From: Gamaleyavirus NAN33P5
Direction: 5' to 3' (one strand)
Length of the DNA stretch: 64,000 nt
Sequence record: OZ035750.1
A program made the translations under genes and the position numbers. The notes beneath the pieces are model-generated. The model did no database searches, was not told the origin of the DNA, and saw only the letters and a program-made list of their open reading frames with translations. How positions within the stretch are numbered: the first letter of the stretch is position 1; each line of letters starts with the position of its first letter. Shown piece by piece: positions 1-64,000 of this stretch.

Positions 1-1
1 A

Positions 2-1678
2 ATGCCGGAAGATATTAAGGAAGCTGTTAACTACTTCAATGAAACTGGAGAAGCTACTTATGCAATCCAGACTGGGATTACTGAAGTAGAAGTAGAGAAG
101 GCACTGGTTAACAGACCTACCGTTGAAATGCTTAACCCCAATAACGTGGTTATTGACCCTAGTTGTAATGGTGATTTGGATAAGGCTCTGTATGCAGTTA
201 TCTCATTTGAGACATGCAAAGCAGACCTCATGAAGAACAAGGACCGTTATCACAATTTAGATAAGATTGACTGGGAAAGTTCTAGCCCTATGACTGACCC
301 AGACCATGAAAGTAAAACTCCAAGCGACTTCCAGTTTAAGGATGCACTTCGTAAGAAAGTTGTTGCCTATGAGTACTGGGGATTCTACGACATCAATGAT
401 GATGGCTCTCTGGAACCAATTGTTGCTACCTGGATTGGTTCTACCCTTATTCGTATGGAGAAGAACCCATTCCCGGATGGTAAGTTACCTTTAGTAGTTG
501 TTCCTTACATGCCCCGTAAACGCGAACTCTTTGGTGAAGCTGATGCTGAACTATTAGGTGATAACCAAGCAATCCTTGGTGCAACTATGCGTGGGATGAT
601 TGACCTGTTAGGTCGAAGTGCAAATGGTCAACGTGGTTACCCTAAAGGGATGCTGGATACACTGAACCGTCGTCGATATGACGATGGACAAGATTATGAA
701 TACAACCCAATGCAGGGTAATCCTAGTCAGGCCATTATGGAACATAAGTTCCCTGAGTTACCTCAGTCGGCAATAGTAATGACCCAGATGCAAAACCAGG
801 AAGCAGAATCCCTAACTGGTGTTAAAGCATTCTCTGGTGGTGTAACTGGTTCAGCTTACGGAGATGTGGCTGCTGGTATTCGTGGTGCACTTGACGCAGC
901 ATCTAAACGTGAGATGGCAATCCTTCGTCGATTAGCTAAGGGTATGGCAGATATTGGTACTAAGATTTGTGCAATGAATGCCGTGTTCTTATCGGAGAAA
1001 GAAGTAGTACGTATTACTAACGAGCAGTATGTAGAGATTAACCGTGAAGACCTTAAAGGTAACTTCGATATTGAGGTTGATATTAATACTGCTGAAATTG
1101 ATAACCAGAAGTCTCAGGACTTGAGCTTCATGGTTCAAACACTGGGTAATACGGTTGACCAGACTATTACGTTATCTCTTGTAGCTAAGATTGCAGAACT
1201 TAAACGTATGCCTGACCTGGCTCATGAGTTACGTACTTGGCAACCACAGCCAGACCCTATGGAAGAACAGCTTAAGCAATTGGCAATTCAGAAAGCACAG
1301 CTTGAGAATGAAGAGCTGCAAAGTAAGATTGCACTCAATATGGCTAAGGCTAAAGAGGCAGCTTCTGCTGGTGACCTTAAAGACCTGGATTATCTGGAAC
1401 AGGAATCTGGTACTAAACATGCTCGTGATATGGAAAAACAAAAAGCACAATCTCAAGGAAACCAGAACCTTCAAATAACTAAGGCATTGACAACACCTAT
1501 TAAAGAAGGTGAAACTACCCCCAACATATCTGCTGCTGTTGGATATAATACATTGACTGACGGGAACTCTATACCAGAACGTGATTTAGCTGCTCAGCAA
1601 GACCCGGCTTATTCACTCAGTTCCCAATACTATGACCCTAGCCAAGACCCAGCATCGGCTCTTGGCATGAACCTGTAA
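2..1678 (+). CDS. portal protein (5'-truncated at window edge)
   Basis: Open frame runs from the window edge (558 aa shown); large protein two genes upstream of the major capsid gene in an N4-like virion module; synteny-based call. Confidence 0.5.
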
Positions 1679-1691
1679 GGCAGACCTTCAC

Positions 1692-2036
1692 ATGAGTAAA
1701 GAATCAACAATCGCTGGACTGGAACATCGACTGGAAGCTGCTAAAGGTGCAGTTGCACATGCAGAAGATGTACGTAAACTTCTGGAGAATCCACTGTTCC
1801 GTAAAGTAATTCTTCGCCAGTTCTGTGTGGAAGATTGCGCACGTTACGTGCAAGAGTCTGGTGACCCACTGCTTGAAGCTAATAACCGTGCAGATGCATT
1901 GAACATGGCTCAAGCTGCTGGTCACTTACGTCGTTGGCTCGACCTCGCTATTCGTATGGGTGAAAACGAAGCTGACGTTATTCTACAGGTAGAAGAAGAA
2001 CTCGACGCAGTTCGTGCTGAACCTGAAGACGAATAA
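1692..2036 (+). CDS. hypothetical virion-module protein
   Basis: 114-aa ORF tightly packed between portal and next gene, same strand. Confidence 0.55.
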   Translation: MSKESTIAGLEHRLEAAKGAVAHAEDVRKLLENPLFRKVILRQFCVEDCARYVQESGDPLLEANNRADALNMAQAAGHLRRWLDLAIRMGENEADVILQVEEELDAVRAEPEDE

Positions 2037-2055
2037 TTAACCGGAGATATTTCCT

Positions 2056-3276
2056 ATGACTACGGAAGCTGCAACCACAGCTTCCGACATTCTCGCAATG
2101 TCGGATGATGAGATTCTGAATATGGAAGCCCCAGCAGTTATCGCTGAGGAAGAAACTTCCACTCAGAACAACCCTGAAACCAACGGCGTACAGACTCCTG
2201 AAGAAGAAGTTTACACCCCTGCTGTTGAAGACCTACCAACCGAAGAAACCTCCCCCGAAGCCGAACCAGATGAAGAAGATTCAGCAAATACTTTAACTTC
2301 TGATAAAGTTGATGATAAAGTTGTTGACACAGAAGTTGATAGTAACGGTGAGCCGATTACTAAAGCTGAACCTTCTACTACTGAACCAGGCCAGGAACAG
2401 AAAGAAGAAGGCAAACAGTCTGAAGGTCTGCCTGCTGACTTCAACTATAAGGAAGGTTACGAGAAGTTGATGGCTCCTTTTAAAGCTAACGGCAAAATGA
2501 TTACTCCCCGTTCACCGGAGGAGGCCATTAGCCTGATGCAGATGGGTGCTAACTATACTCGTAAGATGCAAGAACTACAGCCTTACCGTAAGGTAATGTT
2601 GATGTTACAGAACAACGGTTTGATGGATGAGGATAAACTTTCTTTCCTGATTGATCTGGATAAAAAGAATCCTGAAGCCATTAAGAAGTTGCTCAAAGAC
2701 TCTGGTACAGACCCTCTGGACTTTAACCCAGATGAGGAAATTAACTACCAGGGTGGCAATCACCGTGTTACCGACACCGAAGCAGATTTTGCAACCGAAA
2801 TTGACGACTTAAAGTCTACTCAAGAAGGACAAGCTACATTAGGTGTTATTAGTTCGACATGGGATGCTGTCAGTAAAGATGCTCTTTACCAGAATCGTGG
2901 GCTACTCCAGACTATTCACGAACAACGTGAGAATGGTATTTATGACACCATTGCAAACGAAGTGAATCGTCTTCAGATGTTAGGCCAGATTCCGGTTGGT
3001 ACTCCGTTCATTCAGGCTTATAACCACGTCGGTAACCTCCTTTCACAGCAAGGGGCATTTAACCGAGTGGCTAAGCCTGAACCGGTACAAGCAGTTAAAC
3101 CAGTGGTTCAGCCGGTAGTGCGTGTAGCACAACCTAAGCAGACCCTGGCTAACAGTGAGCAAGCTAAAGCAGCTTCCCTTAGTCGGGCTGCTACACGTAA
3201 AGCAACACCTATTGTAAACCCACTCGCTATGAGTGATGAAGATTTCGCTAAACTCCCAGTACCGGGTAGTCTTTAA
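2056..3276 (+). CDS. putative scaffolding/head-assembly protein
   Basis: 406 aa with acidic low-complexity N-terminal third (E/D/T/P rich) immediately upstream of the major capsid gene; GGAGA RBS before ATG 2056. Confidence 0.35.
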   Translation: MTTEAATTASDILAMSDDEILNMEAPAVIAEEETSTQNNPETNGVQTPEEEVYTPAVEDLPTEETSPEAEPDEEDSANTLTSDKVDDKVVDTEVDSNGEPITKAEPSTTEPGQEQKEEGKQSEGLPADFNYKEGYEKLMAPFKANGKMITPRSPEEAISLMQMGANYTRKMQELQPYRKVMLMLQNNGLMDEDKLSFLIDLDKKNPEAIKKLLKDSGTDPLDFNPDEEINYQGGNHRVTDTEADFATEIDDLKSTQEGQATLGVISSTWDAVSKDALYQNRGLLQTIHEQRENGIYDTIANEVNRLQMLGQIPVGTPFIQAYNHVGNLLSQQGAFNRVAKPEPVQAVKPVVQPVVRVAQPKQTLANSEQAKAASLSRAATRKATPIVNPLAMSDEDFAKLPVPGSL

Positions 3277-3292
3277 ACAGGAATAAGATGAT

Positions 3293-4495
3293 ATGTTAAA
3301 CTATAACGCTCCAGTTGACGGTCAGAAATCTAGCATTGATGGTGCTGGTTCCGACCAGATGAATACCTTTTACTGGCTGAAGAAAGCTATTATTCAGTCC
3401 CGCAAAGATCAGTACTTCATGCCACTGGCTAACACCATCAACATGCCGAAGAACTACGGTAAGACTGTTAAGGTGTATGAGTACGTTCCACTGCTTGATG
3501 ATAAGAACATCAACGACCAGGGTATTGATGCCAACGGTGCTACCATCGTTAATGGTAACCTGTATGGTTCGTCCAAAGACGTTGGTAACATCACCTCTAA
3601 ACTGCCTCTGCTGACAGAGAACGGTGGTCGTGTTAACCGTGTAGGCTTTACCCGTATTTCTCGCGAAGGTTCCATTCATAAGTTCGGTTTCTTCTACGAA
3701 TTTACCCAAGAGTCTCTGGACTTTGATTCTGATGACCAGCTGAAAGAACACCTGTCCCGTGAACTGATGAACGGTGCTGTACAGTTGACTGAAGCTGTTC
3801 TCCAGAAAGACCTGTTGGCTGCTGCTGGTACTGTACTGTATGCAGGTGCTGCTACCTCTGATGCTACCATCACTGGTGAAGGTTCTACCCCGTCCGTAGT
3901 TTCTTATAAGAACCTGATGCGTCTTGACCAGATTCTTACTGAGAACCGTACTCCGACTCAGACTACTATCATCACTGGTTCTAAACTTACTGATACCAAA
4001 GTACTTGGTGGTACTCGTGTAATGTACGTTGGTTCTGAACTGGTTCCTGAACTGAAAGCGATGAAAGACCTGTTCGGTAACAAAGCATTCATTGAGGTTC
4101 AGCACTATGCTGATGCTGGTACTCTGATGAATGGTGAAGTTGGTTGTATCGACAAGTTCCGTATTATCCAGGTTCCAGAGATGCTGCATTGGGCAGGTGC
4201 TGGTGCTCAAGTCTATTCTAACCCGGGTTACCGTTCTTCTATGGTTAGTGGTCAAGAACACTACGACGTATTCCCGATGCTGGTAGTTGGTGATGACTCC
4301 TTCTCTACCATTGGCTTCCAGACTGATGGTAAGTCTGTTAAGTTCTCCATCATGACTAAGATGCCTGGTCGAGAAACTGCTGACCGTAATGACCCGTATG
4401 GCGAGACTGGTTTCAGTTCCATCAAGTGGTACTACGGTATTCTGGTTAAACGCCCAGAACGTCTGGCTCTGATTAAGACTGTTGCTCCTCTGTAA
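3293..4495 (+). CDS. major capsid protein
   Basis: 400-aa ORF followed by a strong GC hairpin; position between portal/scaffold-like genes and downstream virion genes; N4-like synteny. Confidence 0.6.
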
Positions 4496-4511
4496 TAGTC
4501 CTAAATAAAGT

Positions 4512-4531
4512 AAGGGGGACTTATGTCCCCC
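4512..4531 (+). terminator. GC-rich hairpin downstream of capsid gene (attenuator-like, weak T tract)
   Basis: AGGGGGAC-TTAT-GTCCCCCT perfect 8-bp stem directly after the capsid stop codon. Confidence 0.3.
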
Positions 4532-4562
4532 TCTTAACAAAACAAAATGAACCACAGGAAAT

Positions 4563-5204
4563 ATGAACATGAGCATTAACGATAAACCGACCACTGACGT
4601 AGAACTGGACGTACAGGGCAACGAAGATACCGTTAACGATATTGCAATGCCTAGCGAACTTGATGTTCTTAAGCAACGTGCAACGTTGATGAATATTAAG
4701 TTCTCTAACAACATCTCCGTTGAGAAGCTCCGTGAGAAGATTGAAGCTGCACAAGCAAAAGACGAACCAGAAGTAAAAGAATCTACTGTTAACCCTTTGG
4801 GTGAAAAACAAGAGGCAGGTGTTAAGAAAATGACTCTGGGTCAGAAGATTCGTGCAGAACAGACTCGACTGATTCGTGTACGTATCCAGAACCTTGACCC
4901 TAAGAAGAAAGATCTGCCGGGTGAAATTATCACCGTAGCTAACGAATATATGGGTACTGTACGTAAGTTTGTTCCATTCGGTGAAGTAACCGACAACGGT
5001 TATCATATTCCGTATTGTATTTATGAGTTCCTTAAAGAACGTAAGTTTGTCAATATTACGACTCGCAAAGGTAAGAATGGCTTACCGGATATCCGTGCAA
5101 CAGAAGCACGTGAGTTCTCCATTGAAGTATTGCCACCACTGACTGAAGCAGAATTGGCTCAACTGGCTCAAGCACAGATTGCTGCTGGTAGCCTGAACGA
5201 TTAA
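4563..5204 (+). CDS. hypothetical virion-module protein
   Basis: 213-aa ORF, AGGAAAT RBS-like sequence before ATG; same strand and operon context as capsid genes. Confidence 0.55.
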   Translation: MNMSINDKPTTDVELDVQGNEDTVNDIAMPSELDVLKQRATLMNIKFSNNISVEKLREKIEAAQAKDEPEVKESTVNPLGEKQEAGVKKMTLGQKIRAEQTRLIRVRIQNLDPKKKDLPGEIITVANEYMGTVRKFVPFGEVTDNGYHIPYCIYEFLKERKFVNITTRKGKNGLPDIRATEAREFSIEVLPPLTEAELAQLAQAQIAAGSLND

Positions 5205-5224
5205 CGTATAAGCTACAGTTCAAC

Positions 5225-5262
5225 ACGGCTCACTGGGGTAACTCCGTGGGCCGTTTCTTTTT
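5225..5262 (+). terminator. rho-independent terminator
   Basis: ACGGCTCAC...GTGGGCCGT stem followed by TTTCTTTTT. Confidence 0.5.
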
Positions 5263-5280
5263 GAACCAAGAGGAATGATT

Positions 5281-6117
5281 ATGTCTTGTTCTGCTGAGGT
5301 AGAAGCTAACCGACTCCTAGATGAGTTAACTAAGGGTGATGACTTTACCCTTCCTAATGTTGATATGTCTGGTCCTGAATGGGATATCCCTGGTGGAGAT
5401 AGCTCCCCAATCTTTGGTGCTATTACTAAAATAACAAACGAATCGCTTACTACCCGTGAAGTAGGTGGTAGTGGTACGTTTGATGCATTAATGGAATCTG
5501 CACACAATCACCTTAAAGCTGAGTATAAAGCTAACCGTATTACTGGTGGTGAATATACCAAGGCGTACATTGCTACGATGGAAGCCTGCATGAATAATGC
5601 TGTTCAGTTCTTACTTGGTCGTGACCAAGCATACTGGGCTGCTGCTATGGCACAGATTCAGGCAGTTACTGCACGTGTTGGTTTGGCAACGGCTAAAGCA
5701 CAGTTTGTACTTGCTAAGGCACAAGCACTGTCTACTAAATCTGAGTATGCCTTAACTAAGCTGAAACTCTCTAATGAGGGCCAGAATTACTGTGCTGCAA
5801 AGTTCAATGTGGATGAGATTCTTCCTGCACAGGAACGCTTATTACAAGAACAATACGAAGTACAGCGTGCACAAACCATGGAAACCCGTTCTGACTCTTT
5901 ACCAATCAAAGGTAGTATTGGTAAGCAGAAGGAGCTGTATGACCAACAGATTACTTCTTATCAACGTGATGCAGAAGTTAAAGCATCCAAACTATTTACC
6001 GATGCGTGGATTACACAGAAGACTATTGATGAGGGCTTGAATCCTCCTAATGGTTTCACTAACGCAAGTATTGATACCATTCTGTCCAAGCTGAAGTCTA
6101 ACAACGGGCTGAACTAA
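5281..6117 (+). CDS. hypothetical virion protein
   Basis: ORF 5275-6117; second in-frame ATG at 5281 has better spacing to GAGGA; 280 aa. Confidence 0.55.
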
Positions 6118-6118
6118 T

Positions 6119-8773
6119 ATGGGCTTATTCAGTGGGAAGACCAAAGTATACGTAGCATCCTCTGTCTATAACATGGCAGGGGATATACATAAGCGTCCAA
6201 ACTATATGAAGACTGTGGTTATTGGTAATATTGTTTTTAATACAGGATTCACTATGGCAGACACTATCTCCGATAGTTATCTGAACGGACCTGGTATTCG
6301 TATGCGACTGTTCTCCAGCTGGAGTAAGAACCACTATGATTCAGAAGTTGGTATGGCAGGTTCTTCATTGGGTGTACTGGCTAAGATTGACCCTACTGTT
6401 ATAGAGGGTCAAATTACCCCACCTGCTGGAGAATCAGTCTATGTTCAGGCAGCAGAGATTGGCTTTGCTGACTTTGAGCAATGGTGTGACCAGTATCTTT
6501 ATGAGAATGCCCCAAGTCGTATCATGGAACGATTCGACGTAGACATTGATGAAGATACTAATGAAATTACTATGACTTCCCTGGATGGAGGTTCTACCAT
6601 TACATTCACACCTACTAATTTTGAACCAGGTGCTTTGTATCTCTATGCTGATTACACATTCTATAAGTCCCCGACTACTAATCCACCTGTAGTAGGACCG
6701 ACTACTGTCTATGATGGTGAGGATGACTTACCATCTACTTTGTTGTGGACTACCATCTCAAGCGATACGACAGCTAATACAGCCAATCTTACCAAGACTA
6801 TACAGACTCATTCTGTTTACTCTGATGGTAGGCCAGATGAAGACAGTACTGTTACTGAACCAAGTGTAGATAACTGGAACTCTTACGTTAAGGTTTACCG
6901 TAGAGGATTTACTGAGAAGCCTGATGATGTAACTGTAGTTGTATCTGACAGGGTAATGACTCATACAAAGTTTGGTGAGATTCAATCCAATACTACTGTA
7001 ACTACCAATGTAGTTGATTTAGGCGGTGGTGTTACTCGCACTGACACAATCACCACAATTACAGAGACACTGGTTCGTAAATACTCATCTCAGATTACTC
7101 GTACTGATACTGAGATGGCTGCTGTTAGTACACCTAAGCTGCTTATCTATAAGCATAATTCTGGCAACGCTGTACTTGACTCCCTATTTGAGACTGAAGC
7201 TACTGATAACCGATTCTATCCATTCATTCCAATCAGGAATGATAAACAATGGGTAGAGTATGACCCAATTTACCCCCACTGTAAGAAGGCACTCTATAAA
7301 GCTACTGGTGGTAAGCTTAATAAAGTAATGACGGAGCTTAAGAAGAATAAGGACATAGGTGATATTCAGTACATTTATGGCACATTCGGTGTATCCCTTA
7401 ATACTCCAGAGGATACTGCTAAGGAATATATCTACCGTTTCTTTCAGATGGCTACTGAAGCATTCCCACCAGACCCAACTTACCCTACGCTGGAATCGGT
7501 AATTGCAGGTTATCAGGCAGCAAATGATGCAGTCGATGCATACGTAAAATGGTGGAACAGGCAGGAAGGTCTTATTGTTGGAACACCACCCCCCTTGCCG
7601 GAATATCCTGTCATACCTAAGCGAGAGTTTAGGGTGCATAGTAGTAAGCATTATAAGTATGACATGACCATCCGTTGGAATTATGTATCTGAAACTACAC
7701 ATTCTGGTAAAGCATGGGCAGGTGCTAAACAAGGACAACTTCGAGCCAGGTATGCAGGGGATATAACTCTTACACGCAAGAACATACGTACAGCTAGTAA
7801 CTCTGGTTCAACCAAAAGATTGGAAGTTATCCCTACGTTTTACTCTATGCAGGAATATGAGTTGCTTTGGCAAGATGGTAGTAACACCTATCGTAAACTT
7901 AGGGTACTTGGTCTACATCACAGCAACAGGGTGTATAAAAACAAGTCAGTAAACATTGATGTTGCTGAAGCAATGGGTGATGCAGAAGAGAGTGGATTCA
8001 TTATCCCACTGCACACTAACATCTACCGTTCAATGTCACTGACTCGTAGTACTCAGCTGTCTACTGCTTGTTCCTACTTAGTAATGAACTCATATAAGAA
8101 GGTTAAGAAGAAGTGGTATCAAACTTCTGCCTTTAAGATTGTGGTTGTTGTAGTTGCTGTCGTTGTATCTGTATTCACTATGGGTGCTGGTGGTGTAGGT
8201 ATACTTGGGGCTTATGGTGCAGTTGGTGCATCACTCGGTTTTGTTGGATTAGCTGCTGCAATAGTAGGTGCTGTAGCAAACGCCATTGCTGCAATGATTA
8301 TGATATCTATTGTCACTAAAGTATCTACTTCACTGTTTGGTGATAAGCTAGGTTTTATCATCGCTGCTGTTGCTTCAATGGTAGCTATGAATGTTGGTAC
8401 TGCTCTATCTACTGGTACATCCTTATCTACCTTAGCCAGCGAAATGATGAATGCCCAAAACATCATGCAGCTCACCAGTTCAGTAGGTAACGGTATTAGC
8501 CAGTATATTAATGCATCTACGGCTGCTACTATTCAGAAAGCAGAGAGTGTAATGCAGAAGTACAATACCGATATGATGGCAATCAATAAGCAGTATGAAG
8601 AAATGTTTGGTACTGCTGGACAGGGTGTAATTGACCCTATGCAATTCGTGTCAATGGAGTCGATGGATTCTTTCCTCTCACGTACTCTTATGACTGGTTC
8701 AGATATAGCTGATATGTCTCTAAACATGATTGGCAGCTACACTGATATGACTCTTAATACTGACCTTGTTTAA
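6119..8773 (+). CDS. large virion protein with C-terminal hydrophobic Gly/Ala/Val-rich segment
   Basis: 884-aa ORF; C-terminal ~100 aa is a run of V/A/G/I (IVVVVVAVVVSVFTMGAGGVGILGAYGAVGASLGFVGLAAAIVGAVANAIAAMIMISIV) predicted to be membrane-spanning. Confidence 0.55.
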   Translation: MGLFSGKTKVYVASSVYNMAGDIHKRPNYMKTVVIGNIVFNTGFTMADTISDSYLNGPGIRMRLFSSWSKNHYDSEVGMAGSSLGVLAKIDPTVIEGQITPPAGESVYVQAAEIGFADFEQWCDQYLYENAPSRIMERFDVDIDEDTNEITMTSLDGGSTITFTPTNFEPGALYLYADYTFYKSPTTNPPVVGPTTVYDGEDDLPSTLLWTTISSDTTANTANLTKTIQTHSVYSDGRPDEDSTVTEPSVDNWNSYVKVYRRGFTEKPDDVTVVVSDRVMTHTKFGEIQSNTTVTTNVVDLGGGVTRTDTITTITETLVRKYSSQITRTDTEMAAVSTPKLLIYKHNSGNAVLDSLFETEATDNRFYPFIPIRNDKQWVEYDPIYPHCKKALYKATGGKLNKVMTELKKNKDIGDIQYIYGTFGVSLNTPEDTAKEYIYRFFQMATEAFPPDPTYPTLESVIAGYQAANDAVDAYVKWWNRQEGLIVGTPPPLPEYPVIPKREFRVHSSKHYKYDMTIRWNYVSETTHSGKAWAGAKQGQLRARYAGDITLTRKNIRTASNSGSTKRLEVIPTFYSMQEYELLWQDGSNTYRKLRVLGLHHSNRVYKNKSVNIDVAEAMGDAEESGFIIPLHTNIYRSMSLTRSTQLSTACSYLVMNSYKKVKKKWYQTSAFKIVVVVVAVVVSVFTMGAGGVGILGAYGAVGASLGFVGLAAAIVGAVANAIAAMIMISIVTKVSTSLFGDKLGFIIAAVASMVAMNVGTALSTGTSLSTLASEMMNAQNIMQLTSSVGNGISQYINASTAATIQKAESVMQKYNTDMMAINKQYEEMFGTAGQGVIDPMQFVSMESMDSFLSRTLMTGSDIADMSLNMIGSYTDMTLNTDLV

Positions 8774-8786
8774 CAGGAGAATCCTT

Positions 8787-9230
8787 ATGGATTTGTCATT
8801 CTTAACAGGCAACCAAGCCCCTCAGCCAGGAGCTATGTCTTGGATGCCTAATAACAATCAGAACTTTAATACCCCAGCTATGAACTATATCCCCGGTGCA
8901 ACTATTGGTATGAATGCAGGTATAGGAGTAGCCTCCCCTACTTCTTTCTTGTCTGGTTCAGCTAATCAGTTGGGTATGAACGTACCTACCTTCCAGCTAG
9001 GGCTTGGTGCACTTGGTTCCTTAGCTGGTATCTATAGTGGTTTTCAGGCCAACAAGTTAGCCAAAGACCAGTTGAACTTCACTAAGAGTGTTACTAACAC
9101 TAACCTGAATAACCAGATTAAGTCTTATAACACTGCACTGGAAGACCGTGCTCGCAGTCGTGCTACAGCAGAGAATCGTGACCAGTCTTCGGCTGATGCT
9201 TACATTGCAGCTAATAAACTAACTCGTTAA
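8787..9230 (+). CDS. hypothetical virion protein
   Basis: ORF 8766-9230; ATG at 8787 preceded by AGGAGA; 147 aa from that start. Confidence 0.5.
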   Translation: MDLSFLTGNQAPQPGAMSWMPNNNQNFNTPAMNYIPGATIGMNAGIGVASPTSFLSGSANQLGMNVPTFQLGLGALGSLAGIYSGFQANKLAKDQLNFTKSVTNTNLNNQIKSYNTALEDRARSRATAENRDQSSADAYIAANKLTR

Positions 9231-9242
9231 TAGGAAACCATC

Positions 9243-11207
9243 ATGGCTCAGATAACGTGGAGAAATGTTGATGCACCTAACTTCTCTGGAGTTGGTGACA
9301 GCATTCGCACATTTGGCAGCATGATTGGTAACGCCACCTCCGGCTTAAGTGATGCACTGGGTAATTTCCAGAACGCTGCCAAGCAGGAGGCTGGCAATGC
9401 CGTCATGATGAATGCTATGCAGTATCAGGACCCGAATGAATACCGTAATGCTTTGGCATCCGGTGCTCTGTTTCAGGGGGTTGACCCTTCACTGGTAAAC
9501 CAGCGTACTCTTCAGAATCTGGATGAGCGAGCAGGTACATTACTGACTCAACAAGGACAGCAGGGAACCAATGACTACATTGCATATCGCTTTGGACGTT
9601 TACAGGATACTAACACTGCATTAGATAATGCTTCCCCTGCTATTCGTTTACTGTCTGAGGCTTATCAGTCGGGTGACCAGAATCGTATTAATGCTGCATT
9701 AAGTCAGACCCGTGATGCATTGTCTGCACTCCCTGCTGACCAACAACTGGAGATGATGGGTAGTCTTCAAGGTCAGGGCAGTCAGGCTATTAATCAGGCA
9801 CAGAACCGTTTTGATTTGGGTGTGGCTCAACGTAATGATGCTGATAGTCAGGCAGCTATGGGTGTAATGTCACAGATTACCCGTGGTGCTGAGAACCCAA
9901 ATGATGCCCGTCTGTTGGCAGAAGCATATAGTAAGAACCTGTCCCCAGTTGCACAGGCACGTTTGCAGGGATTACTGGCTAATGCTTACCCAGGTGTTTA
10001 CGGTAATGGTGTAGGTGCTGCATCTGCTCCGGGTACTGCTGGTACACGGCAGGGTTCGCCTTATGATGTTACTTACCAGTTTGCTGGTACATCTACTCCT
10101 ATTACTCAAATGAGTATTGGTGATGTAATTAAACACCAGGATGGTATGAAATCGAACCAGGGTGCTTCACCTGTTGGTGCATTCCAGATTAACCAAGCTA
10201 CTCTGAAAGACTTCGCTCCCAAAGTTCTTGGTTCAGATTGGCAAAGCCAGCCTCTTTCTCCTGAGAACCAGGATAAGATTGGTAAGGCTATCTTTGAGTC
10301 TCGTAAGAATGGTAACCTTAAAGATACCTGGGCTGCTCTGCCTAACTCTACCCCAGGTGCTTATAAGGATATGACATGGGAAGAGGTTAAACCTGTTATT
10401 GCCCAAGCTGAAGTAGGGGCTGACCCACTTGCTATGGTTCAGAATAATCAGGGCAATCAGGCAGTATCTACTCTGGCTCAGGGTATGATTGGTACACGTT
10501 CTATGCAGGATAACACCGGTAGTCTTAATACTGACTTCCTCGGTACTGTCACTGATAATACCCCAGTGGGTGATATTGCTAACCGTCTGTTGGAGGGTGA
10601 TTTTAAAGGTGCTGACCGTAACTGGGTACTGAACCGGCTGAACGATATTTCTCAGCGTGGAAATATGTCACCAGCTATGGCTGCTGCTGTTATGCAACGT
10701 GCACAGACTGGAGTACCTGAGGGTTATATTGGTCGTGCTATTGATGCAGTTAACCCATTCATTACCAATGAAGCCGGTAATGGTATGCGTCTTAATGACC
10801 GTCAGGTAGAACAGTTAATTGAAGGTGTAAAACGGGGGGAGCCACTGGAAGGTAGTGTTCGTAACCTAGGTCGTGCTCAGGCTATGCAGAACATTCAGGC
10901 AGCACAGACTGCATATGATGCTGCCGTAGCTGCACTGGCAAATACCCAGAATAAGATTAACACCGGACAAAGTGGTCTTACTGCACTGTTACCTGCACGT
11001 CAGGAGGCTGTTACTAAAGCTGCTGCAATGCTCCAAGCTGCACAGGCACAAGTACAGGCTGACCCAGCTAACCTGGCTCCAAGGGGTTTCCAGTCACAGG
11101 CTAGTGTAGATAGAGCACGAGCTAAGGAAGATGAAGAACGTGCTGCACGGTACTTACGTCAGGCACAAGGACTGCCTGAGTATATGCAACCAAGGCAAAA
11201 TCGGTAA
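9243..11207 (+). CDS. hypothetical virion protein (Q/A/N-rich)
   Basis: 654-aa ORF immediately upstream of the giant RNAP gene; followed by terminator. Confidence 0.55.
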   Translation: MAQITWRNVDAPNFSGVGDSIRTFGSMIGNATSGLSDALGNFQNAAKQEAGNAVMMNAMQYQDPNEYRNALASGALFQGVDPSLVNQRTLQNLDERAGTLLTQQGQQGTNDYIAYRFGRLQDTNTALDNASPAIRLLSEAYQSGDQNRINAALSQTRDALSALPADQQLEMMGSLQGQGSQAINQAQNRFDLGVAQRNDADSQAAMGVMSQITRGAENPNDARLLAEAYSKNLSPVAQARLQGLLANAYPGVYGNGVGAASAPGTAGTRQGSPYDVTYQFAGTSTPITQMSIGDVIKHQDGMKSNQGASPVGAFQINQATLKDFAPKVLGSDWQSQPLSPENQDKIGKAIFESRKNGNLKDTWAALPNSTPGAYKDMTWEEVKPVIAQAEVGADPLAMVQNNQGNQAVSTLAQGMIGTRSMQDNTGSLNTDFLGTVTDNTPVGDIANRLLEGDFKGADRNWVLNRLNDISQRGNMSPAMAAAVMQRAQTGVPEGYIGRAIDAVNPFITNEAGNGMRLNDRQVEQLIEGVKRGEPLEGSVRNLGRAQAMQNIQAAQTAYDAAVAALANTQNKINTGQSGLTALLPARQEAVTKAAAMLQAAQAQVQADPANLAPRGFQSQASVDRARAKEDEERAARYLRQAQGLPEYMQPRQNR

Positions 11208-11217
11208 TACTAATAAA

Positions 11218-11240
11218 AGCCCTACGGGGCTTTTTTCTTT
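11218..11240 (+). terminator. rho-independent terminator
   Basis: AGCCC-TACG-GGGCT hairpin followed by TTTTTTCTTT. Confidence 0.6.
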
Positions 11241-11301
11241 AACTGGCTTACTGTAGAGTAAGTTACCTATATACGATATAAGTTTGAACAGGAAACATGC
11301 T

Positions 11302-14300
11302 ATGTCAACATTTGACCGTCTGGCAGGTTTCGCAGACAGCATCACTAATGCTAAGCAAGTCGATGTCTCTACTGCAACCTCTCAGAAGCAAGCTGCACAA
11401 GGGCAAAGCCCTTTCCAATTAACCCCAGAGAATGCTTACAATCTCCAGACTGGACGAGTAGGTAATCTTGGAATCGGTGCATTCGAACCAGGTTCACTTC
11501 AGGCAGATTTCACTCAAGCCTCTCCATTAGAAATTATTAATAAATACGGTAATGAGCAAGGTCTACAAATTCTTAATAGCCGAGCTAATGCTGCGGATGT
11601 TGTACGTCAGGACTTATCTAAACAACGTACTAACGCAGAAGCATTTGGCGATACTCTTTCTGGTGTTGGTCTTGGTGTTGCTAATACCCTTGGGGGCATT
11701 GCTGCTCTTGGCACAGGTCTGGTCAATGATAATGCCGGGGCATCCATTTCTTCCGGGATGGATTGGCTGAATGAAGGTGTACACAATTTACAATCTGATG
11801 CACTGAATGCTACCCGTAAAGTTGTTCAGAATCAGAACCAGATTTCTGCTCAAAAGAACCAGAAACTCTATGAGCAAGACATCAAAAATGGGGAGAGCGA
11901 TTTGGTTGCCTCCCTGTCTCGTATTGGACGTGATGCTTTCGATTCTGTTGCTAATACACTTGATAATGGCATGGCTGCTTCAGATGGACTGAGTGAAGGT
12001 GTTGGTTCCCTCTTTACTGGTGGTCCACTTATCCGTGGTGTATCTGCACTCGGTAAAGTAATGGTAGGTGGTGATAAAGCTGTTAAGGGTATTACCTTAG
12101 CTGCTGGGTTAGGTTCACGTCCTGCACAGGTTGCATTGTCTGCTGGTCGTGTTGCTGCACCTGCTATTGCAATTGGTGGCATGGAAGCTGGTGGTGCATA
12201 CCAACAGACTGCTTCTGAAATCATGAAGATGTCCCAGCAAGAATTGGCAAGTAAGTCTCCTGTTTACCAACAACATATTGCTGATGGCTTATCTCCTGAT
12301 GAAGCACGTCGTCAGACTGCATCTGAAACAGGTATCATTGCTGCTGGCTTAACTGCTCCAGTTGCTGCTGCTACCGGTCCACTGGTATCCAAGTTTGAAC
12401 TTAATCCACTTAAGGTAGGCTCACTTGCAGGTGCTGGTTCTAATATGCTGCGTGAAACAGTTGAAGAAGGTATTCAGTCAGGCTTTGGTCAGTATGCCCA
12501 GAACCGTGCAATCAAGGAAAATGTTGATGCATTCCGTGACACTCTCAAAGGGGTCGGTGAGCAAGCAGGTCTTGGTGCACTTTATGGCTTCGGTAGTGCT
12601 GGGGTTGCTCAAGCTCCTGGTGCAACTGTTAAAGCAGTTGGTGCTTCTGCTGGTCCTGCTCTTCGTACTACTCTGGCTGGTGCTTCTCTGGTTGGTAAAA
12701 CATTAGCAAAAGCTGCGTCCCCTCTTACTAACATCCTGGTTCAACGTGGTGAAGAAGTTGCTAAGCGTAATGAACAAGCATCTCCTGTAGCTGATGCTAC
12801 GGTTAACGCTGCTGCACAGGAAGCTGCTGCTCAAGCAGAGCAGGCACAAGCAACTGTACAGGAAGCAGTAGATGCAATGGATATCACTCCAGAGGAGAAA
12901 GCTGCTGCTACCCAGTATGCTGCTGATTTAACTCAGGCAATGAAGTTTGACCCAGTAGAATTGGAGCAAGCTAACCCTGCAATCCGTGAAGCTGTTTCTG
13001 GTTCCACTAACCGTGTAGAAGCTATTCAGAAGATGGCTGACCTGGTTAATACTGCCGAAGACCCTAACGTTCAAATGGAAGCTGCAATCCAGATGTATGA
13101 CAATATCATGTCTATGGATAGCTTCATTAACCGTGACCCAGGTGCTCTGGCTAATCTGGAACAGGGTTCCCCTGCTGCTGCAATCGTAGACCAGTTCTCT
13201 GGCCTGATGGCTAACGTGCAGAATACCCCTAAAGTACTCCGTGCATTCCGTGCTATCCATTCTATGATTCAGGAACAGGCTGAAGCAGGTAAACTGAAAG
13301 CCACTGAAGAAGCTAGCCAAGCCCAAGCAAACAACATTGCTATGGCTGCTGATGTATCTCCAGAAGTACTGGATGCAGATTCAGTAAACATGGTTCTGAA
13401 ACATGCAAGTGAAGGTAAGATTACACTTGGGAATCGTCAACGTGCTGCCCTGCAATCTGCTGCTGCCTTGTTACAGGGTGCACGTGAGTTCGACGCTAAA
13501 GCAGAAGAACTGGGCTTACGTCCTCAAGACATTGTTAGTAAACAGATTAAAACCGATGAGTCTCGTTCTAACGAAGGACAGTACTCTGCGTTGCAACATG
13601 CGAAACGCATTCGTTCTGCGTATAACTCTGGTAACTTCGATTTGGCCTCCGCTTATCTGAGCGACTTTATGAAGTTCGCCCAGCACATGCAGAATAAGGT
13701 CGGAGCATTGAATGAGCATCTGATTTCTGGGAATGCGGATAAGAATAAGTCTGTTCATTATCAGGCTCTCTCGCCTTCCCGTGAATGGGTACGTAGTCGT
13801 ACTGGCCTTGGTGTTAACCCTTACGATACCAAGTCTGTTAAGTTTGCCCAGCAAGTAGCACTGGAAGCTAAGACCGTAGCTGATATTGCTAATGCACTTG
13901 CTACGGCTTACCCGGAGCTTAGTGTTTCTCATGTGAAAGTTACCTCGTTAGATTCACGTCTGAACAAACCTGCTGCCCAGGTAGTTAAAGAGTTCCGTCA
14001 AGGTGGTCTTGATGCCACTCAGTCTCAACAGACTAATGAACCAGTGAATCAGGTTGATGAATCTCCTGCACCAGTGCAAGAGGTCACTACTACTGTACAG
14101 CCTAAAGCTAAACCAGTGGTAGAAAATAAGACTGCTCCTATTAAGGAGACTAGTCCAAAAGCAGAAGAAGTCTCTACTACTAAGACTGAAACAGTAGATG
14201 TTACCCTCACTAATGAGGGTAACATCCAGGAAGTAGCTGTAACCAAAACAGAAATGGAAACAGTGTTCCCTGTCTATAACAATGAAAAGACACCGAACCA

Positions 14301-17300
14301 GTTCCTGAAATCGTTTTCCCTGCCGGAAGAACCTAAGTCCCGTACCATTGGTTCTGAATCTCCTTTGGCTGATATTAAGCAAGCACTGTCTTCTGCTGCT
14401 CGCTTTGAAGCATTCACTCAAAAAGAAAATAACGCTCTCACTAGTGATGTGATGAAACGTTATCAGGACTTGATGGACTTTGGGGAAACTCTGAAGACTA
14501 CTCTGTCTGAACGTCTGGCTAAGTTCCTTGCTAACAAAAATGTTGGTAAACGTTTTGCAGAAGGTACTGAGGCTAATCGTTGGGTAGGTGGCAAACTGCT
14601 GAATATCGTTGAACGAGATGGTGATACCTTTAAGTTCAACGACCAGTTGTTAGAGACTGCTGTACTTGCTGGTCTGCAATGGCGACTGACTGCTACACAG
14701 AATGCTGCCATTAAAGATATGAAAGATGTAGCTGCTATTACTGGCGTAGAAGCATCTCTGTTACCAGAAGGTATTCTGGCTGAGTTTGAGAATGCCCAGA
14801 CTCTGGTAGAAGCTACTAACTCACTGGCTCAGAAGATTGAATCCTACTGGGGTTTGAATCGCAATCCTAATGCACCACTGGGTTATACGAAAGGTATCCC
14901 AATGGCAATGGCTACAGAGATTCTGTCTTCCCTCATTGAGATGGGTGAAGTTAAAGAGTCTATGCTGGATGTGTCTGAGATTGACCCGAACTCCAATAAG
15001 ACTGTTGGTCTGTATACTATTGAGAAGCTGGATGACAATGATGCCATTAATAAATTCCCTACTGCTATTGAGGAAGCTGTCCTATTAGAACCAGAAGAGA
15101 AAATGTACTTTGGTGATGACATTCCTTCCGTGGCCCAGACTCAGTTACGTAATCCTGCTGTTAAAAATACCCCTGAGCAGAAAGCTGCTCTGAAAGCTGA
15201 ACAGGCTACTGAGTTCCGTGTACATATGCCGATGGTTAACTTCTATGAAGCATTAGGCCGTGACAACATTCTGGAACTGATGGGTGCTGGTACTCTTAAT
15301 CCTGACTTACTGAATGAGAACACTGCTAAATCTCTGGAAGGTAAAAACCTGTCCGTGTCTATGGCATATGATTCTCTGTTCGGTGTAATTAATCAGATAC
15401 GGGAACAAGAGAATGGATTGGATACGCCTATCCATTACGGTTACAACATGACCCGTGTAGGTCGTATGCAGATGCTTGGTAAGAACAACCCACAATCCAG
15501 TAAGCTGGTTCGTGAAGCAATTCTGCCGACCTTCTCTACTATCGACTTAAGTAATGAAAACAGCCAAGCGTACTCTGACTTCCAGCTAGGACTGGCTCAG
15601 GCATTGGGCATCAAGGTACATAACATGTCCCGTGAGGCTATGTCTGAAAAGCTGACCAAGGCTCTGGAAGGCAATCTGAAGCCAGCTGTTGATATGATGG
15701 TTGAGTTCGATAAGTCTGGTCACTTACCTGCCGATGCAGTAGATATTCTGAAGACCTCTCTGGGTGGTGACAAATCCTTTGTAGCTCTCATGGCTCTGAT
15801 GGAATATGCCCGTTACCTGAACAGTGATGACCGTGCCAACTTTAATACCCCACTGTACGTTGAAGCTGATGGTGTAACCAACGGCCCAATCAATGCAATG
15901 GTATTAATGACTGGTGGTAAATTCACTCCAGACTGGATTAAGAATACTGCCAAAGGTGGTTTGTTCTTCGGCAAAGCTGGTAAGACTATGAACGAACATC
16001 GTTCACAGGATGATAGTGTTGACCTGTATGAAGCATCTACTAATGGTTTGCAACAAGCACTAAATGAGTTACGTACTACTTACCGTAACAACGTTCCTGT
16101 TATGAGCCAGATGAATCATCTCCAGAAGTTAATGGACCTGTTCATTAAAGACTTTAACCTGAATGAAGACGGTACTCTGGACCTGAAACGTGGTATCGCT
16201 AAAAACCCACTGACCATTACCATCTATGGTTCTGGTGCTCGTGGTATTGCTGGCAAGATGGTTAGTGCAATTACTGACACCATCTACGAACGCCTCAGTG
16301 ACGTTTTGCAAGCACGTGCTGCTGACCCTAGCATTTCCCCAGCTATGGCAATGTTTGGTAAGGAGGCTGCGTCTGAGGCTGATGCTCAGGCTATGCTGGA
16401 TACTTTCCTTACTTCTATGGAAGCACTGACTGGTAATGTTCCAGTTATGCGTAAGGGTGAGTTATCTATTCAACAAGTAGAGGGTGCACTGACTGGTAAG
16501 TTAAACCCTCAGAAATTTACAGTATCCGGTAATGCCCTGAAGAATTTACAGGAGAACATGCTCCACCTGTTCGTTGAACCAATGCGTACTGGTATCCGTA
16601 ATACTGTTGGTGAAGGTCTGATGCACTCTACTGAGAACTTGCAGAAGGCTACCCAGATTCAGTCTCTGGTATTGCAGGATATGTTCCAGCAAGCAGTACA
16701 GGCTAAACTAGCAGAAAAAGAAAAAGACTCAACCTGGAAGAAGGGTGATTTCTTAACGCAGAAAGAACTGAATGAAATCCAGGAATCATTATCCCCGCTG
16801 GCTCCAATGATTGAGACTGGCTCACAGACTTTCTACATTGCTGGTAGTGAGAATACTGATGTTGCTAACCAAGTACTGGCTACCAACTTAGATGACCGTA
16901 TGCGTGTGCCAATGAGTATCTATGCTCCTTCGCAGGCAGGTGTTGCAGGTATTCCGTTTATGACCATTGGTACTGGTGATGGCATGATGATGCAGACCCT
17001 TTCTACTATGAAAGGTGCTCCGAAGAATACCCTGAAAATCTTTGATGGTATGAACATTGGTATCAATGACATCACTGATGCGAGTCGTAAAGCGAATGAG
17101 GCTGTATACACATCCTGGCAGGGGAACCCTATCAAGAATGTTTATGACTCCTACGCTAAGTTCATGAAGAATGTAGATTTCAGCAAACTGTCTGATGAAA
17201 CCAAACAGGCTATCGCTAAATCTGCTCTGGAATATGACCAGCGTGAAGGTGCTACCGATGACCTGTTACGTGCGGGTGCTGAACAGATTGAACGTAACCT

Positions 17301-20300
17301 GCGTAACATTGCCCTGGGTGTAGATATTCGCCACAAAGTAATGGACCAGGTGCAGACCACTGTTGATCAGATGGCTGCTGTGGGTGCTCCTTATGTGAAC
17401 AACGGTAAAATCTCTCTTGAAGGTCTTACTGTAGACCAGCAAGTAGCCAAACTGAACGAACTGTTTGATGCTGAATTAAACAAGCGTCGTGATGCAGTAC
17501 GTGCTGCTAAAGCAGAACCAGTGAAAGAAGTACCGGCAATGGAACAGGTTGGTCGTGTTCTTAAGTCTGGTGTACGTCTGCTGTCCAATACTGCTATTGC
17601 TAAGCTGGCTAAAGAGATGTCTCCTGAACAGCAAGCAGTATTGAAAGAAGTACAGAAATCCCTTGCTGCCAAAGACTATAAGGTTGTTTACGGTACTCCT
17701 GCTCAACTGGATGCTTACGCTATTGAGAAGAACATTACTCGCCCAGCACCAGAAGATATTGAAGCTGCCGAAGCTGGTAATGCATACGGCTGGACTAACT
17801 TTGATGATAAGACCATCTACTTGGTTACCCCTTCCTTAGAGACTCTGGTTCATGAATTAGTACATGCTTCTACTTTTGAATCTGTACTGGCTCATTATGA
17901 GGGTACTCCTAACGAAGCAGTCCAGAATATTGAAGACCTGATGAATCAGTTCCGTACTTTGGATGTTAAGAACGAATCCACGGTAGTACGTGAAGCATAT
18001 GCTGATGCTCTCAATACCATTAATGGTCACTTGTCTAATGGCTTTATTGAACCAGCAATGGCTAAAGCTGCTGCACTGAATGAGTACATGGCATGGGGCT
18101 TAACTAACCGTGAGCTGATTAGTAAGCAGAAGAAGACCACTGCACTGAAAGCTATGGTTCAGTCTGTATATGAAGCAATCAAACGTCTGGTATTCGGTCG
18201 TAAGAAAGCTCCTGCTAATGCAGATGATATGTTCTCAGGCTTATTGTTTAACTCATCTGTAGTTATGCGTGGACAGGCTCCTACGGCTGTTGTATCCAAG
18301 GACACTACCTTGTTCCATAACAAAGCGTATGGTGACAATACCCGTCTGGAAGAGTTAGGACAGACCTTTGATAAGCTGATTACTAACTACATTGGTTCAG
18401 AACCAGTACAGCAAGTAATTCGTAAAGGTAAGTTTTCTGATGCAGTAGTGAATGCAACTAAAGTAACCCGCGATGTTCAGGCTCATGGCTTCACTATGAA
18501 TATGCAGGAACAGCGTCTGTTCACTAATATCGTTGCTGCTTTGGCTACTGAAGCTGCTATTAGTCCTGCTGCTCTTTCTCGTGCACAGGAATATTATGCA
18601 CACGTTACCAAGAACCTGACTGTTGAAGCATTCATGGCTGACCCAGATAGTACTGACCCTGCTGACCGTTACTATGCTCAGCAGAAGTTTGATACCATCA
18701 TGGGTGCTAACAATATTGAGTTTGATGCACAGGGACGTTCTTCCTTACTGCCTACCTTTGTTGGTCTGGCAATGGTAAGCGAAGAAGTACGTAATGTACT
18801 GGCTAACATTCCTGTTATGAAAGCAGATAAGAAATCTGGTAATACCGTTGATGCAATGCTGACTAACATTGGTACTGCTGCAATGTCCAGCCTGAATGCT
18901 CGTGTAGCAGGTGATACCAAAGCTACCAACGTGCAGGACGGTATGGATGCACTGGCTCAGACAATCATGCAGACTAGCCTTAATGCACAGTCATTCTATG
19001 ATTCCGTTGCTACTCCTAGTGGTAATGCTATTGACCGTGCTAACCAGTATCTGGTGGATTCTATCGATGCACTGTCTACTCGTGCTTTAGAAAGTGCTCG
19101 TGAAGTTGCAGCCAATACCAAGAACCCGTTGGTCAAAGGTGCTGCTCATGCTGCACAACTGGTAGCTGCCATTGCTACAGAGAAGAACGGTGCAATCGTG
19201 GCAGAAGGTGTTATGGCTGCAATGAACCAGGGTAAAGTATGGCCACCCTTCCATGACTTAGTTAATGACTTAACCGGTCGTACTAAGAGCAATGCTTCTG
19301 TATACGATTTGATTAAAGCAGTTCGTGCACAGGTACAAGCAGACCGACAGCAATTCCGTGAACGCCTGCCTACCACTATTGCATCTAAGTTCAGCCGTAA
19401 GCTGACTAATGATGAGTGGAAAGCAATGCACACTGGTATGGGTAAAACTGATTTAGCTGTCCTGCGTGACACCATGTCTCTGGCTGAAATCCGTGACCTG
19501 CTGTCTGACCAGAAGATTGTTGACCGTGAAGTGAATAAGCTGGAAGCAGATTTGCAGAAGCAAGCTGGTCGTAACTGGCCTCTTATTAGTCGTAAATCTA
19601 AGCAACTGGCTCAGTACATGATTAACGGTACAGTCGGTAATAACCTGCTGCGTAATGCTACTGCAATCTCCCGTATGCTGGGTGAACGACAGGCTGCTCG
19701 TTCTACTGTAGATGTAGCTCAGCTGGATAAACTGATTACCCTGTATGCACTGGAAGCAATGAATAAGACTGATCGTGAGATGTTATCTTCACTGGCTCAG
19801 ACAGAAGTTGATGGAATGGACTTTGCTACTTCTTATCTGGTTGGTCAGCGTAAAGATGAAATGGCTAAAGCCAAGTCTGACCCACGTGCAACTCTGAACC
19901 AGTACAAAGGGCATATCCCTAGTGAGACTAAACAGGGTGTTAATCTGATTGTTGCTGAAGATAGCCAGTTTGCTGATTTAATTGAGAAGTCTTATGTACG
20001 TCTTGGTACTTATCAAGGTAGCTCTGCCAACCGTGGTCCAGCACGTAGCTATTACTTTGCTCCAGTACAGGCACAGGCTCCCTTCTCACAGGGTATCCTA
20101 CAGAACGTTCGTGATACTGCTGGTGGTGTAGACCTCGGCACAGGATTTACGATGGGTTCAATGGTAGCTGGTCGTATTACTGACAAGCCTTCCGTAGACC
20201 GTATTACTAAAGCACTGGCTCGTGGTGAACGTGGCAATGAACCATTGCTGCCTGTATATGACGATAAAGGTAATGTAGTTGCTTATGAGCAATCCATTGA

Positions 20301-21654
20301 CCCTAACATGCTGAAGCATATTGAAGGTGAGAACCACCTTGCCCGTGCAATTGGTGTATGGCGTGGTCGCCAAGTGGAAGAGGCTAAGGCTCAGCGTTTT
20401 AACGATATGCTGATTGAGAACCTGCACAGCATGTATGAGAACGACATTAAGATGTCTGCCTCTAATAAGTCCCAGTACGTTAACCTTCTTGGTTCTAAAC
20501 TGGACCCAGTAACTGCTGATGCTCTCAAGCTGATGAACAGTGAAACTCGACGGAAAGCAGAAAGCCTGTTTGGTGATGGCGAACTGTGGGTGCGTCGTGA
20601 CATGCTGAATGATGCACTTGGTTATCGTGCAGCTTCTGTTGGTGATGCCTGGTCTGGTAATTCTCGTTGGTCCCCGGAAACCCTGGATACCTTCAAGAAA
20701 GCTATGCTGGGTGTATTTGGCAACCGTGCTTATAAGTACACAATAGGTGGTGAGAACCTGGTTCAGAACTTAGTTAAAGAAGCCAAGACTCTGATTGTAG
20801 TTAAGTCAGTAGTCGTACCTGCTGTTAACTTCTTGGCTAACCTTTACCAGATGGTTGCTCGTGGTGTACCGGTTAAGAACATTGCTAAAAGCATTCCACA
20901 GAAAACTGCTGAGATTAACCAGTACCTGAAATCTCGTTTGCGTCAGGTAGATGCAGAAGCAGAATTACGTGCAGCTACTAACCCGAACCAGATTCGTAAA
21001 CTTAAGGCTGAGATTCAGTCTATCACTGATAGCCATAAGCGTATGAGTATCTGGCCTCTGTTAGAAGCTGGTGAGTTCTCTTCAATTGCAGATGCTGGTA
21101 TCGGTCGTGATGACATTCTGATCACTGAAGGCAAACTTCACGAATACATGGAAAAGCTGGCTGATAAGTTACCTAAGTCAGTACGTACTGCTGGTCGTTA
21201 TGCACTTATCACTAAGGATACTGCTTTGTTCCAGGGTATTCAGAAGACGGTTGAGTACTCTGACTTTATTGCTAAAGCAATCATCTATGATGAATTGACC
21301 CAGCGTAAAGGTAAGACTCGTGAAGAAGCACTAGGACGTGTGACGGAAGAGTTCGTGAACTATGACCGTTTACCGGGTCGCTTCCGTGGGTATATGGAAA
21401 GTGTTGGTTTAATATGGTTCTACAACTTTAAGATTCGTTCTGCAAAAGTTGCAGTGTCCATGATTCGTAACAACCCAGTACATGCAGCAATGGCGATGTT
21501 GGCTCCAACTCCTACCATGTTTGGTAATGTTGGCTTACCTATTCAGGACAACATCTTTAGCATTGCTGCTAAGGGTGGACTGGATTACTCATGGGGCTTC
21601 GGTCAAGGGCTTCGTGCTCACAACCTGAACCCTTGGATGAACTTAGTAAACTAA
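11302..21654 (+). CDS. virion-encapsidated RNA polymerase (giant vRNAP)
   Basis: Single uninterrupted ORF of about 3450 codons (track ORF 11284-21654; first ATG with AGGA RBS at 11302); a protein of this size at the end of the virion module is the hallmark of N4-like phages. Confidence 0.8.
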   Translation: MSTFDRLAGFADSITNAKQVDVSTATSQKQAAQGQSPFQLTPENAYNLQTGRVGNLGIGAFEPGSLQADFTQASPLEIINKYGNEQGLQILNSRANAADVVRQDLSKQRTNAEAFGDTLSGVGLGVANTLGGIAALGTGLVNDNAGASISSGMDWLNEGVHNLQSDALNATRKVVQNQNQISAQKNQKLYEQDIKNGESDLVASLSRIGRDAFDSVANTLDNGMAASDGLSEGVGSLFTGGPLIRGVSALGKVMVGGDKAVKGITLAAGLGSRPAQVALSAGRVAAPAIAIGGMEAGGAYQQTASEIMKMSQQELASKSPVYQQHIADGLSPDEARRQTASETGIIAAGLTAPVAAATGPLVSKFELNPLKVGSLAGAGSNMLRETVEEGIQSGFGQYAQNRAIKENVDAFRDTLKGVGEQAGLGALYGFGSAGVAQAPGATVKAVGASAGPALRTTLAGASLVGKTLAKAASPLTNILVQRGEEVAKRNEQASPVADATVNAAAQEAAAQAEQAQATVQEAVDAMDITPEEKAAATQYAADLTQAMKFDPVELEQANPAIREAVSGSTNRVEAIQKMADLVNTAEDPNVQMEAAIQMYDNIMSMDSFINRDPGALANLEQGSPAAAIVDQFSGLMANVQNTPKVLRAFRAIHSMIQEQAEAGKLKATEEASQAQANNIAMAADVSPEVLDADSVNMVLKHASEGKITLGNRQRAALQSAAALLQGAREFDAKAEELGLRPQDIVSKQIKTDESRSNEGQYSALQHAKRIRSAYNSGNFDLASAYLSDFMKFAQHMQNKVGALNEHLISGNADKNKSVHYQALSPSREWVRSRTGLGVNPYDTKSVKFAQQVALEAKTVADIANALATAYPELSVSHVKVTSLDSRLNKPAAQVVKEFRQGGLDATQSQQTNEPVNQVDESPAPVQEVTTTVQPKAKPVVENKTAPIKETSPKAEEVSTTKTETVDVTLTNEGNIQEVAVTKTEMETVFPVYNNEKTPNQFLKSFSLPEEPKSRTIGSESPLADIKQALSSAARFEAFTQKENNALTSDVMKRYQDLMDFGETLKTTLSERLAKFLANKNVGKRFAEGTEANRWVGGKLLNIVERDGDTFKFNDQLLETAVLAGLQWRLTATQNAAIKDMKDVAAITGVEASLLPEGILAEFENAQTLVEATNSLAQKIESYWGLNRNPNAPLGYTKGIPMAMATEILSSLIEMGEVKESMLDVSEIDPNSNKTVGLYTIEKLDDNDAINKFPTAIEEAVLLEPEEKMYFGDDIPSVAQTQLRNPAVKNTPEQKAALKAEQATEFRVHMPMVNFYEALGRDNILELMGAGTLNPDLLNENTAKSLEGKNLSVSMAYDSLFGVINQIREQENGLDTPIHYGYNMTRVGRMQMLGKNNPQSSKLVREAILPTFSTIDLSNENSQAYSDFQLGLAQALGIKVHNMSREAMSEKLTKALEGNLKPAVDMMVEFDKSGHLPADAVDILKTSLGGDKSFVALMALMEYARYLNSDDRANFNTPLYVEADGVTNGPINAMVLMTGGKFTPDWIKNTAKGGLFFGKAGKTMNEHRSQDDSVDLYEASTNGLQQALNELRTTYRNNVPVMSQMNHLQKLMDLFIKDFNLNEDGTLDLKRGIAKNPLTITIYGSGARGIAGKMVSAITDTIYERLSDVLQARAADPSISPAMAMFGKEAASEADAQAMLDTFLTSMEALTGNVPVMRKGELSIQQVEGALTGKLNPQKFTVSGNALKNLQENMLHLFVEPMRTGIRNTVGEGLMHSTENLQKATQIQSLVLQDMFQQAVQAKLAEKEKDSTWKKGDFLTQKELNEIQESLSPLAPMIETGSQTFYIAGSENTDVANQVLATNLDDRMRVPMSIYAPSQAGVAGIPFMTIGTGDGMMMQTLSTMKGAPKNTLKIFDGMNIGINDITDASRKANEAVYTSWQGNPIKNVYDSYAKFMKNVDFSKLSDETKQAIAKSALEYDQREGATDDLLRAGAEQIERNLRNIALGVDIRHKVMDQVQTTVDQMAAVGAPYVNNGKISLEGLTVDQQVAKLNELFDAELNKRRDAVRAAKAEPVKEVPAMEQVGRVLKSGVRLLSNTAIAKLAKEMSPEQQAVLKEVQKSLAAKDYKVVYGTPAQLDAYAIEKNITRPAPEDIEAAEAGNAYGWTNFDDKTIYLVTPSLETLVHELVHASTFESVLAHYEGTPNEAVQNIEDLMNQFRTLDVKNESTVVREAYADALNTINGHLSNGFIEPAMAKAAALNEYMAWGLTNRELISKQKKTTALKAMVQSVYEAIKRLVFGRKKAPANADDMFSGLLFNSSVVMRGQAPTAVVSKDTTLFHNKAYGDNTRLEELGQTFDKLITNYIGSEPVQQVIRKGKFSDAVVNATKVTRDVQAHGFTMNMQEQRLFTNIVAALATEAAISPAALSRAQEYYAHVTKNLTVEAFMADPDSTDPADRYYAQQKFDTIMGANNIEFDAQGRSSLLPTFVGLAMVSEEVRNVLANIPVMKADKKSGNTVDAMLTNIGTAAMSSLNARVAGDTKATNVQDGMDALAQTIMQTSLNAQSFYDSVATPSGNAIDRANQYLVDSIDALSTRALESAREVAANTKNPLVKGAAHAAQLVAAIATEKNGAIVAEGVMAAMNQGKVWPPFHDLVNDLTGRTKSNASVYDLIKAVRAQVQADRQQFRERLPTTIASKFSRKLTNDEWKAMHTGMGKTDLAVLRDTMSLAEIRDLLSDQKIVDREVNKLEADLQKQAGRNWPLISRKSKQLAQYMINGTVGNNLLRNATAISRMLGERQAARSTVDVAQLDKLITLYALEAMNKTDREMLSSLAQTEVDGMDFATSYLVGQRKDEMAKAKSDPRATLNQYKGHIPSETKQGVNLIVAEDSQFADLIEKSYVRLGTYQGSSANRGPARSYYFAPVQAQAPFSQGILQNVRDTAGGVDLGTGFTMGSMVAGRITDKPSVDRITKALARGERGNEPLLPVYDDKGNVVAYEQSIDPNMLKHIEGENHLARAIGVWRGRQVEEAKAQRFNDMLIENLHSMYENDIKMSASNKSQYVNLLGSKLDPVTADALKLMNSETRRKAESLFGDGELWVRRDMLNDALGYRAASVGDAWSGNSRWSPETLDTFKKAMLGVFGNRAYKYTIGGENLVQNLVKEAKTLIVVKSVVVPAVNFLANLYQMVARGVPVKNIAKSIPQKTAEINQYLKSRLRQVDAEAELRAATNPNQIRKLKAEIQSITDSHKRMSIWPLLEAGEFSSIADAGIGRDDILITEGKLHEYMEKLADKLPKSVRTAGRYALITKDTALFQGIQKTVEYSDFIAKAIIYDELTQRKGKTREEALGRVTEEFVNYDRLPGRFRGYMESVGLIWFYNFKIRSAKVAVSMIRNNPVHAAMAMLAPTPTMFGNVGLPIQDNIFSIAAKGGLDYSWGFGQGLRAHNLNPWMNLVN

Positions 21655-21690
21655 AATAAAAAAGCCCCTCATAGAGGGGCTTTGCTTTTA
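21655..21690. terminator. bidirectional rho-independent terminator at strand-switch point
   Basis: AGCCCCTC-ATA-GAGGGGCT hairpin flanked by A-run upstream and T-run downstream; sits between convergent plus-strand and minus-strand genes. Confidence 0.6.
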
Positions 21691-21694
21691 GAAG

Positions 21695-21925
21695 TTAGGG
21701 TGTTTTCCACATTTTAGGCTTACGCCCTTCGCTTGGAAATTTACCAGTCTCTTTAATCTTCCGTAATGTTTCTTCTCCCGGGAACCACAGGAAAGAGAAG
21801 TAGAGTTTCTTAGCTACGTAACGAGTTACTCCCAGCTTCTCTGCGATTTCATCGAATGAGTATGTACGGACGGTATTGTTGAGAATGGCCTCACGAACAA
21901 CAGAGGTAATAGATACTTGCGTCAT
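21695..21925 (-). CDS. small hypothetical protein, possible HTH DNA-binding
   Basis: 76-aa ORF; segment FDEIAEKLGVTRYVAKK resembles a helix-turn-helix. Confidence 0.4.
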   Translation of the reverse strand: MTQVSITSVVREAILNNTVRTYSFDEIAEKLGVTRYVAKKLYFSFLWFPGEETLRKIKETGKFPSEGRKPKMWKTP

Positions 21926-21934
21926 AATAGTTTC

Positions 21935-22450
21935 CTACAGAATTACCCAGTCTTCAGCTAATACATCCGATTGGGATGGAACCCAAGGCATAAACTGGTC
22001 ATCAACAGTTTTGATGCCCAACCAATCCCGTTTCTCGCATACGGTATTCTCATGTTTATCCATAGCCCAATTTTCACCAGGTACTAGGGTGATATACATT
22101 CCCTTACCATTCCAGCCTTTACGGGTCAGTCTGTGACCTAGTTTTATAAGTTCTACTGCGTGACCAAAAGTACAACCCTTATCTACATCACAATATGCAG
22201 CTTCAAATGCAGCCCTCGGTGACCAGCTAATATAACCACGGAATTGCTTATGGTTAGGATTAGAATCCGGGTATTCTACTAAGTAACCTACTTCTAATGG
22301 GTCTTCATTAGCAGGCACATCCCAGCCACGAAGTTTGCAATATGTTTCCTTGTTCATCCGGAATCCATTTACACACTTGGTTCCGATGTAGTTGGTGAAG
22401 TGAACTTTAATTTCTTCGGACATAACTACCTCAAATGATAAAGCCCTCAC
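21935..22450 (-). CDS. hypothetical protein
   Basis: 171-aa ORF on minus strand. Confidence 0.55.
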   Translation of the reverse strand: MRALSFEVVMSEEIKVHFTNYIGTKCVNGFRMNKETYCKLRGWDVPANEDPLEVGYLVEYPDSNPNHKQFRGYISWSPRAAFEAAYCDVDKGCTFGHAVELIKLGHRLTRKGWNGKGMYITLVPGENWAMDKHENTVCEKRDWLGIKTVDDQFMPWVPSQSDVLAEDWVIL

Positions 22451-22470
22451 TAGGAGGGCTTGTTTTGTTT
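22442..22470. terminator. hairpin with plus-strand T tract (possible bidirectional terminator)
   Basis: AGCCCTC-ACTA-GGAGGGCT followed by TGTTTTGTTTT on plus strand. Confidence 0.3.
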
Positions 22471-22541
22471 TGGCTTCATGAGCCTTACCACATGTCGGGT
22501 AGTTCTGTACCTTTCGGTAAAAACTACCTTACTCTTATTTG

Positions 22542-31548: not shown

Positions 31549-31853
31549 TATTCCCCCTTGGGAATCATATTTGCCTGGAACTCTGGTTCAGACATCAGAC
31601 CCAGGTTATTGATGGACAGATAAACAATGTCTTTCAGGTCAACCGAGGTATCAAAACGCTGGTCCAGACTAATCTTCAGAGAGTGATTGACACGGGCCAA
31701 ATCTTTATAAGTCACATGAGGTTCGTCAGTGAGCAGCATTGTATTCATGGTAAGCAGGGAACCATCATCAGCTTTAGGAAGCTGGAAGATTACCTGTGCT
31801 GCCACCATCCAATGATATTTTTTGACGACGGTTTCTTTAGTACTTTTAGTCAT
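31548..31853 (-). CDS. hypothetical protein
   Basis: 101-aa ORF, overlaps DNA polymerase stop by 4 nt. Confidence 0.5.
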   Translation of the reverse strand: MTKSTKETVVKKYHWMVAAQVIFQLPKADDGSLLTMNTMLLTDEPHVTYKDLARVNHSLKISLDQRFDTSVDLKDIVYLSINNLGLMSEPEFQANMIPKGE

Positions 31854-34429
31854 GCGAATGCCTTTTGAATTATTTGATGAACTTCTTCTGGGGTAGCGTG
31901 ATTTGGAATCTCAATCTCGTTAGCCCACGTTGGGTAGAACAAGGATAGTTCCCCACCCAAACCAACTTCTGGATGAGCAATATCAGGATGGTCTTGCCAG
32001 TTAACGGCTTCAACCAAGTGCTTGTTCGTGTACTGCAAAGTATCCATGTTGTCACGAATCATGAAGTACTGGGCATCGTGAATGTGAATACTAGGACGTA
32101 TATCTAACCTGAACTCACTGGCTCTGACTTTACGCATAAATTCTGAACCAGCACGGTTATTCAGAAGACACCAGCTTTGCCCCAAGGCATTACCAGCAGT
32201 TCTACCTTCAGCTTCTGCTTCATATGGAGTCTTACATGTCCCACGTAATACCTGAGCCAGTAAAGGAGTACGCACTCTCAAACCAAATGCAGCAGTTACA
32301 TAACCAGTCTTGGCAGCTTCATCTAGCTTAGCTTGAACCCACATATCGCTAACTACATAGAGGTCGTGATAACGTTTCTCCGTTGTTTTAGCTTTCTCTT
32401 CCGAGAAGCCACAGTTTTTCATCAAGCCCATATATGTGCCACCATAGGTAAGCAAGAATGTTGGGGCTTTAGAATCACTACGCAAGTGCTTGTACTTCGT
32501 CTGAATAGAATTAATTGACTCAACTGTGTCTACTATGTCTGGCATCTGCTCACCGAAGTAAGCATACGCACGTAGACTATGCCCATCATAACCATCGGTA
32601 TATACCTTAAGTTTCTGGGGGTCTTTAGTAGTCAATGCAGATATTCTGTCTTCCAGCGAGGCGAAGTCCAAACCGCAAAATATCCAGCCAGGTGGGGCTT
32701 CGAAGCATTTCTTAATCTTCTTGGCATATTTAGAACCGGATGGAATTGTTTGTAGATTTGGCTCTGAAGCCGATAGCCTACCGGAGACTGTGCCTCCCAG
32801 ATTGAGGTTGCCGAATAGGTAGTGCCAGCCATCCGGCCCCGGTTGGGCATTCCTGAAAGCTGGTATAAAACTAGTGATAATCTTATCCACGAGCTTATAG
32901 TCGATAAGTGCATTGAGCAGTTCCTTAACATCTTCACTCTGCGTATGTGTACGCAGTGCTTTAATAGTGTCACCGTCAGTAGCAGGTTGCTTGCTCTTAG
33001 TAAGACCAAGAACCGGTAAGCCAATATAATCAAATAACAGTTTCTGTAATTGTGGACCGGAGTTAGGATTAAACTCGATGTCACAATCAGCCAGTGTTAC
33101 CTGCTTTTTCTTAAGCTTAGCATTCTTATCGTCTACCCATTCCTGACGAAGCATCAGGGTGAAATTCTTCATGAGCTTAGACTCATGAATAGTTTTCAGA
33201 GCCTGGTTCCTGTCAGTTTCCATCTCTTCAGCTACTTGGTTAACGGTTTCCATATTCATGGGCATACCGGTTAACTGCATCTGAATAATGTCTTCACAGG
33301 CTGGTTTAAAGATGTTGTTATAAACATCCAGTTGGTCATCAGCAATGAGAGTATCCCAGTGCTTCTCGTAGGTGTACCACGTACACAAACCATCAATGAG
33401 GTTGTAGCGTAACAGTTGCTCATTAGGAATAAGACGAATGTCTTTAATATCATCCTGAGCATAGTTACCAGCATACTCCTGAGCCTGGTCTTTCAGACTA
33501 AGGTGATTTCCAGCACAACTGTTAGTAGCCAGGTAGGTAATTAACTTAGTACAGTCCCAATTGCGTAGCATGATGTCCATGCCATGCAGCAAGCCTTCCG
33601 TATCAATCAGGTTATCCATGAATAGCTGATAGATAAGTATGTACACGTCATAGCTAATGTTGTGATACATCTGCCGTTGAGTGTACTTAATGAAGAACTC
33701 ACGTAATAGGTTACGAACAACATCGTTCCTGTTAATACGCCCATAGGGTGCTTCAGTAGCCCCCTTAATTGGCTCGTAGTCCACATTAAAGGCTATGCCT
33801 TGTGTCTTACTCCAACAGAACGTAATCGTTCCTATACCTGCGTTATAGTGCTTTAAACCGAATGATTCGATGTCTATAGCCAGAGGCTTATTCATCTCAA
33901 GCAACTGGTCTAACCAGGCTTTAATCTTTTCTGGTGTATCTGGGTAGGCTTCAAACTCAATTATTCCCTGTCCTGGTTCAGCATACTGCCCACGAATGTG
34001 GTTAAGTAATGCATCCATACCCTGAGCAATTTTGGCTTTCACTACAGGTGGGTCGTAAAAGACCTGTCTGTAGCTAGGTGTATAGATAACCTTCTGTTTA
34101 CCCCATACTGAATCACAAACATAGCCGAGGTTAGCCTCTGCTTTAGCTTCTTTAGTCAGTATTTTGAAGTAGTCAGAATCTGTACAGATAATGTACTGAG
34201 TCTCTGCATCATCCAGTACTTGTTGCAGTTCCTGCTGTATGAACTCTTTAATCTCCCTTACAGGAGTTTTCTTCTTGCCGGGGGCGGAATGAAGTTCAAG
34301 GAATATGAAATCTTCCATGCTTAGGTCATAAGGCAGCAGGTAGGTTTTAATCATCTCCTCCCTTCGGATTTGATGACCGAGGATAGCAATAGGATACTTA
34401 CCAGTATCCTGAGAGGTGATGTAACGCAT
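31850..34429 (-). CDS. DNA polymerase, family A
   Basis: 859 aa; motif A-like GLDFASLEDRI, motif B-like KAPTFLLTYGGTYMGL, motif C-like IHDAQYF. Confidence 0.8.
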   Translation of the reverse strand: MRYITSQDTGKYPIAILGHQIRREEMIKTYLLPYDLSMEDFIFLELHSAPGKKKTPVREIKEFIQQELQQVLDDAETQYIICTDSDYFKILTKEAKAEANLGYVCDSVWGKQKVIYTPSYRQVFYDPPVVKAKIAQGMDALLNHIRGQYAEPGQGIIEFEAYPDTPEKIKAWLDQLLEMNKPLAIDIESFGLKHYNAGIGTITFCWSKTQGIAFNVDYEPIKGATEAPYGRINRNDVVRNLLREFFIKYTQRQMYHNISYDVYILIYQLFMDNLIDTEGLLHGMDIMLRNWDCTKLITYLATNSCAGNHLSLKDQAQEYAGNYAQDDIKDIRLIPNEQLLRYNLIDGLCTWYTYEKHWDTLIADDQLDVYNNIFKPACEDIIQMQLTGMPMNMETVNQVAEEMETDRNQALKTIHESKLMKNFTLMLRQEWVDDKNAKLKKKQVTLADCDIEFNPNSGPQLQKLLFDYIGLPVLGLTKSKQPATDGDTIKALRTHTQSEDVKELLNALIDYKLVDKIITSFIPAFRNAQPGPDGWHYLFGNLNLGGTVSGRLSASEPNLQTIPSGSKYAKKIKKCFEAPPGWIFCGLDFASLEDRISALTTKDPQKLKVYTDGYDGHSLRAYAYFGEQMPDIVDTVESINSIQTKYKHLRSDSKAPTFLLTYGGTYMGLMKNCGFSEEKAKTTEKRYHDLYVVSDMWVQAKLDEAAKTGYVTAAFGLRVRTPLLAQVLRGTCKTPYEAEAEGRTAGNALGQSWCLLNNRAGSEFMRKVRASEFRLDIRPSIHIHDAQYFMIRDNMDTLQYTNKHLVEAVNWQDHPDIAHPEVGLGGELSLFYPTWANEIEIPNHATPEEVHQIIQKAFA

Positions 34430-34438
34430 AGCTTTACC

Positions 34439-34969
34439 TTAGAAGATCAGATGTGAAGCTGCATAGTACTCAATAGAAGGTAGAATCTTCTCATACTGTT
34501 TGATTGCCATAACATCACCAGCAAGAGTCCAAGCTGCTTCACGAGTACGTGGTAGCCCTTTGTACTGACCAGTCTGGTCTTGAGCTACCAGACATTCAGG
34601 TAGAGCATCACGTACATCCTGATAGGACATACAACCGCGAACCAGTCGATATACTGTCTGGTTCACAAGGTGTACTTCCATAATCAGACGACTGGAGGCT
34701 TTCAGATACTTGTCCATTGCAGGCCAAAGTTCTGGATTAAGTGTTAACCGTTCACCGTAGGTTGGAGGTCTGGTAGCATTAGAACGCTGATAGAACTCTC
34801 CTTGGTGAAGGAATCCAGCTGATACATCTACACCATTGATACGGTCATTCTTATCAATGATGCCGTTTAACACACCATCAAGACGAACCAGTTCTGCTAA
34901 GAACAGGTGCTTGACTATCTCGCTGCTATTGGCAACCTGACCAATAGTTGCTGAACCAATCTGAGGCAT
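34439..34969 (-). CDS. hypothetical protein
   Basis: 176-aa ORF between helicase and polymerase. Confidence 0.5.
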   Translation of the reverse strand: MPQIGSATIGQVANSSEIVKHLFLAELVRLDGVLNGIIDKNDRINGVDVSAGFLHQGEFYQRSNATRPPTYGERLTLNPELWPAMDKYLKASSRLIMEVHLVNQTVYRLVRGCMSYQDVRDALPECLVAQDQTGQYKGLPRTREAAWTLAGDVMAIKQYEKILPSIEYYAASHLIF

Positions 34970-34979
34970 ATGTCCTCCC

Positions 34980-36290
34980 TTAGAAAGTTAGACCACCATA
35001 CTTACTGGCAAGATTGCCATAGAACACTACACGCTTACGGGCACGAGACACAGCAACATAAAGCAGGCGGGCAACCATATCAGGTTGGCGACAGCTTGAG
35101 AGGTCATTTGCATCAATGAAGATTGTGTCGTAAGTAGAGCCTTGTGATTTATGAACAGTACATGCATGTGTAGCACGTAGGTCTGGAATAGTTTCTTTAA
35201 GACGGAAGTAAGGTTCCCAGTTCTTCTCTTTACCTAACCACTTAACCAAACGGTTGAAGTAGTCTGAGTCTGTAGGGACTGGGACTTCACTAACAATACC
35301 ACCATAACCAAGGTCTAGAGTACTATCACGGACTTCCAGTTCCAGGTCACCTGTAACCTGAATCATGCGAGTACTACTATCCTGGTCGATAAGTTTTACT
35401 TCTTGCTCAATAGACAGACGGTCTTCCTTCCCTAAGCGAACGGCTGAGTTAGAGACTAGCTGTTCACCAATGGAGTATTCACCTACATATCCGTTAGCTT
35501 CACGAATGTAGTTATTGTAATTAATAACCTGGTCATTGGTGTAAGCGACAATACGGCTATTGGTAGGCTGAGTGAAGTGACTGAGAACCAGTTTCTCCAT
35601 CTCTTCACCCTGTACCCAGTCAATAATTCCTGGAATACATTTAATAGGCAGGAAGCCTGTCTTACCTTCCACCGTATCACGCAATTGCTGGTGCAATGCT
35701 TTGAGTTCTGGTGTATCGGTACGCATTTGTTCAGTCAGATAGTGTGTTGGGATATTACCTGCATACACTGGAGACTTACTCTCTTTAACAGGCAGAAGCT
35801 GAGAAGCATCACCTACGAATACCAGTTTACACTGGTGAGTACCTTCACGAGCATACTTAAGTAACTGACGGTCAATCATGGATGCTTCATCTACGAAGAT
35901 AATCTTGTTCTTCTTAATGGTGAATGACTTAGAGGGTACGACATTAGCCTCACCAGTCTTAAAGTCATTCTTAACAATCAGCCCCTGAAAGGAATGATAG
36001 GTAGACGTTGGACGCCCGGTAGCTTGAGCCAGAACTTCAGCAGCTTTGTTCGTGGTCGCTGTCATGACAACTTCGTTATACAGGGGCTTGGTTCCCATCA
36101 GAGAACAGGTTTCCATATATGCAGGCATAGTGTCATCAATAAGGTGCGACATCAGGAATGTCTTACCAGTTCCTCCAGGTCCACTGATTCCGAACTCTGT
36201 GGCATTAGGGTCGAGCAGGAAGTCGAAGAACTCCTTCGCAACCGCTTCTTGCCCCTGGTTCAATGGGGCTTTGGTAGGTTTGGAAAACAT
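34980..36290 (-). CDS. SF1-type DNA helicase (Dda/RecD-like)
   Basis: Walker A GISGPGGTGKTF; IIFVDEASM Walker B; 436 aa. Confidence 0.65.
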   Translation of the reverse strand: MFSKPTKAPLNQGQEAVAKEFFDFLLDPNATEFGISGPGGTGKTFLMSHLIDDTMPAYMETCSLMGTKPLYNEVVMTATTNKAAEVLAQATGRPTSTYHSFQGLIVKNDFKTGEANVVPSKSFTIKKNKIIFVDEASMIDRQLLKYAREGTHQCKLVFVGDASQLLPVKESKSPVYAGNIPTHYLTEQMRTDTPELKALHQQLRDTVEGKTGFLPIKCIPGIIDWVQGEEMEKLVLSHFTQPTNSRIVAYTNDQVINYNNYIREANGYVGEYSIGEQLVSNSAVRLGKEDRLSIEQEVKLIDQDSSTRMIQVTGDLELEVRDSTLDLGYGGIVSEVPVPTDSDYFNRLVKWLGKEKNWEPYFRLKETIPDLRATHACTVHKSQGSTYDTIFIDANDLSSCRQPDMVARLLYVAVSRARKRVVFYGNLASKYGGLTF

Positions 36291-36300
36291 TTAAATCTCC

Positions 36301-36325
36301 AGTAAAAAACCCTCCGTAGAGGGTT
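36301..36325 (-). terminator. rho-independent terminator (minus strand)
   Basis: AACCCTC-TACG-GAGGGTT on minus strand followed by TTTTTTACT. Confidence 0.55.
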
Positions 36326-36776
36326 AGATGTATGGTTTTAAGTTGGGCTTGGTGTAATGCGGTCCTTTCATTACTTTCTGATTCTCGTTGAAGATAGGAT
36401 TACCATCTTCGTCGAACTTGGAATAGTTTGAGCGATTGACTTCAGCCAATGCTCCAGGGACATTCATCCCAAGGAAAGTACCGACGCCAGTTGCTGTAAC
36501 GATCTGGTCTGCCAGAGCATCCAGAAGTTCCTGACGGTCTTCTTCTTGAATGAAGAAACTGTCTTCTTCCTGCTTCAATAAGTTAGAAATGAAGCGTAAA
36601 TGTTTACGAGCATCATCTAACTTATTTTTGTAACCAGGGTATTTAGTCTGGAGTACATCCAGCATTTCCACTACTTCTTCCAGATGGCAACCCATCTGGG
36701 TACTGATGTTCTTACTCGTCGGATTCGGTACTGCGATTTCAAACCATTCTTTGGTTTTAGTGATAATATCTGACAT
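36324..36776 (-). CDS. putative MazG-like nucleotide pyrophosphohydrolase
   Basis: Acidic helical motifs HLEEVVEMLDVL and ELLDALADQIV typical of all-alpha NTP pyrophosphatases; 150 aa. Confidence 0.3.
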   Translation of the reverse strand: MSDIITKTKEWFEIAVPNPTSKNISTQMGCHLEEVVEMLDVLQTKYPGYKNKLDDARKHLRFISNLLKQEEDSFFIQEEDRQELLDALADQIVTATGVGTFLGMNVPGALAEVNRSNYSKFDEDGNPIFNENQKVMKGPHYTKPNLKPYI

Positions 36777-36778
36777 TG

Positions 36779-37249
36779 TTATTTCCCATGATTTGGGTGA
36801 AAGTTATAGAGTATTTCAGCGTCTTTCCTGGCTTTTGCAGCCTCATTTAAGTCATCAAATGTGCCCAAATGCTTTCGTTTACCCTTGATGGTTATACTAG
36901 CTAACCAGTTAGAGTCACGTTTATTCCAGCATACGCCTGTTACCCCAGAAGTATTCTTAGGGGATTTTGCTCTATTCCTATGATTATCTAAGACTGTAAC
37001 TAATCTTAGATTCTCAATTCTGTTATCCAACTTGTCATGCCATATATGGTCAACCTGCATACCTTCCGGTATGGGTCCGTTGTGCATCTCCCAGATTACT
37101 CTGTGAACTAAGAAGTTCTCCTGTAGATACTGGAATTTCAGGTAACCACTCCCATTTGGCGAGCCAACTAAATCTCCTATTTTAGTTCTGTTTCTATGTT
37201 TTACAGCCCAGTAGAGCTTTCCTCTACTGGGCTGAATATTTCTTTCCAA
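36779..37249 (-). CDS. HNH homing endonuclease (free-standing) with AP2-like DNA-binding domain
   Basis: HRVIWEMHNGPIPEGMQVDHIWHDKLDNRIENLRLV HNH core; C-terminal SGVTGVCWNKRDSNWLASI...FDDLNEAAKA AP2-like. Confidence 0.7.
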   Translation of the reverse strand: MERNIQPSRGKLYWAVKHRNRTKIGDLVGSPNGSGYLKFQYLQENFLVHRVIWEMHNGPIPEGMQVDHIWHDKLDNRIENLRLVTVLDNHRNRAKSPKNTSGVTGVCWNKRDSNWLASITIKGKRKHLGTFDDLNEAAKARKDAEILYNFHPNHGK

Positions 37250-37274
37250 TTATGCATTGATACCTCTATGGAGA

Positions 37275-37661
37275 TTATTCTTTACCCTCATGTGCACGAA
37301 GGTATCGGATATGGGCAGGCAAATCGGTTGCCTGTCTGTTTTTATAGGCATCCAGTAATAGATCACGAACAAACTGTCGGATTTCATACTTCGGCCCTAA
37401 TTGCTCCGCAATCCAATCTACAATTGGAGTAGGCATTGGTGTAAGAACATTCTCCATAAAAGTTCTGCGAGTGTCCGCTGGTTCTATATTCAATGACCGC
37501 AGACGTAGTGTAACCGTAGTGGGGTGAACCCCCAACGTCTTAGCGATAGTTGCGAGGGACAGACCAACAGCATTCATACGAATGATGTCTTCATCAGTTG
37601 CTTTGCGATTACTTCTGAATACTTTACTCATAGTACATTTCCTCTTCAAATTTACCCTCAC
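37275..37661 (-). CDS. putative HTH DNA-binding protein
   Basis: MNAVGLSLATIAKTLGVHPTTVTLRL helix-turn-helix-like; true start may be the internal Met (MSKVF). Confidence 0.4.
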   Translation of the reverse strand: MRVNLKRKCTMSKVFRSNRKATDEDIIRMNAVGLSLATIAKTLGVHPTTVTLRLRSLNIEPADTRRTFMENVLTPMPTPIVDWIAEQLGPKYEIRQFVRDLLLDAYKNRQATDLPAHIRYLRAHEGKE

Positions 37662-37857
37662 TTTATTATAAGTGAGGGCATTTGAACAGGCTAGGACTGG
37701 TTCTTATACCATTCCCCGAACTCTTTCATTGCATCTTCTAAGGACAAGCCTTCGAAGAATTGACCAAAGTGCCCGTTGTACATTACACAAATCCTTGTAA
37801 CGGTTTGCTTTTGGGGTGTGATTACTTCCCGTATATCCACCTTATCAATGCTAACCA

Positions 37858-39909
37858 TTACTTGGCAGCCTTGACTAGCTTGGTTGCTAACTTAGCTTCT
37901 TCTTCAGTCAGACCCATTGCAGTGAATGACTTCTTAGCATGACGCTTATAGTCTTGCAAAGCATGGCCTTTCTGATAGTCAGAGTAGGACGTATCGTTCA
38001 GGATGCTACGCAGGTTATCAACGTGTTTACCAGATGGTGCTACCTTAGTAGCAGTAGCCGAACGGTTAACCTTAGTTTGCTTCACCGGTTTAGGTTTACC
38101 GATTGGTTTAGCTGTGTAGGTTGTACGTACATCAGCAATCTTAGATACCACATCGGAACCAACACCCAAAGCAGCCCATGGCTTACGAGCCTTACCCCGC
38201 ATTTCCACAAGTAAATCAGCAGCAGCTAATTTATCTTCTGGAGTAGTAGCGTTAAGGAACTCTTTGATCAGTTCCTGAATTTGTTCTTTCACAGTAGGAG
38301 CCTTATTAACAATAGGTTTAAGGTCAGTAGCCTTCACTGGTTCAGCAGCTAAAGCTTCATTCAGTGACTCTTCCATATTCAGTGCTTCTTTACTGGCAAC
38401 TGTACGGAATTGTTCTACAGAACCAGATGAGAGATTAGTGTATTTGAGGTTAGTGCCATAATGTCCACCAACCATGACAAGTGTGGTAGGTGAACTATGG
38501 TTCCCAACGATGGCATCATTAAGCAACTTCTTACCTACTTCTGTCTTAGACAGGTAGATACCACTGTTAACGTTGCAACGTTCCTCTTCCGGTAGTTCAG
38601 CAATAATGTGATACGCAGCTACACGCATCTTATTAGTGTTGTACTCAGGAACAGCAAATACATCTTCTGGTGCTACTTTACCAAGGATAGTTACGTTACC
38701 ACCGAAGTGACGGATGTAGCTCATGGATGCTACGTGCAGACCATTAGAGCAGTCTTGTCGACGGTCAGGGTCTACCAGGTCTTCTCGTACCTGTACTTTA
38801 CAGCCTACCCACTGACGGATGTTGCCTGAGTGACAGTCAACGAATACACGTTTACCATTTTCTTCACCCCTGAACTTAAGGCGTTTCAGGAACAGGATTG
38901 AGCCATCATCAGCGATAGGTAGTTCAGCAGTTTCCATGAATTTCATCAGGTCTTCTACTGAGTGCAGACGGTCTTTAATAACCGGAGCCAGACGCTCAAG
39001 GAACTTAGTAAAGCCCTTGTAGTCTTTCAGCTTGGCAGACTGACGCAGATGACGGTGCAGGTTCTCAACCCCAGGGATAACCCCATTGTTGGTAACAGCA
39101 ACAACCACTTCATCTTCCTTCACATCAGTGTGGAAGTTAGCATCATCGGTGCTGATAGCACCTAATGCAGCCAGCTTCTCTGAAGCAGCAGCTAGCTTAT
39201 CCTGGTTCGTAGTTTTAGCTACTTCCACATAAGGTAGTGGTGTTTCCTCACGGTTGGTAAATACAATGTGTACACCTTTGATGTTCTGAGCTTGTTTAGC
39301 AAACTCACCCATTTCATCATCAGATACTGCACGAATTGCAATAGGCCATTCTTGTGCAAGAGTACGAGCGGTGTGGGCATACCCCCAGCATAGTACGTCG
39401 TTAATAAAACGAACCAGTGCAGGATGGTTATGGTCCTTGTCCCAACCAATAACCCACATCAGATTGTCACGTTTGTCGTAACAACCATCTGCTACCGTTA
39501 CTTCTGGTTCATTAGCCTGGACAGCCAGGAAGGTATCCATAGCTTTAGATACTAATGTCTTAGTAGGATTACCCAGCTTAATATCTGAGACGATACGGGC
39601 TGGTTGAACACCTGTACCATCCTTAAAGAACTCTTTGAGTTTAGCTTTAGCTACCTTGAAGAAACGAACGAATCCGTTGGTGTTCTTCTCTGCTTCCAGA
39701 TATTCAGTACGTAATTCTACTTCTGGTGCAATGTTTACTTCTATTTGATCATGAGTAGTACCCAGACCTTTAGTCTGTGCTTCAGACACAATGCGAGCAA
39801 CCCGTGGGTCGCTCTGAGGATATACAACCGTGGAGCCATCAGGCTTCCACAGCGTGAGGTTTCGACTGTCAACTGCCAGTGCGATGATAGAAATCAATTC
39901 GATTTTCAT
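37858..39909 (-). CDS. rIIB: rIIB-like protein
   Basis: 683-aa protein immediately downstream of the rIIA-like gene with 5-nt spacing; adjacency-based call. Confidence 0.4.
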   Translation of the reverse strand: MKIELISIIALAVDSRNLTLWKPDGSTVVYPQSDPRVARIVSEAQTKGLGTTHDQIEVNIAPEVELRTEYLEAEKNTNGFVRFFKVAKAKLKEFFKDGTGVQPARIVSDIKLGNPTKTLVSKAMDTFLAVQANEPEVTVADGCYDKRDNLMWVIGWDKDHNHPALVRFINDVLCWGYAHTARTLAQEWPIAIRAVSDDEMGEFAKQAQNIKGVHIVFTNREETPLPYVEVAKTTNQDKLAAASEKLAALGAISTDDANFHTDVKEDEVVVAVTNNGVIPGVENLHRHLRQSAKLKDYKGFTKFLERLAPVIKDRLHSVEDLMKFMETAELPIADDGSILFLKRLKFRGEENGKRVFVDCHSGNIRQWVGCKVQVREDLVDPDRRQDCSNGLHVASMSYIRHFGGNVTILGKVAPEDVFAVPEYNTNKMRVAAYHIIAELPEEERCNVNSGIYLSKTEVGKKLLNDAIVGNHSSPTTLVMVGGHYGTNLKYTNLSSGSVEQFRTVASKEALNMEESLNEALAAEPVKATDLKPIVNKAPTVKEQIQELIKEFLNATTPEDKLAAADLLVEMRGKARKPWAALGVGSDVVSKIADVRTTYTAKPIGKPKPVKQTKVNRSATATKVAPSGKHVDNLRSILNDTSYSDYQKGHALQDYKRHAKKSFTAMGLTEEEAKLATKLVKAAK

Positions 39910-39913
39910 CAGA

Positions 39914-42475
39914 TTATTTACCTTTCAGTTTGTTTAGACGATTACGGTAGAGGGACTTAAACCCAGGAATATCCTCTGGATTCTTCTTGAGATGTTTAAC
40001 TAAACTACCTAAGTCCAGTCTCTGTAGAATGTCGCCAGCACTCCAGTTATAACTGAATAGTCCTTTGTACTCGTTAAGTACTTCGAAATGCTTATGCATA
40101 CGAGGATTAACCATCCTTACATATGGCACTAAGACATCTACTGACTTAATGAGGCCCATCTCAACAAGTTTCTCTTTGTTGCGTGAATGACTTCTTAGGA
40201 AGTCACATGCCCATTCATATTCTGGTTTAAAAGTCAGACTCTGTAATGGTTTGAATGTTAGACCCAGGATGTCGAGGATTTCCCAATATTCTCTGTCATC
40301 CAGTCCTACGTATTCCAGAACACCGATACGTTGCTCTGTGGCGTACTTCTTGAATCCCTTGCTGGTAATAACAGACATCAATTCATTAAGACGAATATCA
40401 TCAATGTGAATAGCACCACGACGTTTGGCTTTGTTAACTTCGATTTGATTACGACAGACAACAGTCTCTGCTTTCATCTCATCAGACAGTTCATACCATT
40501 TCCACATGGTTCCAATCTGGGCAGTTTCTGGTCTACCAGAAACAACCTGACTGGCTGGTACGTAGTACTTAGGTAATTCTACTTCAACAAAACCAGACTT
40601 CTCATGGAAGCTCGGGTCAGCAAACTCCCCCTGAATATATGGCCTGGATTCCCAATCACCACTCGTATTTCGTTCACGAATAGTACCTAGTACAGCATTC
40701 AATGAAACCAGTGCATTAGTTTTACCGCCTGCTTTGGTTTTATTGGCAGCTATTGTCTTAGCACGCTTCTCAGCAGCTATCTTAGCCTGTTCCCTGCGGA
40801 AGTTAGTTGGCTTGTCCCACTCATTATACTGAGTAAGGTCAATTACCCGATAACCCATAGCAGTGAACTTAGCTACAGCTTCTTCTGCTTCACCCTTCTT
40901 AGGTCCAACGACGTGAACAAAAGCTGTACGCTCCAGATCACCTCGGTTGTACTCAGGGAAGTATGAGAAAGAGTCTGCACAGTCAGATAAACGTCTTGTA
41001 ACTACAACGTTCTTGGTAGTGAATATACCGATACTCAAATGGCTGTTATATCTCATCTTAAAGTAGTCAGTAAGTTTACCCTTCACCAAGTCAACACTGT
41101 TACCCTGGTTCATTATGTAACCAGACCACTTAGCGCCAGTAGCTTTTAATGCAACAAGCTGAGGTAAGTGCAGATGACGGTATACTAAATCCTGGAATAA
41201 GGATGTACCGTCTGTACGAGTATGCTTAAGAGCACGCATAGCCTTACTATACAGTTTCTTAAGACCTGCATATTCAGGGCGAGCCAATAATGCCTTGTTG
41301 GATAGATTACGCCAGTGCTTAATATGATGCTTACGTTGCTTAGCCCACAAGCTAGAGGACATATAACGTTGAACAATTTCGTCTGTAACAACACCCAAGA
41401 AAGATGGATAGTCCCAGTAACGAGTAGAAGATTGGGAGGCATATTCTTCAATCTGCTTAATAGCTTCAGGAATCTTAGCCTTAATCTCTTTCTCCATTCG
41501 ATCTACTAAATCTACACATAGAGCAGTAATACCATCGTCAGTTAACTTCTGGTTAGACAGTGTTTCACGACTAGGGGCAATAGCTAAGGTATCTGGTGCA
41601 GCCTGAACTACTAAAGTGTCAGCACCAATGATATTCATGAAGTTGAGAATAAGACCTACAGCCTCTTCACTAGCTGGACTGGATACTATTGGGTACATTA
41701 CGTTACCGTAACGAACAAAGATGTTACTGCTACCCATATAGCCTTGATACCAGCTATTGGACATATCATATGAACCAGGTTCAAATGACATACCCAGCGT
41801 ATTCAATAGAGTGTAGTCACCTTGCTGAATACTATTGCCTGCTTCTGTTTTAATGAGTTTAGGGATACTAAGCTCAGCTTTAATCTCACCGTTAAATACG
41901 ATTGATGTGATGTAATGCACGAAGGTATTTACATCATGTTTACCCAACTGGAATTTAACTTCCAGACCGGATTCCTCAGTAGGAATATTGGTAACAATAG
42001 GAACAATACCCGGTTTACCATCATTCTCAATCGCAGCCTTAGCTACGTTATATACCGACATCTTTCCCTGGTTCCATGAAGTAACCTGGAAGCTGTCTGT
42101 ATAAGCGAATGGGGATTTACATCCCAGACCAAAGCCACCAGTAACACTACTGTTGGACTTCTTGGTAGATGCACCATAGACACCATAAATGGAACCAATG
42201 AGTTCATCCGGGATTCCGTTACCAAAGTCACGGAAGGTAATAAAGTTGTCTGTATCAATGGTGATACGGATAGGAGTATCAGTCTTACCTGCTTCAATAT
42301 GAGCATCCCAACTGTTACAGATAGTCTCACGGACTACTGCCAGAGTAGGGTTGTTATATAAGGAAGTACTTAATACGTGAAAGAATGCCGGGTCATCAGA
42401 GATGCCAAAGGCAATTGTTTCTTTGCCACCCAGTGTCGCTGAAGTGGCTGATTGATTGGTATCTGCAACTAACAT
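39914..42475 (-). CDS. rIIA: rIIA-like protein (GHKL ATPase fold N-terminus)
   Basis: N-terminal Bergerat-fold motifs: ETICNSWDA (N box), FRDFGNGIP (G1), GGFGLGCKSPFAY (G2); 853 aa. Confidence 0.65.
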   Translation of the reverse strand: MLVADTNQSATSATLGGKETIAFGISDDPAFFHVLSTSLYNNPTLAVVRETICNSWDAHIEAGKTDTPIRITIDTDNFITFRDFGNGIPDELIGSIYGVYGASTKKSNSSVTGGFGLGCKSPFAYTDSFQVTSWNQGKMSVYNVAKAAIENDGKPGIVPIVTNIPTEESGLEVKFQLGKHDVNTFVHYITSIVFNGEIKAELSIPKLIKTEAGNSIQQGDYTLLNTLGMSFEPGSYDMSNSWYQGYMGSSNIFVRYGNVMYPIVSSPASEEAVGLILNFMNIIGADTLVVQAAPDTLAIAPSRETLSNQKLTDDGITALCVDLVDRMEKEIKAKIPEAIKQIEEYASQSSTRYWDYPSFLGVVTDEIVQRYMSSSLWAKQRKHHIKHWRNLSNKALLARPEYAGLKKLYSKAMRALKHTRTDGTSLFQDLVYRHLHLPQLVALKATGAKWSGYIMNQGNSVDLVKGKLTDYFKMRYNSHLSIGIFTTKNVVVTRRLSDCADSFSYFPEYNRGDLERTAFVHVVGPKKGEAEEAVAKFTAMGYRVIDLTQYNEWDKPTNFRREQAKIAAEKRAKTIAANKTKAGGKTNALVSLNAVLGTIRERNTSGDWESRPYIQGEFADPSFHEKSGFVEVELPKYYVPASQVVSGRPETAQIGTMWKWYELSDEMKAETVVCRNQIEVNKAKRRGAIHIDDIRLNELMSVITSKGFKKYATEQRIGVLEYVGLDDREYWEILDILGLTFKPLQSLTFKPEYEWACDFLRSHSRNKEKLVEMGLIKSVDVLVPYVRMVNPRMHKHFEVLNEYKGLFSYNWSAGDILQRLDLGSLVKHLKKNPEDIPGFKSLYRNRLNKLKGK

Positions 42476-42608
42476 TTATTTACTCTCCAGTTTAAATGTT
42501 GCTTATAGGAAAAGACTGAATACAACTATGGAAATACCTACGGCTGTACCGTATGTACCTAATAATTCATTAAGTATGTAGGGTAGAGCCATGAAATAGT
42601 TGAATACT

Positions 42609-42923
42609 TCAACCATTACGTTTACCTGCCATTGCTTGAAGGATAAATACTACAGCATCAGAAATCTGATCATCAGTTGGCTCAACTAATTGTCCATCCT
42701 CATCATACATTTCTTTCAGAAGTGCATTCAGTTCAGACATACCAGCCAGTACCATTTGCTCATTTGGTTCCAGCCATAATTTACGTTCTTCTGCTAGTGC
42801 AGCAATACACATACACAGAGAAGCGATGTTAGCTGGACAAGCAGCAATATCACCGGTAACTGCAATATCGCTAAGTGGAACAGCCTTGCCAGTTTTACTA
42901 TGAATAACTTCAGGATTAATCAT
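42609..42923 (-). CDS. hypothetical protein
   Basis: Start taken at MINPEV (ATG 42923) overlapping upstream stop. Confidence 0.45.
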   Translation of the reverse strand: MINPEVIHSKTGKAVPLSDIAVTGDIAACPANIASLCMCIAALAEERKLWLEPNEQMVLAGMSELNALLKEMYDEDGQLVEPTDDQISDAVVFILQAMAGKRNG

Positions 42924-43128
42924 GGATTTGCTCCAGGTTGTGGGCAGGAATAGGGAAACATGGATAGTCACCGGTAGGATCCAGTGTTACTGATACATGC
43001 AGTGTATTTGTCATTTGGGTTAACATCAGGGCAGCATTGAAATCATCTTGGATACAGGCATATACAATGTCACCTTTCTCACCCTCACACATTAGTGGAG
43101 TGTCTTTGATACAGTATTTAGCAGGCAT
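42916..43128 (-). CDS. hypothetical protein
   Basis: 70-aa ORF, translationally coupled to downstream gene. Confidence 0.45.
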   Translation of the reverse strand: MPAKYCIKDTPLMCEGEKGDIVYACIQDDFNAALMLTQMTNTLHVSVTLDPTGDYPCFPIPAHNLEQIHD

Positions 43129-43157
43129 ATGCCCTCCTAAAAGAGTTAATTGAAACC

Positions 43158-43184
43158 AAAAAAAGACCTCCCGAAGGAGGTCTT
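43158..43184 (-). terminator. rho-independent terminator (minus strand)
   Basis: AGACCTCC-TTCG-GGAGGTCT on minus strand followed by TTTTTTTGG. Confidence 0.6.
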
Positions 43185-43188
43185 AGGT

Positions 43189-43425
43189 TTACTTACGATT
43201 TTCTTCTACGAATTGTCGTAGACGTTCCTTAGCATCATCATGTTCCTTGATAGCTACATAGTCACGTGCATAGTAATACACACACCACAAGCCAAGAACA
43301 CATGCAGAGAAACGGGCTACTACAAAGAACATCTCTTCCAGGCTCTGTGCACCATGCAGTGCAAATACAAATTCCAGAACCAGGATGATACTTATAATCA
43401 TTGCTTGTATAGCTAGACGTTTCAT
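43189..43425 (-). CDS. small membrane protein
   Basis: 78 aa with two hydrophobic segments (IISIILVLEFVFALHG, VLGLWCVYYYA). Confidence 0.45.
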   Translation of the reverse strand: MKRLAIQAMIISIILVLEFVFALHGAQSLEEMFFVVARFSACVLGLWCVYYYARDYVAIKEHDDAKERLRQFVEENRK

Positions 43426-44366
43426 TCTGTAATTGTTTCCCCAGGGATTAGTTTACGTAATTGGATAAAATCTAACAGGTTGCCTGAATACAGATTACCT
43501 ACACGGTCCATAGATGTAACACCTTGTTCCCAGGTTAATGGGTTCTGGTTGTTAATGAACTTATCACCAAACAGCATAGGAGTTGCTTGATGTTCAGTAG
43601 GTGAAGCATGGATAGGTTGGTCTTCAACCAACTTAGCGAACAACCCTAAGTCCTCTTCAATAGTAGAAGGACGGCCTTCGAAATTGTTGTAAGAAGCACG
43701 AGCACAGCGAGCAGCACTTACTTTAAGAAGTAAACCATACACTTCTGCACCACTTGGTTCATCACGAGTAATTCGTTGATGTTTGCAGAAATCGTAAGCA
43801 GCAAAACGATCATTAGCAGTGATATATGGCATATGCCAATGCCCTTGCATGAGTTTTGATGGAACACTTTCATTATGAGCCTTACGCATTGCTTGGGCCA
43901 GTTCACGAATCTCTGGCTGTGCATCTTTATGGTCACGCAAGCCATAGAAGTTAGCCCAGCTAGTTGAAGTTACCACTACACGAATATGTGTGAAGGGTTC
44001 CAGAATACGGTTAACAATCTGTTTATGTACTTGTCCACGACGCAGTTGTTCAGCATATACAGCAGCAGCAGATGCAGCGTTATCCCAGATAAACTTAGCA
44101 TCCTCAATCTCCATAGGAGTGAGTTCTTCATCTGCTTGCATACCTTTCTGGTTCTTGCCCCAGTGACTTGGCATCACTGGTTCATTACGAACCTGTTCGA
44201 TGAACTTAGAGGTAGGGATAGCACGACTACTTGAAGCATTGCGGTTGAATACACGGTGGGTCATAAACTCACTGTGAATGAATCGGGGATAAACCAATTC
44301 AAAGGTAGTAATACGAGTACCCGTTGCATGATGAACGGAATCTGCAATGACAGTTGCCTTAATCAT
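43422..44366 (-). CDS. thyX: flavin-dependent thymidylate synthase (ThyX-like)
   Basis: SEFMTHRVFNRNASSSRAIP resembles the ThyX RHRxxSxNxxSxR signature; 314 aa. Confidence 0.45.
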   Translation of the reverse strand: MIKATVIADSVHHATGTRITTFELVYPRFIHSEFMTHRVFNRNASSSRAIPTSKFIEQVRNEPVMPSHWGKNQKGMQADEELTPMEIEDAKFIWDNAASAAAVYAEQLRRGQVHKQIVNRILEPFTHIRVVVTSTSWANFYGLRDHKDAQPEIRELAQAMRKAHNESVPSKLMQGHWHMPYITANDRFAAYDFCKHQRITRDEPSGAEVYGLLLKVSAARCARASYNNFEGRPSTIEEDLGLFAKLVEDQPIHASPTEHQATPMLFGDKFINNQNPLTWEQGVTSMDRVGNLYSGNLLDFIQLRKLIPGETITE

Positions 44367-44809
44367 TAGAATGACCTTAGATAGTTGGTGATACCACTAC
44401 GGCTTTCTGTAATCTTCTTGGCCTGAACATATACCAGCTTAAACTCACTACGTGGTAGTTCCTGTAATACTGCTATACCTTCAGTAAGAGCCACAGAACA
44501 TGCTACAGCGGTTTCTTTTTTAAAGGAGTACAAGTCTTCATATATGAGGGACTCATACTCTTTGCGGAGCATACAGAGAGCATCTCTTGCCTTATCACTT
44601 ACTTCTTGTGAACCAGCAGACATAGCTAAGCTGTATATGATAAAGACTTGTTCGAAAACAAAGTCCAGTAATCTATCAGGGTTGCTAGTCCCCATGAATA
44701 ATTTTGTTGCGTAGGAACGGGCTTTACGGTTGAGTTCGTACTCATCCTCTATGCCTTTATTATAAAGAACAGGACTTCGTTCCCTTTTTCTTAGGAATGG
44801 GATACGCAT
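44366..44809 (-). CDS. hypothetical protein
   Basis: 147-aa ORF, stop/start overlap with neighbours. Confidence 0.5.
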   Translation of the reverse strand: MRIPFLRKRERSPVLYNKGIEDEYELNRKARSYATKLFMGTSNPDRLLDFVFEQVFIIYSLAMSAGSQEVSDKARDALCMLRKEYESLIYEDLYSFKKETAVACSVALTEGIAVLQELPRSEFKLVYVQAKKITESRSGITNYLRSF

Positions 44810-45195
44810 TAGTATTTACTACTTCTTCTATACCAAGGGTAATGGTGGGTAGTGCTCTTGCCTTTGAACACATCCTTGGTATATGGATTTTTTTGTATTT
44901 GAGCCAGGTAAAGATACATGTCGTTATAACACGGACTAAGCCAGAACTTATCTATGATTCGGTATACCTTAGATTTCAGATGAGGTTCAGGAGGGATGTA
45001 TGGGAAAACATTAAATGATCTACTAGTCCATCCTTTCTGAATAAGAACTTGCATTGCTGCATAAACATCAGAGTTAATCCCATTATTTTCCACCAGGTCA
45101 TGCATAGTTTTACCTAAAGTAAGCATTGCAGTTTGTTCCAGTTTACTTAAGTCCAGTCCATATAAGATAGACTTACCATTTTGTCTGTTTGACAT
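44809..45195 (-). CDS. hypothetical protein
   Basis: 128-aa ORF. Confidence 0.5.
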   Translation of the reverse strand: MSNRQNGKSILYGLDLSKLEQTAMLTLGKTMHDLVENNGINSDVYAAMQVLIQKGWTSRSFNVFPYIPPEPHLKSKVYRIIDKFWLSPCYNDMYLYLAQIQKNPYTKDVFKGKSTTHHYPWYRRSSKY

Positions 45196-45210
45196 AAGAG
45201 TACCTGTAAT

Positions 45211-45238
45211 TAAAAAAGCCCACGGGTTAGGTGGGCTT
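45211..45238 (-). terminator. rho-independent terminator (minus strand)
   Basis: AGCCCAC-CTAACCC-GTGGGCT on minus strand followed by TTTTTT. Confidence 0.55.
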
Positions 45239-45312
45239 GGATTAGGAGATGGATAAGCAATGAGCTGGAAGTAACTTCCACAAGCACCACCATATAATGA
45301 TGCTTAGGTTAG

Positions 45313-45591
45313 TTACTCTGCTTTACTGTCACCATTGGTTTGAACAACAGTTACATTTGTAACTTGGTTCTGACCTTTGTTAGACAATGACCAGATCAGT
45401 GCTACTACCCAGAAGATTAAAGACCAGCCTAATACGATATTGAGTACACCAATACCCCACTTAGAGGCATGGCCTCGTGCAAAAGCAATGATAGTAGGGA
45501 TAAGGTATACAGCTAATATGAATAAGAAAACAAGGATTGCTGCTAAAGATTCCATGATGGTTCCTATGTGAGGTTTAGTTAGTTTCTTCAC
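45313..45591 (-). CDS. superinfection-immunity-like small membrane protein
   Basis: Two TM segments; YLIPTIIAFARGH...NIVLGWSLIFWVVALIWSLS matches the Imm-type pattern (IIAF-RGH, GW...W..AL.W). Confidence 0.4.
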   Translation of the reverse strand: MKKLTKPHIGTIMESLAAILVFLFILAVYLIPTIIAFARGHASKWGIGVLNIVLGWSLIFWVVALIWSLSNKGQNQVTNVTVVQTNGDSKAE

Positions 45592-45628
45592 AAATAGCCC
45601 AACTATGCCGGGCTATTTAGGCAGCTAC

Positions 45629-45835
45629 TTACTCAGCATCTTTGCTTGCAGGAGCAAGAGCTTTCTTCAGGTAATTACGTACTGAACGATAGGTTTCTTT
45701 GGTAATTACTACATCACCACCTACGGTAGTAATAGCAGAGTTACCTGCGGTAAGTTCTTGTACTGCAATCACTTGGTTCGCATTAATGGTCAGGCGAATA
45801 CCAATACTTTCTTGAGTTACTTGAAATACTGACAT
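45629..45835 (-). CDS. hypothetical protein
   Basis: 68-aa ORF. Confidence 0.4.
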   Translation of the reverse strand: MSVFQVTQESIGIRLTINANQVIAVQELTAGNSAITTVGGDVVITKETYRSVRNYLKKALAPASKDAE

Positions 45836-45865
45836 ATTGTTTCCTTGATTAAGCCGGATAGCCTT

Positions 45866-46372
45866 TTATTTTGAAGGTCTAGCAGCTACTGGTTTGTTTT
45901 CCTGGTTATTGTACTTGCCAGTATATGTGGCAGGTTCTTGAACCAGATGAAATAATACTTGAGCTATCCCAGCACCAGCCGGGATATGCAGCTTCTTACG
46001 ACCATGATAGACCAGTTCGAGGGTAAGATACCCTTTCCATCCTGGTTCTATTACAGTATTAAATACAGATAATGCACGTCTTGCCCATGTGGATTTATCG
46101 TGAACGATAGCTACACAGGATGGAGACATGTTGAACTTCTCAATTGCTGAAGCCAATGCGAATTTACCGAAATGGCGTGATACTTGTTTTCCATCAACGA
46201 TTTTCACCATTGGAATCAACCCAAATAAGCGATAGAAGGTGATGTCTTGTTTGATACGAATATCATATCCAGCTTCGCCCAACCCATAGCTTACACCATG
46301 CTCGGATACCTTACGGTCTGGGACATCCAGCAATTGAGATGAACGGTATAGAGAATTACCATTAACAACCAT
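45866..46372 (-). CDS. dCTP deaminase / dUTPase-fold protein
   Basis: GYDIRI, IEPGWKGYLTLEL and GAGIAQ segments typical of the dCTP deaminase/dUTPase superfamily. Confidence 0.4.
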   Translation of the reverse strand: MVVNGNSLYRSSQLLDVPDRKVSEHGVSYGLGEAGYDIRIKQDITFYRLFGLIPMVKIVDGKQVSRHFGKFALASAIEKFNMSPSCVAIVHDKSTWARRALSVFNTVIEPGWKGYLTLELVYHGRKKLHIPAGAGIAQVLFHLVQEPATYTGKYNNQENKPVAARPSK

Positions 46373-47547
46373 TATTTCATTCCTTTAGGGATATGAACTA
46401 CCTCCCCAAAAGGTACGGTAGCATTAGGATTATTCAGAACACACCAGATGATAGGGATATCAAATGGTAATTCTTCCATAGGACGAACATACATATCGGA
46501 GAATATGATTGCAGCGGTTGGCTTATTCTTAATAATCCATTCACGCACTGGTTCAAGGTTTGTACCACCACGACCAGTAATCTTAATCTCTTCAAAAGTA
46601 TCTTCTTCAGTGATGTCCATCTCTTCTTGGATAATATCGTCGAAGGTAATTAAGGACATCTTCTTAGGATTGAACTGGCTCTTAACGTAGGCAACCTCTG
46701 AGTTAAAACGCAGAGAGTCAGCACTACTAATAGAACCAGATACATCCTCAAAGTAAGCTAAGTGTCGTAAGCGTCCTTCATCATCTTCCAGAGAAGGTAG
46801 ATAGATGTCAGTGAAACGACGGTTAGGTCTGGCCCATGTATAGTGTGAGTCATCAATGTCGGTAAAGAAGTTCAGTAGGACTTCCTGCCAAGGAACCACT
46901 GGTTTAAGGAATTGGGTAATAACCTCTTCCATACGACCAGCACCCTTACCAGGCATCATTCCACCAGCCATCTTCTGGCTTTGCATTGCACGTACTACGT
47001 TGTTGACAACAGCACCCTGGGACTGCCCCGAAGAGGGAGCTTTCATGTCGCCAGCAAGACCTGCTCCAGCACCCCCTGACGGCTTCTGCCTTTTCTGAGG
47101 GTTCTTCATCAGGTCATCGTAGATGTCTTCTTCAACCCATCCTTTATATTGAGGGTCTTTGCAAATGCCTTTATCGATACCAGTGAACTTGTAACCATCT
47201 TCCTCTAACTGAAGATTAATGAAGTGATCACATGCCTGGTTCCAGACTTCCGGGTCACGGCTTCCACAACGGATGCCATGGAGATATGCCACATGCCAGA
47301 GTTCGTGCATTAGTACTGTTTCTCTTGCATCGGGACACATCCAGACAAAGAAGTCTGGGTTGAAATGGAGTTCTATCCCATCAGTACATGCAGTGGGGCA
47401 GTCTTCACGTTTCCATGAGAACTTAAGACTACACAGCAATGAACCAAAAAATGCAGCAGAGCGTCCAAGGAATGCATTAGCCTGAATACGGTCATACTCA
47501 CGCATGAGTTGTTCATCACTAAGTGTGTGCTGAGGTATCTGGTTCAT
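46372..47547 (-). CDS. VWA-like protein with N-terminal HExxH metallopeptidase-like domain
   Basis: LMHELWHVAYLHG (HExxH) in N-terminal part; 391 aa immediately downstream of the AAA+ ATPase, the usual MoxR-partner arrangement. Confidence 0.4.
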   Translation of the reverse strand: MNQIPQHTLSDEQLMREYDRIQANAFLGRSAAFFGSLLCSLKFSWKREDCPTACTDGIELHFNPDFFVWMCPDARETVLMHELWHVAYLHGIRCGSRDPEVWNQACDHFINLQLEEDGYKFTGIDKGICKDPQYKGWVEEDIYDDLMKNPQKRQKPSGGAGAGLAGDMKAPSSGQSQGAVVNNVVRAMQSQKMAGGMMPGKGAGRMEEVITQFLKPVVPWQEVLLNFFTDIDDSHYTWARPNRRFTDIYLPSLEDDEGRLRHLAYFEDVSGSISSADSLRFNSEVAYVKSQFNPKKMSLITFDDIIQEEMDITEEDTFEEIKITGRGGTNLEPVREWIIKNKPTAAIIFSDMYVRPMEELPFDIPIIWCVLNNPNATVPFGEVVHIPKGMK

Positions 47548-47554
47548 GTTGTGA

Positions 47555-47959
47555 TTATCCGTGAATGTAACGAGAGATGTTGGCAGCAGCCTTACGCCAT
47601 TCAGGGGTAGCCTGAATTTCTGGTAATGCTTTACCTACTGTACGGAAGTACAGAATCTTATGGGTGAACGTTTTAAAGCGTTCAATATACTGAAGTACAT
47701 CAGCGAAGTTATCTTCAGTAGTCTTGTTAGCCAAATGGTTAACGGTAGCCCAACACAGGTTATTATCTTCCGGTAGTACACAGCCCAAAGGGTCTTTAAC
47801 TACCTTCTCAATCGTAATCATACGATTGTATACCTGAGTGAACTGAACAAATTCTGTAGCTTTACCGGCAGTAACGTGGCCTGCATAGTAGATAGAATCT
47901 TCATCAGGCAGAGCACCTTCCGGTCGGTTCTTAAGGTCTTTGTTAACAAAGTCCCAAGT
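47555..47959 (-). CDS. AAA+ ATPase, proposed exon 3
   Basis: ORF 47555-47983; frame stays open upstream to a stop at 48017; 5' boundary set 14 nt after the conserved TTGCGAACTA element (intron then ends in G), by analogy with intron 1. Confidence 0.45.
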   Translation of the reverse strand, partial: TWDFVNKDLKNRPEGALPDEDSIYYAGHVTAGKATEFVQFTQVYNRMITIEKVVKDPLGCVLPEDNNLCWATVNHLANKTTEDNFADVLQYIERFKTFTHKILYFRTVGKALPEIQATPEWRKAAANISRYIHG

Positions 47960-47964
47960 CGTGA

Positions 47965-48137
47965 TATTCGACGTAGTTCGCAAGACTACGCCCGTTCTCT
48001 TATGAACTGCTGCATGTCACCATGCAGACTAGACTATATCAACACCCTTAGCATTACCTGTAGGGTGGCTACCATTTCGAGCATCATTAGCTTATGCTCT
48101 ACTCCCTCCCGGGATAGTCGTTGGACATTTATGGAAG
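47965..48137 (-). repeat. conserved intron 3' element, copy A
   Basis: Shares TAGTTCGCAA, CTGCTGCATGTCACCATGCAGA, AGACTATATCAA, ACC(A/G)TTTCGAG and GATAGTCGTTTGG blocks with 49160-49350. Confidence 0.55.
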
Positions 48138-48713
48138 TCAGAAATTACGTTTACGTCTAGTATCCCCAATTGAGTCCAGATAGGCATCTACGGCTTTAGC
48201 AGCAGCTACCTCATCTTTAAACTGTTTGTAGAATACTACCTTGTAATTATCTTTAACCTTGGCTTCGTAATAAGTGTAAATTTTATCTTTATACTTACTA
48301 CGACGTATGTGCACATTATGGTACACAGACTTACCTGGTTTAGGGGCTAGCCCAGTTTTATGAGCATGGAGATTATTGTCTTGTGTGGTGCATGGTTCCA
48401 GGTTGTCTTCATGGTTATTCTCCTTATTACCATCTAAGTGGTTAACAGGATCACCATACTTAAAGCCTGGTTTAAATGCTGCACAAACGAGTTGATGAAT
48501 AGTTTTCTTATGGGTCTTCCCATCTTTGTACATAGAGGCATACAGATAGCCTAATCGGTTCTTGTTAAGTGCCCTGATAAGGGGCTTAACTTCTCTGTAC
48601 TTATTTACAGATTGGCGTGACTCATGCTTACGGTATTTACCTGTATTAGATACTTGGTATAAACCTTCAAATTCAACAACATCTTTCCAAATCTCACTCA
48701 TGCTGACTCCCAA
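48138..48713 (-). CDS. HNH homing endonuclease (intron-encoded)
   Basis: N-terminal EIWKDVVEFEGLYQVSNTGKY (NUMOD4-like) and HQLVCAAF...NHLDGNKENNHEDNLEPCTTQDN HNH core; 191 aa. Confidence 0.7.
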   Translation of the reverse strand: MGVSMSEIWKDVVEFEGLYQVSNTGKYRKHESRQSVNKYREVKPLIRALNKNRLGYLYASMYKDGKTHKKTIHQLVCAAFKPGFKYGDPVNHLDGNKENNHEDNLEPCTTQDNNLHAHKTGLAPKPGKSVYHNVHIRRSKYKDKIYTYYEAKVKDNYKVVFYKQFKDEVAAAKAVDAYLDSIGDTRRKRNF

Positions 48714-48804
48714 TTTAGTAACGGATTGACTTTTACATATTACCTTTAGGCAACAGAAAGTAAAGTGTTTCCCGTTTTAGGCAGCTTTAGACAGGGAATT
48801 ACTC

Positions 48805-49158
48805 CCCTGAATCGCAGTGTGTTTACGAGGACAACAGAATGTCTTGTTCTTATGGGCAGGGTCGAAGTCGTGCAGATAGCCAGGGTTAGCATGTAAGAAT
48901 GCAACCAGACGCTCATCCCATTCTTGTGGAATCATTACGTCTTCAACAAAGATGTCGAAGTTAAGTTCCATTTCGAAGTGGACAACACGAGACTGCATTG
49001 CAGTACCCAGTGGGTTAACGATGGCTCGGTCAGTAGCTTTGTTACCGGCACAGATAATCATCACATTAGGGTGAAGTTTTTTCTGTCCAGTCATACGGTC
49101 TAGAATCAGTTTGTATGCAGCAGCTACTACTTCTTTCTTAGCTGAGTTGAATTCGTCG
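48805..49158 (-). CDS. AAA+ ATPase, proposed exon 2
   Basis: Frame open from 49157 (DEFNSAKKEVV...) with in-frame stop just upstream; completes Walker B (LLFL+DEF) and supplies sensor-1-like NVMIICAGN; 3' end uncertain. Confidence 0.5.
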
Positions 49159-49159
49159 C

Positions 49160-49350
49160 ATTATCTTCACATTAGTTCGCAACTACTAATGCCGTCAGTA
49201 CACTCAGTGAATACTGACTGCTGCATGTCACCATGCAGAGGAGACTATATCAAAGCCCTATTGCTAGGGCTGTTACCGTTTCGAGTGCCATTGGCTTGCA
49301 CCCTACTCTACTCACTTCCACATTTCTGTGTGTTTTCGATAGTCGTTTGG
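49160..49350 (-). repeat. conserved intron 3' element, copy B
   Basis: Same conserved blocks as 47965-48137, in the same order. Confidence 0.55.
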
Positions 49351-49353
49351 CGT

Positions 49354-49923
49354 TTAAATGAAATTGGTACTGTACCCAATCTGTGTAAGATTGTTGTTAG
49401 TTACGTAGGAGTCATAGGCTTTGGCAGCCTCTTCCTCTGTTTTGTAACGTCCCAAACCAATAGATTTCTTGTTAACCCTTATATGGGCACACCATCTTTG
49501 TCTTTGCTCACTCCAGGATACACCTACGTATTTGGAGGAGCCTCCACGATTTTTGTTACTAGCGTTGGCATGTCTGTTTGACAATAATCCAGTATCCCAA
49601 GCATGTTTAATATTTTGGGACTGGGTACACCATTCCAGGTTACTCTCGTGGTTATTAAGAGGGTTTCCATCTATATGATTAATAACTGGATAGTTATTGG
49701 GGTTTGGTACAAAGGCTATGCCTACCAGACGATGAACTTGATATTTGTACACTTTACTATTCATGTACAGGTTCACGCAGTAGTACCCTTTGTTATTAAG
49801 ATACGGTTTTATATGTGTCCTATTTTTGTATTTATACTTTCCTTCTTTTCGGCGTACTACACCAAAGTTGGAAACTTCATACGGTAAGTCGGGCACATCT
49901 TTCCAAATTTCATTATTTAGCAC
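49354..49923 (-). CDS. HNH homing endonuclease with AP2-like domain (intron-encoded)
   Basis: EIWKDVPDLPYEVSNFGVV, HRLVGIAFVPNP...NHIDGNPLNNHESNLEWCTQSQN HNH core, C-terminal YVGVSWSEQRQRWCAHI...YKTEEEAAKAYD AP2-like; 189 aa. Confidence 0.75.
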   Translation of the reverse strand: MLNNEIWKDVPDLPYEVSNFGVVRRKEGKYKYKNRTHIKPYLNNKGYYCVNLYMNSKVYKYQVHRLVGIAFVPNPNNYPVINHIDGNPLNNHESNLEWCTQSQNIKHAWDTGLLSNRHANASNKNRGGSSKYVGVSWSEQRQRWCAHIRVNKKSIGLGRYKTEEEAAKAYDSYVTNNNLTQIGYSTNFI

Positions 49924-50040
49924 AGGATTGTCTCCAATTGATTAAAACTCAAGTATACACCTGAGCCAACCATATTAGAAGAGGTTCCCTGTTTAGGTAA
50001 CTTTCGACATGAGATTGCTCTCATGAAGCCCCGTCAGTTA

Positions 50041-50354
50041 AGGAACAAGAGCCAGCCATTATAACCTTCTGGTACTTCGTCACCCTCGATAGGGAATAAG
50101 TCAGCGAAAGGGATAAACTCTGCACGATCACCATTACGGAATGGTAGACCAGACAAGTCTTCCGGGGCAGAAGTAGACAGACGATGGTCAATCAGCTTCA
50201 TGCCAAATTCTTCTGCAACAGAACGAATAATTGCAGACTTACCCATGCCAGGTGATGAAGTCAGGAACGGTACGTTACCTGCTTGCAAGGCACGGATAAT
50301 AAAGTTACGGGCTTGGCGTGTATTACATACAGTCAAGGAGTCAATGCTCGCCAT
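50041..50354 (-). CDS. AAA+ ATPase (MoxR-like), exon 1
   Basis: Walker A SSPGMGKSAI; ORF ends ...YNGWLLFLN-stop exactly where a Walker B hhhhDE is expected. Confidence 0.6.
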
Positions 50355-50388
50355 TTACTTACTCTCCTAAAGTTAATGGAATTACTAA

Positions 50389-50715
50389 TTAAGATTTAAC
50401 GCAGGGATACGCTGTATCAATCGCTAACAGAACCATGTCTGACGATATTTTTACTGCATTTACCTTTCGGTCATACAGAATAATAGATGCCACTCTGTCA
50501 AAAATGGGTCCTAACTTCATATCGTCAGGTACACAATTCTTTCCTGCTTCCACTCCCATAGTAACCATGCCCATGAAGTAACCCTGGTTCACAAAGTTTG
50601 CATTATTGGCTTTGTAATCAGCAGCAGCTTCCAACAAGGTTGCACGACTAGATGCCTGAGCACCGAATGAAAGAACTGATAGAGCTACAAGAACAACAGC
50701 AATTAAAGTTTTCAT
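50389..50715 (-). CDS. secreted/periplasmic small protein
   Basis: N-terminal signal-peptide-like MKTLIAVVLVALSVLSFGAQA; 108 aa. Confidence 0.5.
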   Translation of the reverse strand: MKTLIAVVLVALSVLSFGAQASSRATLLEAAADYKANNANFVNQGYFMGMVTMGVEAGKNCVPDDMKLGPIFDRVASIILYDRKVNAVKISSDMVLLAIDTAYPCVKS

Positions 50716-50901
50716 TTAGTTACCTTTTAACTCGTTGAGTTGAAGTACTCCGGTAGGGGTTAATGACCACCCAAGACCAGTATTGAACTGTACTAAGCCC
50801 AGCTTCTTAAGAGACTGTGCGGTTTTGTTATTACGGTTGCTGGTGGCAGAACCACCTTGAACCATGCGAAGGAAGATTGCTTGGGACTGGGTAAGTTTCA
50901 T
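50716..50901 (-). CDS. small hypothetical protein
   Basis: 61-aa ORF, start abuts upstream stop. Confidence 0.4.
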   Translation of the reverse strand: MKLTQSQAIFLRMVQGGSATSNRNNKTAQSLKKLGLVQFNTGLGWSLTPTGVLQLNELKGN

Positions 50902-51107
50902 AGGTAATATGCTTCCAGGTTTATTGGCGTTACGAATGTACTTGCTGATAGACAGAATGATTTACCAGTCTCTACAGCAACAGCAGCAGGTTTACCATCT
51001 GGTAAGTGAATCTTTAAACACACAGACTGGTTATATATAAAACCGTTAGCAGGTTGCACATCACCGAAAGTTACTTCAGTGTTTTCAGAACGATTTGTTA
51101 CTCTCAT
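50898..51107 (-). CDS. small hypothetical protein
   Basis: 69-aa ORF with 4-nt overlaps on both sides. Confidence 0.4.
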   Translation of the reverse strand: MRVTNRSENTEVTFGDVQPANGFIYNQSVCLKIHLPDGKPAAVAVETGKSFCLSASTFVTPINLEAYYL

Positions 51108-51292
51108 TTCTTCTCCGGTACGAACTGCATTACGCAGCTTTGATTACGAGGGATATTCAATTCACATTCATGCTTGAGGGTTTGCGTTACAGAATTTGGA
51201 GTAGAACCAAAGTAGGTATTAGAAATATCTACAATTCCTGCACCAATGATCCCACCTAGTATGAATGAGAAAAATGCAATCTCTTTGTACAT
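51104..51292 (-). CDS. small membrane protein
   Basis: 62 aa, hydrophobic N-terminus IAFFSFILGGIIGAGIV. Confidence 0.4.
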   Translation of the reverse strand: MYKEIAFFSFILGGIIGAGIVDISNTYFGSTPNSVTQTLKHECELNIPRNQSCVMQFVPEKK

Positions 51293-51317
51293 TTCCTGGC
51301 TCCGGTTTGTTTAAGTC

Positions 51318-51347
51318 AAAAAAAGACCTCCCTTTAATATGGAGGTC
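51318..51347 (-). terminator. rho-independent terminator (minus strand)
   Basis: GACCTCC-ATATTAAAG-GGAGGTC on minus strand followed by TTTTTTT. Confidence 0.6.
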
Positions 51348-51398
51348 AAACATGAGGGTTTCATATCAGGGTTTATAACTCCAAGAAAGCAATAATGC

Positions 51399-51743
51399 TT
51401 ACTTGGTTATAGAATCCAGATACTCTTCTGGGTCTTCGAAGTATCCGTCTTCTGTTTCAATATACCAATCTACCCAACGGTCATCCAATTCCATATCAAT
51501 AAGGTCTTGGTCAGTGAGGGACTCATCCCACACCTCAATACCGTTAGCATTAGCGTAATCGCCTTTGACATTGTTTTCGTACTGGAATAGGTCATAGTCT
51601 GCTAATGCATTCTTAATTTTAACAGCTTCCTGAAGACTATCAGTCTCTACATGGAATGCTTTCATTGGCACTTGAGGAATGTGCCATACACGCAATTTCT
51701 GTGTCATTTTTACTCTCCTATGGATACAAAAAAGCCCTCTCAA
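51399..51743 (-). CDS. hypothetical acidic protein
   Basis: 114-aa ORF; D/E/W/Y-rich. Confidence 0.45.
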   Translation of the reverse strand: MRGLFCIHRRVKMTQKLRVWHIPQVPMKAFHVETDSLQEAVKIKNALADYDLFQYENNVKGDYANANGIEVWDESLTDQDLIDMELDDRWVDWYIETEDGYFEDPEEYLDSITK

Positions 51744-51750
51744 GGAGGGC
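51727..51750 (-). terminator. rho-independent terminator (minus strand)
   Basis: GCCCTCC-TTGA-GAGGGC on minus strand followed by TTTTTTGT. Confidence 0.6.
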
Positions 51751-51773
51751 TATAATCACAAAAAGAAATACTA

Positions 51774-52607
51774 TTACTCTGCAACAGTAACTGCGATGGT
51801 TACATCGACAGTACCGTTGGTAACTACTACAGAAGTAGCATCACCAGCAGCCACTGGTTTAACCGTCAGTACGTTACCAGAAATGGTAGCTGTAGCACGG
51901 GCAGAATTTGGAGCAGTTTTAATAGACAAAGTACCAGCAGATGAACCAACAGGCATAGAAGCAATGGTTACTTTCTTACCAGCGGTAGTATCAGCAGCAA
52001 CAGACAGAGCCAGTGAAGCAGGAGTAGCTACCAGTGAGCTTGCTTCATAGTAACCTACAGCCAGCAACGAGGTATCTTCTACCGTGGTTCCATTGGCATC
52101 AGTAACAATCACTTTATAAGTACCAGCAGAAGCTGCTGTTACATTATTAAGGGTTAATGTTGCAGTAGCAGCAGACGGATTACTACTGGAAGCAATATCA
52201 GCAAATACTGCACCAGCAGTATCTGCTTTGAATTGCCACTTATAAGTAAATGGTGCTTTACCACCTGCTACATCAATATGCCAGTTAACCTTCTTGCCTT
52301 CGATGGCAGAGACTACACGAGGCAGTTTGGTAGCAACAGTCAGACGTGGAGTAGCTTTCATGTCGATGGTAACTGACTGCATATCCACAATGTTGTTAGG
52401 CCAGAAGCCCGCTTTAGTAGGGTCTTTAGCAGAGCGTTTGTACAACAGGTCACGAACACCGTGAAAGATAACTAAGCTATCAGGGTAAGTGGCATCCGGA
52501 TGTACAAAAGTACCTACTTCCACAGAACCACCTGGAACACTACCACCTGAATCCAGTACGGTAGCAACGTTGGTAGTTTTATTAAACGCAATCTTTAAGG
52601 TTGGCAT
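51774..52607 (-). CDS. Ig-like (bacterial Ig-like fold) domain protein
   Basis: T/S/A/V-rich beta-strand-like repeats (TATLTLNNVTAASAGTYKVIVTDANGT, TATISGNVLTVKPVAAGDATSVVVTNGTV); 277 aa. Confidence 0.35.
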   Translation of the reverse strand: MPTLKIAFNKTTNVATVLDSGGSVPGGSVEVGTFVHPDATYPDSLVIFHGVRDLLYKRSAKDPTKAGFWPNNIVDMQSVTIDMKATPRLTVATKLPRVVSAIEGKKVNWHIDVAGGKAPFTYKWQFKADTAGAVFADIASSSNPSAATATLTLNNVTAASAGTYKVIVTDANGTTVEDTSLLAVGYYEASSLVATPASLALSVAADTTAGKKVTIASMPVGSSAGTLSIKTAPNSARATATISGNVLTVKPVAAGDATSVVVTNGTVDVTIAVTVAE

Positions 52608-52663
52608 GCATGTATCCTCTTGAGTAAATATGCCTAATCATTATGAAGGCTGATAAAAAAGAA

Positions 52664-52693
52664 AGCCACCCTCAAGGGTGGCTAGTTGTTGAC
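52664..52693 (-). terminator. rho-independent terminator (minus strand)
   Basis: AGCCACCC-TTGA-GGGTGGCT followed by TTCTTTTTT on minus strand. Confidence 0.55.
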
Positions 52694-52900
52694 TTGGTAA
52701 ATCCAGTAAGCTATCCAACCGGCTAATACAAAACATCCGGCAGAGTACGCTCCATAGTAGCAGTAAGCAAATTTGGATTTGTGAGCATTAACTATTGTGA
52801 ATATCACAATAGCAGATAAAACTATCAGTACAGTTTTAGTAATAACATCATAGATGTCTGGCATGTTGACTACCTCCAAGCAAAAAATAAAAGGCCTCAC
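52682..52900 (-). CDS. small membrane protein
   Basis: 72 aa with two hydrophobic segments. Confidence 0.45.
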   Translation of the reverse strand: MRPFIFCLEVVNMPDIYDVITKTVLIVLSAIVIFTIVNAHKSKFAYCYYGAYSAGCFVLAGWIAYWIYQVNN

Positions 52901-52919
52901 TCCCGAAGGAATGAGGCCG
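52882..52919 (-). terminator. rho-independent terminator (minus strand)
   Basis: GGCCTCATTCC-TTCG-GGAGTGAGGCC followed by TTTTATTTTTT on minus strand. Confidence 0.6.
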
Positions 52920-53051
52920 ATTTATTAACACACTTTCACAGTCCAGCCTTTGTAAGCATCTATAAAGGCAATCCAGTCATCTTCTGACCATAGTCTAGAA
53001 CAAACTCCTGGGGCTTTGAATCTATATAAACTTTGTCTATAAGCTTCTTTT

Positions 53052-54269
53052 TTAGCTAAGGGCATAATCGGTCTCCAGAATGTCTTGCCAGAGGCTGTCA
53101 TCCAGCTTACCAGCAGAGAACTCTTGTCCCAGTACCTGAGAAAGGATGAAGCCCAGCAGGTCACTCTTAGCAATGTCAGACAGAATCTGATTGTACTGAC
53201 GACGCAGGTCATTACCATAGTTAGGATGACAACGGAAGCAGTCATGTACAGTCAGTACAGGGAACGGTTTCTTAGGCATAGTATCAATCATATCGGCTAC
53301 TACCTGACGGTCTACCAATGCAATAGTATTCGGGTCAAGGAAGTCTAGGATAGACAGCGACAGGAATCCTGATTTCTCATAATGATTCCAGATTTCCATA
53401 GTCTTCTCTTGGTTCCCTTCAATAACAGGGTATTCACTTGGCCCGATATTGCACAGTTCGCGTACATAGGCAACCAGTTTAGGGTCGTAGTTACAACGAC
53501 GCAACATCTCACGTACCACCATCCCATCAATAGAGTGGGTGATGTTAGCAGAGAGCATACGAGTCTTCTCTTCAGTACCCTGAACCATACGAGTGATGTC
53601 GAATGGTTTACCTAAGAAGTTAACGGTCTGTACTTCAGGAACCATGACTTTAATAACAGCGTGGTAGTTGTCAGGCAGTACCCATACGTAACGGTTAGCA
53701 TCCGGGTTACCACATTGCAGTAAGAACTTGTTCAGTGCCCAAGGTCCACTAGCAACAGTTTCCATTACATTCTCGAAAGTCTTGAGACGGATACCTTCAC
53801 CGAATACTTCTTTAGGCTTAGCTTCTGAACCGTAGAACGCAGTCATAACTGCCTGCTTGGTGTCACTACGTTTAATACGAGATGCTTCACCAAGGATGTC
53901 CAACATCTTATGGTAGATAACTGTATAAGCATCACGTCGTAATGGTTTACCATTCTCACCCATGTAGTTAACTACGTTACACAGTTCAGCAGCAGAACGG
54001 TCACCAGTCAGGCAAGCCAGTAACTGTAAGCCAGATGATGTAGCATCCAGAGCTACAGCGTAACCGATAGGCTTACCGGCTTTCATATCTTTCCATGCGT
54101 TTACACCAGCATAGAACAGTGCAGATTCTTCAGCTTCATCTACCAGATTGAGCAGGTTAGCTTCGTTCTCCTCGAACCAGTTAATACGTTCATCCCATGT
54201 CTTTTTATCTAAGCCATAGTTGTTAGCGATATCTACTTTCAGGTATTCACGAGCAGTTAGCAGTTGCAT
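53052..54269 (-). CDS. T7-like single-subunit RNA polymerase, catalytic (large) subunit of phage RNAP II
   Basis: 405 aa; C-terminal TVHDCFRCHPNYG resembles T7 RNAP motif C (HDSF); followed upstream by a second small subunit gene as in the N4 RNAP II heterodimer. Confidence 0.55.
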   Translation of the reverse strand: MQLLTAREYLKVDIANNYGLDKKTWDERINWFEENEANLLNLVDEAEESALFYAGVNAWKDMKAGKPIGYAVALDATSSGLQLLACLTGDRSAAELCNVVNYMGENGKPLRRDAYTVIYHKMLDILGEASRIKRSDTKQAVMTAFYGSEAKPKEVFGEGIRLKTFENVMETVASGPWALNKFLLQCGNPDANRYVWVLPDNYHAVIKVMVPEVQTVNFLGKPFDITRMVQGTEEKTRMLSANITHSIDGMVVREMLRRCNYDPKLVAYVRELCNIGPSEYPVIEGNQEKTMEIWNHYEKSGFLSLSILDFLDPNTIALVDRQVVADMIDTMPKKPFPVLTVHDCFRCHPNYGNDLRRQYNQILSDIAKSDLLGFILSQVLGQEFSAGKLDDSLWQDILETDYALS

Positions 54270-54476
54270 TTTATATTCCTTTTGCTTCTTGGCTCCCCAC
54301 TATGGAGAGCCTGCTTATTGGAGGGTTAGATAGTTACTACGTCGGCAGATAGTTTGTAAATAATGGTTTTATTCTTAGGGTTCTGAAGCTTGTAAAGCTT
54401 CTCAAAGTATAGGCACTTCACATACGTACCTGAGTAGATACACTCTTCATTAACCCATAACTCATAGGAGCCAATG

Positions 54477-55295
54477 TTAGTCTTCATTTACTAACTCCTT
54501 ATCAGCGAACTCCAGTACAGCTTTGTTGTAGCTGGTTCCCTGATAGTTGATGTGATAGCCCTGAGCGTAAGTACGCCCACGTTTGTCATATTTGTGACCC
54601 AGTGAGAAGTTATTGCCTTCCTGAGTCACTAACTCCATTACTTCCTTAGCAGTACGGCTGTACTTCTCAAAGGCTTTAACTCGTTTCTCATAGTCCTGAC
54701 GGGTTTCACCTTCTTTGGGTTTATCCATATTAGGACGAGAGTCTTTTACATAGTTGGCAACGTCCCAGTTAATGCAAAGACGTTGATTGTTCATACGGTT
54801 GATGTGGTCAAGGCAGACATCCATCTCATGATGGTTCTTCTTGAGGATAATGCTTCCTTTAGTCTGGTAGTAACCAGTATCCCTGTTAGTTCTGACAGGA
54901 TTGGGAGCACTTACAATAGGTAATGGATACTGGAATGCTTCCAGTTCCATCTGGACATCTTCGCTAATCTCATAGATAACACCGAACTTGTCGATAGTAG
55001 GGTCATAGTTGAAGCAGTCATTCTCTGCCATCTTATACAGACAGTCAGCGATATACTGAGCATCATCTGAGTGACTCATGAGAGAGCCAATCATAGTCTG
55101 AATGTCAGCACGTTTATGTAGGGCAATCTGCACCATTGCATCAATGAGCAGCTTATAATCAATTTCTAAATAGGCAGCGAATGCCTTAAAGTCAATTTCT
55201 TTGGAGTCCTCGAATTCCTTCCTCATGCGAGGCAGTAATTGATTTTTATTGAATAGGACTTCAAGCTGCTTCTGATGCTCAATAGATGAGTACAT
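54477..55295 (-). CDS. putative RNAP II small subunit (N-terminal part of split T7-like RNAP)
   Basis: 272-aa ORF directly upstream of the catalytic subunit gene; synteny-based. Confidence 0.4.
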   Translation of the reverse strand: MYSSIEHQKQLEVLFNKNQLLPRMRKEFEDSKEIDFKAFAAYLEIDYKLLIDAMVQIALHKRADIQTMIGSLMSHSDDAQYIADCLYKMAENDCFNYDPTIDKFGVIYEISEDVQMELEAFQYPLPIVSAPNPVRTNRDTGYYQTKGSIILKKNHHEMDVCLDHINRMNNQRLCINWDVANYVKDSRPNMDKPKEGETRQDYEKRVKAFEKYSRTAKEVMELVTQEGNNFSLGHKYDKRGRTYAQGYHINYQGTSYNKAVLEFADKELVNED

Positions 55296-55318
55296 CGCAT
55301 ATCTCCTAATAAATTAGT

Positions 55319-55573
55319 TTATCTAATAAAACAATTGAATTCATATTTGCCAATACTTTTATCGAAGTAGCAGCTTATAAATATACTCTTTGATACAACC
55401 TCTCTATGGGTAAACATCGATAATCTTACCCCTAGTACACTTACTTCTGAATATTGTAGAGTAGGGCTTGAAACAGTCATACGAATAAGATGTTTTAATA
55501 GATGATAATCTCTCCATTTTAATTGATGTTTTCTTTTTACAATCTCCCCAATGCTTACAGCAGTTGTATCCAT
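55319..55573 (-). CDS. small early-region hypothetical protein (start uncertain)
   Basis: 84-aa ORF; annotated ATG lies only 15 nt from the promoter hairpin, so true start may be internal. Confidence 0.3.
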   Translation of the reverse strand: MDTTAVSIGEIVKRKHQLKWRDYHLLKHLIRMTVSSPTLQYSEVSVLGVRLSMFTHREVVSKSIFISCYFDKSIGKYEFNCFIR

Positions 55574-55580
55574 TTTATAT

Positions 55581-55600
55581 CCCCAAAGCTGCGGAGCAGC
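55581..55600 (-). promoter_or_regulatory. vRNAP-type hairpin promoter candidate (drives leftward transcription)
   Basis: Plus (template) strand CCCCAAAG + GCTGC-GGA-GCAGC: conserved CCAAAG block followed by 5-bp stem, 3-nt purine loop. Confidence 0.5.
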
Positions 55601-55606
55601 TATTAC

Positions 55607-55867
55607 CTAACGCTTAGTCCAAAAGGCAATACGAATATTGTTCTCTTGGCCGAGGTAGTTAATACGTACATATAAACCATTGCCGCTAAATTCATTACTT
55701 TTTTCCCGATAAGGCCATACTAGACTACGCATAGGTATTTTAATGAAACCTGATATGTGACCTAACTTAGTACGACCTTTTAATTCGTTCTGTAATGCAC
55801 AATATATGTCATGCCGTGTTAGTGCTCTGGCTCTAACCTGAGCAGACCATAGTTCTTCATATGTCAT
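55607..55867 (-). CDS. small early hypothetical protein
   Basis: 86-aa ORF. Confidence 0.45.
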   Translation of the reverse strand: MTYEELWSAQVRARALTRHDIYCALQNELKGRTKLGHISGFIKIPMRSLVWPYREKSNEFSGNGLYVRINYLGQENNIRIAFWTKR

Positions 55868-56247
55868 TAGAAGATTCCCCAGTAGATATAGTCATCTCCC
55901 AGAATAGGCTTCCAGGCTTCGTCAAACATGACATTGCCGGTAGCATTGGCAAACATAGGAGCAATTTCTTCATCCTTATAGCCAGCCAAACCACAGCCAA
56001 TGCGAGTTACTTTAAAGTCCCACTCCGGGTGTGATGCTGCGTATAGGATGAAAGCATCTACGAATACTTTTATGTCATCCAGTTTCATGGTCTTTATGTT
56101 CTGGTCTTTGGTTGGGATTGCATAGCTGCAACCATAATGACCAACTCCCATTCCATAACGAGCACCATGCTTCTTATACGCAACTTTGGCTGCACCAGCT
56201 CCGTGACGTCCTGCTAAATTACTACCGAATACGAATATCTCTTTCAT
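55867..56247 (-). CDS. early protein with Gly-rich nucleotide-binding-like motif
   Basis: 126 aa; FVFGSNLAGRHGAGAAKVA glycine-rich loop; fold not assigned. Confidence 0.45.
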   Translation of the reverse strand: MKEIFVFGSNLAGRHGAGAAKVAYKKHGARYGMGVGHYGCSYAIPTKDQNIKTMKLDDIKVFVDAFILYAASHPEWDFKVTRIGCGLAGYKDEEIAPMFANATGNVMFDEAWKPILGDDYIYWGIF

Positions 56248-56444
56248 TTACAAGTCTCTCTATTATAAATATAAGCATCGTGTGTGGTCATATTGTTACA
56301 GTTACGTGTCATTTCTAAATAAGTAAGAGCATACTCATGATCACGCTGTTCTTTCTTGGTTCGGCAGTGACCACACTTCTTATCCCATTGGGATACATAG
56401 CCTTTACCACAATTACACTGTTTATTCATTTGAAAGTACTCCAT
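56244..56444 (-). CDS. small Cys-rich (zinc-ribbon-like) protein
   Basis: 66 aa with CNC...CGHC cysteine pairs. Confidence 0.4.
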   Translation of the reverse strand: MEYFQMNKQCNCGKGYVSQWDKKCGHCRTKKEQRDHEYALTYLEMTRNCNNMTTHDAYIYNRETCK

Positions 56445-56689
56445 GGTATGGATTCTAAGTAAGTAATTTTATAAATAATCTTACTTCTTAATTCTCCTCC
56501 AACATCTTGTACATGGATTAGGTTTAACCTTTGAGCTTGGGTTATAGTAGCTGCAAGAGTTCTCTGCATAATATTTGATATTTCTACAAAAGACTTATTA
56601 GATTCCACTAATAATTTTAAGTTAGTATTATCTAGATTATCCCATTCTTTGGAATGGTTCTTTGGCTTACCCATTAGGATTCTCCACAA
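56426..56689 (-). CDS. small early hypothetical protein
   Basis: 87-aa ORF. Confidence 0.4.
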   Translation of the reverse strand: MWRILMGKPKNHSKEWDNLDNTNLKLLVESNKSFVEISNIMQRTLAATITQAQRLNLIHVQDVGGELRSKIIYKITYLESIPWSTFK

Positions 56690-57047
56690 AGTAGTTATAC
56701 ATAGCCTGTACTAGCTTCTCTTTAATAACCTCACCATGACATGGTTTCGGATAACAGAAGCACTGTAAGGCCAGTCCTTTCTCGTCAATGGCTTTATTAC
56801 CCAGACGATTGAGTTCATCCAGTACAACTGGATTACCTTTATCAATCTGTTCTTGTAGCCAGACTTTATACTTAGCAATTACTTGCTCTCTGGTTCCATG
56901 TTTACCAATGACGAATGGATTTCCAAGAGGTGAACCACGTCCAATATACTCACCAGATTTACCGTGATGTTTATTAACAATAATAATTGGACGTGCAGAT
57001 ACACCCAGCAAAGCATTGGTGTTATCGCCTAATGGGATAGTTTTCAT
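56667..57047 (-). CDS. DUF4326-like early protein
   Basis: RGSPLGNPF ... LQCFCYPKPCHG pattern typical of the DUF4326 family common in phages. Confidence 0.3.
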   Translation of the reverse strand: MKTIPLGDNTNALLGVSARPIIIVNKHHGKSGEYIGRGSPLGNPFVIGKHGTREQVIAKYKVWLQEQIDKGNPVVLDELNRLGNKAIDEKGLALQCFCYPKPCHGEVIKEKLVQAMYNYFVENPNG

Positions 57048-57358
57048 GGTTTAAGTACCTGAAATGCGAATACTGGACGTTTACTACGCCACTGGTTCAT
57101 AGCTAATTCACTAGTTTCAGAACCATCATGTAAGTCATAAATAAATGAGATTACATAGTCTGGTTCTTCCGGGAAGTTCTCTGTAGAGAATGGTAAACCT
57201 GATTCCTTAAGGATAGGAACCAGAGGAGATTCAGCATTACAGTAGAGAGTAAACTCTTCATTGAATGCCTGGCTTGTTTGAGATACATAATCAATATTAC
57301 GCATCATTTTATCTACATCAGTAAATGTGGAATCATGAACCACTAGAATAGTTTTCAT
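57044..57358 (-). CDS. small early hypothetical protein
   Basis: 104-aa ORF. Confidence 0.45.
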   Translation of the reverse strand: MKTILVVHDSTFTDVDKMMRNIDYVSQTSQAFNEEFTLYCNAESPLVPILKESGLPFSTENFPEEPDYVISFIYDLHDGSETSELAMNQWRSKRPVFAFQVLKP

Positions 57359-57546
57359 ACTGGCTCCTTGCCTGTAAATGCTACCACTTTTCCTGACATA
57401 TTCCGTATGGTTACCTGTGCTGAATTAACATCAGCGAATTGCTCTGCAACCCAGTTAAGCATCTCAGGGTCATTATTTAATTGTTTTTTAATCATAGTTT
57501 TACTATCTGCTGTTACTAAAGTGATTTCATAATTTTCAATATTCAT
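57355..57546 (-). CDS. small early hypothetical protein
   Basis: 63-aa ORF. Confidence 0.4.
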   Translation of the reverse strand: MNIENYEITLVTADSKTMIKKQLNNDPEMLNWVAEQFADVNSAQVTIRNMSGKVVAFTGKEPV

Positions 57547-57800
57547 ATTACTTTCTCCAGTGTTAGGTAAACGTTATTATCGACAATACTCAAATCACAG
57601 AAACCAATTTCTTCTTGTCTCCCTGAGGATACCCAGATATTATTTTCTGTTAGCTTAGGTTTCTTAGAGAATCCTATTAGTGAGGTATTAGCACTCTTAT
57701 ACTGTCGAGTATATAGAGCTATATACTTAACCCAGTGAGGCACTTGGATAGTATGCCCCATATATTCTACGTTCTTGCCTGTAGGATATGTAATAATCAT
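57543..57800 (-). CDS. small early hypothetical protein
   Basis: 85-aa ORF. Confidence 0.4.
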   Translation of the reverse strand: MIITYPTGKNVEYMGHTIQVPHWVKYIALYTRQYKSANTSLIGFSKKPKLTENNIWVSSGRQEEIGFCDLSIVDNNVYLTLEKVI

Positions 57801-58018
57801 TTCTGATACCCTTGTATATAGTTAATACGACGAATACGTTGAGTAGATGCCTTAACAGCCATCTGTTGATTTTCTTCTTTGTGCTGATTATTTAATAACT
57901 TATCCCATTCTTCCTGGTTCCGTTGTTTCTGTAATATACGACTACAACGTTTATGATTGGCAACTCCACGCCCTTTCTTACAGACTGGGCATATACCATA
58001 ATCGTTTGAGTACATCAT
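57797..58018 (-). CDS. small Cys-containing (CxxC) early protein
   Basis: 73 aa; ICPVCKKG ... HKRCS. Confidence 0.4.
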   Translation of the reverse strand: MMYSNDYGICPVCKKGRGVANHKRCSRILQKQRNQEEWDKLLNNQHKEENQQMAVKASTQRIRRINYIQGYQK

Positions 58019-58323
58019 TGGCTTAAAGCCTCCATTAATATTTTACGAATAACGTTAACATCAGATTCAGTACCAATTAAACCAACAGGTTTCTTAGTAC
58101 TATCTGTTACAAAGGATGCAATCCTTTCCATCTCTGCTGTAATTAATTTGTCACCACTAATAAGACGATTACGAAGGTAGGCTTCATAAGCTACCTCTAT
58201 ATCCTCTACTGTGGTTCTTTCATTACGAGTGAATGGATTACTTAATGGGAAGGGCAAATGTACCCGTATATTCCTGTCAGCTACTTTAGCTAAGTGAGGA
58301 AGTATGCAAACTATTTCATTCAA
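58015..58323 (-). CDS. small early hypothetical protein
   Basis: 102-aa ORF. Confidence 0.45.
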   Translation of the reverse strand: MNEIVCILPHLAKVADRNIRVHLPFPLSNPFTRNERTTVEDIEVAYEAYLRNRLISGDKLITAEMERIASFVTDSTKKPVGLIGTESDVNVIRKILMEALSQ

Positions 58324-58360
58324 GATTATTTCTCCTATTTAAATACATATCTAACTATTC

Positions 58361-58400
58361 AAAAATAAAAAATAGGAGCCTCCTATTGGAGGACTCCTAG
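58361..58400 (-). terminator. hairpin cluster with U tract (minus strand), probable terminator
   Basis: TAGGA-GCC-TCCTA and GGAG..CTCC hairpins adjacent to AAAAATAAAAAAT on plus strand. Confidence 0.35.
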
Positions 58401-59045
58401 TTCTACTAATGCACATAGGATTAAAGTTATAGACCAGCCCATGTAAATGAATATGGGAAGTTGACTACACAATAATATACGAACCATAAACCATAGCCTA
58501 TGTTCAATCCCTTAGTTAATGCAGTAACATAACCAAATATTGCAAAACCTCTGGCATCGTTATTAGTAACAAAGGTTCAGGTACAGCAATACTATAAAGA
58601 TTATAAAGTACATGATTAATTCCCTAAGATTGGGTGATTGAAGGTAACAATCTTACGTACTGGTTCAGGTGTCTGTTGCTTAGAAGCCAGACGTTCTTTC
58701 ATCTTTTGTACGTCAGCTTTGGTTCCCATGATTAATGACTTACGCATGTTTAGTACTCCACATAAAGTTAAAAGGTTTGTTATTACGTACAATTCTTACA
58801 GCCATTTGATAGCCATTTAGTTGTACAACACCATAATGTCTCTTCTGGTTACCAGTATGGTTACGACGGAAGATACATTCTTCAATAGCAGCATTGATAT
58901 CAGTGAACACCATCGGCTTCTTTCATAGATTGGATACATTTATCAGCATGTTCACGAGCACGTTTAAGGTCATACTCGTTCACGGTTCCTAATATGGATT
59001 CAATCCATTGTTCATAGAAGTACAACCACATAGCTGAATAGTTCA

Positions 59046-59267
59046 TCATTGGTTCCTCTTTGCAAACTCTTTTGCTTGTTGCTTGTAGTACTGAGTCATT
59101 GCCTTCTTGTGTTTAACACTGGCAATGAGACACTCGATAGTAACGAATGGCAGCTTAGCAATAAGCAACCACTTATGACGAAATTTCCAGCCTAGAAAGT
59201 AGAAAATTACACAGAAAGCGATGAAGTCTAACATGGTTAATTCCTCTTTTAAGATAGCTCTAATCAT
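59046..59267 (-). CDS. small membrane protein
   Basis: 73 aa, hydrophobic segment FIAFCVIFYFLGW. Confidence 0.4.
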   Translation of the reverse strand: MIRAILKEELTMLDFIAFCVIFYFLGWKFRHKWLLIAKLPFVTIECLIASVKHKKAMTQYYKQQAKEFAKRNQ

Positions 59268-59758
59268 TTACCGTGACGTTCTGTATATCCATGATTCTTA
59301 ATAAAATCTTTAAGTATATTCTCACGGTAGCTTATGGCTAATTGCTTGGCAACTTCATAGCCATTCTTTTGTACACTGAAGCGTTTTTTACGCTGCTTAC
59401 CTGTAATAGGGTCTATCCATTGAGTACACCAATACTCAATGCCACTATCAATTCTATTGGTTACACCTGTAACACCTGAATTGTTGTTAGAGTAAATACT
59501 CTTATTCTTCATGTTTACTGCTTTTGGTATGCAACGTAGGTTAACTAACCTACAGTCCCAACGGATACCATTTACATGGTCTATCTCATACCCTTCAGGT
59601 ATAGCACCGTTGATTTGCTCCCAAATCCATACATGTAAAAGTACGGTTTTACCATCACGTTTTACATATATGTATCCATTGGTATGTGAGTCTTCAGCTG
59701 TATAACATTTAGCCAATTCTTGGGCAGATTTTAGCCAGTATCCTCTAGGTTTTCTCAT
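59264..59758 (-). CDS. HNH homing endonuclease (free-standing) with AP2-like domain
   Basis: HVWIWEQINGAIPEGYEIDHVNGIRWDCRLVNL HNH core; C-terminal SGVTGVTNRIDSGIEYWCTQW AP2-like; 164 aa. Confidence 0.7.
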   Translation of the reverse strand: MRKPRGYWLKSAQELAKCYTAEDSHTNGYIYVKRDGKTVLLHVWIWEQINGAIPEGYEIDHVNGIRWDCRLVNLRCIPKAVNMKNKSIYSNNNSGVTGVTNRIDSGIEYWCTQWIDPITGKQRKKRFSVQKNGYEVAKQLAISYRENILKDFIKNHGYTERHGK

Positions 59759-59823
59759 AGATACCTCTTAGTCTCTCTTCGTCGATTTACCCTATAAAAG
59801 TAGGAATAGCATTTAGTAAGTAG

Positions 59824-59852
59824 AAAATAAAAGGACTCCCCGAAGGGAGTCC
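59824..59852 (-). terminator. rho-independent terminator (minus strand)
   Basis: GGACTCCC-TTCG-GGGAGTCC on minus strand followed by TTTTATTTTC. Confidence 0.6.
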
Positions 59853-59861
59853 TGTGGTTGA

Positions 59862-60245
59862 TTAGAAAGTCAGTTTACGAGCATATTTATTCTCGTCTGC
59901 TGGGATGTCAGCAGCTTCTGCTTTCACACGACGAAGTTGAACTTGCAGGTTAATGATACCTTCTTCACCTGGTTCCAGGTTCTGAGCATATTCGATTAAC
60001 TGTTCCAGCAAATCGTTCTGTGCACAACGCATAGCACGGAAGTCAGCATTGCTGCTGTTAGTAGGCAGTGGTTCCTGAGTATCCAGTGGAATACCAGTAG
60101 GCAGAGAGATGAACTTCTCTTCTTCAGAACCTTCATTAGCAACATAACCAATGTTCAGCCAGAACTGAGCTTTAGGCTTAGCAGTTTTAGTTTCAGTGGT
60201 AGCAGCAGCGTTAGATTGACCGAAAGTGAATTTTTGAATAGACAT
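59862..60245 (-). CDS. early hypothetical protein
   Basis: ORF 59862-60344; start placed at internal ATG 60245 (MSIQKF) which has a GGAGAG RBS. Confidence 0.45.
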
Positions 60246-60348
60246 TTTGTACTCTCCAGATTGATAAATGTTTGATTTATGGGTTTGTCCGTCGGTGACT
60301 AAACCCAAGAAAAGACTTAAGATTTCAATGATTAGTGGATGCATAAAT

Positions 60349-60370
60349 CATCCAAAAGCTGCAGAGCAGC
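60349..60370 (-). promoter_or_regulatory. vRNAP-type hairpin promoter candidate (drives leftward transcription)
   Basis: Plus strand CATCCAAAAG + GCTGC-AGA-GCAGC. Confidence 0.5.
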
Positions 60371-60378
60371 CCTAGTTT

Positions 60379-60606
60379 TTACTGACAGAAATCGTCCATC
60401 TTTCTGAATGAACGACGGAGCTTTCTTACTTGCTTACGAGTAGGTTTTACAGGGAAACTGTAATCCATAACCAAAGGCATCTTGGTTTCTTCGCATGATT
60501 CATAGAACCACAATTGCCATTCTGCTTTCGCAGGGAATGCACGTTGCTTACCAAATACTAGTTGCTGAGCACCACCAACGTAAATGAGGTCTGTATTGAT
60601 TTTCAT
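60379..60606 (-). CDS. small early hypothetical protein
   Basis: 75-aa ORF; AGGAG RBS 7 nt before ATG 60606; 34 nt downstream of promoter hairpin. Confidence 0.5.
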   Translation of the reverse strand: MKINTDLIYVGGAQQLVFGKQRAFPAKAEWQLWFYESCEETKMPLVMDYSFPVKPTRKQVRKLRRSFRKMDDFCQ

Positions 60607-60631
60607 TAGTAAACTCCTGAGTTAAAGGGAT

Positions 60632-60652
60632 ATCCAATAGATGCGGAGCATC
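60632..60652 (-). promoter_or_regulatory. vRNAP-type hairpin promoter candidate (drives leftward transcription)
   Basis: Plus strand ATCCAATAG + GATGC-GGA-GCATC. Confidence 0.5.
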
Positions 60653-60659
60653 TTGGTTT

Positions 60660-60827
60660 TTAAGACAAGCGTTTAAGCAGCTCTTCTCTAGCAGATTTAT
60701 ACTCTTCCTCAATTCCCGGTCGATCTTCCGGGTCTTGAGCACCAATCATTTCACGAGCACGAACAGCTTTTTCAAAGTTTTCCAAAGCTTCTTGCGGTGA
60801 TTTAGATTTGCAATCTGTCAGGGACAT
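60660..60827 (-). CDS. small early hypothetical protein
   Basis: ORF 60660-60860; start placed at ATG 60827 (MSLTD) with AGGAG RBS. Confidence 0.4.
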   Translation of the reverse strand: MSLTDCKSKSPQEALENFEKAVRAREMIGAQDPEDRPGIEEEYKSAREELLKRLS

Positions 60828-60848
60828 TTTACTTCTCCTAAAGTAGAT

Positions 60849-60861
60849 GATGCTTCGCATC
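60849..60861. promoter_or_regulatory. hairpin with inverse loop (GATGC-TTC-GCATC on plus strand)
   Basis: Same stem as promoter at 60640-60652 but loop is TTC on plus strand (GAA on minus) and no CCAAAAG block. Confidence 0.25.
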
Positions 60862-60938
60862 TTCTGCGAATAACTATCTACTTAGTTAAACTATCTAATC
60901 TTTATAAAAGGAGACTCCGAAGAGCCTCCTATATTGAC

Positions 60939-61262
60939 TTAGTCTTTAGTCAGGATGTCGATTACTTTTGAATATTCTGCGTTATAGATACGAGCGTTTT
61001 CTGAATCTTTGCAGAATTCTTCGATACTTTTCTTACGCATAGTCTCGTTCATAGCTGTTTCTTCAGCTAATTTGTTTACGAATGTATGCATTTCTAATTT
61101 AGTACGGATGGCTTGTTTCTCTGCCATAGTACTTACATATGAATTAAGCATACCTACTGCTTTAGTAGCTGTGCCGAATGTATCTGCAACAGTAGTAGCA
61201 GCAGAGTTAACAGTACCAAGTAAAGTTCCTGCGGTCATACGTACAGTAGCGGTAGTAGTCAT
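60939..61262 (-). CDS. early hypothetical protein
   Basis: ORF 60939-61448; start placed at ATG 61262 (MTTTATV, GGAG RBS) because a promoter hairpin lies inside the longer frame. Confidence 0.4.
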   Translation of the reverse strand: MTTTATVRMTAGTLLGTVNSAATTVADTFGTATKAVGMLNSYVSTMAEKQAIRTKLEMHTFVNKLAEETAMNETMRKKSIEEFCKDSENARIYNAEYSKVIDILTKD

Positions 61263-61298
61263 GATGATAGCTCCAATAGTTGATGATAGGACGACATG

Positions 61299-61318
61299 TC
61301 CATAACATGCGGAGCATG
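61299..61318 (-). promoter_or_regulatory. vRNAP-type hairpin promoter candidate (drives leftward transcription)
   Basis: Plus strand TCCATAA + CATGC-GGA-GCATG. Confidence 0.5.
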
Positions 61319-61478
61319 TGTAACGTGTAAGGTGGGGTAGGGTAGTGGCTACAGGGTCAACATACCGGGGGGGGATGGTTGAGTGTAAGGGTGTAGCCCC
61401 AGCCACACCACTGTAGTCATACATAGCTATCAACATTTTGGTATGCAAAAATATTATAACTATCTCACTTATAAGCAG

Positions 61479-61817
61479 TTAAATAGGAGGTGAGATTCGG
61501 GTGATAATACGAGCTATGCCAGAGTAATAATCAGGATGGTTAGGGTTACCACTACTATGTCTTACGGCAGCATCTTTGATAAACACATGAGCATAATCAC
61601 CTAATAAGATGAAGGCTGACTCACCATTTTGCAGGATAACTATCTCTGCATTGCTGTTAGTAAGTAGCTTATGCCCTTGTGCAAAGTCTGCTAACTCTCC
61701 TGGTTCCATTATTAGTGTGGAATCCCCATAGGACATAAGGTGGATGATTGCTTTCTCTGGTTCAGAAGAGTAGTGCAGTAAGTCAGTACCACTCATGCCT
61801 AAGAGTTTAATGTTCAT
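61479..61817 (-). CDS. small early protein (paralog family member)
   Basis: 112 aa; shares an ILEPG/IMEPGE-type segment with ORFs 62086-62370 and 63568-63858. Confidence 0.4.
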   Translation of the reverse strand: MNIKLLGMSGTDLLHYSSEPEKAIIHLMSYGDSTLIMEPGELADFAQGHKLLTNSNAEIVILQNGESAFILLGDYAHVFIKDAAVRHSSGNPNHPDYYSGIARIITRISPPI

Positions 61818-62085
61818 ACTTTAGTACCTGCTTGAGAAGACTATCCATGTAATAACAGTATGCCTCGGAGGATTCATCATTAATTGGTAAGCCAACGAAG
61901 CCAAGGGTGTATATGCAGAAGTGATTAAGTTCATGAACCAATGTGATAGGGTTGCTATCCTGTACATAGATAAGTACCGAACCATCGGGGAGTAGTGTAG
62001 TAACACCTTTACTTTGCTCCCCTGGTTCAATGCCTTTAGTTTTCTTGTACTTCTAACTGTACCGGATAGGGAGATGTGTTTAGTT

Positions 62086-62370
62086 TCATTGCCTTTCCTT
62101 ATAGATTGGGGTGTTATCCTCGAAGGATAGTATGTACTTGTCCGTATTGAGATGCCATGGACTGAAGCCATCCTGCCAGGACATGGGTGTTCCTGGTTCA
62201 AGTAGATGTACTTCTGCTTTCTTATTGTATAAGAAAATTAATCCTTGTAGCTCATGCAGGGACTGCTCGTCTGGAACGAGGATAAGTACATCAGCAACTA
62301 GGTTAGCTACTTCTTTATGATGGGTGTATTCATCCCAAGGTAGCTCTGAATAAATTTTACTGATAACCAT
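62086..62370 (-). CDS. small early protein (paralog family member)
   Basis: 94 aa; LHELQGLIFLYNKKAEVHLLEPGT aligns with FHELSGIMLLENRPGVTILEPQET of ORF 63568-63858. Confidence 0.4.
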   Translation of the reverse strand: MVISKIYSELPWDEYTHHKEVANLVADVLILVPDEQSLHELQGLIFLYNKKAEVHLLEPGTPMSWQDGFSPWHLNTDKYILSFEDNTPIYKERQ

Positions 62371-62684
62371 TAGTAGCTCTCGTCGCTAGATAAATATGAG
62401 GAAGGATAGAGGGTAATGAGTCTACCTGTAAGAGTAGTAGCTACCATAGGTTCACAGGAGGAGAAGATGTATACAGCGACATCCTCCGGAACTTCAATGG
62501 AAGTATCTATCCTAATAAAGGTAATAGGTGCACCTAACATTAAACAGGTTCCGATGAACTCATCTGCTTTTTCACATTGTTCATAGTACATGGTCATGGG
62601 TTTACTTATTCCCAACCATGGAGATTTACCTACCCCCAGATTAAGGGGACAGGTACTACGACTACTTAAACCATAGAAGTGCAT
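62370..62684 (-). CDS. small early hypothetical protein
   Basis: 104-aa ORF. Confidence 0.4.
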   Translation of the reverse strand: MHFYGLSSRSTCPLNLGVGKSPWLGISKPMTMYYEQCEKADEFIGTCLMLGAPITFIRIDTSIEVPEDVAVYIFSSCEPMVATTLTGRLITLYPSSYLSSDESY

Positions 62685-62687
62685 GGC

Positions 62688-63002
62688 TTACTTCCTTACG
62701 TAATAGTAACGGTATTCGTCATTCTCATGGCGACTATCCCATTGGTATTCATCGGATACCATCATGAAAGGTAGAGCGTCATATGCATCGCTAAAGGAGT
62801 AGACGGAAGGTGGGACAATACATACAACCTTACGGTCATTACCCGCTAAGAATAATTGGTCCCTTACTTCATGGTAGTCCTCTAAGGTAGGAACTAGGAT
62901 TACACGTTGTGGGCTACTATTCATGACTTCTTCTAAAGAGAAGTCAGTTGTGTACAGGGATTCCCCTTTAATAAAACTGGGGGCGGTCATTATGAATTTC
63001 AT
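62688..63002 (-). CDS. small early hypothetical protein
   Basis: 104-aa ORF. Confidence 0.4.
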   Translation of the reverse strand: MKFIMTAPSFIKGESLYTTDFSLEEVMNSSPQRVILVPTLEDYHEVRDQLFLAGNDRKVVCIVPPSVYSFSDAYDALPFMMVSDEYQWDSRHENDEYRYYYVRK

Positions 63003-63366
63003 GATTGATTCTCCTTCCTTTAGGGATAGGTCTGAAGTAAATGGAAAGTGTCTTATTAAAGACGTTATGGTCAGCTATCAATTCCCAACCATCTATCTTA
63101 TAGAAGCGTACACCAGGGAAGATCATATGGAAGTCACTGTAAAAGGAAAGATCATACACCTTTGGTTCAGTAAGTATCTTAGTATTGAGTTGCAGGTTGG
63201 ATAGGAAAAGAGAACCAATAACCTCATGGGACTCTTCGCAGTCAGGTAAGAATACTGTTTGCCACGGGGTAATGAACTTACTTACTACTTCTGGTTCCGC
63301 AAGGTAATAGGGTTCTTGCTTGCGTAATACTCCGGTAATATCAATATCAAAAAAGTAGATGCTCAT
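62968..63366 (-). CDS. small early hypothetical protein
   Basis: 132-aa ORF. Confidence 0.4.
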   Translation of the reverse strand: MSIYFFDIDITGVLRKQEPYYLAEPEVVSKFITPWQTVFLPDCEESHEVIGSLFLSNLQLNTKILTEPKVYDLSFYSDFHMIFPGVRFYKIDGWELIADHNVFNKTLSIYFRPIPKGRRINHEIHNDRPQFY

Positions 63367-63380
63367 AATTGCATACCTCC

Positions 63381-63418
63381 AGAAAAAGAAATGGGGTAGA
63401 GCCTCTCGACCCTACCCC
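63381..63418 (-). terminator. rho-independent terminator (minus strand)
   Basis: GGGGTAGGGTCGAGAGGCTCTACCCC on minus strand followed by ATTTCTTTTTC. Confidence 0.5.
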
Positions 63419-63567
63419 TTACCGTTTTCAATCACGGGTCAGTTCATCCCCCTAGGTACTTATGTACCGTTAGACCTACGGAGTAGGAAAGGAGCCGGGG
63501 AACCCTGACTGTAGAAGTTATTAACTCTTTACGAGTACCGCCACTGTCTACTAGGCGGCATGACTAA

Positions 63568-63858
63568 TCACATCGTCACCGTCATCCGAACGCTATCTTT
63601 GCTTCGTTTGATGGAGACACTATGGGGTAATCTTGTGAAGAACACAAGAGCTGAACTAGACTTTTCTAAAGAGTAAGTTTCTTGTGGTTCTAAGATGGTA
63701 ACACCGGGACGGTTCTCTAATAACATGATTCCAGACAACTCATGGAATGCATCTTCGTCATGGGTAAGGATTATATCACCTGAAAGAATGCCAGCCTTGG
63801 TGTGGTCTAGCTCCTTGTATTCGTCTTTAGAGTCTTGGACTCTCATATAGATCCTCAA
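63568..63858 (-). CDS. small early protein (paralog family member)
   Basis: 96-aa ORF; shares conserved segment with 62086-62370. Confidence 0.4.
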   Translation of the reverse strand: MRIYMRVQDSKDEYKELDHTKAGILSGDIILTHDEDAFHELSGIMLLENRPGVTILEPQETYSLEKSSSALVFFTRLPHSVSIKRSKDSVRMTVTM

Positions 63859-64000
63859 GGGAGTACTCCTTGGGGAATAGGGTCATCGGAACATTACATA
63901 CTATTTAGTATCATGAACTTTTTCTATATCATGACTAAAGTGTAGCTGTGTGATAGAGTTTCTTCAAGGGGTATCTCACCCCAAGAAAAGAATCTTCGTT

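Follow-up and report, generated by a model that had tools for sequence, protein, structure and literature searches.

A group of small genes in the N4-like genome of Gamaleyavirus NAN33P5 (OZ035750.1) raises the question of what its products do, which an original prediction had described as early-region proteins with conserved folds of unknown role and as candidates for host takeover or anti-defence. The window analysed here is a 64,000-nucleotide stretch of this genome. All ORFs named in that prediction are present in the window, on the minus strand, a detail it had left unsaid, and each matches a PHROG family (E 1e-15 to 1e-59), so that they are not chance ORFs. The locus comprises the following features:

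55588..55600, plus strand: vRNAP-type early-promoter hairpin GCTGC-GGA-GCAGC on the template strand, found by pattern search, just downstream of the cassette
55867..56247, minus strand: ORF-A, a compact macrodomain of 126 aa and orthologue of N4 gp14 (NCBIfam A1S_2505_Nterm, E 1.2e-47)
56244..56444, minus strand: gp13-like zinc-ribbon protein of 66 aa
56426..56689, minus strand: phrog_37989 ORF of 82-87 aa (PHROG E 3.5e-57), between the DUF4326 and zinc-ribbon genes
56667..57047, minus strand: ORF-B, a DUF4326 protein of 126 aa and orthologue of N4 gp12 (Pfam PF14216, E 2.4e-22)
57797..58018, minus strand: small CCHC protein of 73 aa (phrog_6887, E 1.6e-42), directly downstream of the degenerate DUF4326 paralogue
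58015..58323, minus strand: degenerate DUF4326 paralogue, orthologue of N4 gp9 (phrog_464, E 2.1e-15; BLASTP to ORF-B, E 4e-8)
58379..58392, minus strand: hairpin resembling a terminator, with a run of T, located 56 nt before the ten-gene operon
60358..60370, plus strand: weaker promoter candidate, a hairpin alike in form but with AGA as its loop, GCTGC-AGA-GCAGC
60640..60652, plus strand: hairpin GATGC-GGA-GCATC of the vRNAP early-promoter type, the inferred left genome end being about 460 nt away

Gene layout and correspondence with coliphage N4

Ten ORFs running from 58323 down to 55607 are joined by start-to-stop overlaps into a single tightly packed operon. ARAGORN returned no tRNA in the region, and the tRNAs that OY979416.1 shows at these genes were not reproduced by it. 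Judged by sequence identity, the cassette represents gp12-gp13-gp14 of coliphage N4, a classical model phage, in a Gamaleyavirus version, with ORF-B, the zinc-ribbon protein and ORF-A being 96%, 64% and 73% identical to their respective direct orthologues. The gene order is the same in N4, where the three genes follow one another without a gap, stop codons overlapping start codons, and likewise directly precede the RNAPII genes and a vRNAP hairpin. In contrast to N4, the operon described here includes a few other lineage-specific small genes as well as the ORF at 56426..56689, which separates the gp12 and gp13 orthologues. This ORF is missing from N4 and Mimir124, in both of which gp12 and gp13 adjoin directly, has no match in Pfam or NCBIfam, and probably lies outside the conserved module.

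The genes had also been called promoter-proximal, a description that does not hold, as the left-end vRNAP hairpin promoters (about 60.4-60.65 kb) are located approximately 3.6-4.8 kb upstream of them. The terminal repeat of Mimir124 points to a left genome end at about 61100 of the window. The hairpins at 60640-60652 and 55588-55600 show the features of early promoters of N4 vRNAP genes, whose hairpin loop carries -10G/-11G/-12A (PMC4496689). Of the GCGGAGC hairpins of N4, at 562-568 and 4551-4557, the former is the counterpart of 60640-60652, while the latter, in the gap between gp14 and gp15, matches the position of 55588-55600, the cassette genes lying immediately upstream of this hairpin in both phages. 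An early transcript reaching the cassette likely originates at hairpin 60640-60652; the terminator-like hairpin at 58379-58392 may allow read-through into the operon, or the operon may have its own AT-rich (middle-type) promoter. Synteny with N4 suggests that the cassette is expressed early.

The macrodomain, the DUF4326 protein and the zinc ribbon

ORF-A matches NCBIfam NF049995 (A1S_2505 family phage non-structural protein) with 160.7 bits against a cut-off of 45, and has more than 8000 homologues. Its AF2 model (pLDDT 95.7) has the three-layer alpha/beta/alpha architecture of the macro fold. The protein reads MKEIFVFGSNLAGRHGAGAAK..., so that the glycine-rich loop for which a nucleotide- or phosphate-binding role had been proposed corresponds to residues 7-20. 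This proposal agrees with our prediction in substance: the loop is loop 1 of a macrodomain, an ADP-ribose-binding fold, rather than a Walker-type P-loop, and a P-loop NTPase was rejected on the fold and on the lack of a Walker A pattern. In macrodomains, two glycine-rich loops bind ADP-ribose at its diphosphate and its distal ribose. In ORF-A, the key elements are loop 1 (G8-A20), loop 2 (I83-G89), N10, H15 and K47. Both loops, GSNxxGxHGxGAA and IGCGLAG, align with those of TARG1 and AdfM and are almost invariant across 129 loci; N10, H15, T46 and K47 show little or no variation, with N10 kept in 128/129 and K47 in 122/129 independent loci. ORF-A is a predicted ADP-ribosyl hydrolase of the macrodomain fold. 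The label 'ADP-ribosylglycohydrolase' carried by some of its homologues is imprecise, as this name belongs to the ARH/DraG fold, which is unrelated to macrodomains.

Since ORF-A matches neither Pfam Macro (PF01661) at E <= 0.1 nor the DarG models NCBIfam NF048014 and PADLOC PDLC02990 at E <= 1, it represents a separate, divergent macro family. Compared with canonical macrodomains, ~30 residues are missing from its N-terminus, and it reaches TARG1 only by profile search (E ~0.3; hhalign probability 85%). Single-sequence PDB searches with ORF-A and ORF-B gave nothing significant, and two matches of ORF-A, to 5-FTHF cyclo-ligase in Pfam (E 0.018, below the cut-off) and to 7arc (E 0.034), were taken as noise. 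In bacterial genomes, macrodomains of the ORF-A type are fused to bona fide DSP-PTPase, NADAR and SLOG domains; fusions to an RNase H-like domain also occur, and others are embedded in helicase and ART-PolyVal polyvalent proteins.

The predicted DUF4326 identity of ORF-B was confirmed at 79.8 bits against a cut-off of 25. R37, C96, C98, P100 and C103 are invariant in DUF4326, H104 is nearly so (alignment A2), and ORF-B bears the R...CxCxPxxCH signature of the family. Its AF2 model (pLDDT 92.9) predicts a minimal PTP/rhodanese-like fold. A C-X5-R motif is absent, as C96-X5 ends at Pro102 and C98-X5 at His104, and the sole invariant arginine, R37, is supplied by another loop. ORF-B is related to T4 NrdA.1 (hhalign probability 98.7%), and the PHROG labels 'Ribonucleotide reductase NrdA-like' and 'DNA repair protein' were dismissed as annotation carry-over from the T4 protein. 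DUF4326 comprises 5565 representative clusters. The family has been placed by a published prediction in the rhodanese-phosphatase clade (Iyer et al. 2022; PMC9503650), and the fusions to Macro, NADAR and SLOG reported there were found again here. The folds are therefore less obscure than 'unknown role' implied, given that ORF-A falls into a well-understood enzyme superfamily and that DUF4326 already had this published prediction. The paralogue at 58015..58323 lacks R37 and the entire CxCxPxxCH motif, a loss identical in N4 gp9 (alignment A6), so that it is presumably non-catalytic.

The gp13-like protein contains 6 Cys in the motif CxC-x12-CxxC-RTK, and its stop codon overlaps the ORF-A start. 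In the six closest viral loci, the macro gene is immediately preceded by a gp13-like gene. The gp13-type zinc ribbon is fused to the N-terminus of DUF4326 in locus L067, and fusions of the two also occur in 6/150 DUF4326 representatives. Two further proteins, P0262 and P0250, join DUF4326 to an A1S_2505 macro and to a DarG-type macro, respectively. Domain fusions thus link the macro, DUF4326 and zinc-ribbon families. The original prediction had named two Cys-rich proteins near these genes. The term fits the gp13-like protein, which is tied to the module; it overstates the case for the 57797-58018 protein, which has only 3 Cys and one His (CxxC-x8-H-x2-C) and no detectable link to the module. 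Homology between the two is unsupported (E 0.59, not significant), and N4 gp10 was rejected as a counterpart of the 57797-58018 protein, the similarity again not being significant.

Possible roles of the cassette

The cassette most likely undoes ADP-ribose marks or dismantles ADP-ribose signals of bacterial immunity. We tentatively favour the hypothesis that gp12-gp13-gp14 constitutes an early-made ADP-ribose-erasing and processing module that serves counter-defence, like AdfM of T4 and PhiKZ, in which (i) ORF-A would be a minimal yet catalytically competent member of the DarG/TARG1/Poa1p branch of macrodomains, holding ADP-ribose by its two glycine-rich loops; (ii) Asn10 and Lys47 would cut the bond at ribose C1''; (iii) the favoured target would be nucleic-acid-attached ADP-ribose, for example DarT2-type thymine-ADPr on single-stranded phage DNA, which would make ORF-A an orphan-antitoxin-like factor of the AdfM kind; (iv) ORF-B, together with its zinc-ribbon partner gp13, would work as a phosphoesterase-like enzyme that relies on cysteine and belongs to the rhodanese/PTP superfamily, acting on a ribose-linked phosphate of the ORF-A substrate or of its breakdown product. 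By analogy, the anti-defence role proposed in the original prediction is plausible, as the orphan phage macrodomains T4 Tk.4 and PhiKZ gp104 (AdfM) protect against DarTG2 (PMC13309987).

Several observations speak against this hypothesis. ORF-A, unlike the two proven AdfM proteins, matches neither DarG model, and DarT is absent from the 25 of 41 families listed for the immediate neighbours of 49 bacterial homologues. A T4 DarTG2 screen recovered tk.4 alone and not nrdA.1, the DUF4326 gene of T4. DUF4326 is present in the locus (nearest copy ≤3 kb) for only 17/80 viral macro loci, and many DUF4326 genes of T4-like and jumbo phages adjoin ribonucleotide reductase (RNR) rather than macro genes. 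Several Gamaleyaviruses carry a gp14 allele in which both phosphate loops are destroyed while DUF4326 is still 90-95% identical, so the two enzymes need not work together and DUF4326 may act independently of the macrodomain. A phage ADP-ribosyltransferase that the macrodomain could reverse was found neither in 45 other ORFs of the window, a set that excludes the large structural genes and vRNAP, nor in the annotations of N4 and Mimir124.

A possible but rather unlikely alternative is that the macrodomain and a DUF4326 phosphatase degrade soluble ADP-ribose derivatives that act as host immune signals or toxins, such as ADPr-1''-phosphate, ADPr>P, gcADPR or His-ADPR, instead of modified nucleic acid, thereby blunting TIR/Thoeris- or RES-type defences. 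Such a role has been predicted from context for phage proteins of the Macro, NADAR, SLOG and DUF4326 families (PMC9503650) and is consistent with the repeated fusion of the macrodomain to phosphatase-type domains, SLOG and NADAR, and with its presence in most Schitoviridae regardless of host. Moreover, the neighbour families of 49 bacterial ORF-A homologues include NrtR/Nudix and ADP-ribosylglycohydrolase, and DarT, which was sought there, is absent among the 25 of 41 families listed. However, the conserved Asn/Lys pair is a signature of DarG, AdfM and TARG1, enzymes of macromolecular adducts, and both phage macrodomains tested so far counter DNA ADP-ribosylation. Nucleic acid is also indicated by the basic zinc ribbon and by the fusion partners of the macrodomain, which include RNase H-like, helicase and ART-PolyVal domains, and for gcADPR-type signals the phage already has a Tad2-like sponge domain.

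It is improbable, in our estimation, that the macrodomain, as an ADP-ribose hydrolase, and DUF4326, as a protein of phage nucleotide metabolism (for example, a nucleotide/sugar-phosphate phosphatase or a thiol/redox helper of dNTP synthesis), are functionally unrelated neighbours whose synteny is simply inherited in N4-like phages. The RNR neighbourhoods and the failure to recover nrdA.1 in the DarTG2 screen fit such a scenario, as do the overlap of nrdA.1 with the nrdA start in T4, the position of P0250 next to thioredoxin and DNA polymerase, the occurrence of DUF4326 in 887 phage records, mostly without macro, against 458 for macro, and the 90-96% identity that DUF4326 retains where gp14 has degenerated. 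Against this, N4-like phages have no RNR, N4 gp12, gp13 and gp14 are translationally coupled, and, unless the chemistry is shared, it is difficult to account for the direct fusions of DUF4326 to NADAR, SLOG and macrodomains of the A1S_2505 and DarG types.

A bolder version of the eraser hypothesis, which we hold to be quite improbable, treats gp12-gp13-gp14 as one three-part system, in which a zinc-ribbon-guided DUF4326 phosphoesterase and then a minimal Lys-type macrodomain would act on a non-DarT2, nucleic-acid-linked ADP-ribose(-phosphate) mark, which may stem from an as yet undescribed modification or defence of the host. Most N4-like phages would retain such a system, since ssDNA-directed ADP-ribosylation would have particularly easy access to their single-stranded hairpin promoters and their replication intermediates. 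Finally, it is very unlikely that ORF-A is a non-catalytic sponge or reader of ADP-ribose-containing molecules, like Tad/Acb-type sponges or macroH2A-type readers: although many macrodomains only bind, nucleotide sponges are abundant in N4-like phages (bioRxiv 10.64898/2026.06.04.730250), and the truncated N-terminus and missed Pfam Macro match would suit a binder, the (nearly) invariant N10, H15, T46 and K47 occupy the catalytic positions of DarG, AdfM and TARG1, and the fusion partners are enzymes. The N4-like anti-signalling hotspot described in the same study is a different locus, near primase, SSB and RuvC.

Significance and comparison with known systems

The type of the cassette is already known, and the version described here is new. 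With the ADP-ribose-erasing module as the favoured reading, N4 gp12, gp13 and gp14 each gain a concrete, cheaply testable hypothesis, and most Schitoviridae are placed among the phages with an orphan, antitoxin-like predicted ADP-ribose eraser. Such an eraser would bear on host range, where hosts carry DarTG, Thoeris or other ADP-ribose-based defences, and hence on the choice of N4-like therapeutic phages. Closely related Gamaleyaviruses whose macro allele is either intact or has both phosphate loops destroyed offer a natural comparison. The allele is intact in the window and in N4, whereas Mimir124, St11Ph5 and ECBP1 have the loop-destroyed form. Our analysis also ties the very large DUF4326 family, of which T4 NrdA.1 is a member, to macro/NADAR/SLOG chemistry and a zinc-ribbon partner; if the three-part system were true, it would provide the first function for this family.

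Among the relatives of ORF-B, T4 NrdA.1 is encoded beside nrdA, whereas ORF-B lies in the early region beside a macro gene. The C-terminal domain of RapZ (5o5q, 5o5s), with 10-15% identity to ORF-B, serves for binding and as an adaptor, and has no counterpart to the Cys/His cluster of ORF-B.

ORF-A shares the RIGCGL loop 2 with human TARG1 (OARD1), which together with yeast Poa1p represents the Poa1p-like macrodomains, and K47 aligns with K84 of TARG1. However, the Lys84-Asp125 dyad of TARG1 is incomplete in ORF-A, where an invariant Ala88 occupies the Asp125 position, and the N-terminal strands are missing; D125 is equally absent from AdfM. The DarG macrodomains (M. tuberculosis 5m3i; T. aquaticus; T. 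africanus 7omu) are about 18% identical to ORF-A, which differs from them in having no C-terminal DarT-binding domain, no adjacent DarT and no HMM match. PhiKZ gp104 and T4 Tk.4, in turn, pass the DarG models NF048014 and PDLC02990 (4.9e-40 and 4.4e-39 for gp104; 2.5e-7 and 1.3e-9 for Tk.4).

Like ORF-A, these AdfM proteins are stand-alone phage macrodomains of the DarG-like fold branch that have no cognate toxin. The catalytic residues are N22 and K80 in T. aquaticus DarG2 and N23 and K78 in PhiKZ AdfM (PMC13309987). In our hhalign alignment of ORF-A with PhiKZ AdfM, N10 pairs with N23 and PTK47D with PTK78D, so that the Asn and Lys are common to ORF-A and AdfM and the PTKD motif is identical in ORF-A and PhiKZ gp104. 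In contrast to AdfM, ORF-A is approximately 30-35 residues shorter, belongs to a separate family (NCBIfam A1S_2505) and has DUF4326 and a zinc ribbon as coupled partners.

A probable early operon shared with N4

The ORFs of the original prediction are real: coordinates, the DUF4326 match and strong PHROG family matches for every ORF checked were all found. All cassette-region genes under study lie on the minus strand:

55867-56247, minus: ORF-A, 126 aa, with FGSNLAGRHGAGAA as residues 7-20
56667-57047, minus: ORF-B, correctly called as Pfam DUF4326 (E 2.4e-22)
56244-56444, minus: gp13-like zinc-ribbon ORF, 66 aa, six Cys, CxC-x12-CxxC
57797-58018, minus: 73-aa ORF, three Cys only

Of the two small proteins described as Cys-rich, that at 56244-56444 merits the term and that at 57797-58018 does not. 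From 58323 to 55607, ten ORFs with start-to-stop overlaps form a single compact operon, preceded by a terminator-like hairpin (58379-58392) and followed at 55295-53052 by the RNAP1-B and RNAP2-A genes (N4 gp15 and gp16). N4 gp12 (annotated DUF4326), gp13 (61 aa) and gp14 (126 aa) are contiguous with stop-to-start overlaps and directly adjoined downstream by gp15 and gp16; their window counterparts share 96%, 64% and 73% identity with them, respectively. An extra ORF of 82-87 aa (56426-56689, minus; phrog_37989) between the gp12 and gp13 genes (DUF4326 and zinc ribbon), with no family match and no counterpart in N4 or the related Gamaleyavirus Mimir124, is a lineage-specific insertion. In the same operon, a 63-aa ORF (57355-57546, minus) without a Pfam match shows a weak partial PHROG match to Dmd (phrog_2102, E 1.4e-4, residues 16-46), the T4 antitoxin against RnlA/LsoA.

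Megablast with 55600-58400 matched 75 phage records, nearly all Gamaleyavirus (Schitoviridae, N4-like) phages of Escherichia, Shigella and Klebsiella, at 88-97% identity. The closest public record, OY979416.1 (fetched locus L002; 97-100% identical in the region), has many 'pseudo' CDS annotated over the DUF4326 region. Its annotated tRNAs (tRNA-Ile, tRNA-Undet) look like an annotation artefact, as ARAGORN finds no tRNA in the window copy of the region.

Three hairpins of the N4 vRNAP early-promoter type, each with a 5-bp stem, lie on the template strand for the minus-strand genes:

60640-60652, plus: GATGC-GGA-GCATC
60358-60370, plus: weaker, with AGA loop
55588-55600, plus: GCTGC-GGA-GCAGC

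Two of them match the N4 hairpin positions: in N4, the GCGGAGC core occurs at 562-568 and again, in the gp14-gp15 interval, at 4551-4557. From the window hairpins and their N4 counterparts, we infer that the cassette (ORF-A, ORF-B and the gp13-like gene) belongs to the early block and is expressed with that timing. It had been described as promoter-proximal, which does not hold, since 3.6-4.8 kb separate it from the first promoters and it occupies the distal end of the early unit. The early region also contains an HNH/AP2-type homing-endonuclease-like ORF (59264-59758, minus); just upstream of it, and directly after a gp2-like gene (59862-60344), is a strong terminator-like hairpin (59832-59853, minus; 9-bp stem, six GC pairs, T-run). 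Compared with virion DNA, the window is circularly permuted, with the left terminus at about 61100; small minus-strand ORFs run on to 63.8 kb (60939-63846), where the GC skew changes sign.

The macrodomain of ORF-A

No Pfam model matches ORF-A. It matches the NCBIfam 'A1S_2505 family phage non-structural protein' (E 1.2e-47) and has more than 8000 homologues, whose names vary by source ('Macro domain_Poa1p family', 'ADP-ribosylglycohydrolase', 'O-acetyl-ADP-ribose deacetylase').

Scores of ORF-A against known macrodomains
M. tuberculosis DarG: 10.0
Chikungunya nsP3 macro: 9.6
Poa1p: 8.7
BT1257-like 2afc: 8.6
T. africanus DarTG: 8.5
TARG1: 8.3

TARG1/OARD1 was picked independently in a profile search of PDB sequences, in which IPTK47 of ORF-A aligns with ITK84 and RIGCGL with RIGCGL; hhalign gives this pair a probability of 85%. 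In the hhalign alignment with PhiKZ gp104, an experimentally validated anti-DarT macrodomain factor (AdfM; sequence taken from the PhiKZ record), FGSN10 and PTK47D correspond to TVN23 and PTK78D. The AdfM paper (PMC13309987) assigns N23 and K78 to the active site, as counterparts of N22 and K80 in T. aquaticus DarG2. Across 129 loci (80 viral, 49 bacterial), N10 is present in 128 and K47 in 122, while H15, T46 and the glycines in the two loops hardly vary. Given these fold and profile matches and the aligned, conserved N10, K47 and loop glycines, we conclude that ORF-A is a macrodomain and that its glycine-rich loop is loop 1 of that fold; the original suggestion that this loop would bind a nucleotide or phosphate was right in substance.

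The window and N4 carry this intact form. The gp14 allele of Mimir124, St11Ph5 and ECBP1 encodes 116 aa with about 50% identity to ORF-A (L001:3271-3621, minus; L089:2501-2851, plus; L090:2501-2851, plus; compare 55867-56247); in this allele, loop 1 is changed from GSN..GRHGAGAA to TTN..GQH(N/T)NAAA and loop 2 (TRIGCGLAG) is deleted. N10, K47 and D48 are retained, the altered positions are essentially invariant in the 129 other loci, and DUF4326 of the three phages is still 90-95% identical. The loop-destroyed allele is either a pseudo-enzyme or a protein with a new function.

DUF4326 and its fusion partners

When all 1.84 billion representatives were scanned, DUF4326 was found in 5565 clusters, the majority of them free-standing proteins 100-130 aa long. 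R37, C96, C98, P100 and C103 are invariant and G36, L41, G42, N43, P44, R53, Y60, L94 and H104 near-invariant. Iyer et al. (2022) placed DUF4326 in the rhodanese-phosphatase superfamily and predicted that it strips ribose-linked phosphates from ADP-ribose or from the products of its breakdown (PMC9503650). Our results agree with this proposal; ORF-B is a candidate rhodanese-phosphatase only, because DUF4326 has no canonical CX5R motif and its CxCx4CH cluster might just as well bind zinc. T4 NrdA.1 (L093:8672-8998, minus; gene overlapping the start of nrdA) belongs to DUF4326 by hhalign (probability 98.7%). DUF4326 genes bear the misleading PHROG/pharokka label 'ribonucleotide reductase NrdA-like' for this reason: what was carried over is a gene name, not a function. 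Adjacency to RNR genes is frequent for DUF4326 in T4-like and jumbo phages. A second, degenerate paralogue in the window (58015-58323, minus), without R37 and the entire CxCxPxxCH, is also kept in N4 as gp9 (L086:2805-3119), indicating an old duplication with retention of a presumably non-catalytic copy.

The ORF-A and ORF-B families are directly fused in one homologue, P0262, which joins an A1S_2505-type macro domain (residues 16-126, E 7e-39) to DUF4326. Another, P0250, combines a DarG-type macro (E 2.5e-65) with DUF4326 on a phage-like contig, beside thioredoxin and DNA polymerase A. Partners in 29 longer DUF4326 proteins were SLOG (11), NADAR (4) and Macro (1); the gp13 motif CxC...CxxCRTK occurs at the DUF4326 N-terminus in locus L067 and in 6 of 150 representatives. 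Bacterial ORF-A-type macro domains are fused to NADAR, SLOG and bona fide DSP-PTPase, and crAss-like polyvalent proteins (annotated helicase or ART-PolyVal) contain an embedded one. Individual fusions are:

L133:1914-3473, plus: DSP-PTPase and macro, catalytic Lys replaced by Met
L120:848-1792, plus: ORF-A-type macro and NADAR
L069:9674-10837, plus: macro and RNase H-like, viral contig

Several bacterial ORF-A homologues (e.g. L118, L105, L163) have C-terminal extensions of 150-200 aa without a Pfam match.

Proposed role and known relatives

The best-supported reading of the cassette is an early module erasing and processing ADP-ribose, in which a Lys-type macrodomain hydrolase would work beside a cysteine-phosphoesterase-like DUF4326 enzyme and a zinc-ribbon partner. 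Our preferred candidate substrate for the macrodomain is ADP-ribose attached to nucleic acid (DarT2-like adducts), given the DarG/AdfM-type residues, two experimental precedents and fusion partners of the nucleic-acid type. Almost as probable is that soluble ADP-ribose derivatives are processed. Among the families listed (25 of 41 detected) for immediate neighbours of the 49 bacterial ORF-A homologues, there are NrtR/Nudix (two loci) and an ADP-ribosylglycohydrolase, and no DarT; the 45 other window ORFs include no ART, NADAR or Nudix gene. The ORF at 31072-31548 (minus) is a positional match to a Mimir124 gene labelled '3'-phosphatase, 5'-polynucleotide kinase' (phrog 7063); as it has no Pfam match, and neither RNA ligase nor KptA was seen, an RNA-repair pathway requiring an Appr-1''-p phosphatase looks incomplete.

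Beside the fused proteins stands the possibility that ORF-A and ORF-B may be unrelated enzymes, adjacent by coincidence. Their coupling is not obligatory: DUF4326 lies inside the fetched locus in only 17 of the 80 viral macro loci (nearest copy ≤3 kb), mostly N4-like contigs, where adjacency reflects shared ancestry. There are 887 phage records with DUF4326 versus 458 with the macro, and a T4 transposon screen on DarTG2 recovered tk.4 alone.

Adjoining the vRNAP gene, a 162-aa ORF (21935-22423, minus) has a Tad2-like (Thoeris anti-defence 2) domain (PF11195, E 8e-24, residues 85-161) and would be a second countermeasure against NAD-derived signals in the same genome; the ORF next to it (22542-22934) is a member of the N4 gp49/Sf6 gp66 family.

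PhiKZ gp104 (about 1e-39) and T4 Tk.4 (1e-7 to 1e-9) are matched by the DarG models of NCBIfam and PADLOC, but ORF-A is not, which places it outside the DarG/AdfM sequence family. Its length also falls short of those two proteins by about 30 residues. In contrast to TARG1, whose Asp125 corresponds to an invariant Ala in ORF-A, AdfM shares the absence of this Asp. The papers searched include none on N4 gp12, gp13 or gp14, or on the ORF-A macro family, in Schitoviridae. Existing catalogues contain both families, and the idea in general form is already in the literature; the cassette is an uncharacterised example of enzyme families already described.
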